Source: an uncultured Candidatus Binatia bacterium
Lineage (GTDB): Bacteria > Desulfobacterota > Binatia > UBA9968 > JAJDTQ01
Direction of reading: 5' to 3'
Length of the DNA stretch: 64,000 nucleotides
NCBI GenBank assembly: GCA_965242525.1
Contig: OZ251459.1
Location: forward strand, 1,920,001 to 1,984,000
The translations under genes and the position numbers were made by a program. The stretch's first letter is position 1; the number at the start of each line of letters is the position of its first letter. Positions 1 through 64,000 of this stretch are shown one piece after another. The notes beneath the pieces were generated by a model. The model saw only the letters and a program-made list of their open reading frames with translations, had not been told where the DNA came from and ran no database searches.

Positions 1-2
1 AA

Positions 3-353
3 CGCCATGACCTGATGCATGAAATCGGCGACGCCAACAAGGCCATGCGGAGCGCGGGGGACGCGGCCGCGGTGGCGGCCAACGCCGACAAGCTGGCGGA
101 AGCGCTGGCCAAGATCAACGCCGACACCTTCCCCAAGGGGAGCTCGGACGGCTCCCGCGCGAAGCCGGAGATCTGGGAGCGGTGGGACGAGTTCACGGCG
201 ATGGCCGAGGACGCGGTGGAGCTGGCCCGGAGCATCGCGTCCAGGGCCCGGGCCGGCGAGGCCGCGGCCGTGTCCGAGATGGTCAAGGAATTCGGCAGGA
301 ACGCCTGCGGAAGCTGCCACCGGGCCTTCCGGAAACCCAAGGAAAGGAACTGA
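3..353 (+). CDS. Cytochrome c' / class II cytochrome c, 5'-truncated by the window edge
   Basis: C-terminal CxxCH (CGSCH), 'AKPEIW..WDEF' motif, helical Ala-rich body; the frame is open from base 3. Confidence 0.85.
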   Translation, partial: RHDLMHEIGDANKAMRSAGDAAAVAANADKLAEALAKINADTFPKGSSDGSRAKPEIWERWDEFTAMAEDAVELARSIASRARAGEAAAVSEMVKEFGRNACGSCHRAFRKPKERN

Positions 354-365
354 CGGCCCCGGCGC

Positions 366-638
366 ATGATTACCGCCCACGTGGGAGAGGCCGCGGTCCC
401 GGACATCGAGGCCTGGGCCAACCGCATCATCCGCGGCGAGGACGACTCGGTGGAGGCCGCGGAGTCCTACCACGACGCGGACTCCAACACCTACGTCCTG
501 CGCCTGGTCTCGGGCGCCCGCGTCCTGCTCTTCCGGCTCTCGGAAGCACAGGTGCACACGCCCGAACGCGAGCCCGAGTGCGAGAAGACCCTGCGGAACC
601 GGGTAAGGGAAGTGCGCCGCCTGCTCCGCGGGCCGTGA
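366..638 (+). CDS. Hypothetical 90-aa protein
   Basis: ORF 12 nt after the cytochrome c' stop, host-like codon usage, no recognised motif. Confidence 0.6.
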   Translation: MITAHVGEAAVPDIEAWANRIIRGEDDSVEAAESYHDADSNTYVLRLVSGARVLLFRLSEAQVHTPEREPECEKTLRNRVREVRRLLRGP

Positions 639-683
639 CCTCCTCCCCGGGACACGGGACCGCCGCCGGCCGCGCCGCAGCCC

Positions 684-1652
684 CTACAGCAACCTGGCCA
701 TGTCCTTGGCGAAGTAGGTGAGGATCACGTCGGCCCCCGCCCGCTTGATGGACAGCAGCACCTCGGGCACCACCCGGCTCTCGTCGAGCCAGCCGTTCCG
801 GGCAGCCGCCTTGATCATGGCGTACTCGCCGCTCACGTTGTAGGCCGCGGTGGGGAACCGGAAGCGCTGCTTGACCCGGGAGATGACGTCCAGGTACGGA
901 AGCGCCGGCTTCACCATGACCATGTCCGCGCCCTCGGCGATGTCCGTCTCCACCTCCCGCAGGGCCTCGTCGCCGTTCCCCGGGTCCATCTGGTAGGAAC
1001 GCCGGTCGCCGAACTGCGGGGTCGATTCCGCGGCCTCGCGGAACGGTCCGTAGAACCCCGAGGCGTACTTGGCGGCGTAGGACAGGATGGCCACCTGCGG
1101 GAACCCGTCCCGGTCCAGCGCCGTCCGGATGGCGCCCACCCGCCCGTCCATCATGTCCGAGGGGGCCACCATGTCCGCGCCGGCCCGGGCGTGGGACAGG
1201 GCCTCCCGCGCCAGCAGTTCGAGGGTTCCGTCGTTGTCCACGTCGTTGTCCTCGACCACGCCGCAGTGGCCGTGGTCGGTGTACTCGCACAGGCAGACGT
1301 CGGTGACCACCAGCAGGTCCGGAACCCTGTCCTTGATGGCCCGGATCGCTTCCTGCACCACCCCGTGGTCGGCATAGGCCTCCGACCCCGCCGGGTCCTT
1401 GGCTTCCGGGATGCCGAACAGGATCACGCCGGGGATGCCGAGGCGTTGCACCGTCTCGGCCTCCTGGGCCGCCCGGTCCACAGAGAGCTGGGAGACCCCG
1501 GGCATGGAGCTCACCGGCTGCGCCCGGTCGCGCCCCGGACAGACGAACAGCGGATAGATGAAGTCCCGGGGACTCAACGCGGTCTCGCGCACCAGGTCGC
1601 GCAACGGCGCGGTCCGTCGAAGCCTCCGAGGACGGGTCGCAGGAAACGCCAT
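684..1652 (-). CDS. hemB: Porphobilinogen synthase (ALA dehydratase)
   Basis: [13 protein letters not shown] start, [14 protein letters not shown] Zn site, [26 protein letters not shown]. Confidence 0.97.
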
Positions 1653-1666
1653 GAGGTCCCTCCCGG

Positions 1667-2488
1667 TTACGAACGGGCGTCCCGTTCCCGGACGCGCTCC
1701 ACCAGGGCCCGGATCAGGCCCGGCACGGTATATTCCCGGGCCACCGCGTCCACGCGCAAGCCGCGCCCGCGGGCCGCGTCCGTGGTGACCGGACCGATGC
1801 ACGCCACCCGGACCCCGGCGTCCGGGAAGCCTGCGCCCGCGGTTTCGAGCAGGTCCAGGAAGGCGTTCACGGTGCTGGGGCTCGTGAACGTCACCCAGTC
1901 CACCTGCTTCACGACTTCCGCCAGCCGCGGGGCGCCGGCCCGCACCGGCTCGTTTCGATAGGCCTCCACCACTTCCACCCGGGCGCCCCATTGGCGCAGG
2001 GTCTCGGGGAGCACGTCCCGGGCCCCCGCCACCCGCGCGAGCAGGAACCCGCGGCCGCGCGCCCGCTCCGGCCCCAGGGCCGCCAGGATGCCCTCGGCGC
2101 GGTACTCCTCGGGCACCAGGCTGACCGAAAGGCCCCGGTCCGCCAGCAGCCGGGCGGTCTGCGGGCCGATGGCGGCGATGCGGAGACGCATCAGGTCCTC
2201 CATGCGGCCGAGAGCTTCGCAGCGCGCCGCGAAGTAGCGCACGCCGTTGGCGCTGGTGAAGACCGCCCAATCCTGGCGGGGCAGGCCGCGGACGGCCTCG
2301 TCCAGGGCGCGTTGGTCATCCGGCGGCGCGATCTCCACCGTGGGGAACGCCACGGTCCGGGCCCCGAGGGCTTCCAGGCCGTTGGCCAAGGCCGCGGCCT
2401 GCCCCCGCGGGCGCGTGACCAGGACCCGCTGACCGGACAACGGGGCGCCGCCGGCCTCCACCGGGGCGGGCATGGCCGGATCTGTCAC
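1667..2488 (-). CDS. hemD: Uroporphyrinogen-III synthase
   Basis: [31 protein letters not shown]; GTG overlapping the hemC stop (alternative ATG at 2473). Confidence 0.9.
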
Positions 2489-3396
2489 CACCGGGACTCC
2501 CGCAGCACCGCGTCCGCCCCTTCCTCCATCAGCTTCTCGGCGAGCCGGGTCCCCAGGGCGGCTGCATCCGCGCAGGCGCCCGATATGTCCCCCCGGAAGA
2601 TCCGCCGGCCGGACCGGTCCGCCACCATGCCCGAAAGCGCGATCCGGTCCCGGGCCACCACCGCCCGCGCTCCCACGGGCGCCTGGCAGCCCCCTTCCAG
2701 GCGCCTCAGGAACGCCCGCTCGGACTCCACCTCCAACGCCGACGGCTCGTGGTTCAGGAAACGCACCCGCTCCGCGTCGCCGCGCCGGGTCTCCAGGCCC
2801 AGGGCGCCCTGGGCGACGGCCCCCAGCCAAGTCTCGGAAGGCAAGGGCTGGGTCGCCTCGCGCTCCCGGCCCAGACGCTTGAGCCCCGCCAGAGCGAGGA
2901 CCAGGGCTTCCACCTCGCCGGCCGCGAGTTTGGCCATGCGCGTGTCCACGTTTCCCCGTATGGGCGCCACCGCCAAGTCCGGACGGTGGTGCAGCACCTG
3001 GGCCTGCCGCCGGAGGCTGCCGGTGCCCACCCGGGCGCCGGCCGGCAACTCCGACAGGCGTCGGGCCACGCGGCTGACCATCACGTCCCTGGGGTCCTCG
3101 CGCTCCGGCACCGCGGCGATGGCCAGGCCTTCGGGGAGCTCGGTGGGCAGGTCCTTCATGGAGTGCACCGCCACGTCGATGCCGCCTTCCAGGAGCGCGT
3201 CCTCGATCTCCTTGATGAAGACCCCCTTGACCCCGATCCGGTCGATGGGGAGGTCCCGGAACCGGTCGCCGCTGGTGCGGATGGCCGCCACCTCCACCGC
3301 CAGCCGCGGGTAGCGGCGCTGCATGCGGTCCCGGACCCATTGCGCCTGGGCCAGCGCCAGCGCGCTCCGCCGCGTCCCGATGCGGATCCGGTCCAT
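2485..3396 (-). CDS. hemC: Hydroxymethylbilane synthase
   Basis: IGTRRSALALAQ, AVHSMKDLP, GTGSLRR, IRGNVDTR, LEGGCQAP. Confidence 0.97.
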   Translation of the reverse strand: MDRIRIGTRRSALALAQAQWVRDRMQRRYPRLAVEVAAIRTSGDRFRDLPIDRIGVKGVFIKEIEDALLEGGIDVAVHSMKDLPTELPEGLAIAAVPEREDPRDVMVSRVARRLSELPAGARVGTGSLRRQAQVLHHRPDLAVAPIRGNVDTRMAKLAAGEVEALVLALAGLKRLGREREATQPLPSETWLGAVAQGALGLETRRGDAERVRFLNHEPSALEVESERAFLRRLEGGCQAPVGARAVVARDRIALSGMVADRSGRRIFRGDISGACADAAALGTRLAEKLMEEGADAVLRESRW

Positions 3397-3408
3397 GGCG
3401 TCATCCGC

Positions 3409-4713
3409 TCACGGACCGTCCCGCCCCGGGTCCGGCTCGTCGTCCAGGTCGAAAAGCGCCCTCACCGCGTCGTGGTAGGCCGCGTCCCCGCCGGGACCCT
3501 CCTTGAGCCGGGTCAGCGGGCCGTGGAGGATCTTGTTGATCATGGCCGCGGTCAGGTCCTCGACGGCCTTGCGCTCCCGGTCGGAAACGTCCTTGAGGTT
3601 CGACTCCAGGGACTTCCGCAACTCGCCCTGGCGGATCTCTTCGAACCTCCGCTTCAGGGCGATGATGGTGGGAACCCGCTCCAGGGACGTGAGCCACCGG
3701 TAGAACGTCTCCACCTCCTGATCCACGATGAGTTCCCCCTTGTCGGCCTCGCTTTCCCTCCCCTTGAGGTTCTCCCGGGCCACGTCGGTCAAGTCGTCGA
3801 TGTGGTACAGGTACACGTTGTCCAGGCCGTGGATCAGGGGGTCGAAGTTCCGGGGCACGCCCAGGTCGATGAGGAACATGTTGCCCTGCTTCCGCTCCCG
3901 CAGCACTTCCGCGGCCATGTCACGGGTGATCAGCGCCCCTTCCGATTCCACCGAGCCGATGACCACGTCGGCAAGCGTGAGGTAGCGGGCGTAGTCCTCG
4001 AAACGGATGGGGCTGGCCCCGAAGCGGTCCGCCAGCGCCACCGCGGTCTCGAAGGTGCGGTTGGTGATCATCAGGCCCCGCACGCCGTTCTCCACCAGGT
4101 GCCGCACCAACGATTCGCCCATGGCGCCGGACCCGATGACCATCACGGTCTTCTCCCCCAGGTCGTCGAAGATCCGCCTGGCCAGGTCCACGGCCACGGA
4201 GCCCACGGAAACGGGCCGGTTGGCGATGCCCGTCCCCTGCCGCACCCGTTTGGCCACGGAGAAGGAGCGGTCGAAGAGACGGTGCAGGACGCTGCCGACG
4301 GCGCCGGCCTGCCGGGCGATGGAGTAGTGCTCCTTCAGTTGGCCGAGGATCTGGGGCTCGCCCACCACCATGGAGTCCAGGCTCGAGGCCACGCGGAAGA
4401 GGTGCCGCACCGCGTTCTTGCGGGCGTGGTGGTAGAGCCGGTCTTCCGCGGGGTCCAGGCGGACGCCGGGCCGGTTCCTGAGGAAGCCCCCGATCTCCGC
4501 AAAGCCGGCACGGCCGTCCCGGGCCACCGCCACCACCTCCACCCGGTTGCACGTGGACAGGATCACCCCTTCTTCCACCGAGGGGAGCGCCACCAGCTCC
4601 CGGAGGGAGCCGTCGAGCCCGTTGGACGGGAACGCGAGCTGCTCGCGGACTTCCACCGGCGCGGTACGGTGGTTCAGGCCCACCACGAGTATCTGTCGCC
4701 CCGCCTCACTCAA
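3409..4713 (-). CDS. hemA: Glutamyl-tRNA reductase
   Basis: GLNHRTAPVEVRE, STCNRVE, SLDSMVVGEPQILGQ, IDLGVPRN. Confidence 0.97.
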   Translation of the reverse strand: MSEAGRQILVVGLNHRTAPVEVREQLAFPSNGLDGSLRELVALPSVEEGVILSTCNRVEVVAVARDGRAGFAEIGGFLRNRPGVRLDPAEDRLYHHARKNAVRHLFRVASSLDSMVVGEPQILGQLKEHYSIARQAGAVGSVLHRLFDRSFSVAKRVRQGTGIANRPVSVGSVAVDLARRIFDDLGEKTVMVIGSGAMGESLVRHLVENGVRGLMITNRTFETAVALADRFGASPIRFEDYARYLTLADVVIGSVESEGALITRDMAAEVLRERKQGNMFLIDLGVPRNFDPLIHGLDNVYLYHIDDLTDVARENLKGRESEADKGELIVDQEVETFYRWLTSLERVPTIIALKRRFEEIRQGELRKSLESNLKDVSDRERKAVEDLTAAMINKILHGPLTRLKEGPGGDAAYHDAVRALFDLDDEPDPGRDGP

Positions 4714-5527
4714 AGCGGCCCCCGTGACGGCTCAGGAACAACGCGTCCCCCCAGAGGAAGTAGCCCAGGACGATCATGAAACCCGTGATGGTCCAGACCG
4801 CGGCCTTCCTGCCCCGCCAGCCCGCGGTCAGGCGGCCGTGGAGCAGTATCCCGTACAGAGACCAGGTCAGGGCGGAGGTGATCTGGCGCGGGTCCCAGGA
4901 CCACCAGGTCCCCCAATACGCGTGGGCCCACACGCTGCCCGTAAGGATGCCAAGGGTCATGAACGGGAAGCCCCACACCAGGAAGACCTTGTTGAGACGG
5001 TCGAGGGTCTCCAGGGCGGGCAGGGCCTGGCTCCAACCGGCCACCCTCTTGTTCTTGAGCTGGCGCCGGAGCAGCAGATAGACCACGCTCACCGCGAAAG
5101 CCAGGGCGAACACCGCGTTCCCCAGCAACGCCAGGGTCACGTGCAGCGGCAGCCAATGGGTCAGCAAGGCCGGCGGCGTCTCCAGCCCGGGGTCCCCCAG
5201 GGCCACGGACCTCAGGGACATGAGGAAGGCCACCGGCGCCACGAAGCACCCCAGGATCGGAAGCCGATACTTGATCTGTACCGTAAGGTACACGCCCACC
5301 ATCAACCAGCCGTAGAAGGACTGGGTGGCAGGCGTCTGGGCGAGGGCCGGGAAGCCCGCGTCATGGAAGAGCAGCGCGAACCTTGCCGCGTGGCCGACGA
5401 AGCCCGCCAGCAGCAGGCCCTGGCCCGCACGGGAGAATGCCTCCCGCGGAGAGAACAGGTAGAGGATGAACGCGCCCGTGGCCAGGAGGTAGGATCCGGC
5501 CACGGCCAACTGAAGGCTCTCGTGCAT
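4706..5527 (-). CDS. ccsA: Cytochrome c biogenesis protein CcsA/HemX family
   Basis: WWD domain (GSVWAHAYWGTWWSWDPRQ), multiple TM segments, directly upstream of hemA. Confidence 0.88.
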   Translation of the reverse strand: MHESLQLAVAGSYLLATGAFILYLFSPREAFSRAGQGLLLAGFVGHAARFALLFHDAGFPALAQTPATQSFYGWLMVGVYLTVQIKYRLPILGCFVAPVAFLMSLRSVALGDPGLETPPALLTHWLPLHVTLALLGNAVFALAFAVSVVYLLLRRQLKNKRVAGWSQALPALETLDRLNKVFLVWGFPFMTLGILTGSVWAHAYWGTWWSWDPRQITSALTWSLYGILLHGRLTAGWRGRKAAVWTITGFMIVLGYFLWGDALFLSRHGGRFE

Positions 5528-5538
5528 GCGTCCGGGAC

Positions 5539-5544
5539 ATTATA
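5539..5544 (-). promoter_or_regulatory. Candidate -10 box (TATAAT) for the ccsA-hem operon
   Basis: Perfect TATAAT 11 nt upstream of the ccsA ATG in high-GC DNA; no convincing -35. Confidence 0.4.
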
Positions 5545-5590
5545 TCCCATCCGCGGGGGAAGCCCTAGCGTTTCCGGGTCCCCGAAGGGG

Positions 5591-7000
5591 TCAGGATTGG
5601 GCGCCGGGTATGCGGAGACGCTGGCCGGCCCGGATCCGGTGGACGTTCGAGATGTTGTTGGCCCGTTGGAGGGAGGCCACCGACACCCGGTAGCGTCCGG
5701 CGATGGTCGAGAGGGTCTCGCCCCGGCGCACGCGATGGTAGGACCCGGGCGCGGGCGCCGATGCCGTCCTCGGCTTGCGGTCGCGGAACGACTTGCCCGC
5801 GGGGATCTGGAGCCGCTGTCCCGCCCGCAGCCGGTGGATGCTGGCCATTCCGTTGACCGCCTGGATCTCGTACATGGACGCGCCATAGACCTGTGCGATA
5901 CGGGAAAGGGTCTCGCCCCTGGCCACCACGTGGTAGGGGAACGAAGGCGCGGACTCCATGCCCGCCAACGCCTTGCGGAGCCGCTGGCTTTGCAGTTGCG
6001 GCGCCTTCAGCCGGTAACCCTCCGGGATCCACCGGGCGCGGCGGCTCACCGCCGGGTTCCATTCGAGCAGGTCCGACCGGGACACCTTGCTCTGGCGCAA
6101 CAGCGAGGACACCGCCACGCGCCTGGCGAGGCGGATCTCTTCCAGGTGCAGCAGCGGGTCGTACCGGACGCCCGGCAGGTGCCGCTCGACTTCCCGCATG
6201 ACGTGCACCGCGGCGAGGAACTCCGCGTAGAAGTTCTTCGACGCGAACTTGAAGCTGCGTCCGCGATAGCGGCGGATGATCTTCACGATGTCCCGGGATC
6301 CCACTTGGCGCACCGCCCTCTTCATGCCGTTGCGTCCGTGGTTGTAGGCGGTGACCGCCAGCGGCCAGGTCCCGAGCTCCCGGTAGTTCTCCTGCAGCAG
6401 ACGGGCGGCCGCCCGGGTCGCTTCCATGGGGTCCCTGCGCTCGTCCAGGTGCCGCGTGACCCGCATGTACCGTCGTCCGGTGCCGGGCATGAACTGCCAC
6501 ATGCCCACCGCCCCGCGGAACGAACGCGCATCGTTCCGGAACGAGGACTCCACCAGCGGCAGGTAGGCCAACTCTTCCGGCAGTCCCCGGGCGGCGAAGA
6601 CCTTGCGCATGTGGCCCATGTAGCGGCCCGACCGCCGCACCCCGGCCGCGAAGGAATCGCTGATCCCCCGCTGCATCCGGATCCGGTGGGACGGGACGCC
6701 CCGCCGCTGTATCCGGCTGCGTGTGGAACGGAACACCCTGCGCACCTTGGCGTTCCGCCGGACCTTCACCACCTCGTATATCTTCGAGAAGTCCCGCGGG
6801 TCGAAGAACACCAGTTGCGTGGAGTCGTAACGGAGGAAGATCTTCTTCCAGAAGTCCACCGCCGGCTCCAGGCCGGAAGGAATGGTGAACGGGTCCGCGG
6901 CCGGTGCAACGGGGCCGCTTGCAAGCAACGACGGGGGCGCCGCAAACCCGCTGAAGAGGAAGACCAGCAGGCCGGCGATGGGGAGAAGTCTGCGTACCAT
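5591..7000 (-). CDS. MltD-like lytic transglycosylase with two LysM domains
   Basis: Signal peptide, LPLVESSF catalytic Glu, GMWQFMPGTG, AYNHG, two LysM repeats (YHVVARGETLSRIA, YHRVRRGETLSTIA). Confidence 0.9.
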   Translation of the reverse strand: MVRRLLPIAGLLVFLFSGFAAPPSLLASGPVAPAADPFTIPSGLEPAVDFWKKIFLRYDSTQLVFFDPRDFSKIYEVVKVRRNAKVRRVFRSTRSRIQRRGVPSHRIRMQRGISDSFAAGVRRSGRYMGHMRKVFAARGLPEELAYLPLVESSFRNDARSFRGAVGMWQFMPGTGRRYMRVTRHLDERRDPMEATRAAARLLQENYRELGTWPLAVTAYNHGRNGMKRAVRQVGSRDIVKIIRRYRGRSFKFASKNFYAEFLAAVHVMREVERHLPGVRYDPLLHLEEIRLARRVAVSSLLRQSKVSRSDLLEWNPAVSRRARWIPEGYRLKAPQLQSQRLRKALAGMESAPSFPYHVVARGETLSRIAQVYGASMYEIQAVNGMASIHRLRAGQRLQIPAGKSFRDRKPRTASAPAPGSYHRVRRGETLSTIAGRYRVSVASLQRANNISNVHRIRAGQRLRIPGAQS

Positions 7001-7029
7001 GCGGGATCTGTCAACGAAAACTTCGGGTT

Positions 7030-7058
7030 ATCCTACAGCATGTGAGCCGCAATGTCAA
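7030..7058 (-). promoter_or_regulatory. Sigma70-type promoter of the transglycosylase gene
   Basis: TTGACA (7058-7053), 17-nt spacer, TAGGAT (7035-7030). Confidence 0.55.
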
Positions 7059-7099
7059 GTTTTATCGACAACCCGTGGCGGAACGGGATGTTCCGCTCG

Positions 7100-7481
7100 T
7101 CCACGGCCCTGTGCGCAGCCCGATCATCTCCGGCGCCACCTCGAAGACGTATCGCAGGACGAACTCCCTGGTGGCGTTGTCCCGATTGGGCCGGGCCGAT
7201 GGCGCCCCCGGGCCTCGTACAACCGATCCTGGTCGCCTTCGCCCGACCGAAGGACCACCGCCAAGTCCGTATCCCGCCCCGGTCCCAGCGGGAACGGAAC
7301 CCCGTTTCGTAGGCGTACCGGAAAGCGAGGCGGTCGTCGAAGGGCATGAGGTCGAACCCGCGGTCCCGAACGCCCGCGAGAATCCCCTCCTCCAGCAGGA
7401 GACCATCCGGGTCGGCGACCAGGGTCAGCCTGAGACCGTGGGATCAAACTCCCGGAGAACGTGGTCTCGCCAGTCGCACAT
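7100..7481 (-). pseudogene. pglZ: BREX type 3 PglZ phosphatase, 5' fragment with frameshifts and internal deletion
   Basis: Joined across frames: MCDWRDHVLREFDPTV / LTLVADPDGLLLEEGILAGVRDRGFDLMPFDDRLAFRYAYETGFRSRWDRG / DTDLAVVLRS ... DNATREFVLRYVFEVAPEMI, which I recognise as the BREX-3 PglZ N-terminus. Confidence 0.75.
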
Positions 7482-7567
7482 GTGCGAGTCCGGCGGCCCG
7501 GACCGCTGCGTCTCACCAACAGCGTGTGGAATGGGACTTCATCCAGCACCACTCCGGCAATCGTGCC

Positions 7568-7810
7568 TTAGCGCACCACTAGTCTGATCACATCCTCGAA
7601 TTCCGACACGGACCGGCCGACCTGTCGCTCATAACGCTCGACCTTGAACCTGTGCGCGAGGAGATCCGCAATTGCAAGCGCAAAATCTTCGTCTTCGACC
7701 AAAGGCAGCGCCCTGATCTCTCCGAGTGAAATCTCACCCCGATCGAGCAGCAACGCCGCCGCCAAACGAGTTGGAATCACTGAACGATTCGCCATTTCGC
7801 CTATGGACAT
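7568..7810 (-). CDS. Hypothetical 80-aa protein coupled to the SDH protease
   Basis: Overlaps the protease stop by 10 nt and shares its lower GC; alternative ATG at 7795. Confidence 0.6.
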   Translation of the reverse strand: MSIGEMANRSVIPTRLAAALLLDRGEISLGEIRALPLVEDEDFALAIADLLAHRFKVERYERQVGRSVSEFEDVIRLVVR

Positions 7811-8760
7811 TTGATACTCCCGGACGTCCCTGTCGATGCCGAGGCATCGTTCGTTTTCGGATCATCCGCCATCACTCCCGGTGGTACGGTTTCCAGTAAT
7901 CCCGGGGGCAGGTCCTTCAGTTGTTCCCTTAGTTTCGCTTGCTCATCTTGATGCCTCAGGGCTTCCTTTTCCCTGTTGAGCTTATGGATATTCCAAACCA
8001 GATCCAAAACCGCTCCTTCGATCTCCTTTGCTTTCAGGCCCAATCCTTGTGCTTCCTCAATTGTAATGCACCAACTATGATCCGCATATCCGGTCGTCAG
8101 CACCTTGCCAATGTCTTCGGCCTTCGACTCATTTCCCTTGAGCATCCTGGAAGAGAGGAGTCGTTCGACATACTCCCTTCCAACGTCAAGCGACTTCTTG
8201 AAGCTTCCGAGCGTAAGAGGGAACTGCAACCTTTGCATGAGGCCTTCAGCCAATTGCGAATTGCCGCTTGAAAACTCCTCTCGAATGAGTTGAAGGGTTG
8301 ACTCTATATGGAGAGGGGAAAACCTTTCCACCCGCTGTTCCAATGGGTTCATCGCGGTGATCTGCGGATCCAGTGGCCCCAGTTCCGCCACAGGGGTCAT
8401 GAGGATTTCGTCACCAGCACATATCAACAGCGTCGCCGCGCTCTTCGCCCATCGTGGAATGATGAAAGTCAGCCTTTCTTTCCCATACCGACGAAACAGA
8501 AGGGCAAGGTTGTAGGCCGCATCAATATCCCCACCACCGGAATCAATAATCACGTCCAGGGATTTACAGTCGTATTTGCCGGTCCTCAGTTCATCATAGA
8601 CCCTATCGACCAAGGTGCTTCTTATGTCGGCCTCTCCAAGTAGCAACGGAAAGCACTCCGAATTACGAATTTCAGCGAGTTCCTTACATGTATCATCCGT
8701 CTCCTTTTCGATGGAAGAGATCGTTCTCTTCGATCTTCTTGTCGATTTGGAGATCGCCAT
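7801..8760 (-). CDS. SDH-family Clp-fold serine protease
   Basis: IIDSGGGDIDAAY, IPRWAKSAATL (Ser), ELGPLDPQI (Asp), YADHSWCI (His); lower GC than its flanks. Confidence 0.85.
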   Translation of the reverse strand: MAISKSTRRSKRTISSIEKETDDTCKELAEIRNSECFPLLLGEADIRSTLVDRVYDELRTGKYDCKSLDVIIDSGGGDIDAAYNLALLFRRYGKERLTFIIPRWAKSAATLLICAGDEILMTPVAELGPLDPQITAMNPLEQRVERFSPLHIESTLQLIREEFSSGNSQLAEGLMQRLQFPLTLGSFKKSLDVGREYVERLLSSRMLKGNESKAEDIGKVLTTGYADHSWCITIEEAQGLGLKAKEIEGAVLDLVWNIHKLNREKEALRHQDEQAKLREQLKDLPPGLLETVPPGVMADDPKTNDASASTGTSGSIKCP

Positions 8761-8779
8761 TCCGGTACTCCTTCTCTCT

Positions 8780-8860
8780 TCATCCCGTCCGGCTGCGTGT
8801 CACTGCATGTTCGTACCACGTAAGCAATTTCGGGTCCCCCTGGAGAACTCCCTTGAGGAA
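8780..8860 (-). pseudogene. BREX type 3 methyltransferase PglXI, extreme C-terminal remnant
   Basis: VLQGDPKLLTWYEHAVTRSRTG* resembles the VLQEDPKLLMWYDQAxTR terminus I recall for PglXI. Confidence 0.6.
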
Positions 8861-8982
8861 ATGGCGGAGATGACCGACAGGAGCCGGGTCTTGCCCGAAC
8901 CGCTGTCGGCCACCACCAGGACGAGGCGGTTGTAAAGGGCGGCTGCCTCCTCGACCTTTTCGAGGAGGGTCTCTTTGGACAG
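8861..8982 (-). pseudogene. brxF: BREX type 3 P-loop protein BrxF, N-terminal remnant
   Basis: LLEKVEEAAALYNRLVLVVADSGSGKTRLL, a Walker A preceded by LY(H/N)RLVL typical of BrxF; truncated about 10 codons after GKT; no ATG. Confidence 0.65.
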
Positions 8983-9044
8983 GGTCGTCGTTTCCGGTCC
9001 CCGGTGACCCGCGTTCGTTCCGCCGTCCCCTCGGCGCGCGGGGG

Positions 9045-9674
9045 CTATTCCAGCTCGAACGGTATCTGCGTCGGGCCGTACCCCTGCCAGTACTTGCAGG
9101 TCTCGGGATCGTACCTGCCTTGCAGGAAGCCGCCGGGTTTCTCGGCCCGCACGATGATGGCCACGGTGCGCTCCTCCCCGCTCTCTTCGGCGTGGATCTG
9201 CCACGGGCGCACGAGGTCGATCTTGCCCGGCCCCACCTGGGCGTTCTCCGTCTTCCGCACCTCCGCATAGTCCGGCTTGGAGCAGTCGTCCAGGCGCTCG
9301 TAGCGCTCGATGGTCTCGTGCCCGTCCAGCACTCCGTAGAGGGTCCAGTTGTGGGCGTGGTCGTGGATGTTGGTGCGGGTTCCCGGCGCCTTGACCAGCC
9401 CGTTGATGACGAAGCCGTGGTCCGGGTCCTCGTAGAGCAGGAGGTTCTGGGCCCGCTGGCCGCCCTCGGAAAGGCCCCCCTGGTCACAGGCCGGCCACTT
9501 CTCCGACTGGGACTTCACGCCGGGGTCCTCCAGGAGCTCCGCCAGCAACGGCCCCATCTTCCGCCAGCGCGTGTCGGCGTCCGGCTCGTCCGCAAAGAGT
9601 CCGCGCGCCGCGGCGATGAACCGCCTGGCCGCGGACGGCTCCGTCTCCCGGGTCGGCATGGGTCGTGCGCTCAT
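9045..9674 (-). CDS. Cupin / cysteine-dioxygenase-like metal-dependent protein
   Basis: LLYEDPDHGFVI, TNIHDHAHNWTLYGVLDG, PWQIHAE cupin His motifs. Confidence 0.75.
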   Translation of the reverse strand: MSARPMPTRETEPSAARRFIAAARGLFADEPDADTRWRKMGPLLAELLEDPGVKSQSEKWPACDQGGLSEGGQRAQNLLLYEDPDHGFVINGLVKAPGTRTNIHDHAHNWTLYGVLDGHETIERYERLDDCSKPDYAEVRKTENAQVGPGKIDLVRPWQIHAEESGEERTVAIIVRAEKPGGFLQGRYDPETCKYWQGYGPTQIPFELE

Positions 9675-9759
9675 GATGTCTCCTCCCTTCGGTTCCGCTC
9701 CCGGCTGCTGCGGGCGCGGGTGGTTTGCTCCGCGGAATATCCGAGGACCCGGCGCCCTG

Positions 9760-10698
9760 TCAACCGGAGCCGGCGTCCTCCGCCGCGGCCTTGACCAGTT
9801 GGGACCGGGCGGTGTCCCGCAACTCGTCGAACCGCTCCCGGTCCACCTCGAAGTAATGGGGCCGCGCCGAGCTCTTGAGGATGTAGTGGTCGCCTTCCTC
9901 CGGGGACGCCACCGTATGCGTGACGGACGTTCCTTCCTTCAACTCGATCGTGTACTCCAGGACCCGCTCGCCCGCGTCGAAGAGCGCCTCGGCGTCCTCC
10001 CCGAGCACGTCCCGGAAGACCACTCCCGACACCCGCTCCACGAGCTTTCGGACCGCTTCCGCATCGGACTCTTCGTCCTCCCCGAGTCCTTCGACCTCGA
10101 AGACCCCTTCCTCCGCCCTCAACGCATAGGCCCCCATGTGGATGCGGGCGATGTGGTCCACCGCCGTCTTCAGGACCTCCGTGTCGTACCACCGGTCGGC
10201 GTCCACCGGGGCGTCGAAGGCGTTGAAGTCGATGGCGTAGGTGTGCTCGTCGCCGTCGAGGCGCGCGTGGACCTTGCGGAACCCCGGGGAAGAGCCCAGG
10301 AACAGGTCGCCCAGGACGTCCGCGCCCTGGAGGAACCGTATCCGCCGCTCGAAATGGTCCGGGACCACCTTGAGCCGTTTCGCCGCCGCCAGGGTCTTGC
10401 CCACCGGCCAGGACCTCTTCACGGTGAGCAGCTTCTCCTCGAACTGCTCGAACCTGGCCGGCGAGACCGGAAAGTCCCCGTGCCCGGGCAGGACCCAGCC
10501 GTCGCCCTTGCGCGTCATGCGCAGCCGCGGCTCCCCTGGCTGCTCGATGGTCACCGTATCCGCACCGGCTGCGCCCAGCGAAAGCAGCGGCTTGCCGGCT
10601 TCGACCACGCCCGCGTCGTCTCCGGGCAGGTTGACCCACACCGCCAGCCCCGCCTGGAGGATCAACGACAGCAGCAAGAGCTTGATGGTTCGGCCCAC
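9760..10698 (-). CDS. DUF4340-like periplasmic protein of the Gld-type ABC system
   Basis: N-terminal TM anchor, GSSPGFRKVHAR, position after the GldFG-like gene. Confidence 0.7.
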   Translation of the reverse strand: MGRTIKLLLLSLILQAGLAVWVNLPGDDAGVVEAGKPLLSLGAAGADTVTIEQPGEPRLRMTRKGDGWVLPGHGDFPVSPARFEQFEEKLLTVKRSWPVGKTLAAAKRLKVVPDHFERRIRFLQGADVLGDLFLGSSPGFRKVHARLDGDEHTYAIDFNAFDAPVDADRWYDTEVLKTAVDHIARIHMGAYALRAEEGVFEVEGLGEDEESDAEAVRKLVERVSGVVFRDVLGEDAEALFDAGERVLEYTIELKEGTSVTHTVASPEEGDHYILKSSARPHYFEVDRERFDELRDTARSQLVKAAAEDAGSG

Positions 10699-10732
10699 GC
10701 AGAGAACCTTTCCGTTTCGGGGGGCCCGGCCC

Positions 10733-13630
10733 TCAAGCCGCCAGCATCCCTTCGTAGCGCTCCTGGAGGCGGCGCAGGCGGTAGCGGTGCGCGCCGTAGA
10801 TCAAGAACAGGCCCAACAGGACCATGCCGTAGTTCAGGTACTCCCAGAACGCCTTCTGTTCCCGGGTCATGGGCACGAGGGTGCGCGCGAAATGGGCGCG
10901 GCTGCGGATGGACAGCAGGGCCCGGTCCTCCAACGACCAGTCCACCACGTTCTCCAGGAACTGCAACGAGTTGACGAACCGGTCGTTGGCCGCGGCGCGG
11001 GACAACTGGAGGGTCTGGTCGGTGAACGCTTCGTTGGACCCCACCAGGATGATGCGGGCGGACTCCGGGGACCTCTCGATCATGCCGGTGACCACCGGAG
11101 CGTCCTCCCCTGCCGGGGCGGCCCCCTCGGTCTCCCGTTCGGCCGGCGGCTGCTCCCCCTCCTCCCCGTCGTCCCGGGCCAGCAGCGGCGACTCCTTGTC
11201 CGCGTAGTAGGAGCGGAAGACGCCTTCCACCACCGCGGCCAGCACGTGGCCCTCGGGTTGCCCCTCCCTCTCGAAGCCGAGCTTCGGGTGGAGCTTGAAG
11301 TCTGGGTGCACCTTCAGGGATCCCGACGTCCAGGAGGCGTCGGAACTCGACAGCAGCGGAACCGCGCGGGTGGCGCCGGCCTCTTCCTCGGGAAGCGAAA
11401 GCGGCGACGCCCAACTCAGTGTCAACTGGGGCAGCCGGGCGGTAATGGGGTTGTCCCGGTTGAGCCCTTGGCCGCGCACGTCCACGAAATAGGGGTACGG
11501 CACGAACTGCAACTCGCGCACGGTGAAGGCGCCCGCGCGCCGGTTCACGTGGACCGGGAAAGGCTCGTTCTGCGGGTCCAGCACCAGGGTCTTCCGCAAC
11601 GCCACGCCGTAGTGCTCCAGCAGCGGCTCCAGGCCGGAAACGTGCCGGGCCGCGGCCAGGCCGGCCTCGGTCCGCCTCACCGTGTAGGGCGACGTGAGCA
11701 GGACCACGGAGCCGCCCTTCATGAGGAACTGGTCCACGGCGAACCGCTGCTTCGGCTCCAACCCCTCGGGCGCCGCCAGCAACAACAGGTCCACGTCCTC
11801 CGGCGCGAGGCCGGACTTCAGGTCCGCCCCGACCAGGTGGTAGTTCTCCCGCAGCTTCTGCTCCAGGAACCGGAACTGCCGGGCCTGGGGAGCGCCGCGC
11901 CGGGGCGGCTGCGGCGGCGGTCCATGGAACCCGATGGTCTTGATGAAGCCCGGCGCGAACCTCCGCAGGGCGGCTTCGATGCTCCGTCTGGCGGCCTCCC
12001 CGGTCAGCTTTCCGGGCAGGGGCACCTGCACCGTGGAGCCGTTGCTCTTCATGACCATGTAGAAGTAGAACCGCTTTGGGTCGAAGGGTCCCGCGGCCAT
12101 GGGGCGGAACCCGTACCGGTCGGCGAGCTGCCTGGCGACCTCCCCTCCCCCGGCCTCGGGATCCACGATGGCGTACCGGAACTTGCCGCCGGACTCCTCG
12201 CGCAGCGCGTCCAGGGATCTCGCCAGTTCCGTCCGGAAGGCCGCCATGGACCCGGGCAGCTTCTCTTCGGACGAGATGAAACCCTCGAACTCCACCGCTC
12301 GTTCGATACCGGCGAACAACGCTCCGATGTCCTGGAAGCCGTACAGCACCCTCTTGATGCTTCGGGCCAAGTCGTACTCCAGGTTCCGCAAACGCACTTC
12401 CGTGCCGCTCCGGCCTCCCTTGACCTCGATCAGGTCCGGGAACCGCAGCACTTCGTGCTTGTCGCCGTACTGGATCAGCAGGTCGAAGTAGGAATTGACC
12501 AGCGAGGTCTGGTAACGGTCCTCGGTGCGCAACGGGATCGGCCGTATGTCGTAGCGCTGGTTGGCTTCCTCCTCGACGTCGGGGTCTTCCCGCGGGTCCA
12601 CGAACTCGGCGCGCACCCGGCCCCCGCTGACGGTCTCGATCTCGCGGACCGTGTCCCGGATGCGGGGCGCCAGCGGCGCCAGCAACGGATGGGTGCGCGC
12701 GCTGAAATACCCCCGGATGAGCAGCGGCTCCTGCAACTGGGCGATGAGGTCGCGGGTGGCCTCGGAGATGGAGTAGTCCCTTCCTTCGGTGAGGTCCGCC
12801 CGCGCGGCCACGACCCGGTGGAGCCAGAAGTTGGCCAGGACGAAGTTGAGCGCCACCAGCGCCGTCACCGTCCGCCAGGCCCGGTGGCGCGGCCTCTGCC
12901 CCTCCCTCGACCATCGCAGCCGCTCCAGGGAGAAGACGTTCAGGGTGACGAAGACCCCGACGATGCTCAGGTAGTAATAGACGTCCCGGAGGTCGAGGAC
13001 GCCCCGGGTGATGGACTCGAAACGGACGCCCGTGGCCGCCAGGCCCAGGTATTCGGCCCAGCGGACCCCCACCAGTCCGCTCAGGGTATGGGCGCCCACC
13101 AGGTAGAAGGCGAAGCCCGCCAGAGTGGTGAGGATGAGGCTCGCGATCTGGCTCTCGTTCCGGGAACTGACGTAGAGGCCGATGGAGCAGTAGGCGGCCG
13201 CCAACAGCAGCGAAGCCGTGTAGGCCCCCAGCACCGGGCCCCAGTCCAGGTCGCCCATGAAGGAGACGGTCACCGGGACCCCCGCCGTCAGCGCCAGCGC
13301 CACCGCCACCAGGCCCAGGCATGCCAGGAATTTGCCCAGCACCAGGTGGAGGGTCTTCACCGGCATGGTGAAGAGGAACTCCAGGGTCTCCATGCGCCTT
13401 TCTTCGCTCCACATCCTCATGGTCAGGGCCGCGCTGAGGAAGATGAGCAGGATCGGCATCCACTCGAACAGCGGCCTCGCGTCCACGATGTTCCGCGCAA
13501 AGAACTGCTCGACCCAGAAGAAGAGGAACAGGCACACCGCGGAGAACGCCCCCAGGAAGATGAACGCCGCGGGGGACGAGAAATAGGTGGAAAGCTCCTT
13601 CCTTGCGATGCTCCAGACGCTACTCGACAT
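10733..13630 (-). CDS. Fused GldF-like ABC permease and GldG-like auxiliary domain
   Basis: IARKELSTYFSSP, LTMRMWSEERR, RADLTEGRDYSIS, RNLEYDLAR, VDQFLMKGG, ENVVDWSLED. Confidence 0.85.
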   Translation of the reverse strand: MSSSVWSIARKELSTYFSSPAAFIFLGAFSAVCLFLFFWVEQFFARNIVDARPLFEWMPILLIFLSAALTMRMWSEERRMETLEFLFTMPVKTLHLVLGKFLACLGLVAVALALTAGVPVTVSFMGDLDWGPVLGAYTASLLLAAAYCSIGLYVSSRNESQIASLILTTLAGFAFYLVGAHTLSGLVGVRWAEYLGLAATGVRFESITRGVLDLRDVYYYLSIVGVFVTLNVFSLERLRWSREGQRPRHRAWRTVTALVALNFVLANFWLHRVVAARADLTEGRDYSISEATRDLIAQLQEPLLIRGYFSARTHPLLAPLAPRIRDTVREIETVSGGRVRAEFVDPREDPDVEEEANQRYDIRPIPLRTEDRYQTSLVNSYFDLLIQYGDKHEVLRFPDLIEVKGGRSGTEVRLRNLEYDLARSIKRVLYGFQDIGALFAGIERAVEFEGFISSEEKLPGSMAAFRTELARSLDALREESGGKFRYAIVDPEAGGGEVARQLADRYGFRPMAAGPFDPKRFYFYMVMKSNGSTVQVPLPGKLTGEAARRSIEAALRRFAPGFIKTIGFHGPPPQPPRRGAPQARQFRFLEQKLRENYHLVGADLKSGLAPEDVDLLLLAAPEGLEPKQRFAVDQFLMKGGSVVLLTSPYTVRRTEAGLAAARHVSGLEPLLEHYGVALRKTLVLDPQNEPFPVHVNRRAGAFTVRELQFVPYPYFVDVRGQGLNRDNPITARLPQLTLSWASPLSLPEEEAGATRAVPLLSSSDASWTSGSLKVHPDFKLHPKLGFEREGQPEGHVLAAVVEGVFRSYYADKESPLLARDDGEEGEQPPAERETEGAAPAGEDAPVVTGMIERSPESARIILVGSNEAFTDQTLQLSRAAANDRFVNSLQFLENVVDWSLEDRALLSIRSRAHFARTLVPMTREQKAFWEYLNYGMVLLGLFLIYGAHRYRLRRLQERYEGMLAA

Positions 13631-14552
13631 GGCCGCCCTGCTCTCCCGCTTCACGGAACACGGTTTCCAGCGTACGCGCCTCCTCGCTCATGCGATGCAG
13701 ATCCCAGCCCCGTTCCACCGCGGTCCGGGCAACCCCGGGCGCCACCTCGGCCGCGGGGGCGTCGAGATCCAGGCCGTAGCTCCCGGGGCCCGGCCCGTCC
13801 GCCGGGGTGACCCGGACCACTCCCGGGATCTCCCGGAGCCGCTCGGCCGCGTCGTCGGACGGGTTCCCGAGCCCCACCGCCAGCCGGTTGGACTGCCGCA
13901 GATCGCTCAGCCGGGCGTCCACCGCGATGCGTCCCCGGGCCATGATGATCACCCGTTCGCAGACCGCCTCCACCTCCTGGAGGATATGCGTGGAGACGAT
14001 GATGGTGGCGCCCTGGCTCAGGTCCCTCACCAGCGACCGCATCTGGAAGATCTGCGAAGGGTCCAGGCCGTTGGTGGGCTCGTCGAGGATCAGGATCTCC
14101 GGCTCGTGCACGATGGCCTGGGCCACCCCCAGCCTCTGCTTGTAGCCCTTGGAGAGCGTGCCCACCGGGTCCAGGGCCCGGTCGGCCAACCACGTCCGCT
14201 CCAGCGCCCGCCTGAGCGCCTCGGCCCGGCGGCCGTCCGGGACCCCGCGCAGGTCGGCGACGTACTCCAGGTAGCCCACCACCGACATGTCCGGGTAGAG
14301 CGGCACGTTCTCGGACAGGTAGCCCAGCTTGCGCTGGATGCGCAGGCGCGCTTCGGAGACCGCCATGCCGTCGATGGATATGGACCCCGCGGTAGGCTCC
14401 ATGTAGCCGGTGAGCAGGCGCATGACCGTGGTCTTTCCGGCGCCGTTGTGCCCCAGGAGACCCACCACCTCCCCCTTGCGGATGGAGAAGGAGACGTCGT
14501 CCACCGCGGTCAGGTCGCCGTACTTTCGGGTGAGGCCCGCTACCTCTATCAA
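13620..14552 (-). CDS. ABC transporter ATP-binding protein (GldA-like)
   Basis: [35 protein letters not shown]. Confidence 0.92.
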
Positions 14553-14809
14553 ACTGCGCCCTCCCGGCCCGCGCCGTTCATGGATCCTCCGAGATGGGTT
14601 CCCCGGGTTCCCGGAGCGAGACCGGGGATTTTAACAGATACGATGACGGGGGGCGAACTACGGAGGCGAACCGATGGCCGAACGGGGGGCGGGGAGGCCT
14701 TCGGCACGGCGGACCCGCCGCCTCCGGCCCTGCGGGCCGCAAGGAGCGCCATGCCAAAGATCGCACGGAAAACAGCCTCGACGGGAACTCCCTCCCCGGC
14801 CATCCTTCG

Positions 14810-15304
14810 TCAACGCAAGTTCCTGGGAAAGTCGAACAGCGCCTCGGCGCCGCGGGCGTACCCCACCGCGGGCCAGACGTCCGTCTCGAACCCCAGGTGC
14901 AGCACGCCGCAGGTGGGCAGGTTGGGGATCGGCCGCGGCCCCAGGTGGTTGGCGAGCTCGGTCAGCCCGGGGTTGTGGCCGAACAGCATCAACGTCGCCG
15001 CCGACTCGTCCACGCCGCGGACCACATGGAGCAGGTCGGCGACGCCGGCGCCGTAGAGACGTTCTTCCACCGCGATGCTCCCGTGCGCATAACCGAGTTT
15101 CCCGGCGATGATCCGCGCCGTCTCCAACGCCCGCACCGCAGGGCTCGACACGATCCGGTCGGGCCGGTACCCGCGCCGCGCAAGCCGGGTTCCCATCTCG
15201 GGCGCGTCCCGCTTCCCCCGTTCGTTGAGGGGCCTGTCACGGTCGTCCAGGGCAGCGTCCTTCCAGCTCGACTTGGCGTGCCGCACGAGGATCAACTCTT
15301 TCAT
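14810..15304 (-). CDS. SixA-like histidine phosphatase
   Basis: LVRHAKSSW, DRPLNERG, SSPAVRALETA, GHNPGL. Confidence 0.9.
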   Translation of the reverse strand: MKELILVRHAKSSWKDAALDDRDRPLNERGKRDAPEMGTRLARRGYRPDRIVSSPAVRALETARIIAGKLGYAHGSIAVEERLYGAGVADLLHVVRGVDESAATLMLFGHNPGLTELANHLGPRPIPNLPTCGVLHLGFETDVWPAVGYARGAEALFDFPRNLR

Positions 15305-15356
15305 ACGACCTCTGACGCTTCAGGAATTCGCGTGGGTTGTGACGCTCCCTCTCCCG

Positions 15357-16541
15357 TCATCCCCGCGAAAGCCTCGCCTCGTCATTCCCCGCGCCGCGCA
15401 ACGGCCGCTCCCACTGCGCAAGGTCGGCCTCGCCATCGAAACGATAGTCCTCGACGACCTCGGGATCCAGGGTAACCCCCAGCCCCGGCGCATCGGGAGG
15501 GCGCAGGAAGCCGTTGTCCGGCTCCAGGCGCTCCCTCAGCAGGCGGCTCCGGAGCGGGTTCTCGTTGTATTCGAACTCCATCACCGCCATGACGTCCAGG
15601 GCCGCGGCCAAGTGCAGGCTCGCGGCCAGGGCAACGCCGTCTCCATAGGTGTGGAGCGAGAGCGGAAGGCCCCGCCGGGCCGCGTCCGCGGCAATGGCGC
15701 GCACCTCGCTGACGCCGCCGGCCCGGGCCACGTCCGGCTGCAGGACGTCCACCGCGTCCCGCGCCATGAACGATTCGAACGCGAAACGGGTATGGAGGTT
15801 CTCCCCCAGGGCCACGGGCACTCCCGTACGGGCCTTGAGTTGCGCGTGGCCGTCCACGTCCTCCAGGAACAACGGCTCTTCCAGCCAACCCACGCCGAGG
15901 TCCTCGAAGGCGGACGCGGCCGCCAGGGCCGCGTCCAGGTCATACCCCATGTTGGCGTCGGTCATGAGCGGGAAATCGGCGCCCAGGGCCGACCTCACCG
16001 CGGCCACCCTCTCGATGTCCCGGGCGAGGTCGAAACCCACCTTGATCTTGATGCCGTGGAAACCCTGTCGGGCCAGGGTCTCGGCCTTCTCCACCGTCGC
16101 CGCGGTCTCTTCGGGGTACAGCGCGGTGGCATAGACCTCCACCCGGTCCCGGCGCTTGCCCCCCAGCAGCTCGTACAGCGGCGCTCCCTCCACCTTGCCC
16201 CGGATGTCCCACAGGGCCGTGTCCACGCCGCTGAGGGCCACCACCCCGACCCCTCTGGAGCCGAAGGCGCGGACGCCGGCGCCGAAATAGCCTTTGCGCC
16301 AGACCTCGTCGATGGCCAGCGGGTCCATGCCCACCAGAAGGGGCTTCAGCACCCGGGCGACGACGGTTTCCAGGAGGACGCCGTTGCCCGAGCACGAGCC
16401 CACTCCCGTGACCCCCTCGTCGGTATGGACCTCCACCAGCAACGCGTAGCGATGGGTGCGCACACCGGTGCGGCTCCGCACCTGACCGTGGACGGTCAGC
16501 GGCGCGCGCAGCCTCAGTGTCCTCACGTCCGTGATCTTCAT
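15357..16541 (-). CDS. Mandelate racemase / muconate lactonising enzyme family protein
   Basis: MKITDVRT start, SGVDTALWDIRGK, KIKVG, DAN, WLEEP, GENL, LQPDV. Confidence 0.9.
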   Translation of the reverse strand: MKITDVRTLRLRAPLTVHGQVRSRTGVRTHRYALLVEVHTDEGVTGVGSCSGNGVLLETVVARVLKPLLVGMDPLAIDEVWRKGYFGAGVRAFGSRGVGVVALSGVDTALWDIRGKVEGAPLYELLGGKRRDRVEVYATALYPEETAATVEKAETLARQGFHGIKIKVGFDLARDIERVAAVRSALGADFPLMTDANMGYDLDAALAAASAFEDLGVGWLEEPLFLEDVDGHAQLKARTGVPVALGENLHTRFAFESFMARDAVDVLQPDVARAGGVSEVRAIAADAARRGLPLSLHTYGDGVALAASLHLAAALDVMAVMEFEYNENPLRSRLLRERLEPDNGFLRPPDAPGLGVTLDPEVVEDYRFDGEADLAQWERPLRGAGNDEARLSRG

Positions 16542-16574
16542 CCGGGTCCCCGCGGGCGGGGCCGCCCCCGCGCC

Positions 16575-16604
16575 TTGACACCCCCGCTCGGACGGCAGTA
16601 GATT
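16575..16604 (+). promoter_or_regulatory. Sigma70-type promoter for the dehydrogenase-crotonase unit
   Basis: TTGACA (16575-16580), 18-nt spacer, TAGATT (16599-16604). Confidence 0.5.
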
Positions 16605-16655
16605 TCCCGAAGGACGCCGCCCGACGGACGTCATTGAGCCACATTTGGAGTCGCC

Positions 16656-17681
16656 ATGCAAAGCAACAAGGTATGCATCCCGGCGCCGCACAAGCTCTCG
16701 GTGGGGCGGGACATGCTGGAGGAAGCGGGCTGCGAGCTCGTGCTGGGGATGGACCAGGACGAGTTCCCCAGGCACCGCTACACGGAAGACGAGCTGGTGG
16801 AGCTCATCGGCGACAGCGACGCCCTGTGGGCGGCCCAGCGGGACCTGTTCACCCGCCCGGTGCTGGCCCGGTGCCCCAGGCTGCGGGCGGTGGTCAAGGC
16901 CGCCATCGGCTACGAGACCATCGACGTGGACGCCGCCACCGAGCTCGGCATCCTGGTATGCAACAGCCCGGCCCGGGAGAACTTCACCGGCGTGGCGGAG
17001 GCCACGGTCGGGCTCATCTCCATGCTCTTCAAACGGCTGGCCCACAACCAGCAACTCCTGCGCGAGGGGCGCTGGAAGCGGAACGAGCACCGCGGCAGCC
17101 TCATGGCGGGACGCACCATCGGCATCGTCGGCCTGGGACGGGTGGGCAGGGAGACCGCCAAGCGCCTGGGCCCCTGGGAGATGCGGCTCATGGGCTGCGA
17201 CCCCTACATAACCCAAGAGTCCGTGCAGTCCCTGGGCGTGGAACTGGTCTCGCTGGACACGGTGCTCCGGAAATCCGACCTCGTGACCTTCCACGTGCCC
17301 CTGACCGAAGAGACGCGCCGCCTCGTCACCCTGACCGAGCTCCACAAGATGAAACCCACCGCCTACCTGGTGAACACGTCGCGGGGCGGCGTGATCAAGC
17401 AGGACGACCTGGTCCGGGCCCTGAACGACGGGGTCATCGCCGGCGCCGCCCTGGACGTCTTCGAGGAAGAGCCGCTGCCCATGTCGGACCCCCTCCGCGA
17501 AGTGGATCCCGAGCGGCTGATCATGACCCCGCACATCATCGGCACCAACCCCCAGTCCCAGGTCACGGGCGAGCGCATGGCGGCCCGGAGCATCCTCGCG
17601 GTGCTGGCGGGCCAAGCGCCCGAGACCGTGGTGAACCCCGAGTGCGTGGACGCTTGGCGGGAGCGGTTCGCCGCCTCTTGA
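16656..17681 (+). CDS. D-2-hydroxyacid dehydrogenase family (SerA-like)
   Basis: GIVGLGRVG, FHVPLT, LVNTSRGG, AALDVFEEEP, TPHI. Confidence 0.9.
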   Translation: MQSNKVCIPAPHKLSVGRDMLEEAGCELVLGMDQDEFPRHRYTEDELVELIGDSDALWAAQRDLFTRPVLARCPRLRAVVKAAIGYETIDVDAATELGILVCNSPARENFTGVAEATVGLISMLFKRLAHNQQLLREGRWKRNEHRGSLMAGRTIGIVGLGRVGRETAKRLGPWEMRLMGCDPYITQESVQSLGVELVSLDTVLRKSDLVTFHVPLTEETRRLVTLTELHKMKPTAYLVNTSRGGVIKQDDLVRALNDGVIAGAALDVFEEEPLPMSDPLREVDPERLIMTPHIIGTNPQSQVTGERMAARSILAVLAGQAPETVVNPECVDAWRERFAAS

Positions 17682-17757
17682 GCGCACGCTTTACCCACGT
17701 CGCATCAACCGCGGCCCCCGGGAAAAGGCGGGGACCGAGCAGGATTGGAGGAGGCCC

Positions 17758-18576
17758 GTGCCGGACAAGGAATGCATCATCGAGGAGATCTCCGAGGAGC
17801 AGGGCATCGCGTGGATCACCCTCAACCGCCCGGAGCGGAAGAACGCCCTGAGCCGGAAGCTGCTGCGCGAGTTGGCCGACAGTCTCGAGGCCCTGGCCGA
17901 CAACGGCGACATCCGCTGCATCGTCACCACCGGGGCCGGGAACGCCTACAGCTCGGGGCTGGACCTGTACGACCTGCGGACGGCTTGGCAGGGCAAGCGG
18001 CGGCTCTACGAAGGCGGCTCGGCGCGGGAGATCGTCACGCTGTTGCGCCAGTGCCCGCAGGTCACGGTGGCCGCGGTCAACGGCTGGGCCCTGGGGGGCG
18101 GGCTGGTGCTGGTGAACGGCCATGACCTGGCCATCGCCGCGGACACCGCGCAGTTCGGCATGCCGGAGATCATCCGCGGGAGCTACGGCGCCACCGCCAC
18201 GCCGACCCTCTTCCGCAGCGGCATCCCCTTCAAGAAGGCGTTCTACATCCAGCTCACCGGCGAGAACATCGCCGGGGTCGAGGCCGAGCGCCTCGGGCTG
18301 GTGTCCAGGACCGTGCCGGAGAAGGACCTGATCCCCTTCGTCCGGGACTTCGCCGCCACCATCGCCAGCCGCCACCCGGTGACCCTGGAGCACGCCAAGA
18401 TCGCCGCCTACACCGCCATGGACCTGGACAACCACCGCGGGCTGCTGGTGGACGAGATCATATCCCACCGCATGCGCGTCTATACCAACCCCCTGAACGA
18501 CGTGGAGGGCTACCTCCAGTCCCAGAAAGGCGGCGGCAACGCGGCCTACGAGAAGCCGGACGCGAAGAAGTCGTAG
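17758..18576 (+). CDS. Enoyl-CoA hydratase/isomerase family protein
   Basis: ITLNRPERKNAL, SSGLDL, AAVNGWALGGG, FGMPEI. Confidence 0.9.
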   Translation: MPDKECIIEEISEEQGIAWITLNRPERKNALSRKLLRELADSLEALADNGDIRCIVTTGAGNAYSSGLDLYDLRTAWQGKRRLYEGGSAREIVTLLRQCPQVTVAAVNGWALGGGLVLVNGHDLAIAADTAQFGMPEIIRGSYGATATPTLFRSGIPFKKAFYIQLTGENIAGVEAERLGLVSRTVPEKDLIPFVRDFAATIASRHPVTLEHAKIAAYTAMDLDNHRGLLVDEIISHRMRVYTNPLNDVEGYLQSQKGGGNAAYEKPDAKKS

Positions 18577-18584
18577 CCGTTGAC

Positions 18585-18977
18585 CTATGCAACCCCTTCC
18601 CTGGACGCCGCACTCGCCAGTTTCCTGTCGAGACCCACGAACCTTGCCCGCCGGCGTTTCGCCGTCTCCACGTAGGCTGCGTCGTAGGCGGTCAGGCCGT
18701 GACGCCTTGCCAGTACCGGTATCTCCCTGTCATCCTGGCGGTCGTCGGTGACGAACCGAAGGTTGCGGAGTCGGCCGAGGTGTGCTTCCGCCGCCTCTGC
18801 CTCGATCCGCTTCCTTCGTTCGGCAACGACCAGGACGTTGCGCATCTCGTGCCAGAAGATCCCGGGCACGACGGCCGTTTCGGTCCGCATTCGCTCGATC
18901 ATCCTGTCCGCAATGGCGATGCCTTCCGGCTCCCTCAGACACCAAGCCGCCGCCAACGAAGCATCCACCACGATCAT
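18585..18977 (-). CDS. vapC: VapC-family PIN domain toxin
   Basis: MIVVDAS, FWHEMRNVL, LTAYDAAY, LDRKL: the conserved acidic PIN residues are present; ATGA overlap with the res stop. Confidence 0.9.
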   Translation of the reverse strand: MIVVDASLAAAWCLREPEGIAIADRMIERMRTETAVVPGIFWHEMRNVLVVAERRKRIEAEAAEAHLGRLRNLRFVTDDRQDDREIPVLARRHGLTAYDAAYVETAKRRRARFVGLDRKLASAASREGVA

Positions 18978-21826
18978 CGGGCTCGACCCTCGTCACGGGC
19001 CTGGCGGACTTCCTCGCTCGTCATGACGGTCCCGCGTCGGTCGCGTTCCCCAAGCATGGCGTTTCCGATGATCTCGACCACGAGATACCGGAAGGTGGGG
19101 CAGTCGGAACGAAACTCTGCCTGGTTTACACGTATGTAATGCCAGGGATTGCCCGTCGCGCCGCTCACCCGGCGGCACCATTCCTGCATGGCCGCGTCCT
19201 TCTCACTGGTGCCCTCCCACTCGCGGCCCTTGGTCTCGATGATCCAGTTCACTTCTTGGCCTTCCGTGTCGCGCTGGACGGCCACCCAGTCCGGGTAGTA
19301 GAACCCGACGGCGCCGCTCGGCTTCAGGTAATCGACGCGGAACGACGTGCCGGAAGCCCCCTGTTCCGTGGTGCCCAGCGCGGCGAAGCGCAGGACGTCG
19401 CCGGCGTTGTCCAGGAACTCCGCAAAGCGGCGCTCGAAATCGTTGTAGGTGGCCACGAAGTTGAAGACCGTCTTCCTCGCTTCCAGAGGCGGAAGGTTCC
19501 GCCGCCAGCCAAAGGGGTTCGTCTCGGACAGGTGGAAGTCCTGTCTGGCGAATTCGATCTCGCTGCGCTCGACGGTGAGCTCGGCGATCTTGCGGACAAG
19601 GTACTTGGCGATGCCTTCTCGTACCTCCAGTCGCGCCAGATGGGAGCGGAGGATGTCGTCATCCAGTTCGACCTCCCGGCCGAAACACCGATTCCCGATG
19701 TACTCCCGGGTCACCGGGTACAGCTCCGCAAAGCGATTGGTCAAACCCGCCTTGGCAGCCACCCGGTTGGTCACATCGGCCAGAAACTCCTGGACGGGAA
19801 GCAGGCCGCCGGAGATGTCGGCCTGGTGCACTTCGGTTTCGGTCGTGGCGAATTCCAGCTTCAACCTGATACGGAACCGCTCGTCGAGCTCTGCCTGGTC
19901 GAAGATCGGTTCGAGGGACTGCACGTCCAGTTCCGACAGTTTGCGATGGTCGTGCTTCAGGCTCGGCTTGGTGATGGGAATGGCGATGTCGTATTCCAGC
20001 CGTTCCTGCACCGGCCGGATGCTGACCGGCGGCGGCGGATCGGTCTCCGTGCTCGCTACACCTACGCCTTCGGCCTCCAGTTGTTCGCGCAGGACGTTGA
20101 GCAGGTTGCGCGTGCCGAGCACTTCCAGGGTCTGCGTCCGATCCGGGCTCACCTGCGTCATCAGGCGCAACCCGCGACCGACCACCTGCTCCGGGAGGAT
20201 TTCGGCCTTCGCGGTGAACGGCCGCAGCCCCAGCACCACCGTCACGTTGCGCACGTCCCACCCCTCGCGCAGCATCATCACGCTGACGATGGCCTTGACC
20301 CTGCTATCGGCCCGGTCGATGTCCCGCGCCGCCATACGGGCCTTCTTGAGTTCTTTCTCGTTCTTGATTTCCCCACTGTTGTTGGTGTGGATGACCAGCA
20401 CCTCGGACTGCTTGAAACCGAACTCCCCGGTCTTCCACAGATACTCGCCCAATGCGTCAGCGTAGTCGATCTTTTCCGCCATGATGAAGAGCACCGGCCT
20501 GATGCCCAGCTTACCGTACACCTTCCGATGCTCCTTCCAGCGTCGGACCGCGGCCTGTAGCCAGTAGCCGTACTTCTCCGCCACGTTGTCCCTGGTAATC
20601 CCGTCGGGATCTTCGGTTGGCTGATTCCTGTCGGCCTCCCTGGTGACGATGAGAGGCGCCTTGACGATCCGATCCTCAACGGCCTGCGCCAGCGGGTAGT
20701 CCACGACCGTCCAGGGAAAATACATGCGGTTCTGGTCCTGCGGCGTAGCCGAGAAGTCGAGCCAGGCGCCGAGGCCGCGCGGCAACGCTTCGTGGATGGC
20801 GAGAAGAGACCTGCTCCAGGCCAGGTCTTCACCGTGGACGTGGTGTGCTTCGTCGTTCAGCACCACGAGGTCCTTGAGCGACTTCACCCGTTCCAGCATG
20901 GAGCGTTGGCCGGATGACGCCAGGTTTTGCGCGTCCTTCCTGCCCAGAAGCGCTTCGACGGGGTTTTTCGGCGTCCACTCCTTCTCTCCTTCGTAGATCT
21001 GCTGGACATTGGTCAGAAAAAGGTTTCCCGATGGATCCGGTTCGGCCGCCTCTCCGGGGAGGATCACCTTTTGTGAGAATCCGGTCCGCCATTCCGGCGG
21101 AATGAGCGGAAGCTGATGGAATATCCGGTTGTTCGCGAAGTCCTTCTCCAATCGTTGATAGACGATGACGTTGGGCGCCACGATGAGGAAATTCGTCGAA
21201 AGCTCCGATCCCGGGACATGCTGTTTGTGAAGCCGCGACCAGACGACCGCCATTGCCATCACCCAGGTCTTGCCCGAACCGGTGGCCATCCTGAAGGCGA
21301 ACCGACGCAAGTTCTCGGGCGGCAGGTCCTGTACGCCGTCCGCTTCCAGCTCCGGCACGTAGCGGCGAAGCTGGCGCCTTCCGTCCATGGTCGTCTGGAA
21401 CTCGATATTCTTCGAGAGCAGGTCTTTCGGAAAGATCGTGGCCCGGGCTTCGATGAGCTCCTTGGCGTCTCGATGGCCGGAGATTTCCACAAGCCAGATC
21501 AGCGTCTCGATCGCTTCGCGCTGGCAAAAGTAATACCGGAAGGGTACGTCGAAACCGGCAACTTCATGATCCTCCTCGAACCAGTAATCCAGCAAGCGCC
21601 GAGTGACATCGGAAGCGCCTCGATAACCGCCATCGCGCCATGCGTCCACCGCATCGCGCACCTTCGGTACCAGCAACAAACGGCTCGGCCGGCGGCCGGA
21701 GTCGTCCTCGCGCCAGCCGGTCGGTGCGTCGGCATCCTTGACCAGGTGGGAAACGGGCCTCTCCCACGGACGGCGGCCCCGAATCTCCGGCAGATCCTTG
21801 TCATAGTCGATGACAGCCCTTGCCAT
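18974..21826 (-). CDS. res: Type III restriction enzyme Res subunit with an extra C-terminal tail
   Basis: QREAIET, MATGSGKT, LNDEAHH, LREGWDV, QVVGRGLR, YYPDW...IIETKG nuclease motif; follows a mod gene. Confidence 0.9.
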   Translation of the reverse strand: MARAVIDYDKDLPEIRGRRPWERPVSHLVKDADAPTGWREDDSGRRPSRLLLVPKVRDAVDAWRDGGYRGASDVTRRLLDYWFEEDHEVAGFDVPFRYYFCQREAIETLIWLVEISGHRDAKELIEARATIFPKDLLSKNIEFQTTMDGRRQLRRYVPELEADGVQDLPPENLRRFAFRMATGSGKTWVMAMAVVWSRLHKQHVPGSELSTNFLIVAPNVIVYQRLEKDFANNRIFHQLPLIPPEWRTGFSQKVILPGEAAEPDPSGNLFLTNVQQIYEGEKEWTPKNPVEALLGRKDAQNLASSGQRSMLERVKSLKDLVVLNDEAHHVHGEDLAWSRSLLAIHEALPRGLGAWLDFSATPQDQNRMYFPWTVVDYPLAQAVEDRIVKAPLIVTREADRNQPTEDPDGITRDNVAEKYGYWLQAAVRRWKEHRKVYGKLGIRPVLFIMAEKIDYADALGEYLWKTGEFGFKQSEVLVIHTNNSGEIKNEKELKKARMAARDIDRADSRVKAIVSVMMLREGWDVRNVTVVLGLRPFTAKAEILPEQVVGRGLRLMTQVSPDRTQTLEVLGTRNLLNVLREQLEAEGVGVASTETDPPPPVSIRPVQERLEYDIAIPITKPSLKHDHRKLSELDVQSLEPIFDQAELDERFRIRLKLEFATTETEVHQADISGGLLPVQEFLADVTNRVAAKAGLTNRFAELYPVTREYIGNRCFGREVELDDDILRSHLARLEVREGIAKYLVRKIAELTVERSEIEFARQDFHLSETNPFGWRRNLPPLEARKTVFNFVATYNDFERRFAEFLDNAGDVLRFAALGTTEQGASGTSFRVDYLKPSGAVGFYYPDWVAVQRDTEGQEVNWIIETKGREWEGTSEKDAAMQEWCRRVSGATGNPWHYIRVNQAEFRSDCPTFRYLVVEIIGNAMLGERDRRGTVMTSEEVRQARDEGRAR

Positions 21827-21880
21827 GATTACCTTATCTCCCGTCGAAGACAAAGACCCGTTTGAAGCGTCAGCATTGTC

Positions 21881-23911
21881 CTACACCTTGACGTCGTATG
21901 CTTGGGACGTGTCGTTGCCGAAGATGTCGATGACCTTGACCAGCACTCGATACTTGCCCGGCTTCTCATAGGTGTGCGCGTCGGACGCGAGGGCCAAGCT
22001 CCGGTCCTTGCGGGTGCGGTAGGCCACCCATCCCTGCATGAAGGTGTCGTTCCGGAAGTCCCAATCCACTGCCCAGTAGTCGATGTAGTCCGACCACTTC
22101 GTGACCTTGCTCCGCACGTCGTCCGGGATGAGGTTAGCGTTGGGGATCACGAAGTCCTTGAGCGCCACCGACACGGTGAGTTTCTTCGGTTTCCTGATCG
22201 CGGCGTCCAAGTAGGCCAGCTCGAAGAAGCGAACGTCACCCTTGTCCGCGGCCTGCTGCTCCATCACTTCACGAGGGATCTGCAACAAAAGGAGCTTGAC
22301 GCCTTCGCGTTTTGCTTCCTGGACCACGAGATTCTGAAGGCCCATTTCCCATTCCCAGCCGAGAACGTGCAGTTCCTTCTGCTTCACTTTGAGACATTCT
22401 TCTACCGAAGACTCGATTTCGCCGATGGTCACCGGGGCGTCCACTGCGCCAACGTGAACCATCGCCCTGCCCTTCTTGCCGTGCAGATGGATCAGGCCGA
22501 CCACGGGTTGGGAGCCATGGAGTTTCAGAATAAAGGCAAGATATTCATAAAGCGCCTGCTCCGCGATCGGCTTATCCCTTTTGCCGAAAGTCACATCCTG
22601 CCAGTACTGACGCTCATACCTGCCAAGATTCAGAACATCGAACGGTTTGCAGTTCCCCATACCGAGCAACCGTTTGCGAGTAATATGAATACCCCATCGT
22701 CCAAGGTCACAACCGATCCAGCGTCTGCCAAGGTTTTCAGCTACAGCGAGCGTCGTGCCGGAACCGCAAAAGAAATCTGCAACAAGGTCATTTGGCCGGC
22801 TAAGCCATGCAATTATACGGGCCAACAATTGTTCATGTTTCTGGGTGGCGTAAGCTTTGCGGTTTTCGTAAGTCTTGACGTCATCCCATACGGTGTCGCC
22901 GATCTTGTCGTCACTGGGGGCAAACCAGTTTTCTACGGTCCCGGTCTGCGACTTCCGAATGAACTCGAGATCCTCACCCGTGTCTCGCCAATATTTCACC
23001 AATGAACGTCCGCCACCTTCTTCGCAAAATTGATTGTAATTCTCAACTGCACGTAATGCTCGTTTCTTTTCCCATTTCCACTGGCCGTGAGTAGGCGTTT
23101 CAGAAAGCAATTCATATCGCATACTTGGCCGATCGGCGCCGCTCCAGAAACGGTGCCAATAGCCTTCAGGTGAAGACGTTTCGTACGGAACCAGAAGATT
23201 GGGAACCCTCGTATCCGGCTGCATGGAGTACCAAATCAATACGTCGTGACCTTGCGGAAGAGCTGTGATTACCTTGAATTGTCGTTGCAGGTTTTTCGTT
23301 ATCGGTCTATGAATCACTATTTCATTCCTGAAGTTTTCAACGCCAAATATCTCATCCAATATCAATCGAAGATGAGGGGTCACATTGGGAGCGACATGAA
23401 CAACAAGGTGGCCTTCTTGAGATATGAGAGACCGGATCAATGTCAAGCGCTCCCTCATCGTCTGCATGTAGCTGATGAGCCCGCGGCCCCAGGTGTCGCG
23501 ATAGGCTTTCTCCTCTACTACCGACGCCTCCTTGTCGAGTCGAACGCTTCCGTCACCGATCTCGGTCGTAAACGAAAAATCTGCTCCTGTGGCAAACGGC
23601 GGATCGATATAGATCAGATCGACCTTCCCTGCGAATTTCTCCAACAGCGACCCCATCACCAACAGGTTGTCACCCCAGATCAGCTTGTTCTTCCAACCAT
23701 CCTCGAAGGTGTCGCCCTCGCTGCCCTCGTAGACGTCGAACAGCGACCCCTGCACGCCGCCCTTCTTCGCCTCGCGCATGGCTCGGCTCTCGTTGACGGT
23801 CTCGATGATCTGGAACGGCAGGTTGACCCGCGGAACTTCCTTGAGCGTTCCGTTTTCGTCGTATTTGCCGGGCCAGATCAGCTCGGTCTTCGTGACGTCG
23901 ATCTTCGCCAT
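21881..23911 (-). CDS. mod: Type III RM Mod subunit (beta-class N6-adenine methyltransferase)
   Basis: LIWGDNL, IYIDPPF (motif IV) before DFFCGSGTT (motif I), YATQK, C-terminal KVIDIFGND. Confidence 0.9.
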   Translation of the reverse strand: MAKIDVTKTELIWPGKYDENGTLKEVPRVNLPFQIIETVNESRAMREAKKGGVQGSLFDVYEGSEGDTFEDGWKNKLIWGDNLLVMGSLLEKFAGKVDLIYIDPPFATGADFSFTTEIGDGSVRLDKEASVVEEKAYRDTWGRGLISYMQTMRERLTLIRSLISQEGHLVVHVAPNVTPHLRLILDEIFGVENFRNEIVIHRPITKNLQRQFKVITALPQGHDVLIWYSMQPDTRVPNLLVPYETSSPEGYWHRFWSGADRPSMRYELLSETPTHGQWKWEKKRALRAVENYNQFCEEGGGRSLVKYWRDTGEDLEFIRKSQTGTVENWFAPSDDKIGDTVWDDVKTYENRKAYATQKHEQLLARIIAWLSRPNDLVADFFCGSGTTLAVAENLGRRWIGCDLGRWGIHITRKRLLGMGNCKPFDVLNLGRYERQYWQDVTFGKRDKPIAEQALYEYLAFILKLHGSQPVVGLIHLHGKKGRAMVHVGAVDAPVTIGEIESSVEECLKVKQKELHVLGWEWEMGLQNLVVQEAKREGVKLLLLQIPREVMEQQAADKGDVRFFELAYLDAAIRKPKKLTVSVALKDFVIPNANLIPDDVRSKVTKWSDYIDYWAVDWDFRNDTFMQGWVAYRTRKDRSLALASDAHTYEKPGKYRVLVKVIDIFGNDTSQAYDVKV

Positions 23912-24426
23912 TACCGGGCTTCTCCGATTCGCTTCAGGTACTCGCTCCCCGCGGGTGTCAGGCGGTATCGCTGCCTGCTGCTGCGCGGCTTGTCCGGGAT
24001 GGTCATTTCGATCAGGCCGGACCCAAGGGCGGGCGCCAGATAGACTTCGTTGAAGTGGTCGCGGTGTTTCAGGCCAAGGGCTTCCTGGAGGCTCTGCCTG
24101 GTCATTTCACCAGACATCGCCCTCAGCAGTCGCACTTCCCCGGTGACTTCCCCGGTAACTTCCCCGGTGACTTGCCCGGTGACTTGCCCGGTAACTTGGG
24201 GGGTCACCCGACCATCCCCCGATACCTCCCGGACTTCCGGGTTCGGACGGAAAATGACGGTGACGAAGCGGTTGGCCTCGAACATCGCCTCCGATTCGCC
24301 GATGACACATCGATCCCGGCACAGCGCCCCCAGGACGATGTTGTGGGTCTTGCCGGAACCGGACCCCGCGGCTACCGGCAACGGCCCATCCGGGTAGTGC
24401 TTCAGGATGGCGGGCGCGATGCTCAC
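23911..24426 (-). pseudogene. Chimeric ORF: UvrD-like helicase N-terminus fused to a Fic/RecG-associated wHTH C-terminus
   Basis: ILKHYPDGPLPVAAGSGSGKT followed by (VTGQ/E)n and LQEALGLKHRDHF..YLAPAL...IEMTIPDKPRSSRQRYRLT; GTGA overlap with radC and TAATG overlap with mod. Confidence 0.6.
24134..24205. repeat. 12-bp tandem repeat, about 6 copies (ACTTSCCCGGTR), encoding VTG(E/Q)
   Basis: acttccccggtg, acttccccggta, acttccccggtg, acttgcccggtg, acttgcccggta, acttggggggtc. Confidence 0.9.
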
Positions 24427-25106
24427 AACAGTCCTGCCTTCCTGAAGCTGAAGGTCTCTTCCGGCGACACCACCAGGTGATCGACGACCCGGAGGCTGAC
24501 GGTCTCGGCGGCCAGCACGATGGCCCGCGTGAGCACCTTGTCGTGCTCGCTGGGCTCGACGTTGCCGTTGGGATGGTTGTGCGCCAGCACGAGCGCCGCG
24601 GCTTGGCGCTTGAGCGCGGCTTCCACGATGCTGCGGGGATACACCGCTGCACGATCGACCGTGCCTTCCTGGAGCGTCTCGACGCCGTTGCGCAGCAGCC
24701 GGCACGCGGAGTCCAGGTACGCCACGGCGAACACCTCGTGCCTGAGGGCGCCGATCTGCATGCGCCAGAAGTCGCCGAGGCGCCCGGAGTCCCGCAGCAC
24801 CTCCGCTCCCTCCGACGTTTCCCGCAGGTAGAGCGCCGCGGATTCGCGGACCACGTGCAGGGCGACCGCGGCGGCCTCGCCGATGCCTTCCACCGACTGC
24901 AACTCGGACAGCGGCGCGTCCAGGACTCCCCGCAGGCTGCCGAAGCGCTTGAGCAGCGCCTTGGCGGGCTGCTTCACGTCCGAGCGGGGGATGGCCAGGG
25001 TCAGCAGCAGCTCGATGACCTCGTGCTCCGCGAACCCCGCCAAACCGCTGTCGAGGAAACGTCCGCGGAGACGTTTGCGGTGGCCGTGGTAGTGCGGCTG
25101 TTCCAT
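24423..25106 (-). CDS. radC: RadC (UPF0758, JAB domain) family protein
   Basis: GHRKRLR, ELLLTLAIPRSDVK, HhH (VEGIGE), GTVD, LAHNHPNG..PSEHD, VVDHLVV. Confidence 0.92.
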   Translation of the reverse strand: MEQPHYHGHRKRLRGRFLDSGLAGFAEHEVIELLLTLAIPRSDVKQPAKALLKRFGSLRGVLDAPLSELQSVEGIGEAAAVALHVVRESAALYLRETSEGAEVLRDSGRLGDFWRMQIGALRHEVFAVAYLDSACRLLRNGVETLQEGTVDRAAVYPRSIVEAALKRQAAALVLAHNHPNGNVEPSEHDKVLTRAIVLAAETVSLRVVDHLVVSPEETFSFRKAGLL

Positions 25107-25141
25107 CCTCGAGCCGTCCCGTGGTCGTGGACCGGGCCTTG

Positions 25142-25246
25142 ATGTTCTCCCATCCGGGCCGGGACACGGACCGCATCCTGCGGGAGGTCCTGGGCTACGA
25201 CCCTGCGCGCATCGAGCGGCTCCGGGAGGGCGGCGTCCCGGAGTAA
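25142..25246 (+). pseudogene. C-terminal remnant of a CaiB/BaiF (class III) CoA-transferase
   Basis: PGRDTDRILREVLGYDPARIERLREGGV* resembles the family terminus G(E/Q)HTDEVL..LGY....I..L...GV. Confidence 0.6.
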
Positions 25247-25258
25247 GGCAGGTCCGGG

Positions 25259-26032
25259 CTACGGCTCGTACGACAACGAGGAACGGACCAGGTTGCTGAT
25301 GCGCCGGGACATGGGGTTGCGGAGCTCCTCGCCGATGTGGGCCATGGCTCCCAGGGTGCGGCCGATGAGGGCGAACGCCTTGGCCATCTGCCACTGGAGC
25401 CCCATGTCCGAGGCGATGGCGGCGATGGCGCCGGTGACGTTGATGGGGAGGCGCCGCTCGTGGCGCGCTTCCGCGGCCTTGGCGATCTCCTCCAGGAGTT
25501 CGGAGTAACGCCCGCGCACGCCCGTCTCCCTGGCGATCTCGTACAGCCGGTCGGCCCGGGGGTCGCCCTCGGAGTGGGTTGCGTGGCCGATGCCGGCCAC
25601 CCGCTGCTTGCGGTCGGCGTAGTCCTCCACCACGCCCGCGGCCACCGCGGCCAGGTCCGCGTCGCCGCGGTCCAGGGGCAGCGCGTCCTGGAGCATCTTG
25701 GCGCAGTACTCCGACGAGCCCAGGTGCACGCTGCCGGCCCCCAGCAGGGCCGCGGCCACCGCCCCCTGGATGGCTTCCGGCGCGGTGGACACGGTGAAGC
25801 GCGCCGCGATGATGTTGCCCACCATGCCGTGCTCCACCAGGACGTTCAGCAGCGCGTCGGTCATGCGCCCTTCGTCTTCGGTGGGCGTGCGCCCCACGAG
25901 CATCAGGAAGGTCATCTGCCCGAAGCTGAGCTTGCCGAGTATGTCCTGGGTCATGTCGATGTTGCGCACCAGCACCCGGTGCAACTCGGCCTTGCCCAAC
26001 CCCGTCACGATCTTCGTATTGTCGTCACTCAC
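25259..26032 (-). CDS. Citryl-CoA lyase-like protein (citrate synthase fold)
   Basis: VLVEHG, GAGSVHLG, AGIGH, DPRADRL, LPINVTGAIAAI, AHIGEE. Confidence 0.8.
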   Translation of the reverse strand: MSDDNTKIVTGLGKAELHRVLVRNIDMTQDILGKLSFGQMTFLMLVGRTPTEDEGRMTDALLNVLVEHGMVGNIIAARFTVSTAPEAIQGAVAAALLGAGSVHLGSSEYCAKMLQDALPLDRGDADLAAVAAGVVEDYADRKQRVAGIGHATHSEGDPRADRLYEIARETGVRGRYSELLEEIAKAAEARHERRLPINVTGAIAAIASDMGLQWQMAKAFALIGRTLGAMAHIGEELRNPMSRRISNLVRSSLSYEP

Positions 26033-26083
26033 TGGAGACTCCTTGCAGTCGTTCCGCCAACGGTCGAGGAAGCGCCCGCCCGC

Positions 26084-28309
26084 CTACACGTCGATACGGG
26101 TGTCCCACAGGATCGGATCGCCCCCCATGGGCGGGCAGAACAGGTCCACCTGCAACTGCACCTGGCAGCCCGGGCAACTGTACTCGTGGTACTCGCCGAT
26201 GTAGGGCTCGCCCGAGGGCAGGGCGTCGTCCATGTAGTCGTTCAGGTCCAGGACGCGCCGCAGCGCGTAGTTCTTGTAGTTCTCGTCGGGGCCGCAGAAT
26301 AGGTGGTTGCAGTGGACGCAGCGGATGGCGTGCCGGCCGTTCCTGCGCGCGACCTCCAGGCTCTCGTGGAAGCGCATGACCGAGCCGTATTCGTCCGCGG
26401 GGTCCCCGCCCAGCGCCGAGGTCTTGCCCGAAGGCGGTGTCCCCAGGCGCTTGCGCTCGTCGCGCACCCGCTGGCGCAGGCTTTGCGTGGCAGCAGCGTC
26501 CACCGACTTGCGGTCCGCGGCCAGGACCACGCCGTACACCTCTTCCGCCATCTTGAAGTCGAGCCAGCCCCGGACGTAGTCCCGCAGCACCATGGCGGGG
26601 TCGCGCTCCAAGGGGTCGCCGAAGCCGCCTCCGCCGGCCACGTAGTCGATGAGGAGGCTCCCTTCGGGCAACGCCACGCGCTCGGGAACCCCGTCCGGAT
26701 GGACCACCCGGCCCCAGGTCCCGTCCCGCATCCCGGCGCCGTTCGGGTACTCGCCCGCCTTGACCCGGTCCAGCAGCTCCATCCCAGCCTGCACCATGTA
26801 GCGCAGCACGCTCTTGCCCGTGGGATAGCCGCCGCACAACCCGTAGCCCCCTTGCGCAACGCCGCCGTAGGGCTTGTAATCGACGCTACAGTCCTGCGAA
26901 CCGTAGATCCAGTAGATGCGGTAGCTGCCGAGGCCGCCGCGGTACTTCCCGAAGCCGCTGCCGTCCGGGTTGTGCCCCCGGGTGAAGTAGAGGAACGGGT
27001 ACTGCATCTCGATGCGCTCGATGTCGCTGATGCCCGCGGAGGGGATGTTCATGTGGCCGCCGGTGTTGACCCCGTCCCGGGTGGGCGCGCCTCCCATGCC
27101 GGCGCCGTGGATGTCGTACAGCCCCTGCGCCACCCGGATGCCGTCCCGGGTATGGCCGCCGTAGAAGTAGCCCGGCCCTCCGGCGTAGGCCAGGTTGCCG
27201 GTGGTGGAAGCGTTGACGTCGTCCACGCGGCCGGCGGCGTAGAGCATCTTGGACACGCACTCGCAGATGGTGGAGACCAGGACGTTGCCCACCCGCGGGG
27301 CCGCGCCGCAGGCCGCGGGGTAGGTGCAGTTCAGGATCGAACCCTCCGGCACCTTGATGGTCACCGGCCTCATCTTGCCGTCGCTCCACGGCACGTCCCA
27401 GAAGAGCGCGTTGGTGAGGGCCAGGGTGATGTGGGCCGCGGTGCTGGGCAGGGTCGAGTTGTGGTCGGTGTCGGTCTGCGGGCTGGTCCCTTCCAGGTCG
27501 AACTCCAGCTCGTCGCCCTTCTTGGTCATGGTGCAGTAGAGCTGCTGGGCCACGGCCTTGCGCGACTTGCGGTCCAGGGTGGTGACGTACTCCCGGGACA
27601 CCCACGTGCCGTCCGGCAGCGAGCGCAGCTTGGCCCGGGCCTTGGCCTCGGAATCCTCGATCATGCGCCGCCCGGCCGCGGCCACGAAGTCCGCGCCGAA
27701 CTTCTCCACCAGCCCCAGGTACCGTTTGGCGCAGACGTTGTTGCCCGCGATCATGGCCTTCATGTCCAGTCCCACGTACTGCGGGTCCCGGCACATGCCG
27801 GTGAGGGTGCGGAACACGTCCTCCCGGAACTCGTCCTTCTCGACGATCTTGAGGCCGCTGATGCAGATGCCCTCGTGGTAGATCTCCAGGGCGCCTCCCC
27901 GCAGGACGCCGCCGGTGTCCGCGGTGTGCGTGCTGGTGGCGGTCCAGGCGATCAACTCGCCCTGGTGGAATATGGGCTTGATGACCATCATGTCGTAGGT
28001 GTGGGAGCCGGCCACGTAGGGGTCGTTGAAGAAGAACTGGTCGCCGTCGAAGAACCCCGGGGACTCCTCGAAGTACTCGATCATGTTCTTGATGGCCTGG
28101 GAGGTGGCGGCCGCGAACCGGAGGTGCCCGGAGCAGGCCAGCACCATGACCCCCCTGGCGTCGTAGAACGAGCTCATGCACTCGCCTCCCTGGGCCACGA
28201 TGGGCGACGCGGTGACGCGCTGCAACGTCATGCGCCCCTCTTCCCCAATGGCCCAGAGCCGGTGGAAGTACATCTCGTAACGAATGGGATCGACCGCTGC
28301 TGGTTCCAT
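26084..28309 (-). CDS. Hydantoinase B/oxoprolinase family protein with a C-terminal acetone-carboxylase-gamma-like Zn domain
   Basis: FFFNDPYVAGSHTYD, THTADTGG, GFGKYRGG, GGGGFGDPLERDP; C-terminal RCVHCNH...NYK...EYSCPGC. Confidence 0.85.
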   Translation of the reverse strand: MEPAAVDPIRYEMYFHRLWAIGEEGRMTLQRVTASPIVAQGGECMSSFYDARGVMVLACSGHLRFAAATSQAIKNMIEYFEESPGFFDGDQFFFNDPYVAGSHTYDMMVIKPIFHQGELIAWTATSTHTADTGGVLRGGALEIYHEGICISGLKIVEKDEFREDVFRTLTGMCRDPQYVGLDMKAMIAGNNVCAKRYLGLVEKFGADFVAAAGRRMIEDSEAKARAKLRSLPDGTWVSREYVTTLDRKSRKAVAQQLYCTMTKKGDELEFDLEGTSPQTDTDHNSTLPSTAAHITLALTNALFWDVPWSDGKMRPVTIKVPEGSILNCTYPAACGAAPRVGNVLVSTICECVSKMLYAAGRVDDVNASTTGNLAYAGGPGYFYGGHTRDGIRVAQGLYDIHGAGMGGAPTRDGVNTGGHMNIPSAGISDIERIEMQYPFLYFTRGHNPDGSGFGKYRGGLGSYRIYWIYGSQDCSVDYKPYGGVAQGGYGLCGGYPTGKSVLRYMVQAGMELLDRVKAGEYPNGAGMRDGTWGRVVHPDGVPERVALPEGSLLIDYVAGGGGFGDPLERDPAMVLRDYVRGWLDFKMAEEVYGVVLAADRKSVDAAATQSLRQRVRDERKRLGTPPSGKTSALGGDPADEYGSVMRFHESLEVARRNGRHAIRCVHCNHLFCGPDENYKNYALRRVLDLNDYMDDALPSGEPYIGEYHEYSCPGCQVQLQVDLFCPPMGGDPILWDTRIDV

Positions 28310-28363
28310 CGCTCTCTCCTCGGTACTGCCGGACCTCGGCGCCGCCGGATTCGTTCCCCGGCC

Positions 28364-30472
28364 TCAGATCTCCATGACCAGGTTCAGGTAGGGGTCCACC
28401 GTGACGCGCGCTCCGGGGGGCACCGGGACGGTGGTGAAGGGGAGCTCCAGGATGGCCGGACCCGCGATCTCGTTGCCTGCCTTGAGAAGGGCGTCGTCAT
28501 ATACCGGGGTCTCGATGAACCGCCGTTCCGGCCGGGTGAAGTAAACGCCCCGCTTGCCCTTGACCGCCTGGGCGCCGTCGCCCTTCTCCACCGGCTGCGC
28601 CTTCAGTTCCGGCTTGGTCACCAACCCCACCGCGTCCACCCGGATGGCGCTGATCTCGATGCCGGCCTTGGTGTAGCCGGCGCCCACGCCGTAGAGCTCC
28701 TCGTATTTCTTCTCGAACATTTCCTGCAGCTCGTGCAGGCGCGCGTCCGTGAATCGGTCCCACGTCAACGGGATCTCCACGCCCGCGGTCTGCCGGCGGT
28801 AGCGCATGGTGAAGAACCGGCGGAACTCCACCTGGTCGGACGGGAAGCCCTCCGCGGTCATGGCCTCCCCCAACTCCTTCTCGATGGCGTCCAGCCTCTG
28901 GTTCGGTCCGGCAGGCTCGGTGGGCAGGATGTACTGGCAGGTCATGACGCGGGTGTGGATGACGTCGGCCGCAGCCACCCCGAAGGCCGAGAACACCGGC
29001 GAGGTGGGGAAGATGTAGATCTTGTGGATTCCCAGCTCGGCCGAGAAGCCTGCGGAATGGACCGGGCCGGCGCCGCCGAAGGCATAGATCACGAACTCCT
29101 CCGGCAGGTAACCGGTGCGCACCACCTGCTGGCGGATGAGGTCCGACATCTTGCTGTTGACGATGTCATAGACGCCCGCGGCCGCCTCCACGTTGCTCAG
29201 GCCCAACGGCTTGGCGATCTTCTCCTCCAGCACCTTGGCGGCCTTCTCCTTGTTGAGGGACTTGCGTCCGCCGAGGAAATAGTCGGGATCGATGATGCCC
29301 AGGATCAGGTCGCAGTCCGTCACCGTCACTTCCTCGCCGCCGGCGTCGTAGCAGACCGGCCCCGGGCTGGCGCCCGCGCTCTGGGGACCCACCAGGAGCC
29401 GGCCGGTCTCGTCGTCCACCCGGGCGATGGTGCCGCCGCCGGCGCCGATGGACTGGATGTCGATGATGGGTTGCAGCATCCGGAAACGCTCCACGATGGG
29501 CTCCGCGGCGTAACGCCAATAGCCTTCCGTGATGAGGCCCACGTCGAAGCTCGTGCCCCCCATGTCCGCGGTGATCACGTTGGGATGCCCCAGCAGACCG
29601 GCCACGTAGGCCGAAGCGATGGCGCCGCCGGCCGGACCGGACTGGAGGTTGGACACCGGGGTGGCGTGCATGCGGTGGGCCACGCCGCCGTTCCCCTGCA
29701 TGATCAGGAAGGGTCCCTCCAGGCCCCCCTCCTCCAACCGGGTCTGGAGGCCGCCGAGATAGCGGTCGACGGTGGGGCCCAGGAAGCTGTTGATGATGGC
29801 GGTGTTGGCGCGCGCGTACTCGCCGGCCACCTGGGCCAGCTCGCTGCCGAAGGACCAGAACACCTTGCGCGACGGGTCCGCCTCCAGGGCCAGCGCCCGC
29901 ACGTCGTCTTCGTGTTTCGAGTTGGCCCAGGCGTGGAGGAAGCTCACCGCGATGGCCTCGCAACCCTCTTCGTCCACGAGCTCGCGGATGGCGTCCATCA
30001 CGTCCTGCCGGGACAGGGGCACGATCACCTCGCCGCGGTAGTCGATGCGTTCGCGGACCCCCAGGACCCTCTCCCTGGGAACCAGCGGCTCGGGCTTGGT
30101 GACCCAGGTGGCGTGGCGGATCTCCTCTTCGGAGAGGCCGTCCACCCGCCCGATGGCGCGCATGATCTCCGTCGTGTCCTCGAACCCCCGGGTGGTGATG
30201 AAGCCCACCTTGACCCCCGTGCGGGTAATCAGGGCGTTGGTGGCGACGGTGCTGCCGTGCTTGAACAGGACCGCCTGTCCCAGGAGGTCGGAACGGTCCA
30301 CTTCCACCACGCGGGCGGCCTCGGTGAGGGCGTCCATGACGCCGCGGGAGAACTCGTCCGGCGTGGTCGAAGCCTTCGCGGTCCACACCTCCCCGCTCCG
30401 GGACATGACCACCACGTCGGTAAAGGTCCCGCCCGTGTCGATGCCGATGATGTACTCTTTCGCTTCCGCCAT
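28364..30472 (-). CDS. Hydantoinase A/oxoprolinase family ATP-binding subunit
   Basis: GIDTGGTFTD, HGSTVATNA, SGPAGG, DMGGTSFDV, IGAGGG, GPVCYD, FGGAGPVH. Confidence 0.92.
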   Translation of the reverse strand: MAEAKEYIIGIDTGGTFTDVVVMSRSGEVWTAKASTTPDEFSRGVMDALTEAARVVEVDRSDLLGQAVLFKHGSTVATNALITRTGVKVGFITTRGFEDTTEIMRAIGRVDGLSEEEIRHATWVTKPEPLVPRERVLGVRERIDYRGEVIVPLSRQDVMDAIRELVDEEGCEAIAVSFLHAWANSKHEDDVRALALEADPSRKVFWSFGSELAQVAGEYARANTAIINSFLGPTVDRYLGGLQTRLEEGGLEGPFLIMQGNGGVAHRMHATPVSNLQSGPAGGAIASAYVAGLLGHPNVITADMGGTSFDVGLITEGYWRYAAEPIVERFRMLQPIIDIQSIGAGGGTIARVDDETGRLLVGPQSAGASPGPVCYDAGGEEVTVTDCDLILGIIDPDYFLGGRKSLNKEKAAKVLEEKIAKPLGLSNVEAAAGVYDIVNSKMSDLIRQQVVRTGYLPEEFVIYAFGGAGPVHSAGFSAELGIHKIYIFPTSPVFSAFGVAAADVIHTRVMTCQYILPTEPAGPNQRLDAIEKELGEAMTAEGFPSDQVEFRRFFTMRYRRQTAGVEIPLTWDRFTDARLHELQEMFEKKYEELYGVGAGYTKAGIEISAIRVDAVGLVTKPELKAQPVEKGDGAQAVKGKRGVYFTRPERRFIETPVYDDALLKAGNEIAGPAILELPFTTVPVPPGARVTVDPYLNLVMEI

Positions 30473-30711
30473 GCCTTTCCTTCCTCCTGATCCCGAACTC
30501 GACCCCGTCACCCTGCGCCGCCCCGGCCGGGACGCGCCGAAGATACTAGCTAGCGCGTCCGGCCAGCGGATTCAAGGGGCGGCTTGGCGGTACAGGACGT
30601 CAAGGCCGAACGGACCGGCGAACGCCGGTCTTCGTCCGCGGCGTCAGCGGTTCGAGGCGTCCCGGGCGGCGTGCGGCGGACTGCGCCTGCCGGGGCTGGG
30701 CTGCCGCCACG

Positions 30712-31023
30712 TCAGACGGTCGCCGGGTCGCGCCGGCCGATGTCGGACTTGGAGATGAAGTGCAGGAGGGGCCAGCCAGCGTCTTGTTCCAGGTCAGCGT
30801 CAGCATCCAGCCCCGAATGCACGTCGTCCTTCACGAGCAACAGGCCGGCGGGGTTCAGTTGTTCGTACTTGCCCTTGTAGATGATTTTGATGTCAACGAT
30901 GGGGTCCTCGTCGATGCCCAACCCGGGCTTCACGTTGATCCTGACGATCTCGACGCTGCCGAAATGGCGCTTGAAGGCCTCTTCGGCAATCTTGCGTATC
31001 TTCTGTATTTTCGGTTCGTCCAT
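30712..31023 (-). CDS. Small hypothetical protein, possibly an MNT-like antitoxin
   Basis: ATG preceded by GGGAGG; acidic GIDEDPIVDI segment and terminal PLLHFISKSD; lies next to a HEPN-like remnant. Confidence 0.6.
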   Translation of the reverse strand: MDEPKIQKIRKIAEEAFKRHFGSVEIVRINVKPGLGIDEDPIVDIKIIYKGKYEQLNPAGLLLVKDDVHSGLDADADLEQDAGWPLLHFISKSDIGRRDPATV

Positions 31024-31036
31024 CTCGAACCTCCCA

Positions 31037-31113
31037 TCATGGCCGTCGCTTGAAGAGCACATGGGCGGCGAAACTGCGCGGGCCTTGATATCCGCCTGCA
31101 TCGCTCGTCCGGC
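31037..31113 (-). pseudogene. Internally deleted HEPN-like gene remnant
   Basis: AGRAMQADIK (compare GRPRQADLRRAVS) joined out of frame to RSFAAHVLFKRRP*. Confidence 0.4.
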
Positions 31114-31165
31114 ATGACGCTGTGCGGAGGATATGCCCTTACAACGCGATGGAAGCCAAGCAAGC

Positions 31166-31408
31166 TCAACGATACGCCTCCCGCCGGTGCAGTACGCGAA
31201 CGACAACGATGTCGTTTTCCTGTCGGAAGATTACCCGCCAGTTTCCCACCCGCAGTCGGAACCGGCCGCGCCATTGGCCGCCGAGGGCGCGCACGTCGCC
31301 CACGCCGCTCGCGGCAAAACGATCCACTGCATCCAGCACCCGTTTCCGGTCCTCGATCGGTAGGTCTTCCATGTCCTTGGCGGCGCGATGGGTGTAACGG
31401 GCCGTCAC
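31166..31408 (-). CDS. RelE/ParE family toxin
   Basis: GDVRALGG, FRLRVGNWRVIF, VRVLHRREAYR; GTGA overlap with the upstream gene. Confidence 0.9.
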   Translation of the reverse strand: MTARYTHRAAKDMEDLPIEDRKRVLDAVDRFAASGVGDVRALGGQWRGRFRLRVGNWRVIFRQENDIVVVRVLHRREAYR

Positions 31409-31674
31409 AGTCCAAGGTGAGCACGAAGCTCGGCCGCGGTGACGGTCTGCCCGGCCTCGAAGTCGCGCTCCCCTTCCTCGATCGCTTCCGCTTCGCGAGC
31501 CGTGACCGGTTCATCGTCCGTCGGCGCCTTGGCCAGTGCCTCTGCTGCCGGCCCGGAACGCGACAGCGCGGACAATCCGGCGAGCACCCGGCCGGCCGTC
31601 TCCAACTCCTCGTCTGGCAGCATGTCCACTAGCTGGTGGATCTGTTCCCTTGCAGGCATGATCGTGTCCTCCAT
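31405..31674 (-). CDS. Antitoxin paired with the RelE-like toxin
   Basis: Small acidic protein (REQIHQLVDMLPDEEL, APTDDEPVT, AIEEGERDFEAG) coupled to the toxin gene. Confidence 0.8.
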   Translation of the reverse strand: MEDTIMPAREQIHQLVDMLPDEELETAGRVLAGLSALSRSGPAAEALAKAPTDDEPVTAREAEAIEEGERDFEAGQTVTAAELRAHLGL

Positions 31675-31735
31675 GTCCGGGAACCCATTTCCATAGGGAA
31701 GCCGCGCAAGTCGCCATCAAACCGGGAGAACCTGC

Positions 31736-31741
31736 ATTATA
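31736..31741 (-). promoter_or_regulatory. -10 box (TATAAT) of the TA operon
   Basis: Perfect TATAAT about 60 nt upstream of the antitoxin start. Confidence 0.45.
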
Positions 31742-31780
31742 CCCTTTTTCGGAGGGCATGACGCAACGGCCCGCAGCGCC

Positions 31781-32521
31781 TCAGTTCATCACCAGGCCGC
31801 CGTTGACGTGGAGGGTGTAGCCGGTGATGTAGGTGTTCTGCGGGCCCACCAGGAAGTAGAAACCTTCGGCGGCGTCCTCGGGCTGGCCGGTGCGGCCCAG
31901 GGGAATCAGCGGTTTCCATTTCTCGCGCTGTTCCGGGGTGGACTTGGCCAGCACCCGCGGCGTATCCGTGGGGCCCGGGGCCACGGCGTTGACGAGGATG
32001 CCGTAGGGGGCCAGTTCCTGGGCCAGGGACTTGGTGAAGCCGATGACGCCGGCCTTGGCCGCGGAGTAGGGGGTGCGCAGGGCGCAGCCGGTGAACCCGT
32101 AGTTGGAGGCGGTGTTGACGATGCGGCCGCTTCGCCTTTCCATCATGGCCGGCGCCACTTCGCGGCAGAAGAGGAAGGTCCCCTTCAGGTTGACGTCCAT
32201 GACCTCCCGCCATTCCGCCCAGGACAGGTCCTCCACCGCCTTCACGTGGATGGTCCCCCCGGCCAGGTTGGCGAGGAAGTCCACGGGACCGAGGTCCCGG
32301 CGCACGCGCGCCGCCACGTCCCTGACCTCCGCGGCCCGGGTGACGTCCACCTCGTAGGCCCGGGCTTGCGCCCCCGCACGGGCCAGCTCTCCCGCGACCC
32401 GCTCTGCGCCTTCCCGGTCCGCGTCGGCAATGGCCACGGCGATTCCCGCCCGGGCGAACCGCAACGCCACGCAACGTCCGATGCCGTTGGCGCCGCCGCT
32501 GACGATAGCCACCTCGCTCAA
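31781..32521 (-). CDS. SDR family oxidoreductase (FabG-like)
   Basis: SGGANGIG, NLKGTF, YSAAKAG (YxxxK), NAVAPG. Confidence 0.92.
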   Translation of the reverse strand: MSEVAIVSGGANGIGRCVALRFARAGIAVAIADADREGAERVAGELARAGAQARAYEVDVTRAAEVRDVAARVRRDLGPVDFLANLAGGTIHVKAVEDLSWAEWREVMDVNLKGTFLFCREVAPAMMERRSGRIVNTASNYGFTGCALRTPYSAAKAGVIGFTKSLAQELAPYGILVNAVAPGPTDTPRVLAKSTPEQREKWKPLIPLGRTGQPEDAAEGFYFLVGPQNTYITGYTLHVNGGLVMN

Positions 32522-32566
32522 CTCAGTCTCCTTCCCGTGACGGCGCCGGGCCGCGCCGGAAGCGGA

Positions 32567-33949
32567 TCAGAGGAAGTCCTCCAACCGGACCTGGCCCGCC
32601 CCCATGGGTTGCAGGCGCTCGAACTCGAACCGCCGGGCGGGGTCGCACTCCGGCGGCTTGGTGGCGTCGATCATCACCTTGCCGCCTACCCGGTGCCAGC
32701 CCGGCGCCCCGGGGGCGCCCACCTCTTGGCACGAAGGGTCCATGGCGTGGACCCTGGCCCCGGGTATGGTGATGATGTCCTCCGCCGGGTTCACCCGCGT
32801 GGAGACGGCCCACAGCACGTCCGCGTAGTTGAATATGTCCACGTCCTCGTCCACCGCGATGGCCACCTTGGGGTGCTGGTACTCGCTCGACAGGGCGGCC
32901 ATGAGCACGTTCCTGGCCTCGCCGTAATAGCGGGCGTTCATCTGCACGACCACGCCGAAGATCCCCGGCAGCACCAGCACGTTCCGCACCTGGGCGCCGC
33001 CGCCGACGCTCCGTATGCGCCGGAGTATCTGCGCCGACATGGGCACCTTGTGATAGACGCACCCCTCCACCTCGGCGCCGTTCTGGATGTTCTTGAATAT
33101 GGCGTCGCCCCGCATGGTCATGGCGTCGATCCGGAACACCGGGTTCTGCCCCGCTCCCGCCAAGTAGTAGTCCTGGAACTCGCTGAAGGGGCCTTCCTCC
33201 TCCCGCACGTTGGGCAGGATCTCCCCTTCCAGCACCACCTCCGCCTGGGCCGGCGCCTCCATGTCGATGGTCTCGCACTTGACCATCTCCACTTCTTCCT
33301 GCAGCAACGCCGACGCGATGGCGAGCTCGTCCGTGCCGTAGTCCGTGCTGGTGGCCGCGGCAAAGTAGTACATGGGGTGGTGGCCGATCATCACCGCCAC
33401 CGGCATGCCCTCGCCCCTGGCCTCGTGCTTCCGGTAGTTGGCCCAACTGTGCCGCGGATAGAGCAGGATGCCGGTCTTGCGCGGCCCCTTCATCTGGAGG
33501 CGGTGGAAGCTCAGGTTGCGGCGCCCGGTGTCCGGGTCCTTGGAGACCACCAACCCCGCGGAGATGAACGGGCCGCCGTCCCGGACGCCGCACTGGTGGA
33601 TGGGCAGGGTGGTGATGTCCACCTGGTCGCCCGTGAACACCCGCTCCTTGACCGGTCCCGAGGACACCAGCCGGGTGGAGCCGCCCTTTCCGGTGCGCCG
33701 GACGAACTCCGGCACCATCTCGTCGCGGTCGCAGCCGAAGGCTAGCGGCGCCAGCCGGACATCCCCCGGCGCCTGCCCGAGGCAACGCCACCCCGGGAAA
33801 CCCTCCAAGTTATCGAACAGCAGCGCCCGTTCCCGGGACTGCCACAAGAGCGCGCCCATCTGCGTCCGCGGGTCCACCGGCTTGGAGACGGTGTCGAGCA
33901 GGCCTGCGCCGCGCAACTGGTCGATCCAGGTGCGTATGTCCTTCTTCAT
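32567..33949 (-). CDS. UbiD family (de)carboxylase
   Basis: DGGPFISAG, RNLSFHRLQ, EEGPFSEF, AVDEDVDIFN, GGKVMIDATKP. Confidence 0.92.
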   Translation of the reverse strand: MKKDIRTWIDQLRGAGLLDTVSKPVDPRTQMGALLWQSRERALLFDNLEGFPGWRCLGQAPGDVRLAPLAFGCDRDEMVPEFVRRTGKGGSTRLVSSGPVKERVFTGDQVDITTLPIHQCGVRDGGPFISAGLVVSKDPDTGRRNLSFHRLQMKGPRKTGILLYPRHSWANYRKHEARGEGMPVAVMIGHHPMYYFAAATSTDYGTDELAIASALLQEEVEMVKCETIDMEAPAQAEVVLEGEILPNVREEEGPFSEFQDYYLAGAGQNPVFRIDAMTMRGDAIFKNIQNGAEVEGCVYHKVPMSAQILRRIRSVGGGAQVRNVLVLPGIFGVVVQMNARYYGEARNVLMAALSSEYQHPKVAIAVDEDVDIFNYADVLWAVSTRVNPAEDIITIPGARVHAMDPSCQEVGAPGAPGWHRVGGKVMIDATKPPECDPARRFEFERLQPMGAGQVRLEDFL

Positions 33950-34031
33950 GGGGCTGTCCCGATGTTCCGAGGCGGGTCCGAACCCGTGGTCCGGCGCAGG
34001 GACGCTCCGGACCACGGGCGGGTCGGTCGGG

Positions 34032-35129
34032 CTATTTCGTCTTGCGCGCCTGGAGCGCGGGGATGTACTCGTTCTTGAGGTAGTCCCATCCCGGCGAAGG
34101 CCGGAGCATGGTCCGGACGATCTTGTCCACGTCCGCGCCGCGGAAGTAGTCCAGCTTGAGGCCGAAGATCCGCTCCCACTCCTCGATGTACGCCGGGTCG
34201 GAGTACATCTTGTCGAAAGCCGCCCGGATGGCGGCCACGCGGTCCAGGGGCGTGCCGGGAGGCATCACCAGGGTCCGGTTCAGCGTCCGCATGGTGGGTC
34301 CCGTCAGCTTGTAGGCTTCCCACGCGGGACCCGAGGGGGCCTCGCCCTTTACCTGCTCATAGACTTCCTCGAAGGTCGGGATGTCCGTGCCCGGCGAGCG
34401 CACGACCTTGCCGTCCGGGGTCAACACTCCGCCCTGCCAGATGACCACCGCCACGCCTTCCTTGATGGGTCCGTAGTAGCGTCCGCCGGTGCCGAGCACG
34501 TGATGGAGCCCGGTGCCCCCCACGTAGGAGACCTCCCCGGACAGGAACGCCAGGGCCATCTGGGCCGTGCCCGGGTATCCCACCGCGTAGCTGTAACCCT
34601 TGATGCCCAGCAGGTCGAGGCCGATCACGTCGTTCAGGAACGACGGGCCGGTGATGGAGCGTCCGGAAATCGCGATCTTCGTCGGGTCGATCCTGGTCAG
34701 CTCCACGCCGGTCCTGACCTCGAGGAAATCCCGGACGATGGCCGCGGAAGCGCCGCTGGTGCCGAAGATCGCCGGCATCTTCATCAAGTCGTAGTTCGGC
34801 CTGGGGTCGTTCAGGGCCTGGCTGCCCAGGTGGGAGGTGCCCATGATGGACCAGGTGAGGCCGTCCTTCTTCGCCTTGTTGGCCACGTAGGCGCCATGGA
34901 TGAGACCCGCCGCCCCGGGCATGTTGATCTTGACGACCTTCCTGGGCATGCCCGGAAGGTACTTGCCGATGGAGCGGGCGATCAACCGGCCTTCCGTGTC
35001 GTGCCCTCCACCGGGAGAGTATCCGGAGAGTATCCGGATCCGCTTGCCTTCGGTAAACGCCTGGGCGGAACCCTGGACCAGGAGCCAGAGCACCGCCAGG
35101 AGCACGAGGGAAACGCCGCGTTTCACCAT
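34032..35129 (-). CDS. Tripartite tricarboxylate transporter substrate-binding protein (TctC/Bug-like)
   Basis: Signal peptide, GYSPGGGHD, NMPGAAG, KKDGLT, GYPGT, MPPGTP. Confidence 0.85.
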   Translation of the reverse strand: MVKRGVSLVLLAVLWLLVQGSAQAFTEGKRIRILSGYSPGGGHDTEGRLIARSIGKYLPGMPRKVVKINMPGAAGLIHGAYVANKAKKDGLTWSIMGTSHLGSQALNDPRPNYDLMKMPAIFGTSGASAAIVRDFLEVRTGVELTRIDPTKIAISGRSITGPSFLNDVIGLDLLGIKGYSYAVGYPGTAQMALAFLSGEVSYVGGTGLHHVLGTGGRYYGPIKEGVAVVIWQGGVLTPDGKVVRSPGTDIPTFEEVYEQVKGEAPSGPAWEAYKLTGPTMRTLNRTLVMPPGTPLDRVAAIRAAFDKMYSDPAYIEEWERIFGLKLDYFRGADVDKIVRTMLRPSPGWDYLKNEYIPALQARKTK

Positions 35130-35168
35130 GAGATTCCTCCCTTCCGGGTTCGCTCGCTCCACGGGCTG

Positions 35169-36260
35169 CTAGGAACTCGCGAACTTGCGGAGATAAGCCT
35201 GCCATTCGGTGGGCGCCATGGTTTCGTCCCGGATCTTCTCCGCCTCTTCCGGCGTGACCAGGACAGGCGCCAGCTTCTGGCCGAACACCTTCTCCCAGTC
35301 CGCGACGAAGCCCGGGTCCGCGGCCATCTTCGCGACCCCCGCGCGCAGCTCCGCGACCTTGGCCTGCGGCGTGGACGGCGGCAGCACCAGGGTCCGGGTC
35401 AGCTTGGCCATGCCGAGGCCGATGGCGCGCCAGGACTCCCAGTCGAGGCCGGAGGGGTCCTTGCCGTGGACTTCCCGATAGACTTCCAACAGAGTCGGCA
35501 CGTCCCCCTCCACCGTATCGGAACGGACGATGCTCCCGTCCTCCTTGAGGATGCCGCTCTGCCACATGGGGAAGACCAGACCCCTCTTGTGCATATCGAC
35601 GAACGCGCCGCCGCCCACTAGGTGGGCGTCGCTGGCAACGAAGAAACTCGCCTCGTCCCGCTCCATGGCGGCCTTGATGGGCGACGTCCCCCGATAGGCG
35701 CAGACCGCCTTGAAGCCCTCCACCCCCAGGAGCTTCAAGGCCAACTGGCCGCGCAGACACGAGGACCCCTGCTTGGACCGGCCCGCCAGCACGACCCTGG
35801 AGCGATCCGTCCCGGCCATGAACTCCCTGGCGGTCTTCGCCCCGAGGAAGTCCCTGACGATATGGACCTGGATGCCTGCCACCGACCAGATGATCGGCAT
35901 CCTGGCCAAGTCGTACTTGACCATCTCCGGCGGCGCCAGCACCGCCTGGAGTCCGTGGCTGCTGCCGAACAGGCCGATGGTTCCCCCGTCCGGCTTGGCC
36001 CGGTTGAAGACGTAGCTCGACATGATCATGCCGCCGGCTCCGGGCATGTTCTGGACCAGGACCTTGGGGTTTCCCGGAAGGTATTGGCCCAGGTGCCGCG
36101 CCATGATGCGCGCTTCGAGGTCGTGTCCTCCCCCGGGCGGATAACCGATCAGGATCCGGACGTTCGCCGCCTGGGCCGTGGCCGTCCATCCGGCCAGGAG
36201 CGCACCGCAAAGCAACAACAGGAACCGTGTGCGCCAACGCGCCAGTCTTGGTCTCTCCAT
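35169..36260 (-). CDS. TctC/Bug-like substrate-binding protein (second copy)
   Basis: GYPPGGGHD, NMPGAGG, KPDGGT, YRGTS, LPPSTP. Confidence 0.85.
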   Translation of the reverse strand: MERPRLARWRTRFLLLLCGALLAGWTATAQAANVRILIGYPPGGGHDLEARIMARHLGQYLPGNPKVLVQNMPGAGGMIMSSYVFNRAKPDGGTIGLFGSSHGLQAVLAPPEMVKYDLARMPIIWSVAGIQVHIVRDFLGAKTAREFMAGTDRSRVVLAGRSKQGSSCLRGQLALKLLGVEGFKAVCAYRGTSPIKAAMERDEASFFVASDAHLVGGGAFVDMHKRGLVFPMWQSGILKEDGSIVRSDTVEGDVPTLLEVYREVHGKDPSGLDWESWRAIGLGMAKLTRTLVLPPSTPQAKVAELRAGVAKMAADPGFVADWEKVFGQKLAPVLVTPEEAEKIRDETMAPTEWQAYLRKFASS

Positions 36261-36445
36261 GACGTTTACTCCTTATCCGTGGACCGCTTCACCCCACCCG
36301 GTCCGGCCTCGAACGCAAACGGGCTGAGGACTCCAGTTGACCCGAGATCCTCAGCCCGTTCGATATCGGCCGGCCCCTTCCGGGAACCGGCCCGCGTCAC
36401 GAGTGTCGCTGGCACGAATCCAGGGACGCTCTCTCCGTGCGAAGC

Positions 36446-36856
36446 CTATTTCTTTTTCGCTTTCGGCTTGGGGATCGACATCTTGGCCGTGGCCAGGGTT
36501 TTCCCGTCACCGTCCACCAGCTCGACCGAGTAGTCGCCGGGCTTCAGCAGCCTCTTGAAGGTCCGTCCCCTGATGCTCCACACCGAGGCTACCGCGCCGT
36601 TGGCGTCTGCCTTCTCGAACGCCGGCTTGGCCAGAAAGCTCACGTCGGACAGTACGCCGCCCATCATGGTGCGGACGCCGACCTCCTGGCCCGGCTTCAG
36701 TCCCGATGCAAAGAGCAGCACCGGTCCGGCCTTCTTCAGCGTGCCGGGAGACACGTTGAACATGACGTCGCCCGCAACCGCCGTACCGATCGACGACAAC
36801 AGGAACAACGCCCCCAGGACTACCGCCATGCCGGCCAGCCTCTTCTTCGCAGCCAT
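36446..36856 (-). CDS. Hypothetical secreted beta-rich protein
   Basis: Signal peptide, basic protein, LKPGDYSVELV; preceded by SD AGGAGG. Confidence 0.7.
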   Translation of the reverse strand: MAAKKRLAGMAVVLGALFLLSSIGTAVAGDVMFNVSPGTLKKAGPVLLFASGLKPGQEVGVRTMMGGVLSDVSFLAKPAFEKADANGAVASVWSIRGRTFKRLLKPGDYSVELVDGDGKTLATAKMSIPKPKAKKK

Positions 36857-36909
36857 AAGCCACCTCCTTTGGGTTTGATTTTCCACTGATCCCAGACAGC
36901 TTCGACCCT

Positions 36910-36939
36910 TTTATACGTAAGCCCCGACGGGAATGTCAA
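36910..36939 (-). promoter_or_regulatory. Sigma70-type promoter
   Basis: TTGACA (36939-36934), 18-nt spacer, TATAAA (36915-36910); a second TTGACA at 36951-36946. Confidence 0.5.
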
Positions 36940-36971
36940 GAGCCTTGTCAAGCAAACTTTCCGCCCCCCGG

Positions 36972-37508
36972 TCAGATCGGAACCAGACCCGAAAGGTGCC
37001 TTTCCACCAGCCCCAGGATGAACTCCTGGGGCGCGTTCACCAGGCCCGGGGGCCAGGGGATGTGCAGCACCATCTCGAACACGCCGATCATGAACACCAC
37101 CATGACCACGGTGTAGACCACCGCGACCTTCCACGACTCGCCCGCCTGGAGGTACAGGTACAGGAGCAGGAAGAGGGGCACGCTCAGGATGAACCCGATG
37201 ACCCAGATGGACAGGTACAGGCCGAAGATCCATCCGAAGATGTTGGCCGCGCGTCGAATCACCACCGCCACGGGCACGCTGCGGTCCACCGGCAGGTCCA
37301 TCATGCCGGCCGCGTCTTCGCCGCCGTCCTTGCCGCGGAACAGGTCCAGCCCCAGTTGCAGGAAGCACAGGAGCATGGTGGGGATGCCGATGGTCCACGG
37401 GAACAGCCTCGCCTGGTACTGCCACTGCTTGGCGGTGGCCACCAGGGCCACCATCAACAACAGGATGAGGACCGTGAACAACGCGCCCGGGTTGGCCCTA
37501 AGCTTCAT
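36972..37508 (-). CDS. tctB: TctB family small membrane subunit
   Basis: ARLFPW, several TM helices, FEMVLHIPWPPG; downstream of tctA. Confidence 0.8.
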   Translation of the reverse strand: MKLRANPGALFTVLILLLMVALVATAKQWQYQARLFPWTIGIPTMLLCFLQLGLDLFRGKDGGEDAAGMMDLPVDRSVPVAVVIRRAANIFGWIFGLYLSIWVIGFILSVPLFLLLYLYLQAGESWKVAVVYTVVMVVFMIGVFEMVLHIPWPPGLVNAPQEFILGLVERHLSGLVPI

Positions 37509-39030
37509 CGGCTTCCCCGCTCCGCTCGCGCCCGGCCTGCGCCTCCCGCGCACGCTGCAGCTCCTGTTGCCTGCGCGTGCTGCGGATGCCGTAGTAGAGG
37601 CTCCCCGCGATGAGCACCGACACCACCAGGACGATGGGGCGCAACAGCCACCCGGCGCCGTAGCGGCTGATGGAGATGAAGAGGTAGTTCTCGATGATGC
37701 CGCTGAGCACGAGACCCAGGATCAGCGGCGGCCGCGGCCAACTGAACCGCTTCATGAACCAGCCCAGGAGCGAGAAGAACAGCAGCGACCACAGGTCCCC
37801 GTAGTGCCGGGTGGCCTGGAACGACGCCAGGAACACGATGACCACCACCAGCGGGGTCAGCAGGTTGATCCGCACCATGGCGATCTTGGCCAGGGTGTTG
37901 GTGAGCAACATGCACAGCACGGTGCCGAAGATGTTGGCGATGGCCAGGCTCCAGATCATGGTGTAGGTCACCGCCAGGTCCTTGGTGAGCATGGCCGAGC
38001 CCGGGGTCAGCCCCTGGATGGTCATGGCGCCCAGCAACAGGGCCATGGAGGCGCTGCCCGGCACGCCGAAGGCGATGGTGGGGATCAGGGCCCCGCCCTC
38101 CTTGGCGTTGTTGGCGGCTTCCGGCGCAAGGACGCCGCGCACGTCGCCGGTGCCGAAGGTCTTGTTGGCGTCCTTCTCCGTCTGTATGGCGTGGCCGTAG
38201 GCGAACCAGTCCACCACCGACGCGCCCAGCCCCGGTATGGCGCCCACGAAGACCCCCACCACCCCGCAGCGCAGGACCAGGAACCAGTTGCGGAAGGTGT
38301 CCCGGATCCCCGACATGACGCCCTTCAACCGTTCCTTGGGCACGTCCGCGATGCGCGTGCCCCGAATGGTCAGATCGACGATCTCGGGGATGGCGAAGAT
38401 CCCCAGGGCCACCGGCACCAGGGGCACGCCGTCCCACAGGTACAGTTGGCCGAACACCCAGCGGAGCACCCCGGTCTGGGGGTCCATTCCCACCATGCCC
38501 ACGCACAGGCCGATGGCGCCGGCCACGAGGCCCTTCACCGGGGCGTTGCCGCTCAGCACCGCCACCATGGAGATGCCCAGGAGGCCGAGCATGAAGAATT
38601 CGGGGGAGCCGAACGCCAGCACGATGGGGCGCAGCACCGGGATGGAGAGGGCGAGCACCAGCGACCCGAACACGCCGCCCATCAGCGACGCCATGTAGGC
38701 GCCGCCGAAGGCCCGTCCGGCCTCGCCCTTCTTGGCCATGGGATGGCCGTCGAGGATGGTGGCCTGGGACGCCGAGGTGCCGGGGACGCCGAAGAGGACC
38801 GAGGGGATGGTGTCGGAGGTGCTCGTCACCGAGATCAGGCCGATCATGATGGCGAACGCCTCGAAGGAGTCCATGTCGAAGGTGAAGGGCAGGAGGATGG
38901 CAAGCCCCACGAGCCCCCCCAGGCCGGGGATCGCGCCCAGGGCCAGCCCCATGAGAACGCCGATCAACAGGTACCCCAACCGGGTCGGAACCAGGAGGTT
39001 CTCGAACGCCACGGTGGCGGCTTCCAGCAT
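37498..39030 (-). CDS. tctA: TctA family permease
   Basis: GAIPGLGG, GVPGT, DGHPMAKKGEAGRA, APEAANNA, AFGVPGS. Confidence 0.92.
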   Translation of the reverse strand: MLEAATVAFENLLVPTRLGYLLIGVLMGLALGAIPGLGGLVGLAILLPFTFDMDSFEAFAIMIGLISVTSTSDTIPSVLFGVPGTSASQATILDGHPMAKKGEAGRAFGGAYMASLMGGVFGSLVLALSIPVLRPIVLAFGSPEFFMLGLLGISMVAVLSGNAPVKGLVAGAIGLCVGMVGMDPQTGVLRWVFGQLYLWDGVPLVPVALGIFAIPEIVDLTIRGTRIADVPKERLKGVMSGIRDTFRNWFLVLRCGVVGVFVGAIPGLGASVVDWFAYGHAIQTEKDANKTFGTGDVRGVLAPEAANNAKEGGALIPTIAFGVPGSASMALLLGAMTIQGLTPGSAMLTKDLAVTYTMIWSLAIANIFGTVLCMLLTNTLAKIAMVRINLLTPLVVVIVFLASFQATRHYGDLWSLLFFSLLGWFMKRFSWPRPPLILGLVLSGIIENYLFISISRYGAGWLLRPIVLVVSVLIAGSLYYGIRSTRRQQELQRAREAQAGRERSGEADEA

Positions 39031-39065
39031 GGGAACTCCCTTCAGCCCGCACGGAAATCCACAGG

Positions 39066-39094
39066 GATATATCGGGGTCCGGGAAGGCTGTCAA
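39066..39094 (-). promoter_or_regulatory. Sigma70-type promoter of tctA
   Basis: TTGACA (39094-39089), 17-nt spacer, TATATC (39071-39066). Confidence 0.45.
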
Positions 39095-39233
39095 CCCGCT
39101 CCGGGGAGGACGCGCCTTGCCGGATGTTTGTAGGAAAAGGGCCGCTGGTGTAGGAATACCGCCGGGTTGCGGACCGAGCCGCGGCCCGGGGCCTCGTCCC
39201 ATTATCGTCTCGTTACCGGAAAGGACGGCTACC

Positions 39234-40142
39234 ATGGGGAACCTGGGAATCTGCTTCGTCAATCCCGCGCCGCAGATCGAGCCCGGCTACGTCACGGCCA
39301 TGGCGCGCAAATGCGACCAGGCGGGGCTGCATTCGTTCTGGACCATCGATCGCATCGCCTACGACAACCTGGAGGCGCTGACCGTGCTCGCGGCCGCGGC
39401 GGGCGCCACCGAGCGCATCCGGCTGGGGACCTCCGTGCTCCTGTCGGCCCTGCGCCATCCGGCGCTCCTGGCCAAGACCGTGGCCACCCTCGATTTCCTG
39501 TCCAACGGCCGCATGACCCTGGGCATCGGCTTCGGCAGCCGGGAGAACGATTTCAGTTCGGTGGAGGTCCCCTGGGAGCACCGGGGGAGCCGCGCCGAAG
39601 AGTCCCTCGGTCTCATGAAACGGCTCTGGACCGAGGACGAAGTGGAGCACCACGGCAGGTTCTACGACCTGCACAGCACCCGCTTCGGCCCCGGGACCGT
39701 CCAGGCGCCCCATCCCCCCGTGTGGATGGGGGGAACCGCGGACACGGTCCTGAAACGGGTGGGGCGGCTGGCCGACGGCTACATCTGCGGCAGCAGCGCG
39801 GTGCGCGACTTCGACTCGGTGTGGGAGAAGATCAGCGGCCACGCCCGGGCGGCCGGCCGGGACCCGGACGGCATCGAGAAGGCGGGCCTCACCTTCATGG
39901 CCCTCGACGACGACAAGGGCAAGGCGGTGGAAGCGTGCAGCGACTACCTGGTCCGCTACTACGGCAAGGTGCGCATGGACGTGGAGAAGTACATGCTGGT
40001 GGGGGGCGCCAACGAGTGCGCGGACCGAATCGGAAGCATTTTCGCCCGCGGACTCCAGACCCTGATCATCGGCTTGGCCATCGCCGACCTGCGGCAACTG
40101 GACGCCTTCGTGGAGAAGGTGCTGCCGCAAGTCCGGGGCTGA
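39234..40142 (+). CDS. LLM-class flavin-dependent oxidoreductase
   Basis: TERIRLGTSVL, RHPALLAKTVATLDFLSNGR, PHPPVWMGG. Confidence 0.88.
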   Translation: MGNLGICFVNPAPQIEPGYVTAMARKCDQAGLHSFWTIDRIAYDNLEALTVLAAAAGATERIRLGTSVLLSALRHPALLAKTVATLDFLSNGRMTLGIGFGSRENDFSSVEVPWEHRGSRAEESLGLMKRLWTEDEVEHHGRFYDLHSTRFGPGTVQAPHPPVWMGGTADTVLKRVGRLADGYICGSSAVRDFDSVWEKISGHARAAGRDPDGIEKAGLTFMALDDDKGKAVEACSDYLVRYYGKVRMDVEKYMLVGGANECADRIGSIFARGLQTLIIGLAIADLRQLDAFVEKVLPQVRG

Positions 40143-40251
40143 AGCGCCGACCCGGCGGGAGCCCGTCCGGGCAGGCAGGGGGTCGGCGCCGGCCCGACCG
40201 GGGCCGCAGGCCATCGGGATTCCGGCCTCCGGCCGGCCCTCCCGCGGGACC

Positions 40252-40872
40252 CTACAGGGGAGCCGGCCCCTCGAAGTTGGACGTGTAGGGCAGTCCCTCG
40301 GCCGTCCGGGCCACCTGGTCCATGTTGGCGAGCAGCAGCGAAGTGGAGTCCCAGGCGCCGGTGGTGAGGGCGTTCCGGTGGCTGTCCAGGACGTCGATGT
40401 CCACGTGCCCGCCGTCCGGCAAGTGGACCTTCCGGGCCTCCAGGTCCACCGCGAGCTCGGCGTCGGGATTGGACTCCACCAGCGCCATCAGCTTCTCCAT
40501 CTCCTCGGGCGCCGCCGTCACCGTGGGCATGCCCAGCATCACGCTGCTGCCGGCGAAGATCGGCCCGAAGGATTCGCCGACGATGGCCCGGATGCCCCAG
40601 CGGTACAGGGCCTGGGGCGCGTGCTCCCGCGACGACCCGCAACCGAAGTTGCGGTTCACCAGCAGGATCTCTGCCCCCTGGAAGCGCGGCTCGTTGAACG
40701 GATGCGCCGCGGGTTTCCCGTCCGAGTCGAAGCGCTCGTCGAAGAACGGGTACTCGCCCATGCGGTGGAAAGTGATTTCCTTGAGGTAACGGGCGGGAAC
40801 GATCCGGTCGGTGTCGATGTCGTGCCCGCGCACCGCCACCGCCCTGCCTCTTACCTGCCTGATCTCGTTCAT
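40252..40872 (-). CDS. leuD: 3-isopropylmalate dehydratase small subunit
   Basis: [36 protein letters not shown]. Confidence 0.95.
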
Positions 40873-40883
40873 GGGGACCTCGA

Positions 40884-42279
40884 TCAATTGAATTCGCGCA
40901 CGTCCACGACCCGGCCTTCGAGGGCCGCGGCCGCCACCATGGCGGGACTCATCAACAGGGTGCGCCCGCCCGGGCTCCCCTGGCGGCCGATGAAGTTGCG
41001 GTTCGAGGAAGAGGCGCACACTTCCCGGCCGCTGAGCTTGTCCGGGTTCATGGCCAGGCACATGGAGCAGCCCGCTTCCCTCCACTGGAAGCCGGCTTCG
41101 GTGAACACCCGGTGCAGCCCCGCGGCCTCGGCCTGTTTCTTCACGTCCGCGGACCCGGGCACCACCAGGGCCCTCACCCCCGCGGACACCTTCCTGCCTT
41201 CCGCAACCCGGGCCGCGGCCACCAAGTCCGAGAACCGCGAGTTCGTGCAGGAACCGATGAACGCCACGTCGATGGGGGTGCCGAGGATCGGCGCTCCGGG
41301 CTCCCAGCCCATGTGCTCGTAGGCCTTCTCCACCGTCTTGGGGTCTTCCATCTCTTCGGGCCGCGGCAGGTTCTCCCGCACTCCCACCGCCTGCCCGGGG
41401 TTGATCCCCCAGGTGACCGTGGGTTCGATGGCCGAGCCATCCAGGTCCACCACGTGGTCGTAGGAGGCGTCCGCGTCCGACGCCATGGAGCGCCAGTAGG
41501 CCACCGCCCGGTCGAAGGCGTCGCCTTTGGGAGCGAACGGCCGTCCGAGCAGGTAGTCGAAGGTGGTCTTGTCGGGGTTCACGTAACCCACCAGCGCCCC
41601 CCCCTCGATGCTCATGTTGCAGACGGTCATGCGTTCGTCCATGTTCATGCGGTCCAGCGCTTCCCCCCCGTACTCGTAGGCGAACCCCTTGCCGCCGCCG
41701 ACCCCGAGGCGCCGGATGATGGTCAGGATCACGTCCTTGGCGTGCACCCCCAGGGGGAGACGGCCGTTGACGTTGATACGCCACCTTGAGCCGGTCCATG
41801 GCCAGGGTCTGGGTGGCGAGCACGTCCCGGACCTGGGTCGTGCCGATGCCGAAGGCCAGGGTCCCGAAGGCCCCGTGGGTGCTGGTGTGGCTGTCGCCGC
41901 AGGCCAGGGTCATCCCCGGCTGGGTGAGGCCGAGCTGCGGGCCGATGACGTGGACGATGCCCTGCCGGCTGCTCTCCAGGCCGTAGAACTCGATGCCGAA
42001 GTCCCGGACGTTCTTCTCCAGGGCGGCCATCATGGCTTCGGCCTGCTCGTCGAGGAAGGGCCGGGAGCGCGCGTCCGTGGGGACGATGTGGTCCGCGGTG
42101 GCGAAGGTCCGCCGGGGATAGGCGATGGAAAGCCCGCGTTCCCGCAGCATGTCGAAGGCCTGCGGGGTGGTCACCTCGTGGACCAGGTGCAACCCGATGA
42201 AGAGCTGGGTCTGTCCGGTGGGGAGCGTGGCCACCGAGTGGGCGTCCCACACCTTGTCATAGAGGGTGCGTTCGGACAT
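40884..42279 (-). pseudogene. leuC: 3-isopropylmalate dehydratase large subunit, frameshifted at about 41781 (real lesion or sequencing error)
   Basis: HEVTTPQAF and [13 protein letters not shown] lie in one frame; [21 protein letters not shown] and GCSMCLAMN lie in another; span is 1396 nt (3n+1). Confidence 0.9.
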
Positions 42280-42345
42280 GGATCGGTTCTCCTTGCGGGG
42301 AATCATAGCCGCGGACCGGCGCGGTTTCAAGCCGGGACCCGAGAC

Positions 42346-43080
42346 TCACTCGTAGCCGACCTCCACCAGGAACAGGCCCCGGGCCGGCGCGGTGGGGCCG
42401 GCGAGCCTCCGGTCGCGGCTCTCCATCAGGCCCGGGAGGCCGTCCGGGTCCCGCTCTCCCAGGCCCGTCTCCACCAGCGTGCCGACGATGTTCCTCACCA
42501 TGTGCCGGAGGTAGCCGGTGGCTTCGATACGATAGACCCAATGGTCCTCCCAGGGGTACAACTCGTTGCGGAACACCCGTCGCACCGGGGTGGCGGCGCC
42601 GCAGCCCGCGGCCCGGAAGCACGAGAAGTCGTGCTCTCCTTCCAGCGCGGCCAGGGCCCCGCGCATGGCGTCGATGCGCAAGGGCCGGGGGACGCGCCAT
42701 GCGTAGCGGTCGTGGAAGACCGAACGCCAGGGGCGGTCCCACAACCGGTACTCGTACACGCGCCGGGTGGCGTCCCTCCTGGGGTCGAAGGAAGCCGGCG
42801 CGGGCTCCGCGGCCTTCACCGTCAAGTCCGGCGGGGTGAGGGCGTTGAGGCCCTGCCGGAGCCGCGCCAAGTCCCGGCGGTCGGGGCAGACGAAGCTCGC
42901 CACCTGGCCCAGGGCGTGGACGCCGGCATCGGTGCGCCCGGACCCGCGGACCCGGACCGGCTGCCGCAGCAGCACGGCCAGGGCCTCTTCCAGCACGCCC
43001 TGGACGGTGGGTCCCCGGGGTTGGACCTGCCAGCCGCGGTAACCGGCGCCGTCGTACTCCAGGGTCAGTCGGACGTTCAT
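42346..43080 (-). CDS. truA: tRNA pseudouridine(38-40) synthase
   Basis: LEYDGAGYRGWQ, GSGRTDAGVHALGQ, GEHDFSCF, MVRNIVG. Confidence 0.96.
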   Translation of the reverse strand: MNVRLTLEYDGAGYRGWQVQPRGPTVQGVLEEALAVLLRQPVRVRGSGRTDAGVHALGQVASFVCPDRRDLARLRQGLNALTPPDLTVKAAEPAPASFDPRRDATRRVYEYRLWDRPWRSVFHDRYAWRVPRPLRIDAMRGALAALEGEHDFSCFRAAGCGAATPVRRVFRNELYPWEDHWVYRIEATGYLRHMVRNIVGTLVETGLGERDPDGLPGLMESRDRRLAGPTAPARGLFLVEVGYE

Positions 43081-43129
43081 GGGCCCGGAGGACCGGCGCG
43101 CCCGTGCGGACCCCGGACGCCCCCGCCCG

Positions 43130-44152
43130 TCAGTGGTAGTCCCGGATCAGGATCTCCGCGACCTGCACCGCGTTGAGGGCCGCGCCCTTGCGCAGGTTGT
43201 CGCCCACCACCCAGAGGTTGAGGCCGTTGTCCACCGAGTCGTCTTCCCGGATGCGGCCCACGAACGTGGCGTCCTTGCCGGTCACCTCGGTGGCCAGCGG
43301 GTAGCCGTTGTCCTGGGGGTCGTCCTGGAGCAGCACCCCGGGGGCCTCCCTGAGGATGGCGCGGACGTCGCCCGCGGACAGCTTGGTGCGGGTCTCCACG
43401 TTGATGGACTCGGAGTGGCTGCAGAAAACCGGGACGCGCACCGCGGTGGCGGTGATGCGGATGTCCGGGTCGCCGAGGATCTTGCGCGTCTCCCGGATCA
43501 TCTTCATCTCTTCCCCGGTGTAGCCGTTGGGCAGGAACGAATCGATGTGGGGAATGCAGTTGAAGGCGATCCGGTGCGGGAACCGCTCGCATTCCACCTC
43601 CTGCCCGTTGAACAACGCCGCGGTCTGGCTCCCGAGCTCCTCCATGGCCTGCCGTCCGGCGCCGGACACCGACTGGTAGGTGGACACCACGATGCGGGTG
43701 ATCCCCGCGGCGTCGTACAGGGGCTTCAGGGCCACCACCATCTGGATGGTGGAGCAGTTGGGGTTGGCGATGATGCCCCGCCGGACGTGCCCGGCGATCT
43801 CCCGGGCGTTGACTTCCGGGACCACCAGCGGAACGTCGTCGTCCATGCGGAAACGGCTGGTGTTGTCGATGACCACCGCGCCCGCGTCCACCGCGGCCGG
43901 AGCATACCGGGCGCTCACCGACGAGCCCGCGGAGAACAGCGCGATGTCCACGTCGTCGAAGGAATCCTCGTCCAGGACCTCTACCGGAACCTGTCGGCCG
44001 CAGAACTCCAGCCGCTGGCCCGCGGACCTCTCGGAGGCCAGCAGCCGGAGCCGGTCCACCGGGAACGAACGTTCCGCGAGGATCTTCCGCATCTCCTCGC
44101 CCACCGCGCCCGTGGCCCCCACCACCGCGACGTTGTACTTGTCCTTGCCCAT
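43130..44152 (-). CDS. asd: Aspartate-semialdehyde dehydrogenase
   Basis: VVGATGAVG, IANPNCSTIQ, STYQSVSGAG, DNLRKGAALNAVQ. Confidence 0.97.
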   Translation of the reverse strand: MGKDKYNVAVVGATGAVGEEMRKILAERSFPVDRLRLLASERSAGQRLEFCGRQVPVEVLDEDSFDDVDIALFSAGSSVSARYAPAAVDAGAVVIDNTSRFRMDDDVPLVVPEVNAREIAGHVRRGIIANPNCSTIQMVVALKPLYDAAGITRIVVSTYQSVSGAGRQAMEELGSQTAALFNGQEVECERFPHRIAFNCIPHIDSFLPNGYTGEEMKMIRETRKILGDPDIRITATAVRVPVFCSHSESINVETRTKLSAGDVRAILREAPGVLLQDDPQDNGYPLATEVTGKDATFVGRIREDDSVDNGLNLWVVGDNLRKGAALNAVQVAEILIRDYH

Positions 44153-44154
44153 GG

Positions 44155-45246
44155 TCACCCGCGGCCCGCCGCGACCTCCCGCCGCACGAGGGAGCCCATC
44201 TCCCGGCACCCCACCGCCGAATCCTTGCCTTCGGCGATGTCCGGCGTGCGATGGCCGGCCTCGAGCACCCGCTCCACCGCCTGCTCGATGCAGTCCGCGG
44301 CGTCGCCCCGGTCGAAGGAATGGCGCAGCATGAGCGCCACGGTCAGGATGGCGGCCAGGGGATTGGCCTGGTCCTGCCCGGCGATGTCCGGGGCGCTGCC
44401 GTGCACCGGTTCGTACATGCCCACCGTGCCGCCGAGGCTGGCCGACGGCAGCATGCCGATGGAGCCCGTCAGCATGGCGGCCTCGTCGCTCAGGATGTCG
44501 CCGAACATGTTGGTGGTCACGATCACGTCGAACTGCTTCGGGTCCCGGATGAGCTGCATGGCGCAGTTGTCCACCAGCACGTGCTCGAGCTCCACGTCTC
44601 CGTAGCCCTCCTCACGGTGCACCCGGGTCACGACCTTGCGCCACAACTCCGTGGACTCCAGCACGTTGGCCTTGTCCACCGAGGTCACCCGGCGGCGCCG
44701 CCTGCGCGCGGCGTCGAAGGCCACCCTGGCGATCCTCTCGATCTCCGGGGTGGAATAGACCAGGGTGTTGACGCCGCGTTCGGTCCCGTCCGGCCCGGAG
44801 GTGACCCCCTTGGGCTGCCCGAAGTAGATGCCGCCGGTCAGCTCCCGGACCACCACCAGGTCGGTCCCCTGCACCACCTCGGGCTTGAGGGTGGAGGCCT
44901 GCGCCAGGGGCCCGAACAGCTTCACCGGCCGCAGGTTGGCGAACAGGCCCAACTCTTGGCGCAAGGCGAGCAGCGCCCGCTCGGGGCGGATGGAATAGTC
45001 CAGTCCGTCCCACTTGGGTCCGCCCATGGCGCCCAGGACCACCGCGTCGCCGGACTTGGCCAACCCGAGGACCTCGTCGGTCAGGGGCTTCCCGTGGACG
45101 TCGATGGAGGCTCCCCCCACCAACCCTTCCTCCACTTCCACGGCGAAGCCGAAGACCTCCGCGGCCTGCCGCAGCACCGCCAGGGCTTCCGCCGCCACTT
45201 CCGGGCCGATGCCGTCGCCCGGAAGCACCGTAACCTTGTGGCTCAT
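44155..45246 (-). CDS. leuB: 3-isopropylmalate dehydrogenase
   Basis: [51 protein letters not shown]. Confidence 0.97.
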
Positions 45247-46799
45247 GGCCCCCCCTCCACCGGGACTTGGCGGTGACGCTTGCGGTACTCCAGGCGATTC
45301 AGGGCGTTCACGTACGCCAGGGCGCTCGCCATGATGATGTCGGTGTGGGAACCCTTCCCGGTGATCTGGACGTCCTTGTCCTGGAGCATGCACGATACCT
45401 CGCCCTGGGCGTCGGTGCCGCCGGTGACGCTCGACACCGAATAGCGCCGCAGCCTCGCATGGCTGCCGGAAAGCCGGGCGATGGCTTTATAGCACGCATC
45501 CACCACCCCGTCACCCGTGTCGTGGGCCACCCGCTCGTTGCCGTCCACCCGCATCCGCACCGTGGCCGACGGAACCGCGGACGAGCTCGACGCGATGTTC
45601 ATATAGACCAGCTCGTAGCGGTCCGGCTGGCTCGGTATCCGCAGCACCTCGTCGGCCACCAGGGCCTCGATGTCCTCGTCGAAGACCTCCTTCTTCTTGT
45701 CGGCGAGCTGCTTGAACCGCTCGAAGGCCCGGTTCACCTCGTCCTTGTTGAGCGTGAAGCCCAAATGCTTGAGCCTTTCGCCGAAGGCGTGCCGGCCGGA
45801 GTGCTTGCCCATGACCAGCCGGTTGCCGCTGATGCCGATGGTCTCCGGCTTCATGATCTCGTAGGTGAGCTTCTGCTTCAGCACGCCGTCCTGGTGGATC
45901 CCCGCCTCGTGGGCGAAGGCGTTGTCCCCCACGATGGGCTTGTTCAAGGGGACCACGATGCCGGTGACCTGGGACAGCAGGCGCGACGTGGGGTAGATCT
46001 GCTCGGTGCGGACGTTGGTGTCCAGGTGGAAGACCGACCGCCGCGTCTTCAACGCCATGACCACCTCTTCCAGCGACGTGTTGCCGGCCCGCTCGCCGAT
46101 GCCGTTCACCGTGCACTCCACCTGGCGCACGCCGTTGACCACTGCGGACAGGGAGTTGGCCACGGCCAGGCCCAGGTCGTTGTGGCAGTGGGCGCTCCAG
46201 GTGACCTCGTCCGAACCCTCCACGCGGTCGATCAGATACCGCACCAGCTCCCCGAACTCGGAGGGTATGGCGTAGCCCGTGGTGTCCGGGATGTTGAGGG
46301 TCCTGGCGCCGGCCTTGACGGCCTCGCCGAAGACCTGCGCCAGGAAGTCCGGGTCGCTGCGCGAAGCGTCCTCGGCCGAGAACTCCACGTAGTCCAGGTG
46401 CTTCCGGGCGTACCGGACGGCCGCCCCCACCGCGTCCAGCACCTCGCTGCGGCCCATCCGGAGCTTGTGCTTCAGGTGGATGTCCGAGGTGGCGATGAAG
46501 GTGTGGAGGCCGGGCCTGCGCGCCCCTTCCACCGCCTTGACGGCCTTCCGGATGTCGCCCTGCTGGGCCCTCGCAAGGCTCAGGACGATGGGCCGCCGGA
46601 CGGCCTTGCACACCTGCGCCACCGATTCGAAGTCCCCCGGCGACGAAGCGGCGAAGCCCGCCTCGATGACGTCCACCCCGAGCTTCTCCAGTTGCCGCGC
46701 GACGAGGACCTTCTCGTCGATGTTCATGCTGGCCCCGGGCGACTGCTCGCCGTCCCTGAGGGTGGTATCGAAGATCTTTACGACGTCCTTGGCGCCCAT
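45243..46799 (-). CDS. leuA: 2-isopropylmalate synthase
   Basis: [40 protein letters not shown]-terminal regulatory domain. Confidence 0.97.
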
Positions 46800-46812
46800 G
46801 GTCTCCCTCCTC

Positions 46813-46846
46813 AAAAAAAAACTCCCGCGGAGGTCCGGCGGGAGTT
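46813..46846 (-). terminator. Intrinsic terminator between pssA and the leuA RBS (attenuator terminator)
   Basis: AACTCCCGC-cggacctcc-GCGGGAG followed by T9 on the minus strand, immediately before GAGGAGGGAGACC-ATG of leuA. Confidence 0.85.
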
Positions 46847-47035
46847 CGAGTCATGCGAGCTGGTTCTGCTTCCTGGTCAGGCCTGGGCGAGCGCCCGCTC
46901 TTCCCTCCGTCGCTCCCGCACGGCGAGCAACCATAGTAAGGGACCCGATAAGGTGTACAGCAATAGCGCCGAGAACAACACGATCTGCCACATGGCGATG
47001 GCCAGTATAACGACTGCCAACGCGGAAAGCAACAA
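46813..47035 (-). promoter_or_regulatory. Putative leucine transcription attenuator embedded in the pssA 3' end
   Basis: 14 Leu codons in 37, 11 of them TTG/TTA/CTA/CTT; CCGTGCGGGAGCGA (46923-46910) is complementary to the terminator 5' arm. Confidence 0.65.
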
Positions 47036-47713
47036 CCAAATGGTGCTGCGCTTCTTGAAGTGGTGCTGCTTCAGGCTGGAGTAGCGGAAGTTGCTGACCA
47101 TCAGGCCTGCCAGCGCGCACGCCGCCGCCATGAACACCAAGGGCTTGGCGTCCGCGTCCTCGAGCCCCAGCATGGACCAGATGAAGACGAAGGCGGCGAC
47201 CATGGCCGCGGCCGCGGGGATGGGCAAGCCGGTGAAGTAGCTCTTCTCCGCCGACAGCGTCTGGACGTTGAAACGCGCCAGGCGCAAGGCCCCGCAAACG
47301 GCGAACAGGGCGGCCCCGATACCGCCCCAGGCGCCCCAGGGGGCCAGCGCGAAGACGTACGCGAGCACCGCGGGCGCGACGCCGAACGAGACCACGTCGG
47401 CCAGCGAATCGAACTCGACCCCGAACCGGCTGGCGGTATGGGTCAGCCTGGCCACCGCGCCGTCCACCCCGTCCAGCAGGTTCGCGGCCAAAATCAACAG
47501 GGCCGCCCGGTGGTGCTCGCCGTCGAAGGCGAAGAGGACGGCGAAGACGCCGCAGAAGAGGTTGCCCGCGGTGAACAGGCTGGGGAGGAGGAAGATGCCC
47601 CGGCGCAGCCGGTGGGCCGGATTGCGGCGCTTCCCGCGGCTCCGCCGGATCTTTCCCCGGGGGATCAGGCGGACCTTCCGCAACCGCGCGTCCTGGTTTC
47701 CGGAACGTTCCAT
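46877..47713 (-). CDS. pssA: CDP-diacylglycerol--serine O-phosphatidyltransferase
   Basis: LPSLFTAGNLFCG, DGVDGAVAR, FDSLADVVSFGVAPA, ALRLARFN, FTGLPIPAAA. Confidence 0.95.
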   Translation of the reverse strand: MERSGNQDARLRKVRLIPRGKIRRSRGKRRNPAHRLRRGIFLLPSLFTAGNLFCGVFAVLFAFDGEHHRAALLILAANLLDGVDGAVARLTHTASRFGVEFDSLADVVSFGVAPAVLAYVFALAPWGAWGGIGAALFAVCGALRLARFNVQTLSAEKSYFTGLPIPAAAAMVAAFVFIWSMLGLEDADAKPLVFMAAACALAGLMVSNFRYSSLKQHHFKKRSTIWLLLSALAVVILAIAMWQIVLFSALLLYTLSGPLLWLLAVRERRREERALAQA

Positions 47714-47720
47714 GGCCCCG

Positions 47721-48320
47721 TCAGAGCCTCGCCACGACGGTTTCCCCGCTGCGCACCCGCTGGCCGGGACGCACCTCCACCGCGGCCCCGGGGGGCAGGC
47801 GCAGGTCCACGCGGGAGCCGAACATGATCAGGCCGAAGCGCTCGCCCTTCCGCAACGGGTCTCCCGGGCCCACGTCGCAAACGATGCGGCGGGCGAGGAA
47901 GCCCGCGATCTGCACCACCTGGAGGGTCTTTCCCGAATCCTCCACGAACTCGACCACGTTGCGCTCGTTCTCGTCGGACGCCTTGCCCCGGTTGGCGGCG
48001 AAGAAACGGCCCGGACGGTAGCGGACGTCCTGCACCCGTCCGTTCATGGGGGCCCGGTTGACGTGTACGTCCAGGGGCGAGAGGAAGATGCTGAGCCTGC
48101 GGCCCTCGTCGCTCACCTCCACGACCTTGCCGTCCGCCGGCGACACCACCACCCCGTCCCCGTCCGGGGCGGTCCGCTCCGGGTCCCGGAAGAACCCCGC
48201 AAGGGCCAACGCCGCGGCCGCCAAGGCAACGCCGGCCGCGAGCCAGCCCGCGGCCAGAGCCGCGGCCGCCAGGGCCGACGCAACGAATACGAACCGGTAG
48301 CCTTCCCTTGCGATCCGGAT
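47721..48320 (-). CDS. psd: Phosphatidylserine decarboxylase proenzyme (start uncertain, probably ATC)
   Basis: RIAREG, FFRDPER, SPADGKV, IFLSPLDVHVNRAP, IMFGSRVD self-cleavage motif. Confidence 0.9.
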   Translation of the reverse strand: MRIAREGYRFVFVASALAAAALAAGWLAAGVALAAAALALAGFFRDPERTAPDGDGVVVSPADGKVVEVSDEGRRLSIFLSPLDVHVNRAPMNGRVQDVRYRPGRFFAANRGKASDENERNVVEFVEDSGKTLQVVQIAGFLARRIVCDVGPGDPLRKGERFGLIMFGSRVDLRLPPGAAVEVRPGQRVRSGETVVARL

Positions 48321-48376
48321 GGGAGCCTCCCCGCGAAACCGTGCGGCCTCCCTCCGAGGGAGGGGACCCGCACGGC

Positions 48377-49393
48377 CTAGTTCCTGCTCTTGTCCACCAA
48401 CCGGTCCTCCGCCAGCCACGGCATCATGGACCTGAGCTGCTCGCCCACCTTCTCGATGGGATGGCTGCGCGACGCCTGGCGCAGCTCGTCGAAGCGCGCC
48501 GACCCCGAACGGTGCTCGGCCATCCACTCGTCGGCGAACTTCCCGGACTGGATGTCCGCCAGGATATCCTTCATGACCTTGCGCGTGCCCTCCCCGACGA
48601 TGCGCCTGCCCCGGGTGAGGTCGCCGTACTCCGCGGTGTTGCTCACCGAGTAGCGCATGTTGGCCAAGCCGCCTTCATAGATCAGGTCCACGATCAGCTT
48701 GACCTCGTGGCAGCACTCGAAATAGGCCATCTCCGGAGGGTAACCCGCCTCCACCAGGGTCTCGTAGCCCGCCTGGATCAGCGACGTGAGGCCGCCGCAC
48801 AGCACCGTCTGCTCGCCGAACAGGTCGGTCTCCGTCTCGTCCTTGAAGGTGGTCTCGATGACCGCGGCCCGGGCCCCGCCGATGGCCGCGGCGTAGGCCA
48901 GCCCCACGGAGCGGGTGTCTCCGGACGGGTCCTGCTCGATGGCCAACAGGCAGGGCACCCCCCTGCCCCGCTCGAACTCGCTCCGCACCAGGTGGCCGGG
49001 GCCCTTGGGCGCCACCATGAAGACGTTGACGTCCTCGGGCGGCGCCACCCGCTTGAAGTGGATGTTGAAGCCGTGCCCGAAGGCCAGGTAGTTCCCCGGC
49101 CGGAGACCCGGCCGGATGACCTGTTCGTACGCTTCGCCCTGGAGCTCGTCCGGCAGCAGGACCATCACCACGTCCCCCGCTTCCGCGGCCTCCGCGGTCT
49201 CCATCACCGCCAGGCCCGCCTCCGCGGCCTTGGCCCAGGAGGCGCTGTCGCGCCGCAGCCCCACCACCACGTCCACGCCCGAGTCGCGCAGGTTGCTCGC
49301 GTGGGCGTGCCCCTGGCTGCCGTAACCGAGCACGGTCACCTTGCGGTCGCGGATCCGGTCCAGGTCCGCGTCCCGGTCATAGTAAACCTGCAT
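48377..49393 (-). CDS. ilvC: Ketol-acid reductoisomerase
   Basis: [39 protein letters not shown]. Confidence 0.97.
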
Positions 49394-49417
49394 GATCAAC
49401 CTCCCTGCGGGCAGCGG

Positions 49418-49897
49418 TCACAGCGGTTCCCGCGTGATGGCGATCCGGCCGGTGCGAACGATCTCCTTGATGCCCATGGGCTTCAACAGATGGATCACCG
49501 CCTGGATCTTCCGGGCGTCCCCCGACACCTCCAGTGTGTAGGTCTGGGGCGTCGAATCGACCACATGGGCGCGGAATATGTGCGCGATCCTCATGGCTTC
49601 GTCCCGTTGCGCGGGCTTGGCCAGGATCTTGATGAGCGCCGTTTCCCGGTCGATGTGGTCTTCCTCGGTCAGGTCCACGACCTTCAGGACCTCGATGACC
49701 TTGTTGAGCTGCTTCATGATCTGCTCGATGATGTCCTCGTCGCCCGAGGTCACCACCGTGATCATGGAGATGCTGGAGTCCGGCGTCGGCGCCACCGAAA
49801 GGCTCTCGATGTTGTAGCCCCGGGCGCTGAACAGGCCGGCCACCCGCGCCAGCACCCCGGCCTTGTTCTCCACCAGAACGGAGATGATGTGTTCCAT
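49418..49897 (-). CDS. ilvN: Acetolactate synthase small subunit
   Basis: SVLVENKAGVLARVAGLFSARGYNIESL, EIVRTG. Confidence 0.96.
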   Translation of the reverse strand: MEHIISVLVENKAGVLARVAGLFSARGYNIESLSVAPTPDSSISMITVVTSGDEDIIEQIMKQLNKVIEVLKVVDLTEEDHIDRETALIKILAKPAQRDEAMRIAHIFRAHVVDSTPQTYTLEVSGDARKIQAVIHLLKPMGIKEIVRTGRIAITREPL

Positions 49898-49909
49898 CCG
49901 TCCGAACCC

Positions 49910-51685
49910 CTACGCCGGCAGGACGGCGTCCGCATCCTCTCCCTTTTTCCGTGTGGTCTTGCGCGCGGTCTTCAGTTGCGGCGGGTCCTCCAGCACCATC
50001 TCGTGCTGGGCGCCCCCGGCCGGGATCATCGGGTAGCAGTTCTCGAACCGGTCGATGGCGAAGTTCATCAGCACCGGGCCCTTGTGCCGGAGCCCTTCCT
50101 TCAGCACCGCTTCCACGTCCGCGGGTCCGTCCGAGTGGAGCCCGAGTATGCCGTAGGCCTCGGCGAGCTTGACGAAATCGGGGATGGCCCCCAGGTCGCT
50201 GGAGGCGTAGCGCCCGTCGTAGAAGAGGTCCTGCCATTGCCGCACCATGCCGTGGAACTGGTTGTTGAGCAGGACGACCTTGACCGGCAGCTTGTGGACG
50301 GCCGCCACCGCCAGCTCCTGCAGGTTCATCTGGAAGCTGCCTTCGCTGGTGATGCACAGCACGGTCTTGTTGGGGTACGCCTTCTGCGCGCCCAGGGCGG
50401 CCGGGAACCCGAAACCCATGGTGCCCAGCCCCCCCGAGGTCAGGAAGGTGCGCTGGGCGGCGCCCTTGAAGTACTGGGCGGCCCACATCTGGTGTTGCCC
50501 CACGTCGGTGACCACGATGGCCTTGTGCCGGGTGAGCTCGTAGGCCTTCTCGATGACGTACTGGGGCTTGGTCTGCTTCTTGCCTTCCTGCTGGTAGGCC
50601 AGCGGATGCTCCGCGGCCCACGCATGGACCTGCCGGAGCCAGGGCCTCCGCTGGGCCTTGACGCTGTCGGGGTCCCCGTCCATGGAGCTCAGCACGTTCA
50701 CCAGCTCCCGCAGCACCGTCTTCACGTCGCCCACGATGGGGATGTGGGCATGCACGTTCTTCTTGATGGAGGTGGGGTCGATGTCGATGTGGATGACCCG
50801 CGCGCGGGGCGAGAACTCGGACAGCTTGCCGGTCACCCGGTCGTCGAACCGGGCGCCCACAGCGATCAGCAGGTCGGCCTCGTGCATGGCCATGTTGGCG
50901 CAATAGGTGCCGTGCATGCCCAACATGCCCATGCACAGGGGGTGGGTTCCGGGAAAGGCCCCCAACCCCATCACCGTCATGGTCACCGGTACCTGGGTCA
51001 GGTCCGCGAACTCGCGCACCTCGTTGGCCGCGCCGGAAAAGATCGCGCCGCCGCCCGCGTAGATCACCGGCCTCCTGGCCTTCAGGATCTCCTGGGCCGC
51101 CTGCTTGATCTGGTGGCGGTTGCCCGACACCGTGGGGCGGTATCCCCGGAGGGCCACCTTGTCGGGATACCGGAACTCCGCGGACTCGGTGCTCACGTCC
51201 TTGGGGATGTCCACCAGCACCGGACCCGGACGCCCGGTGTTGGCGATGTAGAACGCCTCCTTGATGACGGTGGCGAGCTCGGACACGTCCTTCACCAGCA
51301 CGTTGTGCTTGGTGCAGGGACGGCTGATGCCGATGTTGTCGGCTTCCTGGAACGCGTCGTTGCCGATGAGGTTGGTGGGGACCTGCCCGGTGAAGGCCAC
51401 CAGCGGCACGGAGTCCATCATGGCGTCCGCCAGGCCCGTCACGATGTTGGTCATGCCCGGGCCCGAGGTCACCAGCGCCACCCCCGCCCTGCCCGTGGCC
51501 TTGGCGTAGCCCTCGGCCATGTGCACCGCGCCCTGCTCGTGCCGGGTCAGGACCACCTCCACGTCCTCCTGCTGGTGCAGGACGTCGAACAGCTTGAGGA
51601 CCACTCCTCCGGGGATGCCGAAGATGGTCTTCACCCCCTCGCGCTTGAGCGACTCGACGAATATCTCCGACCCGTTCAACCTCAT
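49910..51685 (-). CDS. ilvB: Acetolactate synthase large subunit
   Basis: RHEQGAVHMAEGYA, TSGPG, GARFDDRVTG, DVGQHQMWAAQ, GMVRQWQ. Confidence 0.96.
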   Translation of the reverse strand: MRLNGSEIFVESLKREGVKTIFGIPGGVVLKLFDVLHQQEDVEVVLTRHEQGAVHMAEGYAKATGRAGVALVTSGPGMTNIVTGLADAMMDSVPLVAFTGQVPTNLIGNDAFQEADNIGISRPCTKHNVLVKDVSELATVIKEAFYIANTGRPGPVLVDIPKDVSTESAEFRYPDKVALRGYRPTVSGNRHQIKQAAQEILKARRPVIYAGGGAIFSGAANEVREFADLTQVPVTMTVMGLGAFPGTHPLCMGMLGMHGTYCANMAMHEADLLIAVGARFDDRVTGKLSEFSPRARVIHIDIDPTSIKKNVHAHIPIVGDVKTVLRELVNVLSSMDGDPDSVKAQRRPWLRQVHAWAAEHPLAYQQEGKKQTKPQYVIEKAYELTRHKAIVVTDVGQHQMWAAQYFKGAAQRTFLTSGGLGTMGFGFPAALGAQKAYPNKTVLCITSEGSFQMNLQELAVAAVHKLPVKVVLLNNQFHGMVRQWQDLFYDGRYASSDLGAIPDFVKLAEAYGILGLHSDGPADVEAVLKEGLRHKGPVLMNFAIDRFENCYPMIPAGGAQHEMVLEDPPQLKTARKTTRKKGEDADAVLPA

Positions 51686-51697
51686 GGCTCTCTCCCG

Positions 51698-51925
51698 TCA
51701 GCTCGCCGGCTTGTACTTGCCGAGGATCTCCATGATCTTGTCCTTGCCCACGAGCTTCCGCTTCTGGATGCGTTTCTTCTCCATCTCCTCTTCGGGAGAC
51801 AGGTAACCCTTGTCGTGCAAGTCCACCAACTGCTTCTCGTACTCCAGGTGCTCTTCGTAGTATTTGCGCAATTCCGGGTCCTTATCCAAGACAGAGGCAA
51901 TCATCCGCTCCTCTCTCTCCTCCAT
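51698..51925 (-). CDS. DUF465-like small coiled-coil protein
   Basis: YEEHLEYEKQL...KKRIQKRKLVGKDKI; SD AGGAGG. Confidence 0.75.
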   Translation of the reverse strand: MEEREERMIASVLDKDPELRKYYEEHLEYEKQLVDLHDKGYLSPEEEMEKKRIQKRKLVGKDKIMEILGKYKPAS

Positions 51926-51964
51926 TGGACGACCTCCTGACGGGTGTGTTGGGGCAAACGGAAA

Positions 51965-51993
51965 AATCTATCCAACGCCCGCTCCTTTGTCAA
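51965..51993 (-). promoter_or_regulatory. Sigma70-type promoter of the DUF465-ilv-psd-pssA-leu operon
   Basis: TTGACA (51993-51988), 17-nt spacer, TAGATT (51970-51965). Confidence 0.55.
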
Positions 51994-52715
51994 CGAGCCG
52001 CCCGGGGCGCGGCGTCGGGCGGACGTATGTAGAAAGGCGCCAGCGACGCCGCGTCCGCGGCCGCCGACGGCGACTTCCGTCGGGCGATCCGGGCCACCGA
52101 AACGGCGGTGGAAGGTCCCTCGCCGCCCGGGGCGACCCGGGCGCGGCCGCGGGTGCACCGGGCGATGAGCCCGGCGTAAGCCTCGACGCCGCTCCCCACG
52201 AAGAGGCACGGCCCCTCCGCCATGGCGTCCACCTGCCGGAACAGGAACTCCGGCTCCGCCGCGCAGTCCTCCATCAGGCGCTCCAGGGCCGCGTCCGTCC
52301 GACGGTACAGGGCCGCGTAAACCTCCCCTTTGCGGGCGTCCATCAAGGGGCACACGAAACTCGCGCCGTCCCCGGGCGGCGCCCCGTGCGCCAGGGCCTC
52401 CAGGGTGCGCACCCCCACCACCGGCGTCCCCGATCCATAGACCAGCCCCTTGGCCGTGCTGATCCCGATCCTCAGGCCGGTAAAGGAACCGGGACCCACC
52501 GCCACCCCCAGCAGCGAGAGGCTCGCGAAGTCCGTCCCCGCGCTCCGGAGCACATCCTCGATGAGCGGGAGCAGGGCCTCGGCGTGGTTCGAACGGCCCG
52601 GGCGGCGGTGGTCGGCCCGGGCGGACTCCCTCACGCACTCGGCCGCCACCCGGTCGCCGTCCAGGACCGCGGCGCTCAACCGCGCCGTCGATGTGTCGAG
52701 TCCGAGTACCTTCAT
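51990..52715 (-). CDS. tsaB: tRNA t6A biosynthesis protein TsaB
   Basis: LGLDTST, VGPGSFTGLRIG, MDARKGEVY, PFYIR. Confidence 0.93.
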   Translation of the reverse strand: MKVLGLDTSTARLSAAVLDGDRVAAECVRESARADHRRPGRSNHAEALLPLIEDVLRSAGTDFASLSLLGVAVGPGSFTGLRIGISTAKGLVYGSGTPVVGVRTLEALAHGAPPGDGASFVCPLMDARKGEVYAALYRRTDAALERLMEDCAAEPEFLFRQVDAMAEGPCLFVGSGVEAYAGLIARCTRGRARVAPGGEGPSTAVSVARIARRKSPSAAADAASLAPFYIRPPDAAPRAAR

Positions 52716-52723
52716 GGGCCCGG

Positions 52724-53800
52724 TCAACCGCCGAAGATGCGCGCCAGGTCGTTGTAGAACGCGTAAACCATGACGAAGATCAGCAGCGCCAGGCCCATCT
52801 GCTGGGCCCGTTCCCTCTGCTTCACGTCCAGGGGCTTTCCGCGCACGGCCTCGATGAGGAAGAACAGCAGGTGCCCGCCGTCCAGCATGGGGATGGGGAG
52901 CAGGTTCAGGACCCCCAGGTTGATGCTCAGGAGCGCCACCAGGAACAGGTAGTCCGCGAACCCCCTCCGGGCCTGCTCGCCGGCCAACTGGGCGATCATG
53001 ATGGGACCGCCCAGGTTCGCCGAATCCACGCGCCCCACCACCATCTTGACCAGCACCTCCAGCGTCAGCAGCGAGAGCTCCACCGTGCGGGAGACCGCGA
53101 GCCAACTCGCGGTCAGGGGGTTCCCCCTTTCCACCTCCACGTTCCCCGCGCCCTGGACGCCGATGAGCCAAGCCTCCTCGGACTCGCCGAGCAGGTTGCG
53201 CGTCGGGCCCCTGGCGGCGCTCAGCGTGACCGCGAACTCCCTGCCGTCGCGCACGACCCCCAACTCCAGGGGCCGGCCCCGGCTCGCCCGGACCTCCCGG
53301 GACAGCTCGTCCCAGGAACGGATGGGGCGGTCGGCCGCCATGACGATCCGGTCCCCCGCCCGGAGCCCCGCGGCCGCGGCCGGCGAGCCGGGCTGCACGC
53401 CGCCGAGCTCCGCGGTGCGGTAGGGCACGCCGAAGAACAGGAAGACGCAGAGGAACACCACCGCGGCGAGCACGAAGTTGGCCCCCGGGCCGGCCAGCAC
53501 GATGGCGGCGCGGCGGGCCAGGCTCCGGTGGGCGAAGGAGCGGTCCCGGTCCGCGGACTCCACGTCTTCCCCGGGATCCTCGCCCACCATCTTGACGTAC
53601 CCCCCCAGGGGGAAGGCGCTCACGCAGTACTCGGTCTCGCCGTACCGCCGCACCAGCACTTTCGGGCCGAAGCCGATGGAGAAGGTCACCACCCCCACGC
53701 CCGCCTTCTTGGCCACGAGGAAGTGGCCCAGCTCGTGGAGGAACACGAGCACGGTGAAGGCGGCCACCGCGGCCACCACCATGTAGGCCACGTCGATCAT
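52724..53800 (-). CDS. rseP: RIP metalloprotease RseP
   Basis: HELGH, PLGGYVKM, PDZ domain, NLLPIPMLDGG. Confidence 0.95.
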   Translation of the reverse strand: MIDVAYMVVAAVAAFTVLVFLHELGHFLVAKKAGVGVVTFSIGFGPKVLVRRYGETEYCVSAFPLGGYVKMVGEDPGEDVESADRDRSFAHRSLARRAAIVLAGPGANFVLAAVVFLCVFLFFGVPYRTAELGGVQPGSPAAAAGLRAGDRIVMAADRPIRSWDELSREVRASRGRPLELGVVRDGREFAVTLSAARGPTRNLLGESEEAWLIGVQGAGNVEVERGNPLTASWLAVSRTVELSLLTLEVLVKMVVGRVDSANLGGPIMIAQLAGEQARRGFADYLFLVALLSINLGVLNLLPIPMLDGGHLLFFLIEAVRGKPLDVKQRERAQQMGLALLIFVMVYAFYNDLARIFGG

Positions 53801-54963
53801 CGGGCCCGTCCGTTGCCCTGCACGAGATCCTGCGCAAACGCCCGCGCCCAACGGTCGGCCTCCAGGACCTGCCGCAGGTTCCCGGGCTTGACCGGCTCGT
53901 GGGACCGGACGGCCTCCCGGCTGATCTCGTGGATCCGGCGAAAACCGATGCGTCCGTCCAGGAACGCGGCCACCGCCACCTCGTTGGCGGCGTTGAGGAC
54001 CGGCGGAGCGGCGCCGCCCCGGGCCAGGGCGTCGTAGGCGATGTCCAGGGCGGGGTAGCGCCGGCCTTCCACCCCCAGGAAGGTGAGCTCGCCGGGCTTC
54101 TTCAGGTTCAGCGCGGGCAGCCCGGTATCGAGCCGCTCGGGGTAGGAGAGGGCGTAGGCGATGGGGATGCGCATGTCGGGAACCCCGAGCTGCGCCATCA
54201 CCGATCCGTCACGGTAGCGCACCATCGAGTGGACCACGCTCTGTGGGTGGATCATCACCTCCACCCGCTCGCCGGGCACGCCGAACAGCCAGCGGGACTC
54301 GATCACCTCCAGCCCCTTGTTCATCATGGTGGCCGAATCGATGGTGATCTTCGGCCCCATCTTCCAGGTGGGATGCTGCAGCGCCTGGCCCACGGTCACG
54401 CCGCGCAACTGCCGGAGCGGGGTGCGCAGGAACGGCCCTCCCGACGCGGTCAGGATGATCCTGTCCACGTCCTCGCGCCGGTGTCCCTCCAGGCACTGGA
54501 ACACCGCGCTGTGCTCGCTGTCCACCGGCAGCAGCCGCCCCCCGCGCTTCCGGGCCTCCCGCACGAAGAGCTCGCCGGACATGACCAGGGCTTCCTTGTT
54601 GGCCAAGCCCACGTCCTTGCCCGCCTGCACCGCGGCGAAGGTCGGCACGAGACCCGCGCCGCCGACGATGGCCGCCAGCACGAAGTCGGCCGAGGGGTGG
54701 GTGGCCGCGGCCACCGAACCCTCCTCGCCGTGGACGATGTCCAGCTTGCGCCGGCCGACGCGCTTCCACAAGGCGTCCACGTGGTCCCGCTCCCGGACCC
54801 CCGCCACCCGCGGGGCGAACTCCGCGACCTGGCGAGCCAGCAGGTCCAGGTTACGCCCGGCCACCAGTCCGGCGACCTTGAACCGCCGCTTGAAGGCCCG
54901 GACCACGCGGAGGGCGTTGACGCCGATGGTCCCCGTGGAACCCAGGATGACGATGGACTTCAT
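53797..54963 (-). CDS. dxr: 1-deoxy-D-xylulose-5-phosphate reductoisomerase
   Basis: ILGSTGTIG, LANKE, PVDSEHSA, TASGGPF, IDSATMMNKGLE. Confidence 0.97.
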   Translation of the reverse strand: MKSIVILGSTGTIGVNALRVVRAFKRRFKVAGLVAGRNLDLLARQVAEFAPRVAGVRERDHVDALWKRVGRRKLDIVHGEEGSVAAATHPSADFVLAAIVGGAGLVPTFAAVQAGKDVGLANKEALVMSGELFVREARKRGGRLLPVDSEHSAVFQCLEGHRREDVDRIILTASGGPFLRTPLRQLRGVTVGQALQHPTWKMGPKITIDSATMMNKGLEVIESRWLFGVPGERVEVMIHPQSVVHSMVRYRDGSVMAQLGVPDMRIPIAYALSYPERLDTGLPALNLKKPGELTFLGVEGRRYPALDIAYDALARGGAAPPVLNAANEVAVAAFLDGRIGFRRIHEISREAVRSHEPVKPGNLRQVLEADRWARAFAQDLVQGNGRAR

Positions 54964-55736
54964 GGTTGCAGCAACCGCACGCAGTAGGCGCTCACGACTC
55001 CGGGGAAGACGAGGCTGTCGAGACGGTCCATCAGGCCGCCGTGGCCCGGGAGGAGTCCGCCCGAGTCCTTGACCGCGAAGCTCCGCTTGATCAGCGATTC
55101 GAACAGATCGCCGGCCTGGGCGACGATGACCACGGCCAGGGAGAGCCCCGCCGCTTGGCCCCACGACAGGGGCAGGACCAGCCAACCCGCGCTCCATCCC
55201 GCGGCGACGCCCGCGGCGGTGGCCGCGGCGCAGCCCGCCACGGTCTTGCCCGGGCTCACCGAAGGATACAACTTTCTTCGGCCCAGGGCCATACCGACGA
55301 AGTAGCCGGCGCTGTCCGCGGAGAAGACCACGATCAACACCCACAGCACCCACTCGTACCCGCTCCGGTACAGGACCACGAAATGGGGGAACAGGTAGCC
55401 CAGGTACAACGCCCCCGCCAAGGCGAGGCCGAGGTTCCGGTACCGCTGCTCCACCGGGCCGCCGCCGAAGGTGAAGGCCACGAACAGCAATACGATGACC
55501 ACCGGGAACAGGGCCGAGAACCCGGGCGCCACGACGGTCAGGGAAAGCAGCATTCCGGCCGCGACCCCGGCCGCCCGCGCCCCGCCCCGGTCCGGGAAGA
55601 CCATGCGGAAGTATTCCAGCAGGGCGATGAGTACGAGCAGTTCGACGAACGACGAGAACAGCCACAGGCTGTCCGTCCAGAGGATCCCGAACACCAGGGG
55701 AATCCCCGCCAGTGCGGTCAGTACCCGCGCGCGCAT
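54960..55736 (-). CDS. cdsA: Phosphatidate cytidylyltransferase
   Basis: DSAGYFVG, SPGKTVAG, GDLFESLIKR, KDSG.LLPGHGG.MDRLDS. Confidence 0.95.
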   Translation of the reverse strand: MRARVLTALAGIPLVFGILWTDSLWLFSSFVELLVLIALLEYFRMVFPDRGGARAAGVAAGMLLSLTVVAPGFSALFPVVIVLLFVAFTFGGGPVEQRYRNLGLALAGALYLGYLFPHFVVLYRSGYEWVLWVLIVVFSADSAGYFVGMALGRRKLYPSVSPGKTVAGCAAATAAGVAAGWSAGWLVLPLSWGQAAGLSLAVVIVAQAGDLFESLIKRSFAVKDSGGLLPGHGGLMDRLDSLVFPGVVSAYCVRLLQP

Positions 55737-55743
55737 GGAAGCT

Positions 55744-56622
55744 TCAACCCTGCGGAAGCTGCTCGTCCGTCTTGCCGAACCGGCGTCTCCGTCTCTGGAA
55801 CTCCAGCAGCGCCTCGATGTACCGCGCCTCGGAGAAGTCGGGCCACAGCGTGTTCGTGACGTACAACTCCGTATAGGGTATCTGCCACAGGAAGAAGTTG
55901 CTGATGCGCATCTCCCCGCTGGTGCGGATCAACAGGTCCGGATCCGGGATGTGCGCCGTCTCCATGTTGGCCGCGATCATGGACTCGTCGATCTCCCCGG
56001 GGTCGCACTCTCCGGCCTTCACTTTCCGGGCGATGTTCCGCACCGACCGGACGATGTCGCGCCGGCCGCTGTAGCTGAGGGCCAGGATGACCGTGATGGC
56101 CGTGTTGTCGCGGGTGAGGCGTATGCTGTGGTCCAGGGACCGGCGTACCGCCGCGGGCAGGCGTTTGCGGTCGCCGATGGCGATGAGCCGCACTCCTTCG
56201 CGCATCATGCGGTCCTGCTCGCGCCGCAGGTAGTTCTGGAGGATGGCCATCAACCCTCCGACCTCGGCCGACGGCCGGTTCCAGTTCTCGTACGAGAAGG
56301 CGTAGAGGGAAACGTAGCGGATGCCCAGGTTGCGGCTCGTCTCCAGCGCGGTCCTGACCGCAGCGGTCCCCGCGCGATGGCCTTCGAGCCGGCTCTTGCC
56401 CCGAAGCCGGGCCCAGCGCCCGTTGCCGTCCATGATGATCGCCACATGGTCGGGCAACCGGCTCTTCTCCAGCCCGTGGAGCTCCGCCTCGCAAACGGCG
56501 CGCGCGGCCGAAGCCCCCTCGTGTCCCGGTCCCGGTTCGCGGGCGGCAGGAAACGCGCTGCCGGTCACGGACGAACCGAGGGCTTCCCGCCGGTCCCCGT
56601 CGCTGTCGGCCGAGCGGCTCAT
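55744..56622 (-). CDS. uppS: Undecaprenyl diphosphate synthase (start uncertain)
   Basis: HVAIIMDGNGRWA, FSYENWNRP, PDLLIRTSGEMRISNFFLWQ. Confidence 0.95.
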   Translation of the reverse strand: MSRSADSDGDRREALGSSVTGSAFPAAREPGPGHEGASAARAVCEAELHGLEKSRLPDHVAIIMDGNGRWARLRGKSRLEGHRAGTAAVRTALETSRNLGIRYVSLYAFSYENWNRPSAEVGGLMAILQNYLRREQDRMMREGVRLIAIGDRKRLPAAVRRSLDHSIRLTRDNTAITVILALSYSGRRDIVRSVRNIARKVKAGECDPGEIDESMIAANMETAHIPDPDLLIRTSGEMRISNFFLWQIPYTELYVTNTLWPDFSEARYIEALLEFQRRRRRFGKTDEQLPQG

Positions 56623-56668
56623 GCTCCCCCGGCGCCCCGGCTGCTGCTCGCGGTCCGCGGGCCGCGGG

Positions 56669-57229
56669 TCACGAGACCTCCATGATCTCGTCTTCCTTGG
56701 CCTTGAGAAAACCGTCCACCCTGCCGACGAACTCCGCGGTGATCTTCTGGATGCGCTCCTGGCCCTGTTTCACCTCGTCTTCGGTGACCTCCTTGTCCTT
56801 TTGCATCCCCTTCAACTCGTCGATGACGGCGCGCCGATGGTTCCGCACCGAGACACGGTAGTCTTCGGCGGTCTTCCGCACCTGCTTCACCAGTTCCTTC
56901 CGCCGCTCGCCGCTGAGTTCCGGTATCGGCACGCGGATCAACTTGCCGTCGTTGGCCGGAGTGAGGCCCAGGTCCGCCTTCAGTATGGCCTTCTCGATGC
57001 CGGCGATGGCCCCGGGGTCGTACGCCTGGATGGTCACCAGCCGGGGCTCGGGGGCCGCGACGGTGGCGATCTGGTTCAGCGGCGTCTGGGCGCCGTAGTA
57101 CTCCACCAGGATCCCGTCGAAGAGCGAAGCCGACGCCCGTCCGGTCCGAACCCGCCCCAGCTCCCGGCGCATGGCCGCCAGGGTCTTCTCCAACTCTTCC
57201 TGGAAAGCGCTATAGAAGCCGTCGTCCAT
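56669..57229 (-). CDS. frr: Ribosome recycling factor
   Basis: RTGRAS, YYGAQTPLNQ, PELSGERRKELVK, VRNHRR. Confidence 0.96.
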   Translation of the reverse strand: MDDGFYSAFQEELEKTLAAMRRELGRVRTGRASASLFDGILVEYYGAQTPLNQIATVAAPEPRLVTIQAYDPGAIAGIEKAILKADLGLTPANDGKLIRVPIPELSGERRKELVKQVRKTAEDYRVSVRNHRRAVIDELKGMQKDKEVTEDEVKQGQERIQKITAEFVGRVDGFLKAKEDEIMEVS

Positions 57230-57262
57230 CCGTCACCTGCCCGCTTGCGCCCGCGCCCTCCG

Positions 57263-57985
57263 TCACATGCTCACCAGGGTGCCGATGGGCTGGCCGCTCA
57301 CCACCTTGCGGATGTTGCCCTGCTCCATGACGTTGAAGACCACGATGGGGAGCCGGTTGTCCATGCAGAGCGAGATGGCGGTGGAATCCATCACCTTGAG
57401 CTCCTTGCTGAGCACCTCCATGTGGGTCAGCTCCCGGAAGAGCTTCGCGCCGTGGTTCTTCATGGGGTCCGTGTCGTACACCCCGCGGACCTTGGTGGCC
57501 TTCAGGATCACCTCGGCGCCCACTTCCATGGCCCGCAGGCTCGCGGTGGTGTCGGTGGTGAAGTAGGGGTTGCCGGTGCCGCCCGCGAAGATCACGACCC
57601 GGCCCTTCTCCAGGTGCCGCACCGCCCGCCGGCGAATATACAACTCGGCCACCTGCCGCATCTCGATGGCCGACATCACCCGCGTCGAAACGCCGGTCTT
57701 CTCCAGCGCGTCCTGGAGCGCAATGCTGTTGATGACCGTGGCCAGCATCCCCATGTAGTCGGCGCTGGCCCGGTCGATGCCGTGGTCGCTGGCCTCGGCG
57801 CCCCGCAGGATGTTGCCGCCGCCGATGACCAGGGCGATTTCGCAGCCGAGTTGATGGACTTCCCGGATCTCCTCCACGAAACCGGTGACGGTGGCGGGGT
57901 CGATGCCGTATTGGCGCTCTCCCGCGAGGACTTCCCCGGTGACCTTCAGGATGACCCGCTTGTATCTCAGCTCCGCGCCGGTCAT
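57263..57985 (-). CDS. pyrH: UMP kinase
   Basis: [34 protein letters not shown]. Confidence 0.97.
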
Positions 57986-57999
57986 CCCGGTGACGTTCC

Positions 58000-58605
58000 C
58001 TAGTCCTTCATCCCCTCGCCCACGGAGTAGCGCACGAAGCGCCGGACCCGGATGTTCTCCCCCAGACGGGCCACGGAGTCCTGGATCAGGTCCTTCACCC
58101 GGCGGGCCGGCTCCTTGATGAACGCCTGCTCCATGAGGCAGGCCTCCTCGTAGAAACGCTCCATCTTGCCGGCGACGATCTTCTCCAGCACGGGCTCGGG
58201 CTTGTTCATCTCACTGGCCTGTTGGCGGTAGATGGCCCTCTCCCGCTCCAGCTCTTCCTCGCCCACGTCCTCCCGGCGGACGTAGCGCGGGCTGGCCGCG
58301 GCCACCTGCATGGACAGGTCCTTGACCAGGGCCTGGAACTCATCGGTCCGGGCCACGAAGTCGGTCTCGCAGTTCACTTCCAGCAGGACCCCGATCCTGT
58401 TGCCGCCGTGGATGTACGCGCCCACCAGGCCCTCGCTGGCCTCACGCTCGGCCTTGCGCGCGGCGAGGGCCAGTCCCTTGGCCCTCAGATGGTCCACGGC
58501 CTTCTCGAAGTCGCCCTCGCACTCCACGAGGGCCTTCTTGCAGTCCATGAAACCCGCGCCGGTTTTGTCCCGCAACTGCTTGACTAGACTCGCATCGATG
58601 GCCAT
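58000..58605 (-). CDS. tsf: Elongation factor Ts (short form)
   Basis: [35 protein letters not shown]. Confidence 0.96.
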
Positions 58606-58612
58606 GCCTGCC

Positions 58613-59560
58613 TCAACTCTCCGCCGCGGTGGGCGCATCCGGGGACTTTTCCGCGTCGGCGCCTTCCTGCGCGGGTTCCGCCGCGGGTCCGTCCGCGGCC
58701 GCCGCCGGCTCCCCTGCGGCCGGTTCCGCGGCCGGCGGCTTCGCAGCCGCCGGTTCCGCGGCTACCGGCTCGTCCCCCGTCGAAGCCCCTTCGCTCGACT
58801 CCGCCTCCGCGCCCGGCTCGGACTGCTCGGCTTCGGCCTCCGCCGCGGCTTCGGCCTCCATCTTCGCCTGGTCGCAGAGCGCCTTGCCCTCGTTGACGGC
58901 TTCCGCCATCAGGCTGCAAAAGAGCCGGATGGCGCGGATGGCGTCGTCGTTGCCGGGGATCTTGTAGTCCACCAGGTCGGGGTCGCAGTCGGTGTCGATG
59001 ATCGCGATCACCTTGATGCCCAGCTTCCGCGCCTCGCGGACCGCGATGGATTCCTGTCCGGGGTCGATGACGAACATGGCGTCCGGCAGCTTCCGGATGT
59101 CCTTGATCCCTCCGAGGGCGCGCTCCAGCTTGGCCCGCTCGCGGTTGTGGGACAGCATCTCCTTCTTGGTCAGCGCCTCCACCACCTTGGGGTCGTTGGC
59201 CATTTCCTCCAGCTTCTTGAGGCGGTCGATGCTCTGCCGGACGGTCTGGAAATTGGTCAGGGTGCCGCCCAGCCACCGGTGGTGGACGTAGGACATGCCG
59301 CAGCGCTCCGCCTCTTCGCGGACCGAATCCTGGGCCTGCTTCTTGGTGCCCACGAACAGCACGTGGCCGCCGGCCACGATCATGTCCCGGACCTGGACGC
59401 AGACGTCCTTGACCATCTTCACGGTCTGCTGGAGGTCGATGATGTGAATCCCGTTCCGGGCCCCGAAGATGTAGGGCTTCATCTTGGGATTCCAGCGGCT
59501 GGTCTGGTGCCCGAAGTGGACCCCGGCTTCCAGCAACTGCTTCATGGATATGTCCGTCAT
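58613..59560 (-). CDS. rpsB: 30S ribosomal protein S2 with an Ala/Glu/Pro-rich tail
   Basis: [31 protein letters not shown]. Confidence 0.97.
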
Positions 59561-59698
59561 AACGTCAGAACCTCGAATTCCGGGCAGCGAAACGTCCTGT
59601 CCCGCGTTCCCGCGGGTCCATCCGCCGACCCCGGCCGGCTGCCGGGAGTGGAAGGAAAACGACCTTGGGCTATTAGCAAAATCGGCCCCGCCACGCAA
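59561..59698 (-). promoter_or_regulatory. rpsB promoter and GC-rich leader
   Basis: TTGCGT (59698-59693), 17-nt spacer, TG-c-TAATAG extended -10 (59675-59670); about 100-nt leader where S2 autoregulatory elements occur in other bacteria. Confidence 0.4.
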
Positions 59699-59726
59699 GG
59701 GAACTCCGGGGAGGCGCCCCGTCCGC

Positions 59727-61088
59727 TCAGGTGTTCATGGACTCCAGGAACTCCTTGTTGCCCTTGGTGCCGTGGAGCTTGTCGAGGAGGAACTCCATGG
59801 CCTCGACCACGCTGAGCTGCGAAAGCACCTTGCGGAGGATCCAGATGCGGTTCAGGTCTTCCCTGGGGATCAGCAGCTCTTCCTTGCGGGTGCCGGACTT
59901 GTTGATGTCCACCGCCGGGAACACGCGCTTGTCCATGAGCCGCCGGTCCAGGTTGATCTCCATGTTGCCGGTCCCCTTGAACTCCTCGAAGATCACTTCG
60001 TCCATGCGGCTGCCGGTGTCGATCAGGGCGGTGGCGATGATCGTGAGGCTGCCGCCGTCCTCGATGTTGCGCGCGGCGCCGAAGAACTTCTTGGGCTTGT
60101 GCAGCGCGTTGGAATCGACGCCGCCCGAGAGGATCTTGCCGCTCGGCGGGACCACCGTGTTGTAGGCCCGGGCCAGGCGGGTGATGCTGTCGAGCAGGAT
60201 GATCACGTCCTTGCCGTGCTCCACCAGCCGTTTGGCCTTCTCGATGACCATCTCGGCCACTTGCACGTGGCGCGTGGCCGGCTCGTCGAAGGTGGAGCTC
60301 ACCACCTCCCCCACCACCGACCGCTGCATGTCGGTGACCTCTTCCGGGCGTTCGTCGATGAGCAGGACGATGAGGACCGCGCCCGGATGGTTGTGGGCGA
60401 TGGCCTTGGCGATGTTCTGGAGCATCATCGTCTTGCCGGTCCGCGGCGCCGCCACCACCAGCCCGCGCTGGCCCATGCCGATGGGCGTCAACAGGTCGAT
60501 GAAGCGCGTGGTGTATTCGTTGGGCTGGTGCTCCAGCGTGATGCGCTTGTCGGGGTAGAGCGGGGTCAGGTTGTCGAAGAGGATCTTGTCCCGGACCCGG
60601 TCGGGCTCGTCGTTGTTGATGGACTCGACCTTGAGCAGCGCGAAATACCGCTCACCGTCCTTGGGAGGCCGTATCTGCCCGGAGATGATGTCTCCCGTGC
60701 GCAGGCCGAAACGCCGGATCTGGCTCGGCGAGACGTAGATGTCGTCCGGTCCGGGGAGGTAGTTGTAGTCCGGCGCCCTCAGGAAGCCGAACCCGTCGGG
60801 CAGAGTCTCCAGGACCCCCTCCCCGTACACGTAACCGTTCTTCTCGGTCTGCGCCTGCAGGATGGCGAATATCAGGTCCTGCCGCCGCATGTTCGCGGCG
60901 CTCTCGATGCTGAACCCTTTGCCGATGTTCGCCAACTCGGCGATCTTCTTGGACTTGAGCGAGCTGAGGTTCAAGCCGTTCTGGTGGATGGGCTCCGCTG
61001 CCGAAGCCGCTCGACTCCTGCGATGGTTCGGAGCCGAATCCCCCCTGGTCTCGCTTTCCACTGCGGAGCGCGTGCGTACGTTAGCCAT
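59727..61088 (-). CDS. rho: Transcription termination factor Rho
   Basis: [49 protein letters not shown]. Confidence 0.98.
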
Positions 61089-61261
61089 AAACCGTCCTTT
61101 CCCTCACGCTGCTGTCAACTCGCCCAACCGGACGAGAAGCGGCCGCCGGCCAAGCCGGTCGAACGAATCGGCTCGAAACGGACCCGATGTAGTAAAGATG
61201 GACAAAAAGCGGGTTGGATCAGAAGCGACCGGGACGCCGTCCTCGTGACGAGGCAGGGTGG

Positions 61262-61290
61262 ATAGTAGGCGAAATGGACCGCTTTGTCAA
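61262..61290 (-). promoter_or_regulatory. Sigma70-type promoter of rho (about 170-nt leader)
   Basis: TTGACA (61290-61285), 17-nt spacer, TACTAT (61267-61262). Confidence 0.6.
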
Positions 61291-61306
61291 GCATGGGCGT
61301 TCCGGT

Positions 61307-62290
61307 TCAGCCTGCCATCCCGGTGTCGTTCCGGAACCGGAGCACGCTGCACGGGGCGCCGCCCCGGCTCGCGGGACCGATCCGGTCCAGTATCCCGCGG
61401 GCATGGACCACGTCCTCTTCGATCTGCCGGACGAGCCGTTCCGCGGAGGGGAACTTCCGCTCTTCCCGGAGCCTTTCCACGAAATGGACTTGCAGCCGGC
61501 GGCCGTACAGGTCCTCGTCGAAGTCCAGCACGTGCGTCTCGATGGTCCTGGCCCCCGGCCCGAAAGTGGGGTTCACCCCGATACTGGTGACGCTGGGCAG
61601 GAGCCGCCCGTCCAACTCGACGAACGTCGCATAGATCCCGTTGGCCGGCGCCGCCTCCGTCCTGCTGCGCACGTTGGCGGTGGGGAAGCCCAGCTCCCGG
61701 CCTCGTCGATGGCCCGGGACCACCCGTCCTTCGATGAAATGGCAGCGGCCCAGTTGCCGCCGCGCGGCCTCCACCTGGCCGTCTTCCACCAGCGCGCGGA
61801 TGCGGCTGCTGCTGATGGCGTGGTCCGAGTCCGCCACCGCCCGGATGACCTCCACCCGGATCCCCGCGGCAGGCCCCCAAGTCGTCAGATCCTTGACGGT
61901 CCCGGCCCGGTCCTTGCCGAAACGGAAGTCTTCCCCCACCCACAGGGTCTCCACCCCGAGCCGGGCCAGGTACCCGTTCACGAAATCATGGGCCGACAAC
62001 GCGCAGAAGCTCGGGGTAAAGCGCTGGATCAGCACGTAGTCGATGCCCACGCGCCGCAGCAGCGCCAGCTTGTCCTTGCGCGCGAGGATCAACCGCGGCG
62101 CAAAGTCGGGGGCGAGGATCTTGAGCGGATGGGGTTCGAAGGTCAGGACCACGGAGGATCCTCCCCGGGACCTCGCGTCCTCCATCACCCGGCGGAGCAG
62201 GTCCTGGTGTCCCAGGTGCACTCCGTCGAAGTTGCCGATGGTCACGACCGGGCGAACGATGGTGCGCTTGACGTGTCGCAGAATCTGCAT
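61307..62290 (-). CDS. ribF: Bifunctional riboflavin kinase / FAD synthetase
   Basis: IGNFDGVHLGH, TFEPHP, ISSSRIR, GRELGFPTAN, IETHVLDF. Confidence 0.96.
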   Translation of the reverse strand: MQILRHVKRTIVRPVVTIGNFDGVHLGHQDLLRRVMEDARSRGGSSVVLTFEPHPLKILAPDFAPRLILARKDKLALLRRVGIDYVLIQRFTPSFCALSAHDFVNGYLARLGVETLWVGEDFRFGKDRAGTVKDLTTWGPAAGIRVEVIRAVADSDHAISSSRIRALVEDGQVEAARRQLGRCHFIEGRVVPGHRRGRELGFPTANVRSRTEAAPANGIYATFVELDGRLLPSVTSIGVNPTFGPGARTIETHVLDFDEDLYGRRLQVHFVERLREERKFPSAERLVRQIEEDVVHARGILDRIGPASRGGAPCSVLRFRNDTGMAG

Positions 62291-62398
62291 CGTGCGGTTG
62301 ACGCCGCAGCCCTGCATTCCGAGAGCTGTCGGCGGCGGCGGGCGGCCCGTCCGGGCTCGAACGAGGCCGCATTCGCGGAAGACCCGGGAAATCCGGGA

Positions 62399-63280
62399 TC
62401 AGGTGTCCAGGGCCTGGATCTTTGCTTGCGCCTTTCCGGCTTCCTTGGATTGCGGGTACCGATTGATGACTTCCTGGAGAAAGAGTCTGGCGTCCACGCG
62501 GTTCCCCAACTCCACGAAGGCGTACCCGATCTTGAGCCAAGCCGCGGGAGTCTTGTCGCCGTCGGGGTATTTCTTGAGGACCGCGTCGAATTCGAGGATG
62601 GCCTGGTCGAACTCCCCGAGCGCATAGTGGCTTTCGCCGACCCAGTACTGCGCGTTGTCCGTCAGGCTGCTGTCCGGATGCTTTTCGACGAACTTCTTGA
62701 ACTGCTGGATGGCTCCGCGATAGTCCTGTTCGCGCAACCGCTTCCACGCATCCTCGTAATCCTGCCGGACCGCGGCCGCGTCACCGTCCTGCCGGACGGG
62801 AGCGCCCGGTTTGGCGTCCCCTGCCACAGGAGCGGGGACCCCGGGAGGAGCGGGAACGCCCGGAGCCGCGGCCGCGGTATCGGCCGGGACCCGGGGCCGG
62901 TTCAGCACCGCGTCCCGCAGCAGCCGGAGTTCCTCCCCTCGCACCTGCAGCGTCTCCCGCTGGCTCCGGACCTCGGTCTCGAGGGCCGCCAACCGCTGGC
63001 TCAACTCCGGCAGGCTCACGGAACCGCCTCCTGCGCTCCGGATCTCTTCGACGGACCCCTCCACCGCGTTCACCCGCTGTCCCATGGAGGTGAGCTCCGC
63101 GCGGGTGTCCGCCAGTTGTTGGCGGGTGCGGTCGAGCTGCGCCGACAACTCGTCGAACTCGGCCCGCTCGCTCTCCGTCAACGGCGCCCGGTCGTAGGGC
63201 GCCGGCGCCGCGTGGTAATCGACGGTGCAACCCGACGCCAGCAACAGGATGGCGAACACGGCCGGAACGGCCACCCGCAT
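62399..63280 (-). CDS. cpoB: Tol-Pal system protein YbgF/CpoB
   Basis: Lipobox (LASGC), coiled coil, TPR (NAQYWVGESHY, KYPDGDKTPAA); downstream of pal. Confidence 0.9.
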   Translation of the reverse strand: MRVAVPAVFAILLLASGCTVDYHAAPAPYDRAPLTESERAEFDELSAQLDRTRQQLADTRAELTSMGQRVNAVEGSVEEIRSAGGGSVSLPELSQRLAALETEVRSQRETLQVRGEELRLLRDAVLNRPRVPADTAAAAPGVPAPPGVPAPVAGDAKPGAPVRQDGDAAAVRQDYEDAWKRLREQDYRGAIQQFKKFVEKHPDSSLTDNAQYWVGESHYALGEFDQAILEFDAVLKKYPDGDKTPAAWLKIGYAFVELGNRVDARLFLQEVINRYPQSKEAGKAQAKIQALDT

Positions 63281-63357
63281 GGACACGCAACCCTCTCGCA
63301 AAGGAAGAACCCGTGGACGGTTATGACCGGGAGCCTGCCCGCGCAAGCGAGACTCCA

Positions 63358-63954
63358 CTAGGAGGCGGGACCTTGGCCCCGGACGACGAAATGCGCACGC
63401 CGGTTCTTGCTCCAACATTCCTCCGAGCTCGCTCCGCAGACGGGGAGCTCTTCACCGTAGCTGACGGTGGACAGACGCTCCGGAGCGTTCCCCAGGGTGA
63501 CGAGGTAATCCTTGACCGCCTGGGCCCTCCTCGCGCCCAGCGCCAGGTTGTACTCGGTGGTGCCCCGGTTGTCCGCGTGGCCTTCGATCTCGATGGAAAC
63601 TCCCGGGTTCTGCCGGATCCAGTCCGAGTTGTTTTGCAGGGCGTCGCGCGCATCGGGTCCCAGGTCGGCCCGGTCGAACCCGAAATAGACGTCCTTCAAG
63701 GCGCCGGTGGCCGGGGCAACCCCTTTCCTGAGGGCGTCCAGGCTTCCCTCCGGGCCCGGGGCCCCGCTCGCCCCCCCATCCTGGGCCAGGTTTCCCTCGG
63801 AGATGGAGCCCCCCTCGCCCTGGCCCGCCTGGGCCGATGACGGCGACGGGTCCGGCGCCAGCGGAGCCGGATCGACGGGAGGAGGCGGGGCGCACGCCCC
63901 GAGCAGGGCGAGACAGACGGAGCAAACCAGCAGGACAAACGCCTTTCGCATCAT
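63358..63954 (-). CDS. pal: Peptidoglycan-associated lipoprotein
   Basis: Lipobox LGAC, VYFGFD, IEGHADNRGTTEYNLALGARRA, VSYGEE, KNRRA. Confidence 0.95.
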   Translation of the reverse strand: MMRKAFVLLVCSVCLALLGACAPPPPVDPAPLAPDPSPSSAQAGQGEGGSISEGNLAQDGGASGAPGPEGSLDALRKGVAPATGALKDVYFGFDRADLGPDARDALQNNSDWIRQNPGVSIEIEGHADNRGTTEYNLALGARRAQAVKDYLVTLGNAPERLSTVSYGEELPVCGASSEECWSKNRRAHFVVRGQGPAS

Positions 63955-64000
63955 CCCCTACTTTCTCGTGCTTCTCGAAGCTCTGTGGAAACGACTCACG

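Follow-up and report, generated by a model that had tools for sequence, protein, structure and literature searches.

A Type III restriction subunit that ends in a VapB-like tail probably restrains the VapC toxin of the overlapping gene

CapRel(SJ46) combines an antitoxin with its own toxin in one fused protein, and the antitoxin serves as a phage sensor. For PrrC, we know of no fused antitoxin peptide. The sections cited here of a review of PrrC and EcoprrI describe none either (PMC12707154), and CapRel is mentioned in the cited part of 10.1101/2023.12.08.570793. Orphan vapC and hicA genes beside restriction-modification systems were reported by Wilbanks et al. 2022 (PMC9296519). Orphan PIN toxins by restriction genes were also found by Matelska et al. 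2017, where a direct interaction of a toxin-antitoxin pair with a restriction enzyme 'has not been shown yet' according to the part cited here (PMC5499597). Orphan vapC genes have been described before in the vicinity of restriction systems, whereas the main texts of the literature searched gave no restriction subunit with a fused antitoxin tail.

Here we analysed a window (the whole stretch of DNA under study, 64,000 nucleotides) in which mod, res and vapC form a three-gene operon on the minus strand, with the following features:

21881..23911, minus strand: mod, Type III DNA methyltransferase of 676 aa (Pfam N6_N4_Mtase 1.9e-31; PADLOC MTase_III 7.6e-116)
18974..21853, minus strand: res, Type III restriction subunit (helicase and PD-(D/E)xK nuclease), tail included (Pfam ResIII 6.3e-15)
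19199..19474, minus strand: Res endonuclease domain, residues 794-885 (Pfam RE_endonuc, 20 bits, below cut-off)
18977..19090, minus strand: VapB-like Res tail, the last 38 aa, RYLVVEIIGNAMLGERDRRGTVMTSEEVRQARDEGRAR (homologue conservation; hhalign to free antitoxins)
19055..19057, minus strand: in-frame internal ATG within the tail (read from the sequence)
18987..18991, minus strand: GAGGG, putative Shine-Dalgarno-like site for vapC, within the tail codons D-E-G
18974..18977, minus strand: ATGA, overlap of the res stop and the vapC start (read from the sequence)
18585..18977, minus strand: vapC, PIN-domain toxin of 130 aa (Pfam PIN 2.8e-11; 159 homologues)

By its gene content the operon is assigned to Type III, since Mod is followed by a Res with an SF2 helicase and a C-terminal PD-(D/E)xK nuclease. 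Res measures 959 aa from a TTG and 950 aa in its database form, from an ATG 27 nt downstream; its start is probably this ATG at 21826, giving 950 aa. It matched the PADLOC model REase_III (2.5e-18) and, below the cut-off of that model, the BPTD_3080-family restriction endonuclease of NCBIfam (3.9e-84). We found 1420 homologues, and the motifs GSGKT and DEAH as well as D846, E864 and K866 were invariant in 20 of them. In relatives, the slot 3' of res carries other defence cargo, namely DruA, RhuM, Fic, an OLD-type ATPase and GmrSD_N.

A sequence-only reading of this DNA had claimed that Res is extended at its C-terminus, that its stop overlaps the vapC start and that no antitoxin gene lies nearby. 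Each of these observations was recovered. Res ends ...PTFRYLVVEIIGNAMLGERDRRGTVMTSEEVRQARDEGRAR before its stop codon, with the tail now measured at 38 residues; tail-less Res relatives terminate roughly where the tail starts, and the normal protein end lies shortly past the endonuclease domain. The Res TGA (18976-18974) and the vapC ATG (18977-18975) share the ATGA, which we read as translational coupling of res and vapC. Stop/start overlaps of like kind (TGATG, ATGA or TTGA) occur in L005, L114, L115, L080, L122, L002 and L198, and GAGGG or AAGGG counterparts of the Shine-Dalgarno-like site are present in relatives. The ORF inventory of the mod-res-vapC locus held no fitting separate antitoxin gene: downstream, only 9 nt separate the vapC stop from the end, at 18576, of an enoyl-CoA hydratase gene in convergent orientation, and the sole other ORF listed across the res 3' end is out of frame and 62 aa long. 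The upstream coding sequence whose stop overlaps the toxin start is thus the res 3' end, which occupies the position of a VapBC antitoxin.

What the tail itself is was not visible to domain searches, as it had no Pfam or NCBIfam match; antitoxins shrunk to tails would escape annotation in this way. Upstream of plasmid VapCs that are 45-47% identical to the present one, free Phd/YefM antitoxins end ...VTQEEIRAWRDEGRA or ...VTNDEILDWKREGQRF. The first of these ends belongs to the antitoxin before a 45%-identical VapC on a Rhizobium rhizogenes plasmid and bears out the end motif that the sequence-only reading had given for the antitoxins of such toxins. BLASTP of the tail against a free antitoxin end gave 10 identities in 15 positions (E 3e-5), and hhalign of the tail profile against four free antitoxins gave 91.4% (E 9.1e-7), aligning C-terminal end with C-terminal end. 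These alignments uphold the earlier description of the tail as VapB-like: its homologue is the C-terminal end of VapB antitoxins of the Phd/YefM type. The Phd/YefM fold (PF02604) itself matched the free relatives L195 and L198 but neither Res nor its tail, and Pfam and NCBIfam revealed no DNA-binding antitoxin domain in Res. AF2 modelled the tail as two helices joined by a loop; counted over the C-terminal 75 aa, the helices span 37-56 and 62-73.

Among the 120 best Res homologues (out of the 1420), which are 65-100% identical over the last 260 aa, 119 keep the tail, and it occurs in other phyla too (L005). A single-clade origin was not rejected (p-AU 0.907). Judged by its substitution rates it is conserved under purifying selection (dN 0.19-0.28 versus dS 1.3-2.4). 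The conserved final D/E-E-G-R may be partly owed to the vapC ribosome-binding site that would lie in those codons.

The search for tailed Res genes followed by a PIN gene that the sequence-only reading had called for came out in its favour. Among Res loci whose 3' end is complete, 154 in all, three bear this tail (L005, L114 and L115), and a PIN gene overlaps the res stop in all three; this linkage was read from the DNA context of these three relatives and the window, whereas some 107 of the 119 proteins with the tail came without a readable neighbour. Close tail-less relatives (L004 and L006-L010, 61-76% identical) have no PIN gene. Nine further Res/VapC pairs, five of them rechecked, lie on contigs of equal size and were matched by that size, not by adjacency. 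Two other Res proteins, L080 and L122, carry different C-terminal extensions, each with an ATGA-overlapping PIN gene, and these extensions resemble the free antitoxin ends of their own PIN subfamilies (...DLYLYGG versus ...HDHYLYGS and ...HDAYLYGT). L080 falls within a 99% clade alongside tail-less relatives. The L080 and L122 extensions arose independently, and this Res family captured PIN genes at least three times. In L173, a res without the tail precedes a free small ORF, which in turn precedes a PIN gene.

VapC begins MIVVDAS, and the acidic residues it had been said to retain (D5, E44, D99 and D117) proved invariant or nearly so across 46 relatives. Its AF2 model shows a PIN fold (pLDDT 95), for which Foldseek returned PAE0151 (TM 0.77) and also VapC toxins from solved VapBC complexes. 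A PDB sequence search retrieved distant PIN proteins only and no close VapBC complex.

Beyond Res, the tail profile at E<=1e-3 recovered only 18 proteins among 1.84 billion. In 17 of them the match lies at the extreme C-terminus or no more than three residues from it; the eighteenth, P0264 (2219 aa), has six matches, all internal, which are probably low-complexity. The same tail ends HEPN, Nmad2, RadC-N-like and nucleotidyltransferase proteins, and is therefore a portable module. The tail-bearing Nmad2 protein is encoded in the window's own genome with a PIN gene next to it; it is the sole other copy of the tail there, and this genome holds no free antitoxin with such an end. P0265 is a stand-alone protein of 50 aa that comprises little beyond the tail. 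In P0124, P0125 and P0254, a Mod N-terminus is joined in frame to a C-terminal part of Res that retains the tail; these deletion chimeras speak for the fusion as decay products in which the tail survives, but they could also be products of assembly or gene calling. Across 401 genomes of the window's phylum, 35 matched the Res C-terminus, while the tail profile found the window genome's own two copies, the free antitoxin L198 and one internal match. The latter lies in a 401-aa ORF and was taken as chance, since no PIN gene stands beside that ORF. Plasmids gave no match to the Res C-terminus, viral contigs yielded no further tail-bearing loci, and among 33 genomes of the phylum of genome G401 only G401 itself matched.

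Because Res ends in the toxin-binding end of an antitoxin and overlaps the gene of the matching RNase, Res itself probably keeps VapC in check. The best overall explanation, to which we assign a probability of roughly 0.75, is that the toxin-binding end of a VapB was fused to Res and that it neutralises VapC. In such a system, a VapBC antitoxin would be reduced to its toxin-binding end of about 37 residues, two short helices at the Res C-terminus. Ribosomes completing the tail would restart on vapC via the ATGA, and about one VapC would therefore be made per Res. The tail would bind the PIN RNase and block its activity, like the C-terminal end of a free VapB, so that the toxin would be harmless only during continued production of full-length Res. 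Once Res is lost, truncated or destroyed, VapC would be freed and the cell arrested. We consider neutralisation of VapC by the fused tail quite likely. The favoured consequence would be a restriction cassette that is addictive and protected from decay at its 3' end; that addiction is the main role we give slightly less than an even chance. Toxin release after gene loss is not assured, because the fusion has neither a DNA-binding domain nor evident lability. If the tail does bind VapC, it would provide a direct physical link between a toxin-antitoxin pair and a restriction enzyme.

A phage-triggered fail-safe might extend this scheme. Res would then hold VapC latent in the manner of PrrC, and release of the RNase would stop translation and abort infection, the proposed triggers being an anti-restriction factor of a phage, proteolysis of Res or a shift in its conformation when it meets unmodified DNA. 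Such a guard or abortive-infection role would fit the tail's occurrence on conflict-system proteins (Type III Res, HEPN and Nmad2), the repeated capture of PIN genes in this Res family and the other defence cargo seen 3' of res. The PrrC analogy had also been proposed earlier for orphan vapC by restriction systems, in the part of that report cited here (PMC9296519), and a review treats PrrC and PARIS as guardians of restriction (PMC12707154, in the sections cited). However, no phage-related trigger is legible in the sequence, VapC has no match in PADLOC, and the data do not separate a guard from plain addiction, to which the fused-antitoxin step is common. We consider this role possible but rather doubtful.

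Equally tentative is a broader proposal, in which a portable, VapC-clamping plug-in of about 35 residues couples conflict proteins that are otherwise unrelated to a PIN RNase, and Res acts as a phage-sensing antitoxin. Type III Res would have been coupled in this way at least three separate times, and HEPN, Nmad2, RadC-N-like and nucleotidyltransferase proteins as well; anti-restriction attack, Res turnover or engagement of foreign DNA would release VapC and abort the infection. If true, this would also account for the reported 'orphan' vapC genes beside restriction systems, whose antitoxin could be present as a short tail of a restriction subunit. Repeated independent fusions, together with the tail on other defence-type proteins, would amount to a general way to tie a toxin to the integrity of a protein.

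An improbable alternative is that the tail docks the PIN nuclease, in active form, onto the restriction complex as one more subunit, which might for instance cut nucleic acid where restriction occurs, and that VapC is no toxin in need of neutralisation. The tight 1:1 translational coupling of res and vapC would suit such an arrangement, and PIN nucleases were considered as possible restriction modules in antitoxin-less operons in the part of Matelska et al. cited here (PMC5499597). Docking is at odds with the descent of the tail from an antitoxin end, that of canonical VapBC pairs, and with its presence on unrelated small proteins and on the 50-aa peptide. In solved VapBC complexes the C-terminal end of the antitoxin covers the active site of the toxin, which again argues for inhibition rather than recruitment.

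Slightly less probable still is that the real antitoxin is a free peptide, either of 27 aa from the ATG at 19057 or a proteolytic fragment, and that the fusion is incidental. The internal ATG is in frame, and P0265 demonstrates that a protein hardly longer than the tail exists. But conservation did not support the start that had been suggested for such a peptide: this position reads M in 103 of 117 homologues, V in 8, I in 3 and L in 1 (2 undetermined), so that V, I or L replaces Met in 12 of 117. Furthermore, no clear ribosome-binding site precedes the ATG by eye, and the tail is in frame with Res in 119 of the 120 homologues.

Although mod and res deletions are numerous in the window and in related contigs from metagenomes, a recent in-frame deletion or assembly error that is unique to the window and functionless has a negligible chance and was rejected, as 119 of 120 homologues, down to 65% identity, share the tail, which also reaches other phyla and is under purifying selection. 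The sequence-only reading had named a chance deletion as its alternative; as a recent event in this window that part fell, because the fusion is old and widespread, whereas the tail is still likely to have originated in a deletion that brought res and the vapB 3' end together. Mapped metagenome reads gave the mod/res core a summed depth 10-50 times that of vapC and the tail, with many joints. Since the genome holds a single copy, these joints and the depth excess come from related copies. One in-frame joint links 19397 to 21266 across 8 intervening letters, a net change of -1860 nt; it appeared in 4 of 4 runs at 85% likeness and is weak.

How, then, does an antitoxin fused to Res compare with known systems? 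The closest are canonical Type II VapBC pairs whose VapB is of the Phd/YefM type, for instance those that plasmids of Rhizobium and Sinorhizobium carry (L194 and L195). Their PIN toxin is 45-47% identical, their antitoxin shares the C-terminal motif ...T.EE(I/V)...(R/K)(D/E)EGR, and the stop of the upstream gene overlaps the toxin start. Unlike in these pairs, there is no Phd fold or DNA-binding domain and no small separate antitoxin here; only the last ~37 residues of the antitoxin are present, at the end of a 950-aa restriction subunit. The fusion also differs from Type II antitoxins in having neither a DNA-binding domain nor evident lability. With CapRel(SJ46) it would share an antitoxin element covalently joined to another functional protein, but here this element sits on a restriction enzyme and the toxin is separate. 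PrrC and EcoprrI, as presented in the cited sections of their review, likewise place an RNase within a restriction-modification operon where the restriction enzyme keeps it inactive, as we infer for VapC (PMC12707154). However, PrrC is a HEPN/NTPase anticodon nuclease of a Type Ic hsd locus, whereas mod-res-vapC is a Type III locus with a 130-aa PIN protein and a covalently fused VapB tail. Finally, the orphan vapC and hicA loci share with this operon a PIN toxin that adjoins restriction genes and the want of a recognisable antitoxin gene (PMC9296519, PMC5499597). In the parts of those reports cited here, the loci are mainly of Type I, with no explanation given for the missing antitoxin; in the present operon, the antitoxin would be the Res tail.

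Three minus-strand genes, arranged head to tail, make up the locus:

21881-23911, minus strand: mod, 676 aa; Pfam N6_N4_Mtase 1.9e-31, PADLOC MTase_III 7.6e-116
18974-21853, minus strand: res, 959 aa from TTG; the database version has 950 aa, from an ATG 27 nt downstream
18585-18977, minus strand: vapC, 130 aa; PIN domain, Pfam 2.8e-11

Res matched the Pfam ResIII helicase domain (6.3e-15), weakly an endonuclease domain (residues 794-885), PADLOC REase_III and, partially and under the cut-off, the BPTD_3080 restriction endonuclease family (3.9e-84). The stop codon of res forms an ATGA overlap with the start codon of vapC, and the vapC stop lies 9 nt from the end of a convergent gene for enoyl-CoA hydratase, so that neither side leaves room for a separate antitoxin gene. 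The sequence-only reading was thus right that no antitoxin gene is adjacent, and its description of the genes, the Res tail (the last 37-38 residues or so) and the ATGA junction was correct in every detail. VapC also retains its acidic catalytic residues, as had been claimed: D5, E44, D99 and D117 were invariant or nearly so among 46 relatives. Its confident predicted model (pLDDT 95) resembled PAE0151 (TM 0.77) and also VapC toxins whose VapBC complexes have been solved. Upstream of mod, an ORF (23911-25176, minus strand) looks like a remnant; its sole surviving domain is Fic-like and C-terminal (7.2e-26), with QVTG/EVTG repeats and an N-terminal part rich in proline and arginine ahead of it.

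Among annotated proteins, VapC has its closest relatives on plasmids of Rhizobium, Sinorhizobium and Ensifer (127 records, the best 45-47% identical). In both annotated plasmid loci that we opened, the upstream gene encodes a Phd/YefM antitoxin (Pfam PF02604 for L195). The free antitoxin of L195 ends ...AKPVTQEEIRAWRDEGRA, those of L194 and of the unannotated locus L196 end ...AKPVTNDEILDWKREGQRF, and the final residues of the Res tail are ...GTVMTSEEVRQARDEGRAR. Aligned by BLASTP with the L195 antitoxin, the tail had 10/15 identical residues (E 3e-5 for that one comparison), and a profile of 19 tails matched an alignment of four free Phd-type antitoxins with 91.4% probability (E 9.1e-7) over 19 columns that reach both C-termini. 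On viral contigs, VapC relatives (33-38% identity) stand behind small antitoxins with different N-terminal parts and related ends (...GGISIRELLEDGRRG, ...GGLSIKGLVSEGRR, ...GVRIRDLIHEGHKY). In solved VapBC complexes, the C-terminal region of VapB covers the PIN active site. The proposal that the tail is VapB-like was borne out by these matches, which support its assignment as the toxin-binding end of an antitoxin.

The fusion might have been a chance deletion peculiar to this genome; instead, it is shared. Used as a query, the last 260 residues of Res retrieved 1420 homologues, and among the best 120 of these (65-100% identity over the query) 119 end in the tail, 117 by motif search plus two variants (P0057 and P0084); the single exception, P0093, terminates within the tail's beginning. 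Across the 37 tail codons of the window and the fetched loci L114 and L115, dN was 0.19-0.28 versus a dS of 1.3-2.4, a constraint at least equal to that of the 38 preceding codons, in a small sample with dS near saturation. Since the final D/E-E-G-R codons also encode a putative GAGG-like ribosome-binding site for vapC, their conservation may lie partly at the RNA level. Six tail-less close relatives (L004, L006-L010; 61-76% identical overall) end at about the tail's start, and a model of the last 75 Res residues predicted, with moderate confidence (pLDDT 78), that the tail forms two helices (37-56 and 62-73) and a loop. We then took 146 Res proteins and built a tree of their last 300 residues, the tail columns being removed by the filling filter. 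A quick search scattered the tail-bearing rows (4 changes); a tree uniting all 24 of them was 45 log-likelihood units better and was not rejected (p-AU 0.907, on 139 rows after removal of 7 long or gappy ones), so a single origin of this tail followed by spread is compatible with the data.

Linkage to a PIN gene was read in 160 Res loci (80 among the species-genome matches listed, and 80 metagenomic), 154 of which contain a complete res 3' end. Three of these 154 carry this tail, L005 (from a Gemmatimonadota genome), L114 and L115; the expected pairing in other genomes was found in 3/3, with the PIN ATG overlapping the res stop as TGATG and PIN proteins 45-62% identical to VapC. The other 151 loci were searched by Pfam (103 distinct ORFs, the longest to start -60 to +300 nt from the stop in each of the 139 loci whose downstream sequence reached 400 nt) and by phmmer with seven PIN queries against all 2138 ORFs of at least 50 aa within 1.5 kb. 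An immediately overlapping PIN gene was present in two, L080 and L122. In L173 (1162-1855), a tail-less res is followed by about 320 nt, a free 60-aa ORF and a frameshift-split PIN gene about 650 nt downstream of res, possibly a picture of the state before fusion. No further PIN was detected in the 151 loci by Pfam or phmmer, which remote subfamilies further downstream could escape. Nine more tail-bearing Res pair with a VapC homologue whose longest contig is of equal size (14373, 16647, 196133, 10282, 29788, 3072278, 5614, 3693727 and 3446630 bases; five pairs rechecked), which indicates a shared contig and does not imply adjacency. Context data of either kind cover all but about 107 of the 119 tail-bearing Res.

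Other genes occupy the same position elsewhere. DruA of the Druantia family (E 1e-110 to 6e-124) lies directly behind the tail-less Res relatives L124, L171, L178 and L179, and weakly L007; in other loci the first gene after res encodes RhuM, Fic, an OLD-type ATPase, AAA_13, GmrSD_N, Zeta toxin or Tox-REase-3. Because such genes alternate there, the position looks like a variable cargo slot. The Res relative in L120 (930-1610) carries a C-terminal Peptidase_S24 (LexA-like) domain (2e-13) where the tail would be, and in L147 Res is likewise extended, by about 200 aa that match nothing in Pfam.

The two other PIN-overlapping loci have different tails. In L080 (3092-3604), from a Bacteroidales genome, Res is 32% identical to that of the window, has the extra end ...GDPVEWQKKDRTDRKINGL and overlaps its PIN gene (Pfam 6.3e-15) as ATGA; in L122 (2501-3180), Res ends ...LPRDLAANVDLYLYGGNGEDK and is likewise joined by ATGA to a PIN gene (3.2e-7). 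Past the fold, neither PIN has any sequence relation to VapC. The nearest plasmid relatives of the L122 PIN are preceded by genes for free small proteins that end ...EEHDHYLYGSPKKRQ and ...NHDAYLYGT, and share the end ...D.YLYG with the L122 Res; the L080 Res end resembles its free partner (...TVANWIEAQRRQDWPED) more weakly. In the tree, L080 groups at 99% support with three tail-less Res, up to 77% identical, and L122 falls among tail-less relatives. This nesting implies at least three separate captures, by the Res family, of a PIN gene along with the end of an antitoxin.

The tail also occurs outside Res. Against 1.84 billion representative proteins its profile gave 18 matches with E<=1e-3, 17 of them at the extreme C-terminus or at most 3 residues from it and one internal (P0264). 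Beyond Res fragments, these include two proteins with a RadC-N-like helix-hairpin-helix part (P0252, UPF0758_N 30.8 bits; P0253 weaker, under the cut-off), a nucleotidyltransferase fragment (P0258, 2.9e-10) and a 50-aa protein with little besides the tail (P0265). A search of shorter proteins added three HEPN proteins of 171-177 aa (P0126-P0128; HEPN 1.5e-14) with the same 35-residue end, 63-66% identical. The tail is portable, judging from this range of carriers, whose gene neighbours were read for one case only, in the window's own genome:

G000:C1:3044281-3047667, ORFs 707-1495 and 1501-1911 (L002): Nmad2-domain protein (262 aa; Pfam 4.5e-75) and PIN

The C-terminal extension of the Nmad2 protein ends ...LRGLSVRQMVEEGRRY and overlaps as TTGA the PIN directly behind it, which is 37% identical to VapC. 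Another genome of the phylum encodes a free counterpart, a Phd antitoxin that ends ...LAGLSIRQLVEEGRL and is followed by a PIN gene. We read L002 as a second fused-tail pair; in the window's genome the tail profile found only the Res and Nmad2 tails and no free antitoxin of the kind. The same genome also encodes, at L003 (G000:C1:2596763-2600140, ORFs 1262-1498 and 1495-2322), a 78-aa FitA-like RHH antitoxin ending ...DSVVLLREDRDR, with a 275-aa PIN fused to DUF3775 behind it.

Homology, conservation, linkage, portability and repeated origin of the tail are observations. Of the interpretation that Res itself guards VapC, tail identity (by homology) and PIN linkage (3/3 loci) stood, while binding and role keep the rank of proposals. 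The fused tail probably neutralises VapC (probability roughly 0.8): it would bind the toxin and block its active site, coupled translation would supply about one VapC per Res, and loss, truncation or destruction of Res would free VapC. As the fusion has no DNA-binding domain, the usual autoregulation would be gone. Addiction of the restriction cassette is the role we favour, at slightly less than even odds, because Type III systems alone are poor at post-segregational killing and decay products keep the tail. In P0124, P0125 and P0254, the first 25-45 or so Mod residues are joined in frame to the C-terminal part of Res with its tail (93% and 89% identical to the window's in P0124 and P0125, more distant in P0254). 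Four metagenomic runs share an in-frame joint within res, from 19397 to 21266, with 8 letters in between and 1860 nt lost on balance; it was matched at 85% likeness, and other organisms are a possible source. Chimeras and a joint of this sort would be expected if the restriction genes can decay only as long as translation still reaches the tail, a reading that they support thinly. The Res-tail fusion may not be labile, which would weaken the case for addiction. A fail-safe against phage resembling PrrC, which a restriction enzyme keeps latent, is an analogy we consider rather unlikely as the role, and the two roles are not mutually exclusive.

Over 18300-24100 of the window, in runs X1, X2, X4 and X5, the summed contig depth of the mod/res core was 10-50 times that of vapC plus tail, with many joints in mod and res and contigs breaking near 19251. 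Since the window's genome holds one copy, related mod/res copies must be common in those samples.

Coupling of PIN genes to restriction systems has precedents. Matelska et al. 2017 (PMC5499597) described the coupling of PIN genes with subunits of Type I restriction enzymes, in some cases with no antitoxin, and stated that a direct interaction of toxin-antitoxin with restriction systems had not been shown. According to Wilbanks et al. 2022 (PMC9296519), vapC or hicA lies directly beside 6/23 methyltransferase genes of one genome, with no antitoxin, and the PrrC analogy is proposed for such genes; a 2025 review (PMC12707154) lists PrrC and PARIS as restriction guardians. Our full-text literature searches, supplements aside, turned up no account of a restriction subunit to which an antitoxin end is fused. 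The present locus is a Type III system by definition and carries a VapC toxin in addition. It lacks the separate DNA-binding antitoxin of VapBC modules, and also the HEPN nuclease and Type Ic locus that define PrrC. On these grounds we file it as a VapBC pair whose antitoxin is probably reduced to a tail on Res.

Follow-up and report, generated by a model that had tools for sequence, protein, structure and literature searches.

A candidate leuA attenuator in an order of uncultured Binatia, with the tail of the full-length pssA frame as its possible leader peptide

Textbook attenuation requires a dedicated mini-gene. The locus described here, found in a window of 64,000 nucleotides (the whole stretch of contig OZ251459.1 that was analysed, from an uncultured Candidatus Binatia bacterium), resembles the enterobacterial leuL and the trp, his and ilv attenuators in that a terminator precedes a biosynthetic gene, a putative antiterminator shares the 5' arm of that terminator, cognate codons are positioned a short way upstream, with rare Leu codons as the proposed sensor (E. 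coli leuL uses CUA codons). It departs from the leuL type in that there is no short leader ORF, the translated frame being the end of a gene for a 278-aa enzyme; the Leu codons are spread over ~15 codons of a membrane helix and do not stand in tandem; the stop codon falls between strands 2 and 3, with no conserved 1:2 protector found; and the window has no match to an Rfam Leu leader. SecM-secA and MifM-yidC2 rely on dedicated sensor ORFs and on nascent-chain arrest that acts on translation initiation. As in the present proposal, the state of a ribosome close to the end of the preceding ORF remodels the mRNA and controls the next gene; our locus differs in that this ORF encodes an enzyme, tRNA supply would be the signal, and the switch would act on transcription termination. 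A full-text literature search (subscription-journal papers on proteobacterial attenuators were outside its scope) revealed neither a described pssA-leuA terminator nor an earlier account of an attenuator that uses the end of an upstream enzyme gene as its leader. From the comparison of sequences we consider it moderately likely that the locus is a ribosome-mediated leuA attenuator that uses the tail of the full-length pssA frame as its leader peptide; the signal sensed is probably leucine, and an entire order of uncultured bacteria appears to retain the arrangement.

The junction itself has a broader distribution. pssA and leuA are adjacent in 39 of 80 loci from many phyla, and at some of these 39 a T-box or a separate leader peptide is present. 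An earlier note on this DNA had suggested that the attenuator could explain why psd-pssA sits between the ilv and leu genes; this could not be upheld, since the adjacency is wider and predates the device, which would thus exploit the gene order and not explain it. A T-box (RF00230) was detected at the junction in 4 of 20 other loci (L048, L054, L056 and L063, of the Geobacter type, with 110-128 bits), and passages in PMC2700814 and PMC2494555 place a T-box ahead of leuA in Geobacter-type loci. The Leu-specific T-box of Geobacter and its relatives occupies the same pssA-leuA junction and follows the logic proposed here, with uncharged tRNA-Leu leading to antitermination; however, it is a ~220-nt non-coding RNA that senses the tRNA directly, whereas in our locus the spacer is only 77 nt long and has no T-box match. 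The Rfam search of positions 44000-50000 at E <= 10 returned only sub-threshold chance matches, with neither a T-box nor a Leu leader among them, and a T-box at the window's junction was therefore rejected (no RF00230 match). Five remoter contigs labelled as Binatia (L039, L043, L044, L046 and L104) contain a separate Leu-rich leader ORF and hairpins. They resemble our locus in the junction and the regulated gene, in the Leu codons (some of them CTA/TTA) and in hairpins followed by T-rich tracts, but they have a spacer of 226-302 nt with its own ORF of 27-31 aa, and their PssA exhibits SGPARW or a similar sequence where the PssA of the order exhibits SGPLLW. The leucine sensors found at this same junction in relatives count in favor of the attenuator.

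In the window, the ilvBNC-psd-pssA genes lie on the upstream side of the junction, and leuA is followed by leuB-asd-truA. The elements at the junction are:

45243 to 46799, minus strand: leuA, 2-isopropylmalate synthase (NCBIfam NF002086, 766.8 bits, cut-off 532; TIGR00973, 698.6 bits, cut-off 598.7)
46797 to 46812, minus strand: leuA Shine-Dalgarno sequence GAGGAGGGAG (46812-46803) and ATG (46799), assigned from the sequence and from the leuA alignment, which begins here
46813 to 46846, minus strand: intrinsic terminator composed of the 5' arm AACTCCCGCCGG, the loop ACCT, the 3' arm CCGCGGGAG and T9, assigned from sequence, folding and conservation
46877 to 46879, minus strand: pssA stop codon TGA, situated downstream of the antiterminator strand and upstream of the terminator 5' arm
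46877 to 47713, minus strand: pssA, CDP-diacylglycerol--serine O-phosphatidyltransferase, 278 aa (Pfam PF01066; NCBIfam TIGR00473, 144.1 bits, cut-off 107)

In the NCBIfam scoring of the leuA product, the citramalate synthase model remained far under its own cut-off; the target gene is a true 2-isopropylmalate synthase, which counts for a leucine attenuator. No dedicated short leader ORF was found in the 77-nt spacer; the translated frame is that of pssA itself. tRNA-Leu(UAA) and tRNA-Leu(UAG) are each encoded by a single-copy gene, which also speaks for the attenuator. The comparative set comprises 106 of the 113 genomes of the order with a pssA match (four unpublished ones, one with the locus at a contig edge and two fragments were left out); it includes a genus set of 28 members, among them the window (L001), and two families of the order, here termed f2/f3. 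One sequence with an in-frame TAG in pssA (L150) was excluded from the codon and pair counts. Leu positions are given relative to P, the Pro residue of an invariant S-G-P motif (P-3, P+2).

The hairpin begins 30 nt past the pssA stop, has an RNAfold energy of -17.3 kcal/mol, and its T9 immediately abuts the leuA Shine-Dalgarno sequence. It is a GC-rich stem-loop with a U-tract, as a plain intrinsic terminator should be; the program used to scan for promoters and terminators did not call it at 46846-46813. pssA, the CTCCCG..CGGGAG hairpin and leuA occur in this order in 106 of 106 genomes, which together with the sequence and the folding energy bears out the earlier claim of an intrinsic terminator with T9 directly before the leuA ribosome-binding site. 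None of the 104 distinct sequences departs from CTCCCG and CGGGAG despite a PssA identity of only ~52-59% between families, which fits a stem fixed by pairing with a protein-coding partner. The distance from the stop to the 5' arm is always at least 23 nt (105 sequences), hence a ribosome sitting on the stop would not block the terminator.

A hairpin with a U-tract would also suffice for a simpler reading, according to which a constitutive (possibly leaky) terminator ends the ilvBNC-psd-pssA transcript and sets a fixed upstream/downstream ratio, the rare Leu codons slow the insertion of the last PssA helix, and the complementarity between the terminator and the Arg-Arg-Glu (R-R-E) codons of pssA is a by-product or shapes the mRNA 3' end. 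We regard this as unlikely: plain terminators do not hold their stem sequence invariant across families with ~55% identical proteins, and relatives carry Leu-specific sensors at exactly the same junction. A phylum-wide scan with the pattern CTCCCG..CGGGAGYTTT gave matches in 70 of 401 genomes, and the three matches from the same class but from outside the order were inspected. Two of them (L191 and L192) were rejected as instances of the same device, as they are unrelated terminators. In the third, G486 (L193), the hairpin follows pssA and a CGG GAA partner is present, yet the Leu codons are common ones, which counts against the attenuator and speaks for the plain terminator.

The pairing partners of the terminator 5' arm, together with a small helix at the stop codon, are:

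46910 to 46923, minus strand: strong antiterminator strand CCGTGCGGGAGCGA, present only in the window and in L002 (RNAduplex energy with the terminator 5' arm -19.3 kcal/mol)
46901 to 46909, minus strand: codons 269-271, CGG AGG GAA (Arg-Arg-Glu), the order-wide antiterminator register indicated by duplexes and pair counts
46878 to 46897, minus strand: small putative helix CGGGC/GCCUG, overlapping the pssA stop codon by two bases, predicted for the window by analogy to the genus folds CAGGC...GCCUG

The antiterminator strand had been placed at 46923-46910 in the earlier note. It does pair with the 5' arm, and the pairing appears in the MFE fold of 46935-46835, but its GCGGGAG is restricted to 2 of the 28 genus members. 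The strong strand arises from Glu267 (GAG), where 25 of 26 other genus members have Lys (AAG); at the codons of the heptamer, the other 26 of the 28 have CGG/CGA followed by AAG or ACG. The R-R-E codons, which adjoin CCGTGCGGGAGCGA and lie ~8-11 codons ahead of the pssA stop (with CGA CGG GAG as their equivalent in f2/f3), outperformed every other stretch of the ~215 nt upstream as a duplex partner of the 5' arm in 30 of 33 sequences; in the other 3, the segment immediately upstream of these codons was the best. In the 76 f2/f3 sequences, 94.2% of the cells of this outer helix are paired, with one pair realized as AU (44), GU (17) or GC (10); the covariation of the coding strand with the terminator arm, for which the earlier note had proposed to look, is thus present in f2/f3. 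For the whole structure, 94 cells were changed on both sides as compared to 44.1 +/- 6.3 in shuffled controls (0 of 500 shuffles reached 94), and 76.3% of the cells were paired as compared to 42-55% with the partner slid; these controls ignore phylogeny and, because the genomes are kin, the counts overstate independence. Pairs were counted on a structure defined by us, and each sequence was also folded singly, with the outer helix appearing in the MFE folds of 72 of 76 f2/f3 and 23 of 26 genus sequences. RNAalifold recovered only 4 core pairs from the MAFFT alignment, because the inner helices are not structurally aligned in it.

The covariation of the alternative pairing argues against a plain terminator, while the unremarkable energies of single sequences agree with it: the window's own folding energies are ordinary compared to shuffles (z = +0.89 and -0.77), which also counts against the attenuator. 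In the genus, moreover, the interior of the structure is no stabler than shuffles (mean z -0.17), and the order-wide register is weak, with an A.G mismatch and -12.8 kcal/mol versus -17.3 kcal/mol for the terminator; both count against the attenuator.

The f2/f3 equivalent of the small helix has 10-12 bp, spans the pssA stop and is present in 76 of 76 MFEs; the window's own MFE draws the region 46878-46897 otherwise. A protector hairpin TTGCTC/GAGCGA, postulated in the earlier note, is indeed predicted in the MFE of the window sequence, but it is lineage-specific. Averaged pair probabilities gave diffuse partners and no conserved 1:2 helix, so the logic does not appear to be the complete 1:2 / 2:3 / 3:4 scheme that had been claimed. 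As the pssA stop lies between strands 2 and 3, a terminating ribosome leaves strand 2 uncovered, which, like the lack of a conserved protector, counts against the attenuator; a steric and kinetic argument suggests that such a ribosome would still prevent antitermination. The compact structure, with a basal helix that competes with the terminator, also has the usual layout of a riboswitch, in which the outer helix, the stop-spanning helix and the apical hairpin would bind a ligand or a protein and control the terminator independently of translation. We find this very improbable, because there are no conserved unpaired nucleotides that could form a pocket; the inner helices and junctions show free sequence variation, coding sequence makes up half of the structure, and no Rfam family matched at E <= 10.

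Upstream of the R-R-E codons lies the putative sensor:

46925 to 46966, minus strand: Leu sensor zone, codons 250-263, with CTA, TTG, (CTG), TTA, TTA, CTA, TTG and CTC, delimited by codon counts and alignment

It belongs to a longer Leu-rich segment, codons 227-263 of pssA (47035-46925), where 14 Leu codons (TTG x6, TTA x2, CTA x2, CTT x1, CTG x2, CTC x1) and an Ile codon ATA were counted; the earlier tally of 14 Leu codons, 11 of them non-CTG/CTC, and a rare ATA was exactly reproduced. The genome uses CTG with a frequency of 0.53, CTC 0.30, TTG 0.11, CTT 0.05, CTA 0.010 and TTA 0.0025, and the comparison with the rest of the genome suggested in the earlier note ranks the pssA tail as the most extreme 37-codon segment for non-CTG/CTC Leu among 2,843 ORFs (11 such codons, as compared to 9 in the next ORFs). 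Four of these 11, the most upstream ones, fall in a block of frozen nucleotides that resembles a promoter and not a sensor, and this counts against the attenuator.

The sensor zone flanks an invariant Y-T-L-S-G-P-L-L-W motif. At P-3 the genus has CTA (20) or TTA (8) and nothing else (28/28), which indicates that it is the rarity that is retained and not the sequence; P+2 is TTA/CTA/TTG in 25 of 28. In f2/f3, TTA occupies P-3 in 59 of 77 and P+2 in 63 of 77 sequences, with a background of 2% in leuA and 4% in the pssA body. The rare Leu codons are found 6-16 codons upstream of the antiterminator strand, not as a tandem run but in a conserved position; aligned relatives across the order thus retain them at fixed positions while the codon identity drifts. 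Strong rarity outliers occur in the sensor zone at Leu positions only (rarity ratios in the genus: Leu 0.01-0.15, lowest non-Leu 0.48; in f2/f3: Leu 0.18-0.49, lowest non-Leu 0.66), and the codons of the nearby Tyr, Thr, Ser, Pro and Phe residues are ordinary. This confinement to Leu is at odds with a plain terminator, in favor of which it can be said that the Leu residues belong to an invariant transmembrane motif (YTLSGPLLW), where rare codons could serve co-translational insertion instead.

Two further candidate elements are located within the coding sequence of pssA:

47004 to 47032, minus strand: candidate sigma-70-type promoter TTGCTT-17 nt-TATACT in codons 228-237, identical in 28 of 28 genus members
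46991 to 46993, minus strand: in-frame ATG, codon 241, which could start a nested 38-aa leader if the promoter is real (ATG TGG CAG is conserved in the genus)

In this variant of our preferred explanation, an internal promoter would start a leuA transcript at ~46997, the ORF from ATG 46993 (38 aa, 10 Leu) would be the leader, and translation of full-length pssA would be incidental. It is suggested by the identity of both hexamers and of their spacing throughout the genus, by TTGGTT (41/77) and TAnnnT-type hexamers at the same codon positions in f2/f3, by the frozen synonymous sites of the promoter-like block (rare ATT, ATA, GCA, GCT and CTT are invariant), and by the conservation of the downstream in-frame ATG (28/28 in the genus; four codons further downstream, at P-13, in 73/77 of f2/f3). 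We nonetheless treat it as a tentative proposal, for the -35 hexamer agrees with only 3 of 6 consensus positions, the promoter scan program did not list TTGCTT-17-TATACT, a Shine-Dalgarno sequence before ATG 46993 is not evident, and the f2/f3 hexamers are partly forced by the encoded Ile-Lys/Thr-Leu. Both modes can coexist. A promoter within the tail, named in the earlier note as an alternative source of the codon bias, may account for the four most upstream of the 11 rare Leu codons, those covered by the conserved promoter-like element.

In the ribosome-mediated attenuator with full-length pssA as the leader, the last ~30 pssA codons would be the sensing frame. When the terminator forms, its 5' arm CUCCCGYNG would be paired with GCGGGAG ahead of the U-tract; in the alternative, antiterminated state this arm would pair with the Arg-Arg-Glu codons of pssA, in f2/f3 with the aid of a second helix, whose 5' strand is provided by the last pssA codons and whose 3' strand starts within the stop or directly behind it. 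A ribosome that reaches the pssA stop would melt or occupy the coding strands, allowing the terminator to form and to end transcription behind pssA. Stalling 6-16 codons upstream, on UUA/CUA near S-G-P-L-L-W, would leave the antiterminator free to fold, and RNA polymerase would continue into leuA-leuB-asd-truA. The two alternative pairings are conserved and covary, and the rare codons are specific both to position and to Leu; the choice between the states would be made by the position of the ribosome, with the supply of leucyl-tRNA as the signal. The observation reported in the earlier note is confirmed, its interpretation is partly supported, and the core of its proposal (a terminator ahead of leuA, an antiterminator strand within the pssA frame closely preceded by rare Leu codons, and the absence of a separate leader gene) is backed by the comparison of genomes.

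In our estimate, the chance is even that an essential gene of phospholipid synthesis has been recruited as a leucine sensor, with its C-terminal residues (Leu-Leu after S-G-P; Arg-Arg-Glu) and their codons under dual selection, for the enzyme and for the regulatory RNA or stall site, and with the junction having independently hosted three sensors. As every ribosome that translates pssA would report to the switch, leucine synthesis might be tied to the expression of membrane-lipid genes. The 106 genomes, and the sister lineages in which this junction carries a leader peptide or a T-box, provide built-in comparative controls, and if the junction independently hosted a T-box, a separate leader and a coding-tail attenuator, it would offer a natural series for the birth and replacement of attenuators. 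If the tail of an enzyme gene can act as a leader, operon-internal terminators right after coding regions merit rechecking as conditional switches, and codon choice, even the C-terminal residues, may be shaped by the regulation of the genes downstream.

The junction between pssA and leuA lies on the minus strand, in a series of genes that starts with ilvB-ilvN-ilvC. The features relevant to this analysis are the following:

Start of the gene series, minus strand: ilvB-ilvN-ilvC (Pfam)
48527-47721, minus strand: psd (Pfam)
47713-46877, minus strand: pssA, stop codon TGA at 46879-46877 (Pfam; NCBIfam TIGR00473, 144 bits, cut-off 107)
46846-46813, minus strand: terminator hairpin AACTCCCGCCGG-ACCT-CCGCGGGAG, then T9 (sequence)
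Directly after the terminator, minus strand: leuA Shine-Dalgarno GAGGAGGGAG, then ATG at 46799 (sequence)
46799-45243, minus strand: leuA (Pfam; NCBIfam NF002086, 767, cut-off 532)
After leuA, minus strand: leuB, asd, truA (Pfam)

According to NF002086, the leuA product is a true 2-isopropylmalate synthase; citramalate synthase was rejected, as the NCBIfam model scored far under its cut-off. The intrinsic terminator that the earlier note had placed before the leuA ribosome-binding site is present, with its hairpin starting 30 nt past the pssA stop codon. No Ile/Val/Leu-rich leader ORF is visible ahead of ilvB in the window sequence, hence the element after pssA is the sole attenuator-like element found in this operon. 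A 75-aa ORF (51698-51925, minus strand) directly precedes ilvB (ATG 51685) and has a sigma-70-like site upstream (TTGACA-17-TAGATT, 51965-51993, minus strand). For a 692-aa ORF (40252-42330, minus strand), the matches are confined to the N-terminal portion of Aconitase and the Aconitase_C domain.

The PssA search of 123 genomes of the window's order matched 113, of which 106 were examined: 28 belong to the window's genus (its own genome included) and 78 to two further families, designated f2 and f3 (4 unpublished genomes, 1 contig-edge match and 2 fragments were left out). In 106/106 genomes leuA is the next gene and a hairpin follows pssA (105 by pattern, and one, L116, with a decayed T-run). 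The spacer measures 71-123 nt, too small for a leader gene, in 102 genomes; it reaches 248 nt in locus L130, and nominally 273 nt in L150 (genome G096) because an in-frame TAG was taken as the stop. This TAG lies ~60 codons ahead of the normal pssA end, and the tail, hairpin and leuA of L150 are intact. A repeat-like insert of 170-260 nt behind the hairpin was found in L130 and in three loci without a leuA match in short pieces. In the order-level genomes L187, L188, L189 and L190, repeat-like inserts of 170-260 nt, apparently of two kinds, lie between the T-run and the leuA ribosome-binding site, with leuA still next. CTCCCG and CGGGAG are unchanged in 104/104 distinct sequences of the order, at a PssA identity between families of only about 52-59% and with the remainder of the spacer unalignable. 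Compensatory drift would be expected of a plain terminator stem, and the frozen stem suggests a third constraint.

The upstream strand of the stem (5' arm, CUCCCGYNG) is complementary to the end of the pssA reading frame. Counting from P, the proline of the invariant S-G-P motif in the PssA tail, the partner comprises codons P+11 to P+13 (Arg-Arg-Glu, R-R-E, typically CGA CGG GAG; 9 nt) in 105 sequences, L150 being excluded for its in-frame TAG. Within the upstream ~215 nt, the best duplex partner of the 5' arm was R-R-E in 30/33 cases; in the other 3/33 it was the stretch immediately preceding R-R-E. The 76-sequence f2/f3 alignment revealed 94.2% pairing in this helix, with one pair realized as AU 44, GU 17 and GC 10 (3 unpaired) and the adjoining one as GU 40, AU 16 and GC 9. 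For the proposed structure as a whole, 94 cells were changed on both sides (shuffles: 44.1 +/- 6.3; 0/500 reach 94), the covariation score was 0.225 (shuffles: 0.174; 0/500 reach the observed value), and sliding the partner by 1-3 columns lowered pairing from 76.3% to 42-55%, these controls ignoring relatedness and thus overstating the independence of the sequences.

The genus carries the order-wide register as CGG AGG GAA (46909-46901) with an A.G mismatch (-12.8 kcal/mol). The antiterminator proposed earlier at 46923-46910 does pair with the 5' arm in the window (-19.3 kcal/mol, versus -17.3 for the terminator hairpin) and appears in the minimum free energy (MFE) fold of 46935-46835; however, its perfect heptamer GCGGGAG (46919-46913), regained through Lys267 to Glu in the window and in L002, its closest relative, is missing from the other 26/28 genus members. 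What the comparison across the order shows as conserved is the hairpin, the R-R-E pairing and the rare Leu codons. Window folding energies are ordinary relative to shuffles (z = +0.89 and -0.77), so the case cannot rest on a single sequence.

In f2/f3, a helix of 10-12 bp topped by a small apical hairpin is predicted between the antiterminator strand and the 5' arm; the final codons of pssA supply its 5' strand, whereas the 3' strand begins within the stop codon or immediately behind it. Its sequences diverge widely between genera with complementarity kept. A helix across the stop occurs in 76/76 and the outer helix in 72/76 f2/f3 MFE folds (mean z versus interior shuffles -1.37). In the window's genus the interior is weak: its CAGGC/GCCUG helix has 5 bp, with two bases of the stop codon among them (mean z -0.17). 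In the MFE fold of the whole leader (46797-46935, minus strand) the antiterminator is retained, and CCUCC from the terminator loop is paired to GGAGG of the leuA Shine-Dalgarno, which hints that leuA translation initiation could also be affected.

Codon counts confirmed that pssA codons 227-263 include one ATA and 14 Leu codons, of which 11 are neither CTG nor CTC. Against the Leu usage of 2,843 ORFs (1.11 million codons: CTG 0.53, CTC 0.30, TTG 0.11, CTT 0.05, CTA 0.010, TTA 0.0025), the comparison proposed in the earlier note, this tail is the most extreme 37-codon window, with 11 rare Leu codons (9 in the next ORFs). tRNA-Leu(UAA) and tRNA-Leu(UAG) have one gene each. Two blocks of unusual codons can be distinguished, A (225-240) and B (246-263).

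In block A the nucleotides themselves are frozen (TTG TTG CTT ... GCA GTC RTT ATA), and synonymous entropy is 0.286 in the pssA tail versus 0.440 in the body (p = 0.001). TTGCTT-17 nt-TATACT is found there in 28/28 genus members, many f2/f3 genomes have similar hexamers at these codons, and a conserved in-frame ATG follows downstream. Block A may represent an internal promoter followed by the start of a nested leader, a possibility that the earlier note also raised; as a cause of the codon bias, this candidate accounts for 4/11 rare Leu codons. In block B the Leu positions differ in sequence yet remain rare:

Leucine codons at positions relative to P
Genus (28), P-3: CTA 20, TTA 8 (background: none among 277 Leu codons of leuA 5' parts)
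Genus (28), P+2: TTA 14, CTA 8, TTG 3, CTG 3 (same background)
Genus (27), P-8 and P-7: only TTA, TTG or CTA (same background)
f2/f3 (77), P-3: TTA 59 (background TTA share of Leu codons: leuA 2%, pssA body 4%)
f2/f3 (77), P+2: TTA 63 (same background)
f2/f3 (50), P+5: TTA 23 (same background)

From P-12 to P+10, codons are far rarer than expected at Leu positions only (ratios 0.01-0.15 in the genus, 0.18-0.49 in f2/f3; lowest non-Leu ratios 0.48 and 0.66, respectively). The Leu-Leu after S-G-P is peculiar to the order, more distant PssA proteins having SGPARW, SGPVYT, SGPAVT and similar.

Taken from sequence comparison, ribosome-mediated attenuation with the pssA tail as the translated frame is partly supported, strongly in outline. 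With no ribosome on the last ~15 pssA codons, the antiterminator would fold first and polymerase would read through. A ribosome in step with polymerase would pass R-R-E, melt the helix across the stop and park on the stop codon, letting the local terminator hairpin win; the stop-to-arm distance is at least 23 nt in 105 sequences, so a ribosome parked there should not hinder the terminator. Under Leu-tRNA shortage the ribosome would stall at P-3 to P+5 with its front edge short of P+11, leaving the antiterminator free. Unlike the textbook trp/leu scheme, this one would lack a dedicated ORF, have the stop codon between strands 2 and 3, and show no conserved protector helix: the protector TTGCTC/GAGCGA suggested earlier is predicted as a hairpin in the window, but averaged pair probabilities revealed no conserved counterpart. 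Our literature search found no description of such a pssA-tail attenuator.

pssA is followed by leuA in 39/80 loci from many phyla, 8 of these 39 from the window's order. In G486 (L193; same class, other order) the arrangement is pssA-hairpin-leuA, the 5' arm has CGG GAA as its partner, and the tail is SGPAAWLW with ordinary Leu codons (CTC/CTG); it may represent an earlier or differently regulated form. The gene order is older than the attenuator, contrary to the earlier suggestion that the device could explain the position of psd-pssA between the ilv and leu genes. Four Geobacter-type loci carry a T-box at the pssA-leuA junction, as already published (PMC2700814, PMC2494555). In five Binatia-labelled contigs that are more distant (L039, L043, L044, L046, L104), a separate ORF of 27-31 aa, including 6-7 Leu codons of which some are CTA/TTA, is followed by paired hairpins in a 226-302 nt spacer that matched no Rfam family at gathering score. 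Judging from these T-boxes and separate Leu ORFs, leucine-specific control appears to be the rule at the pssA-leuA junction.
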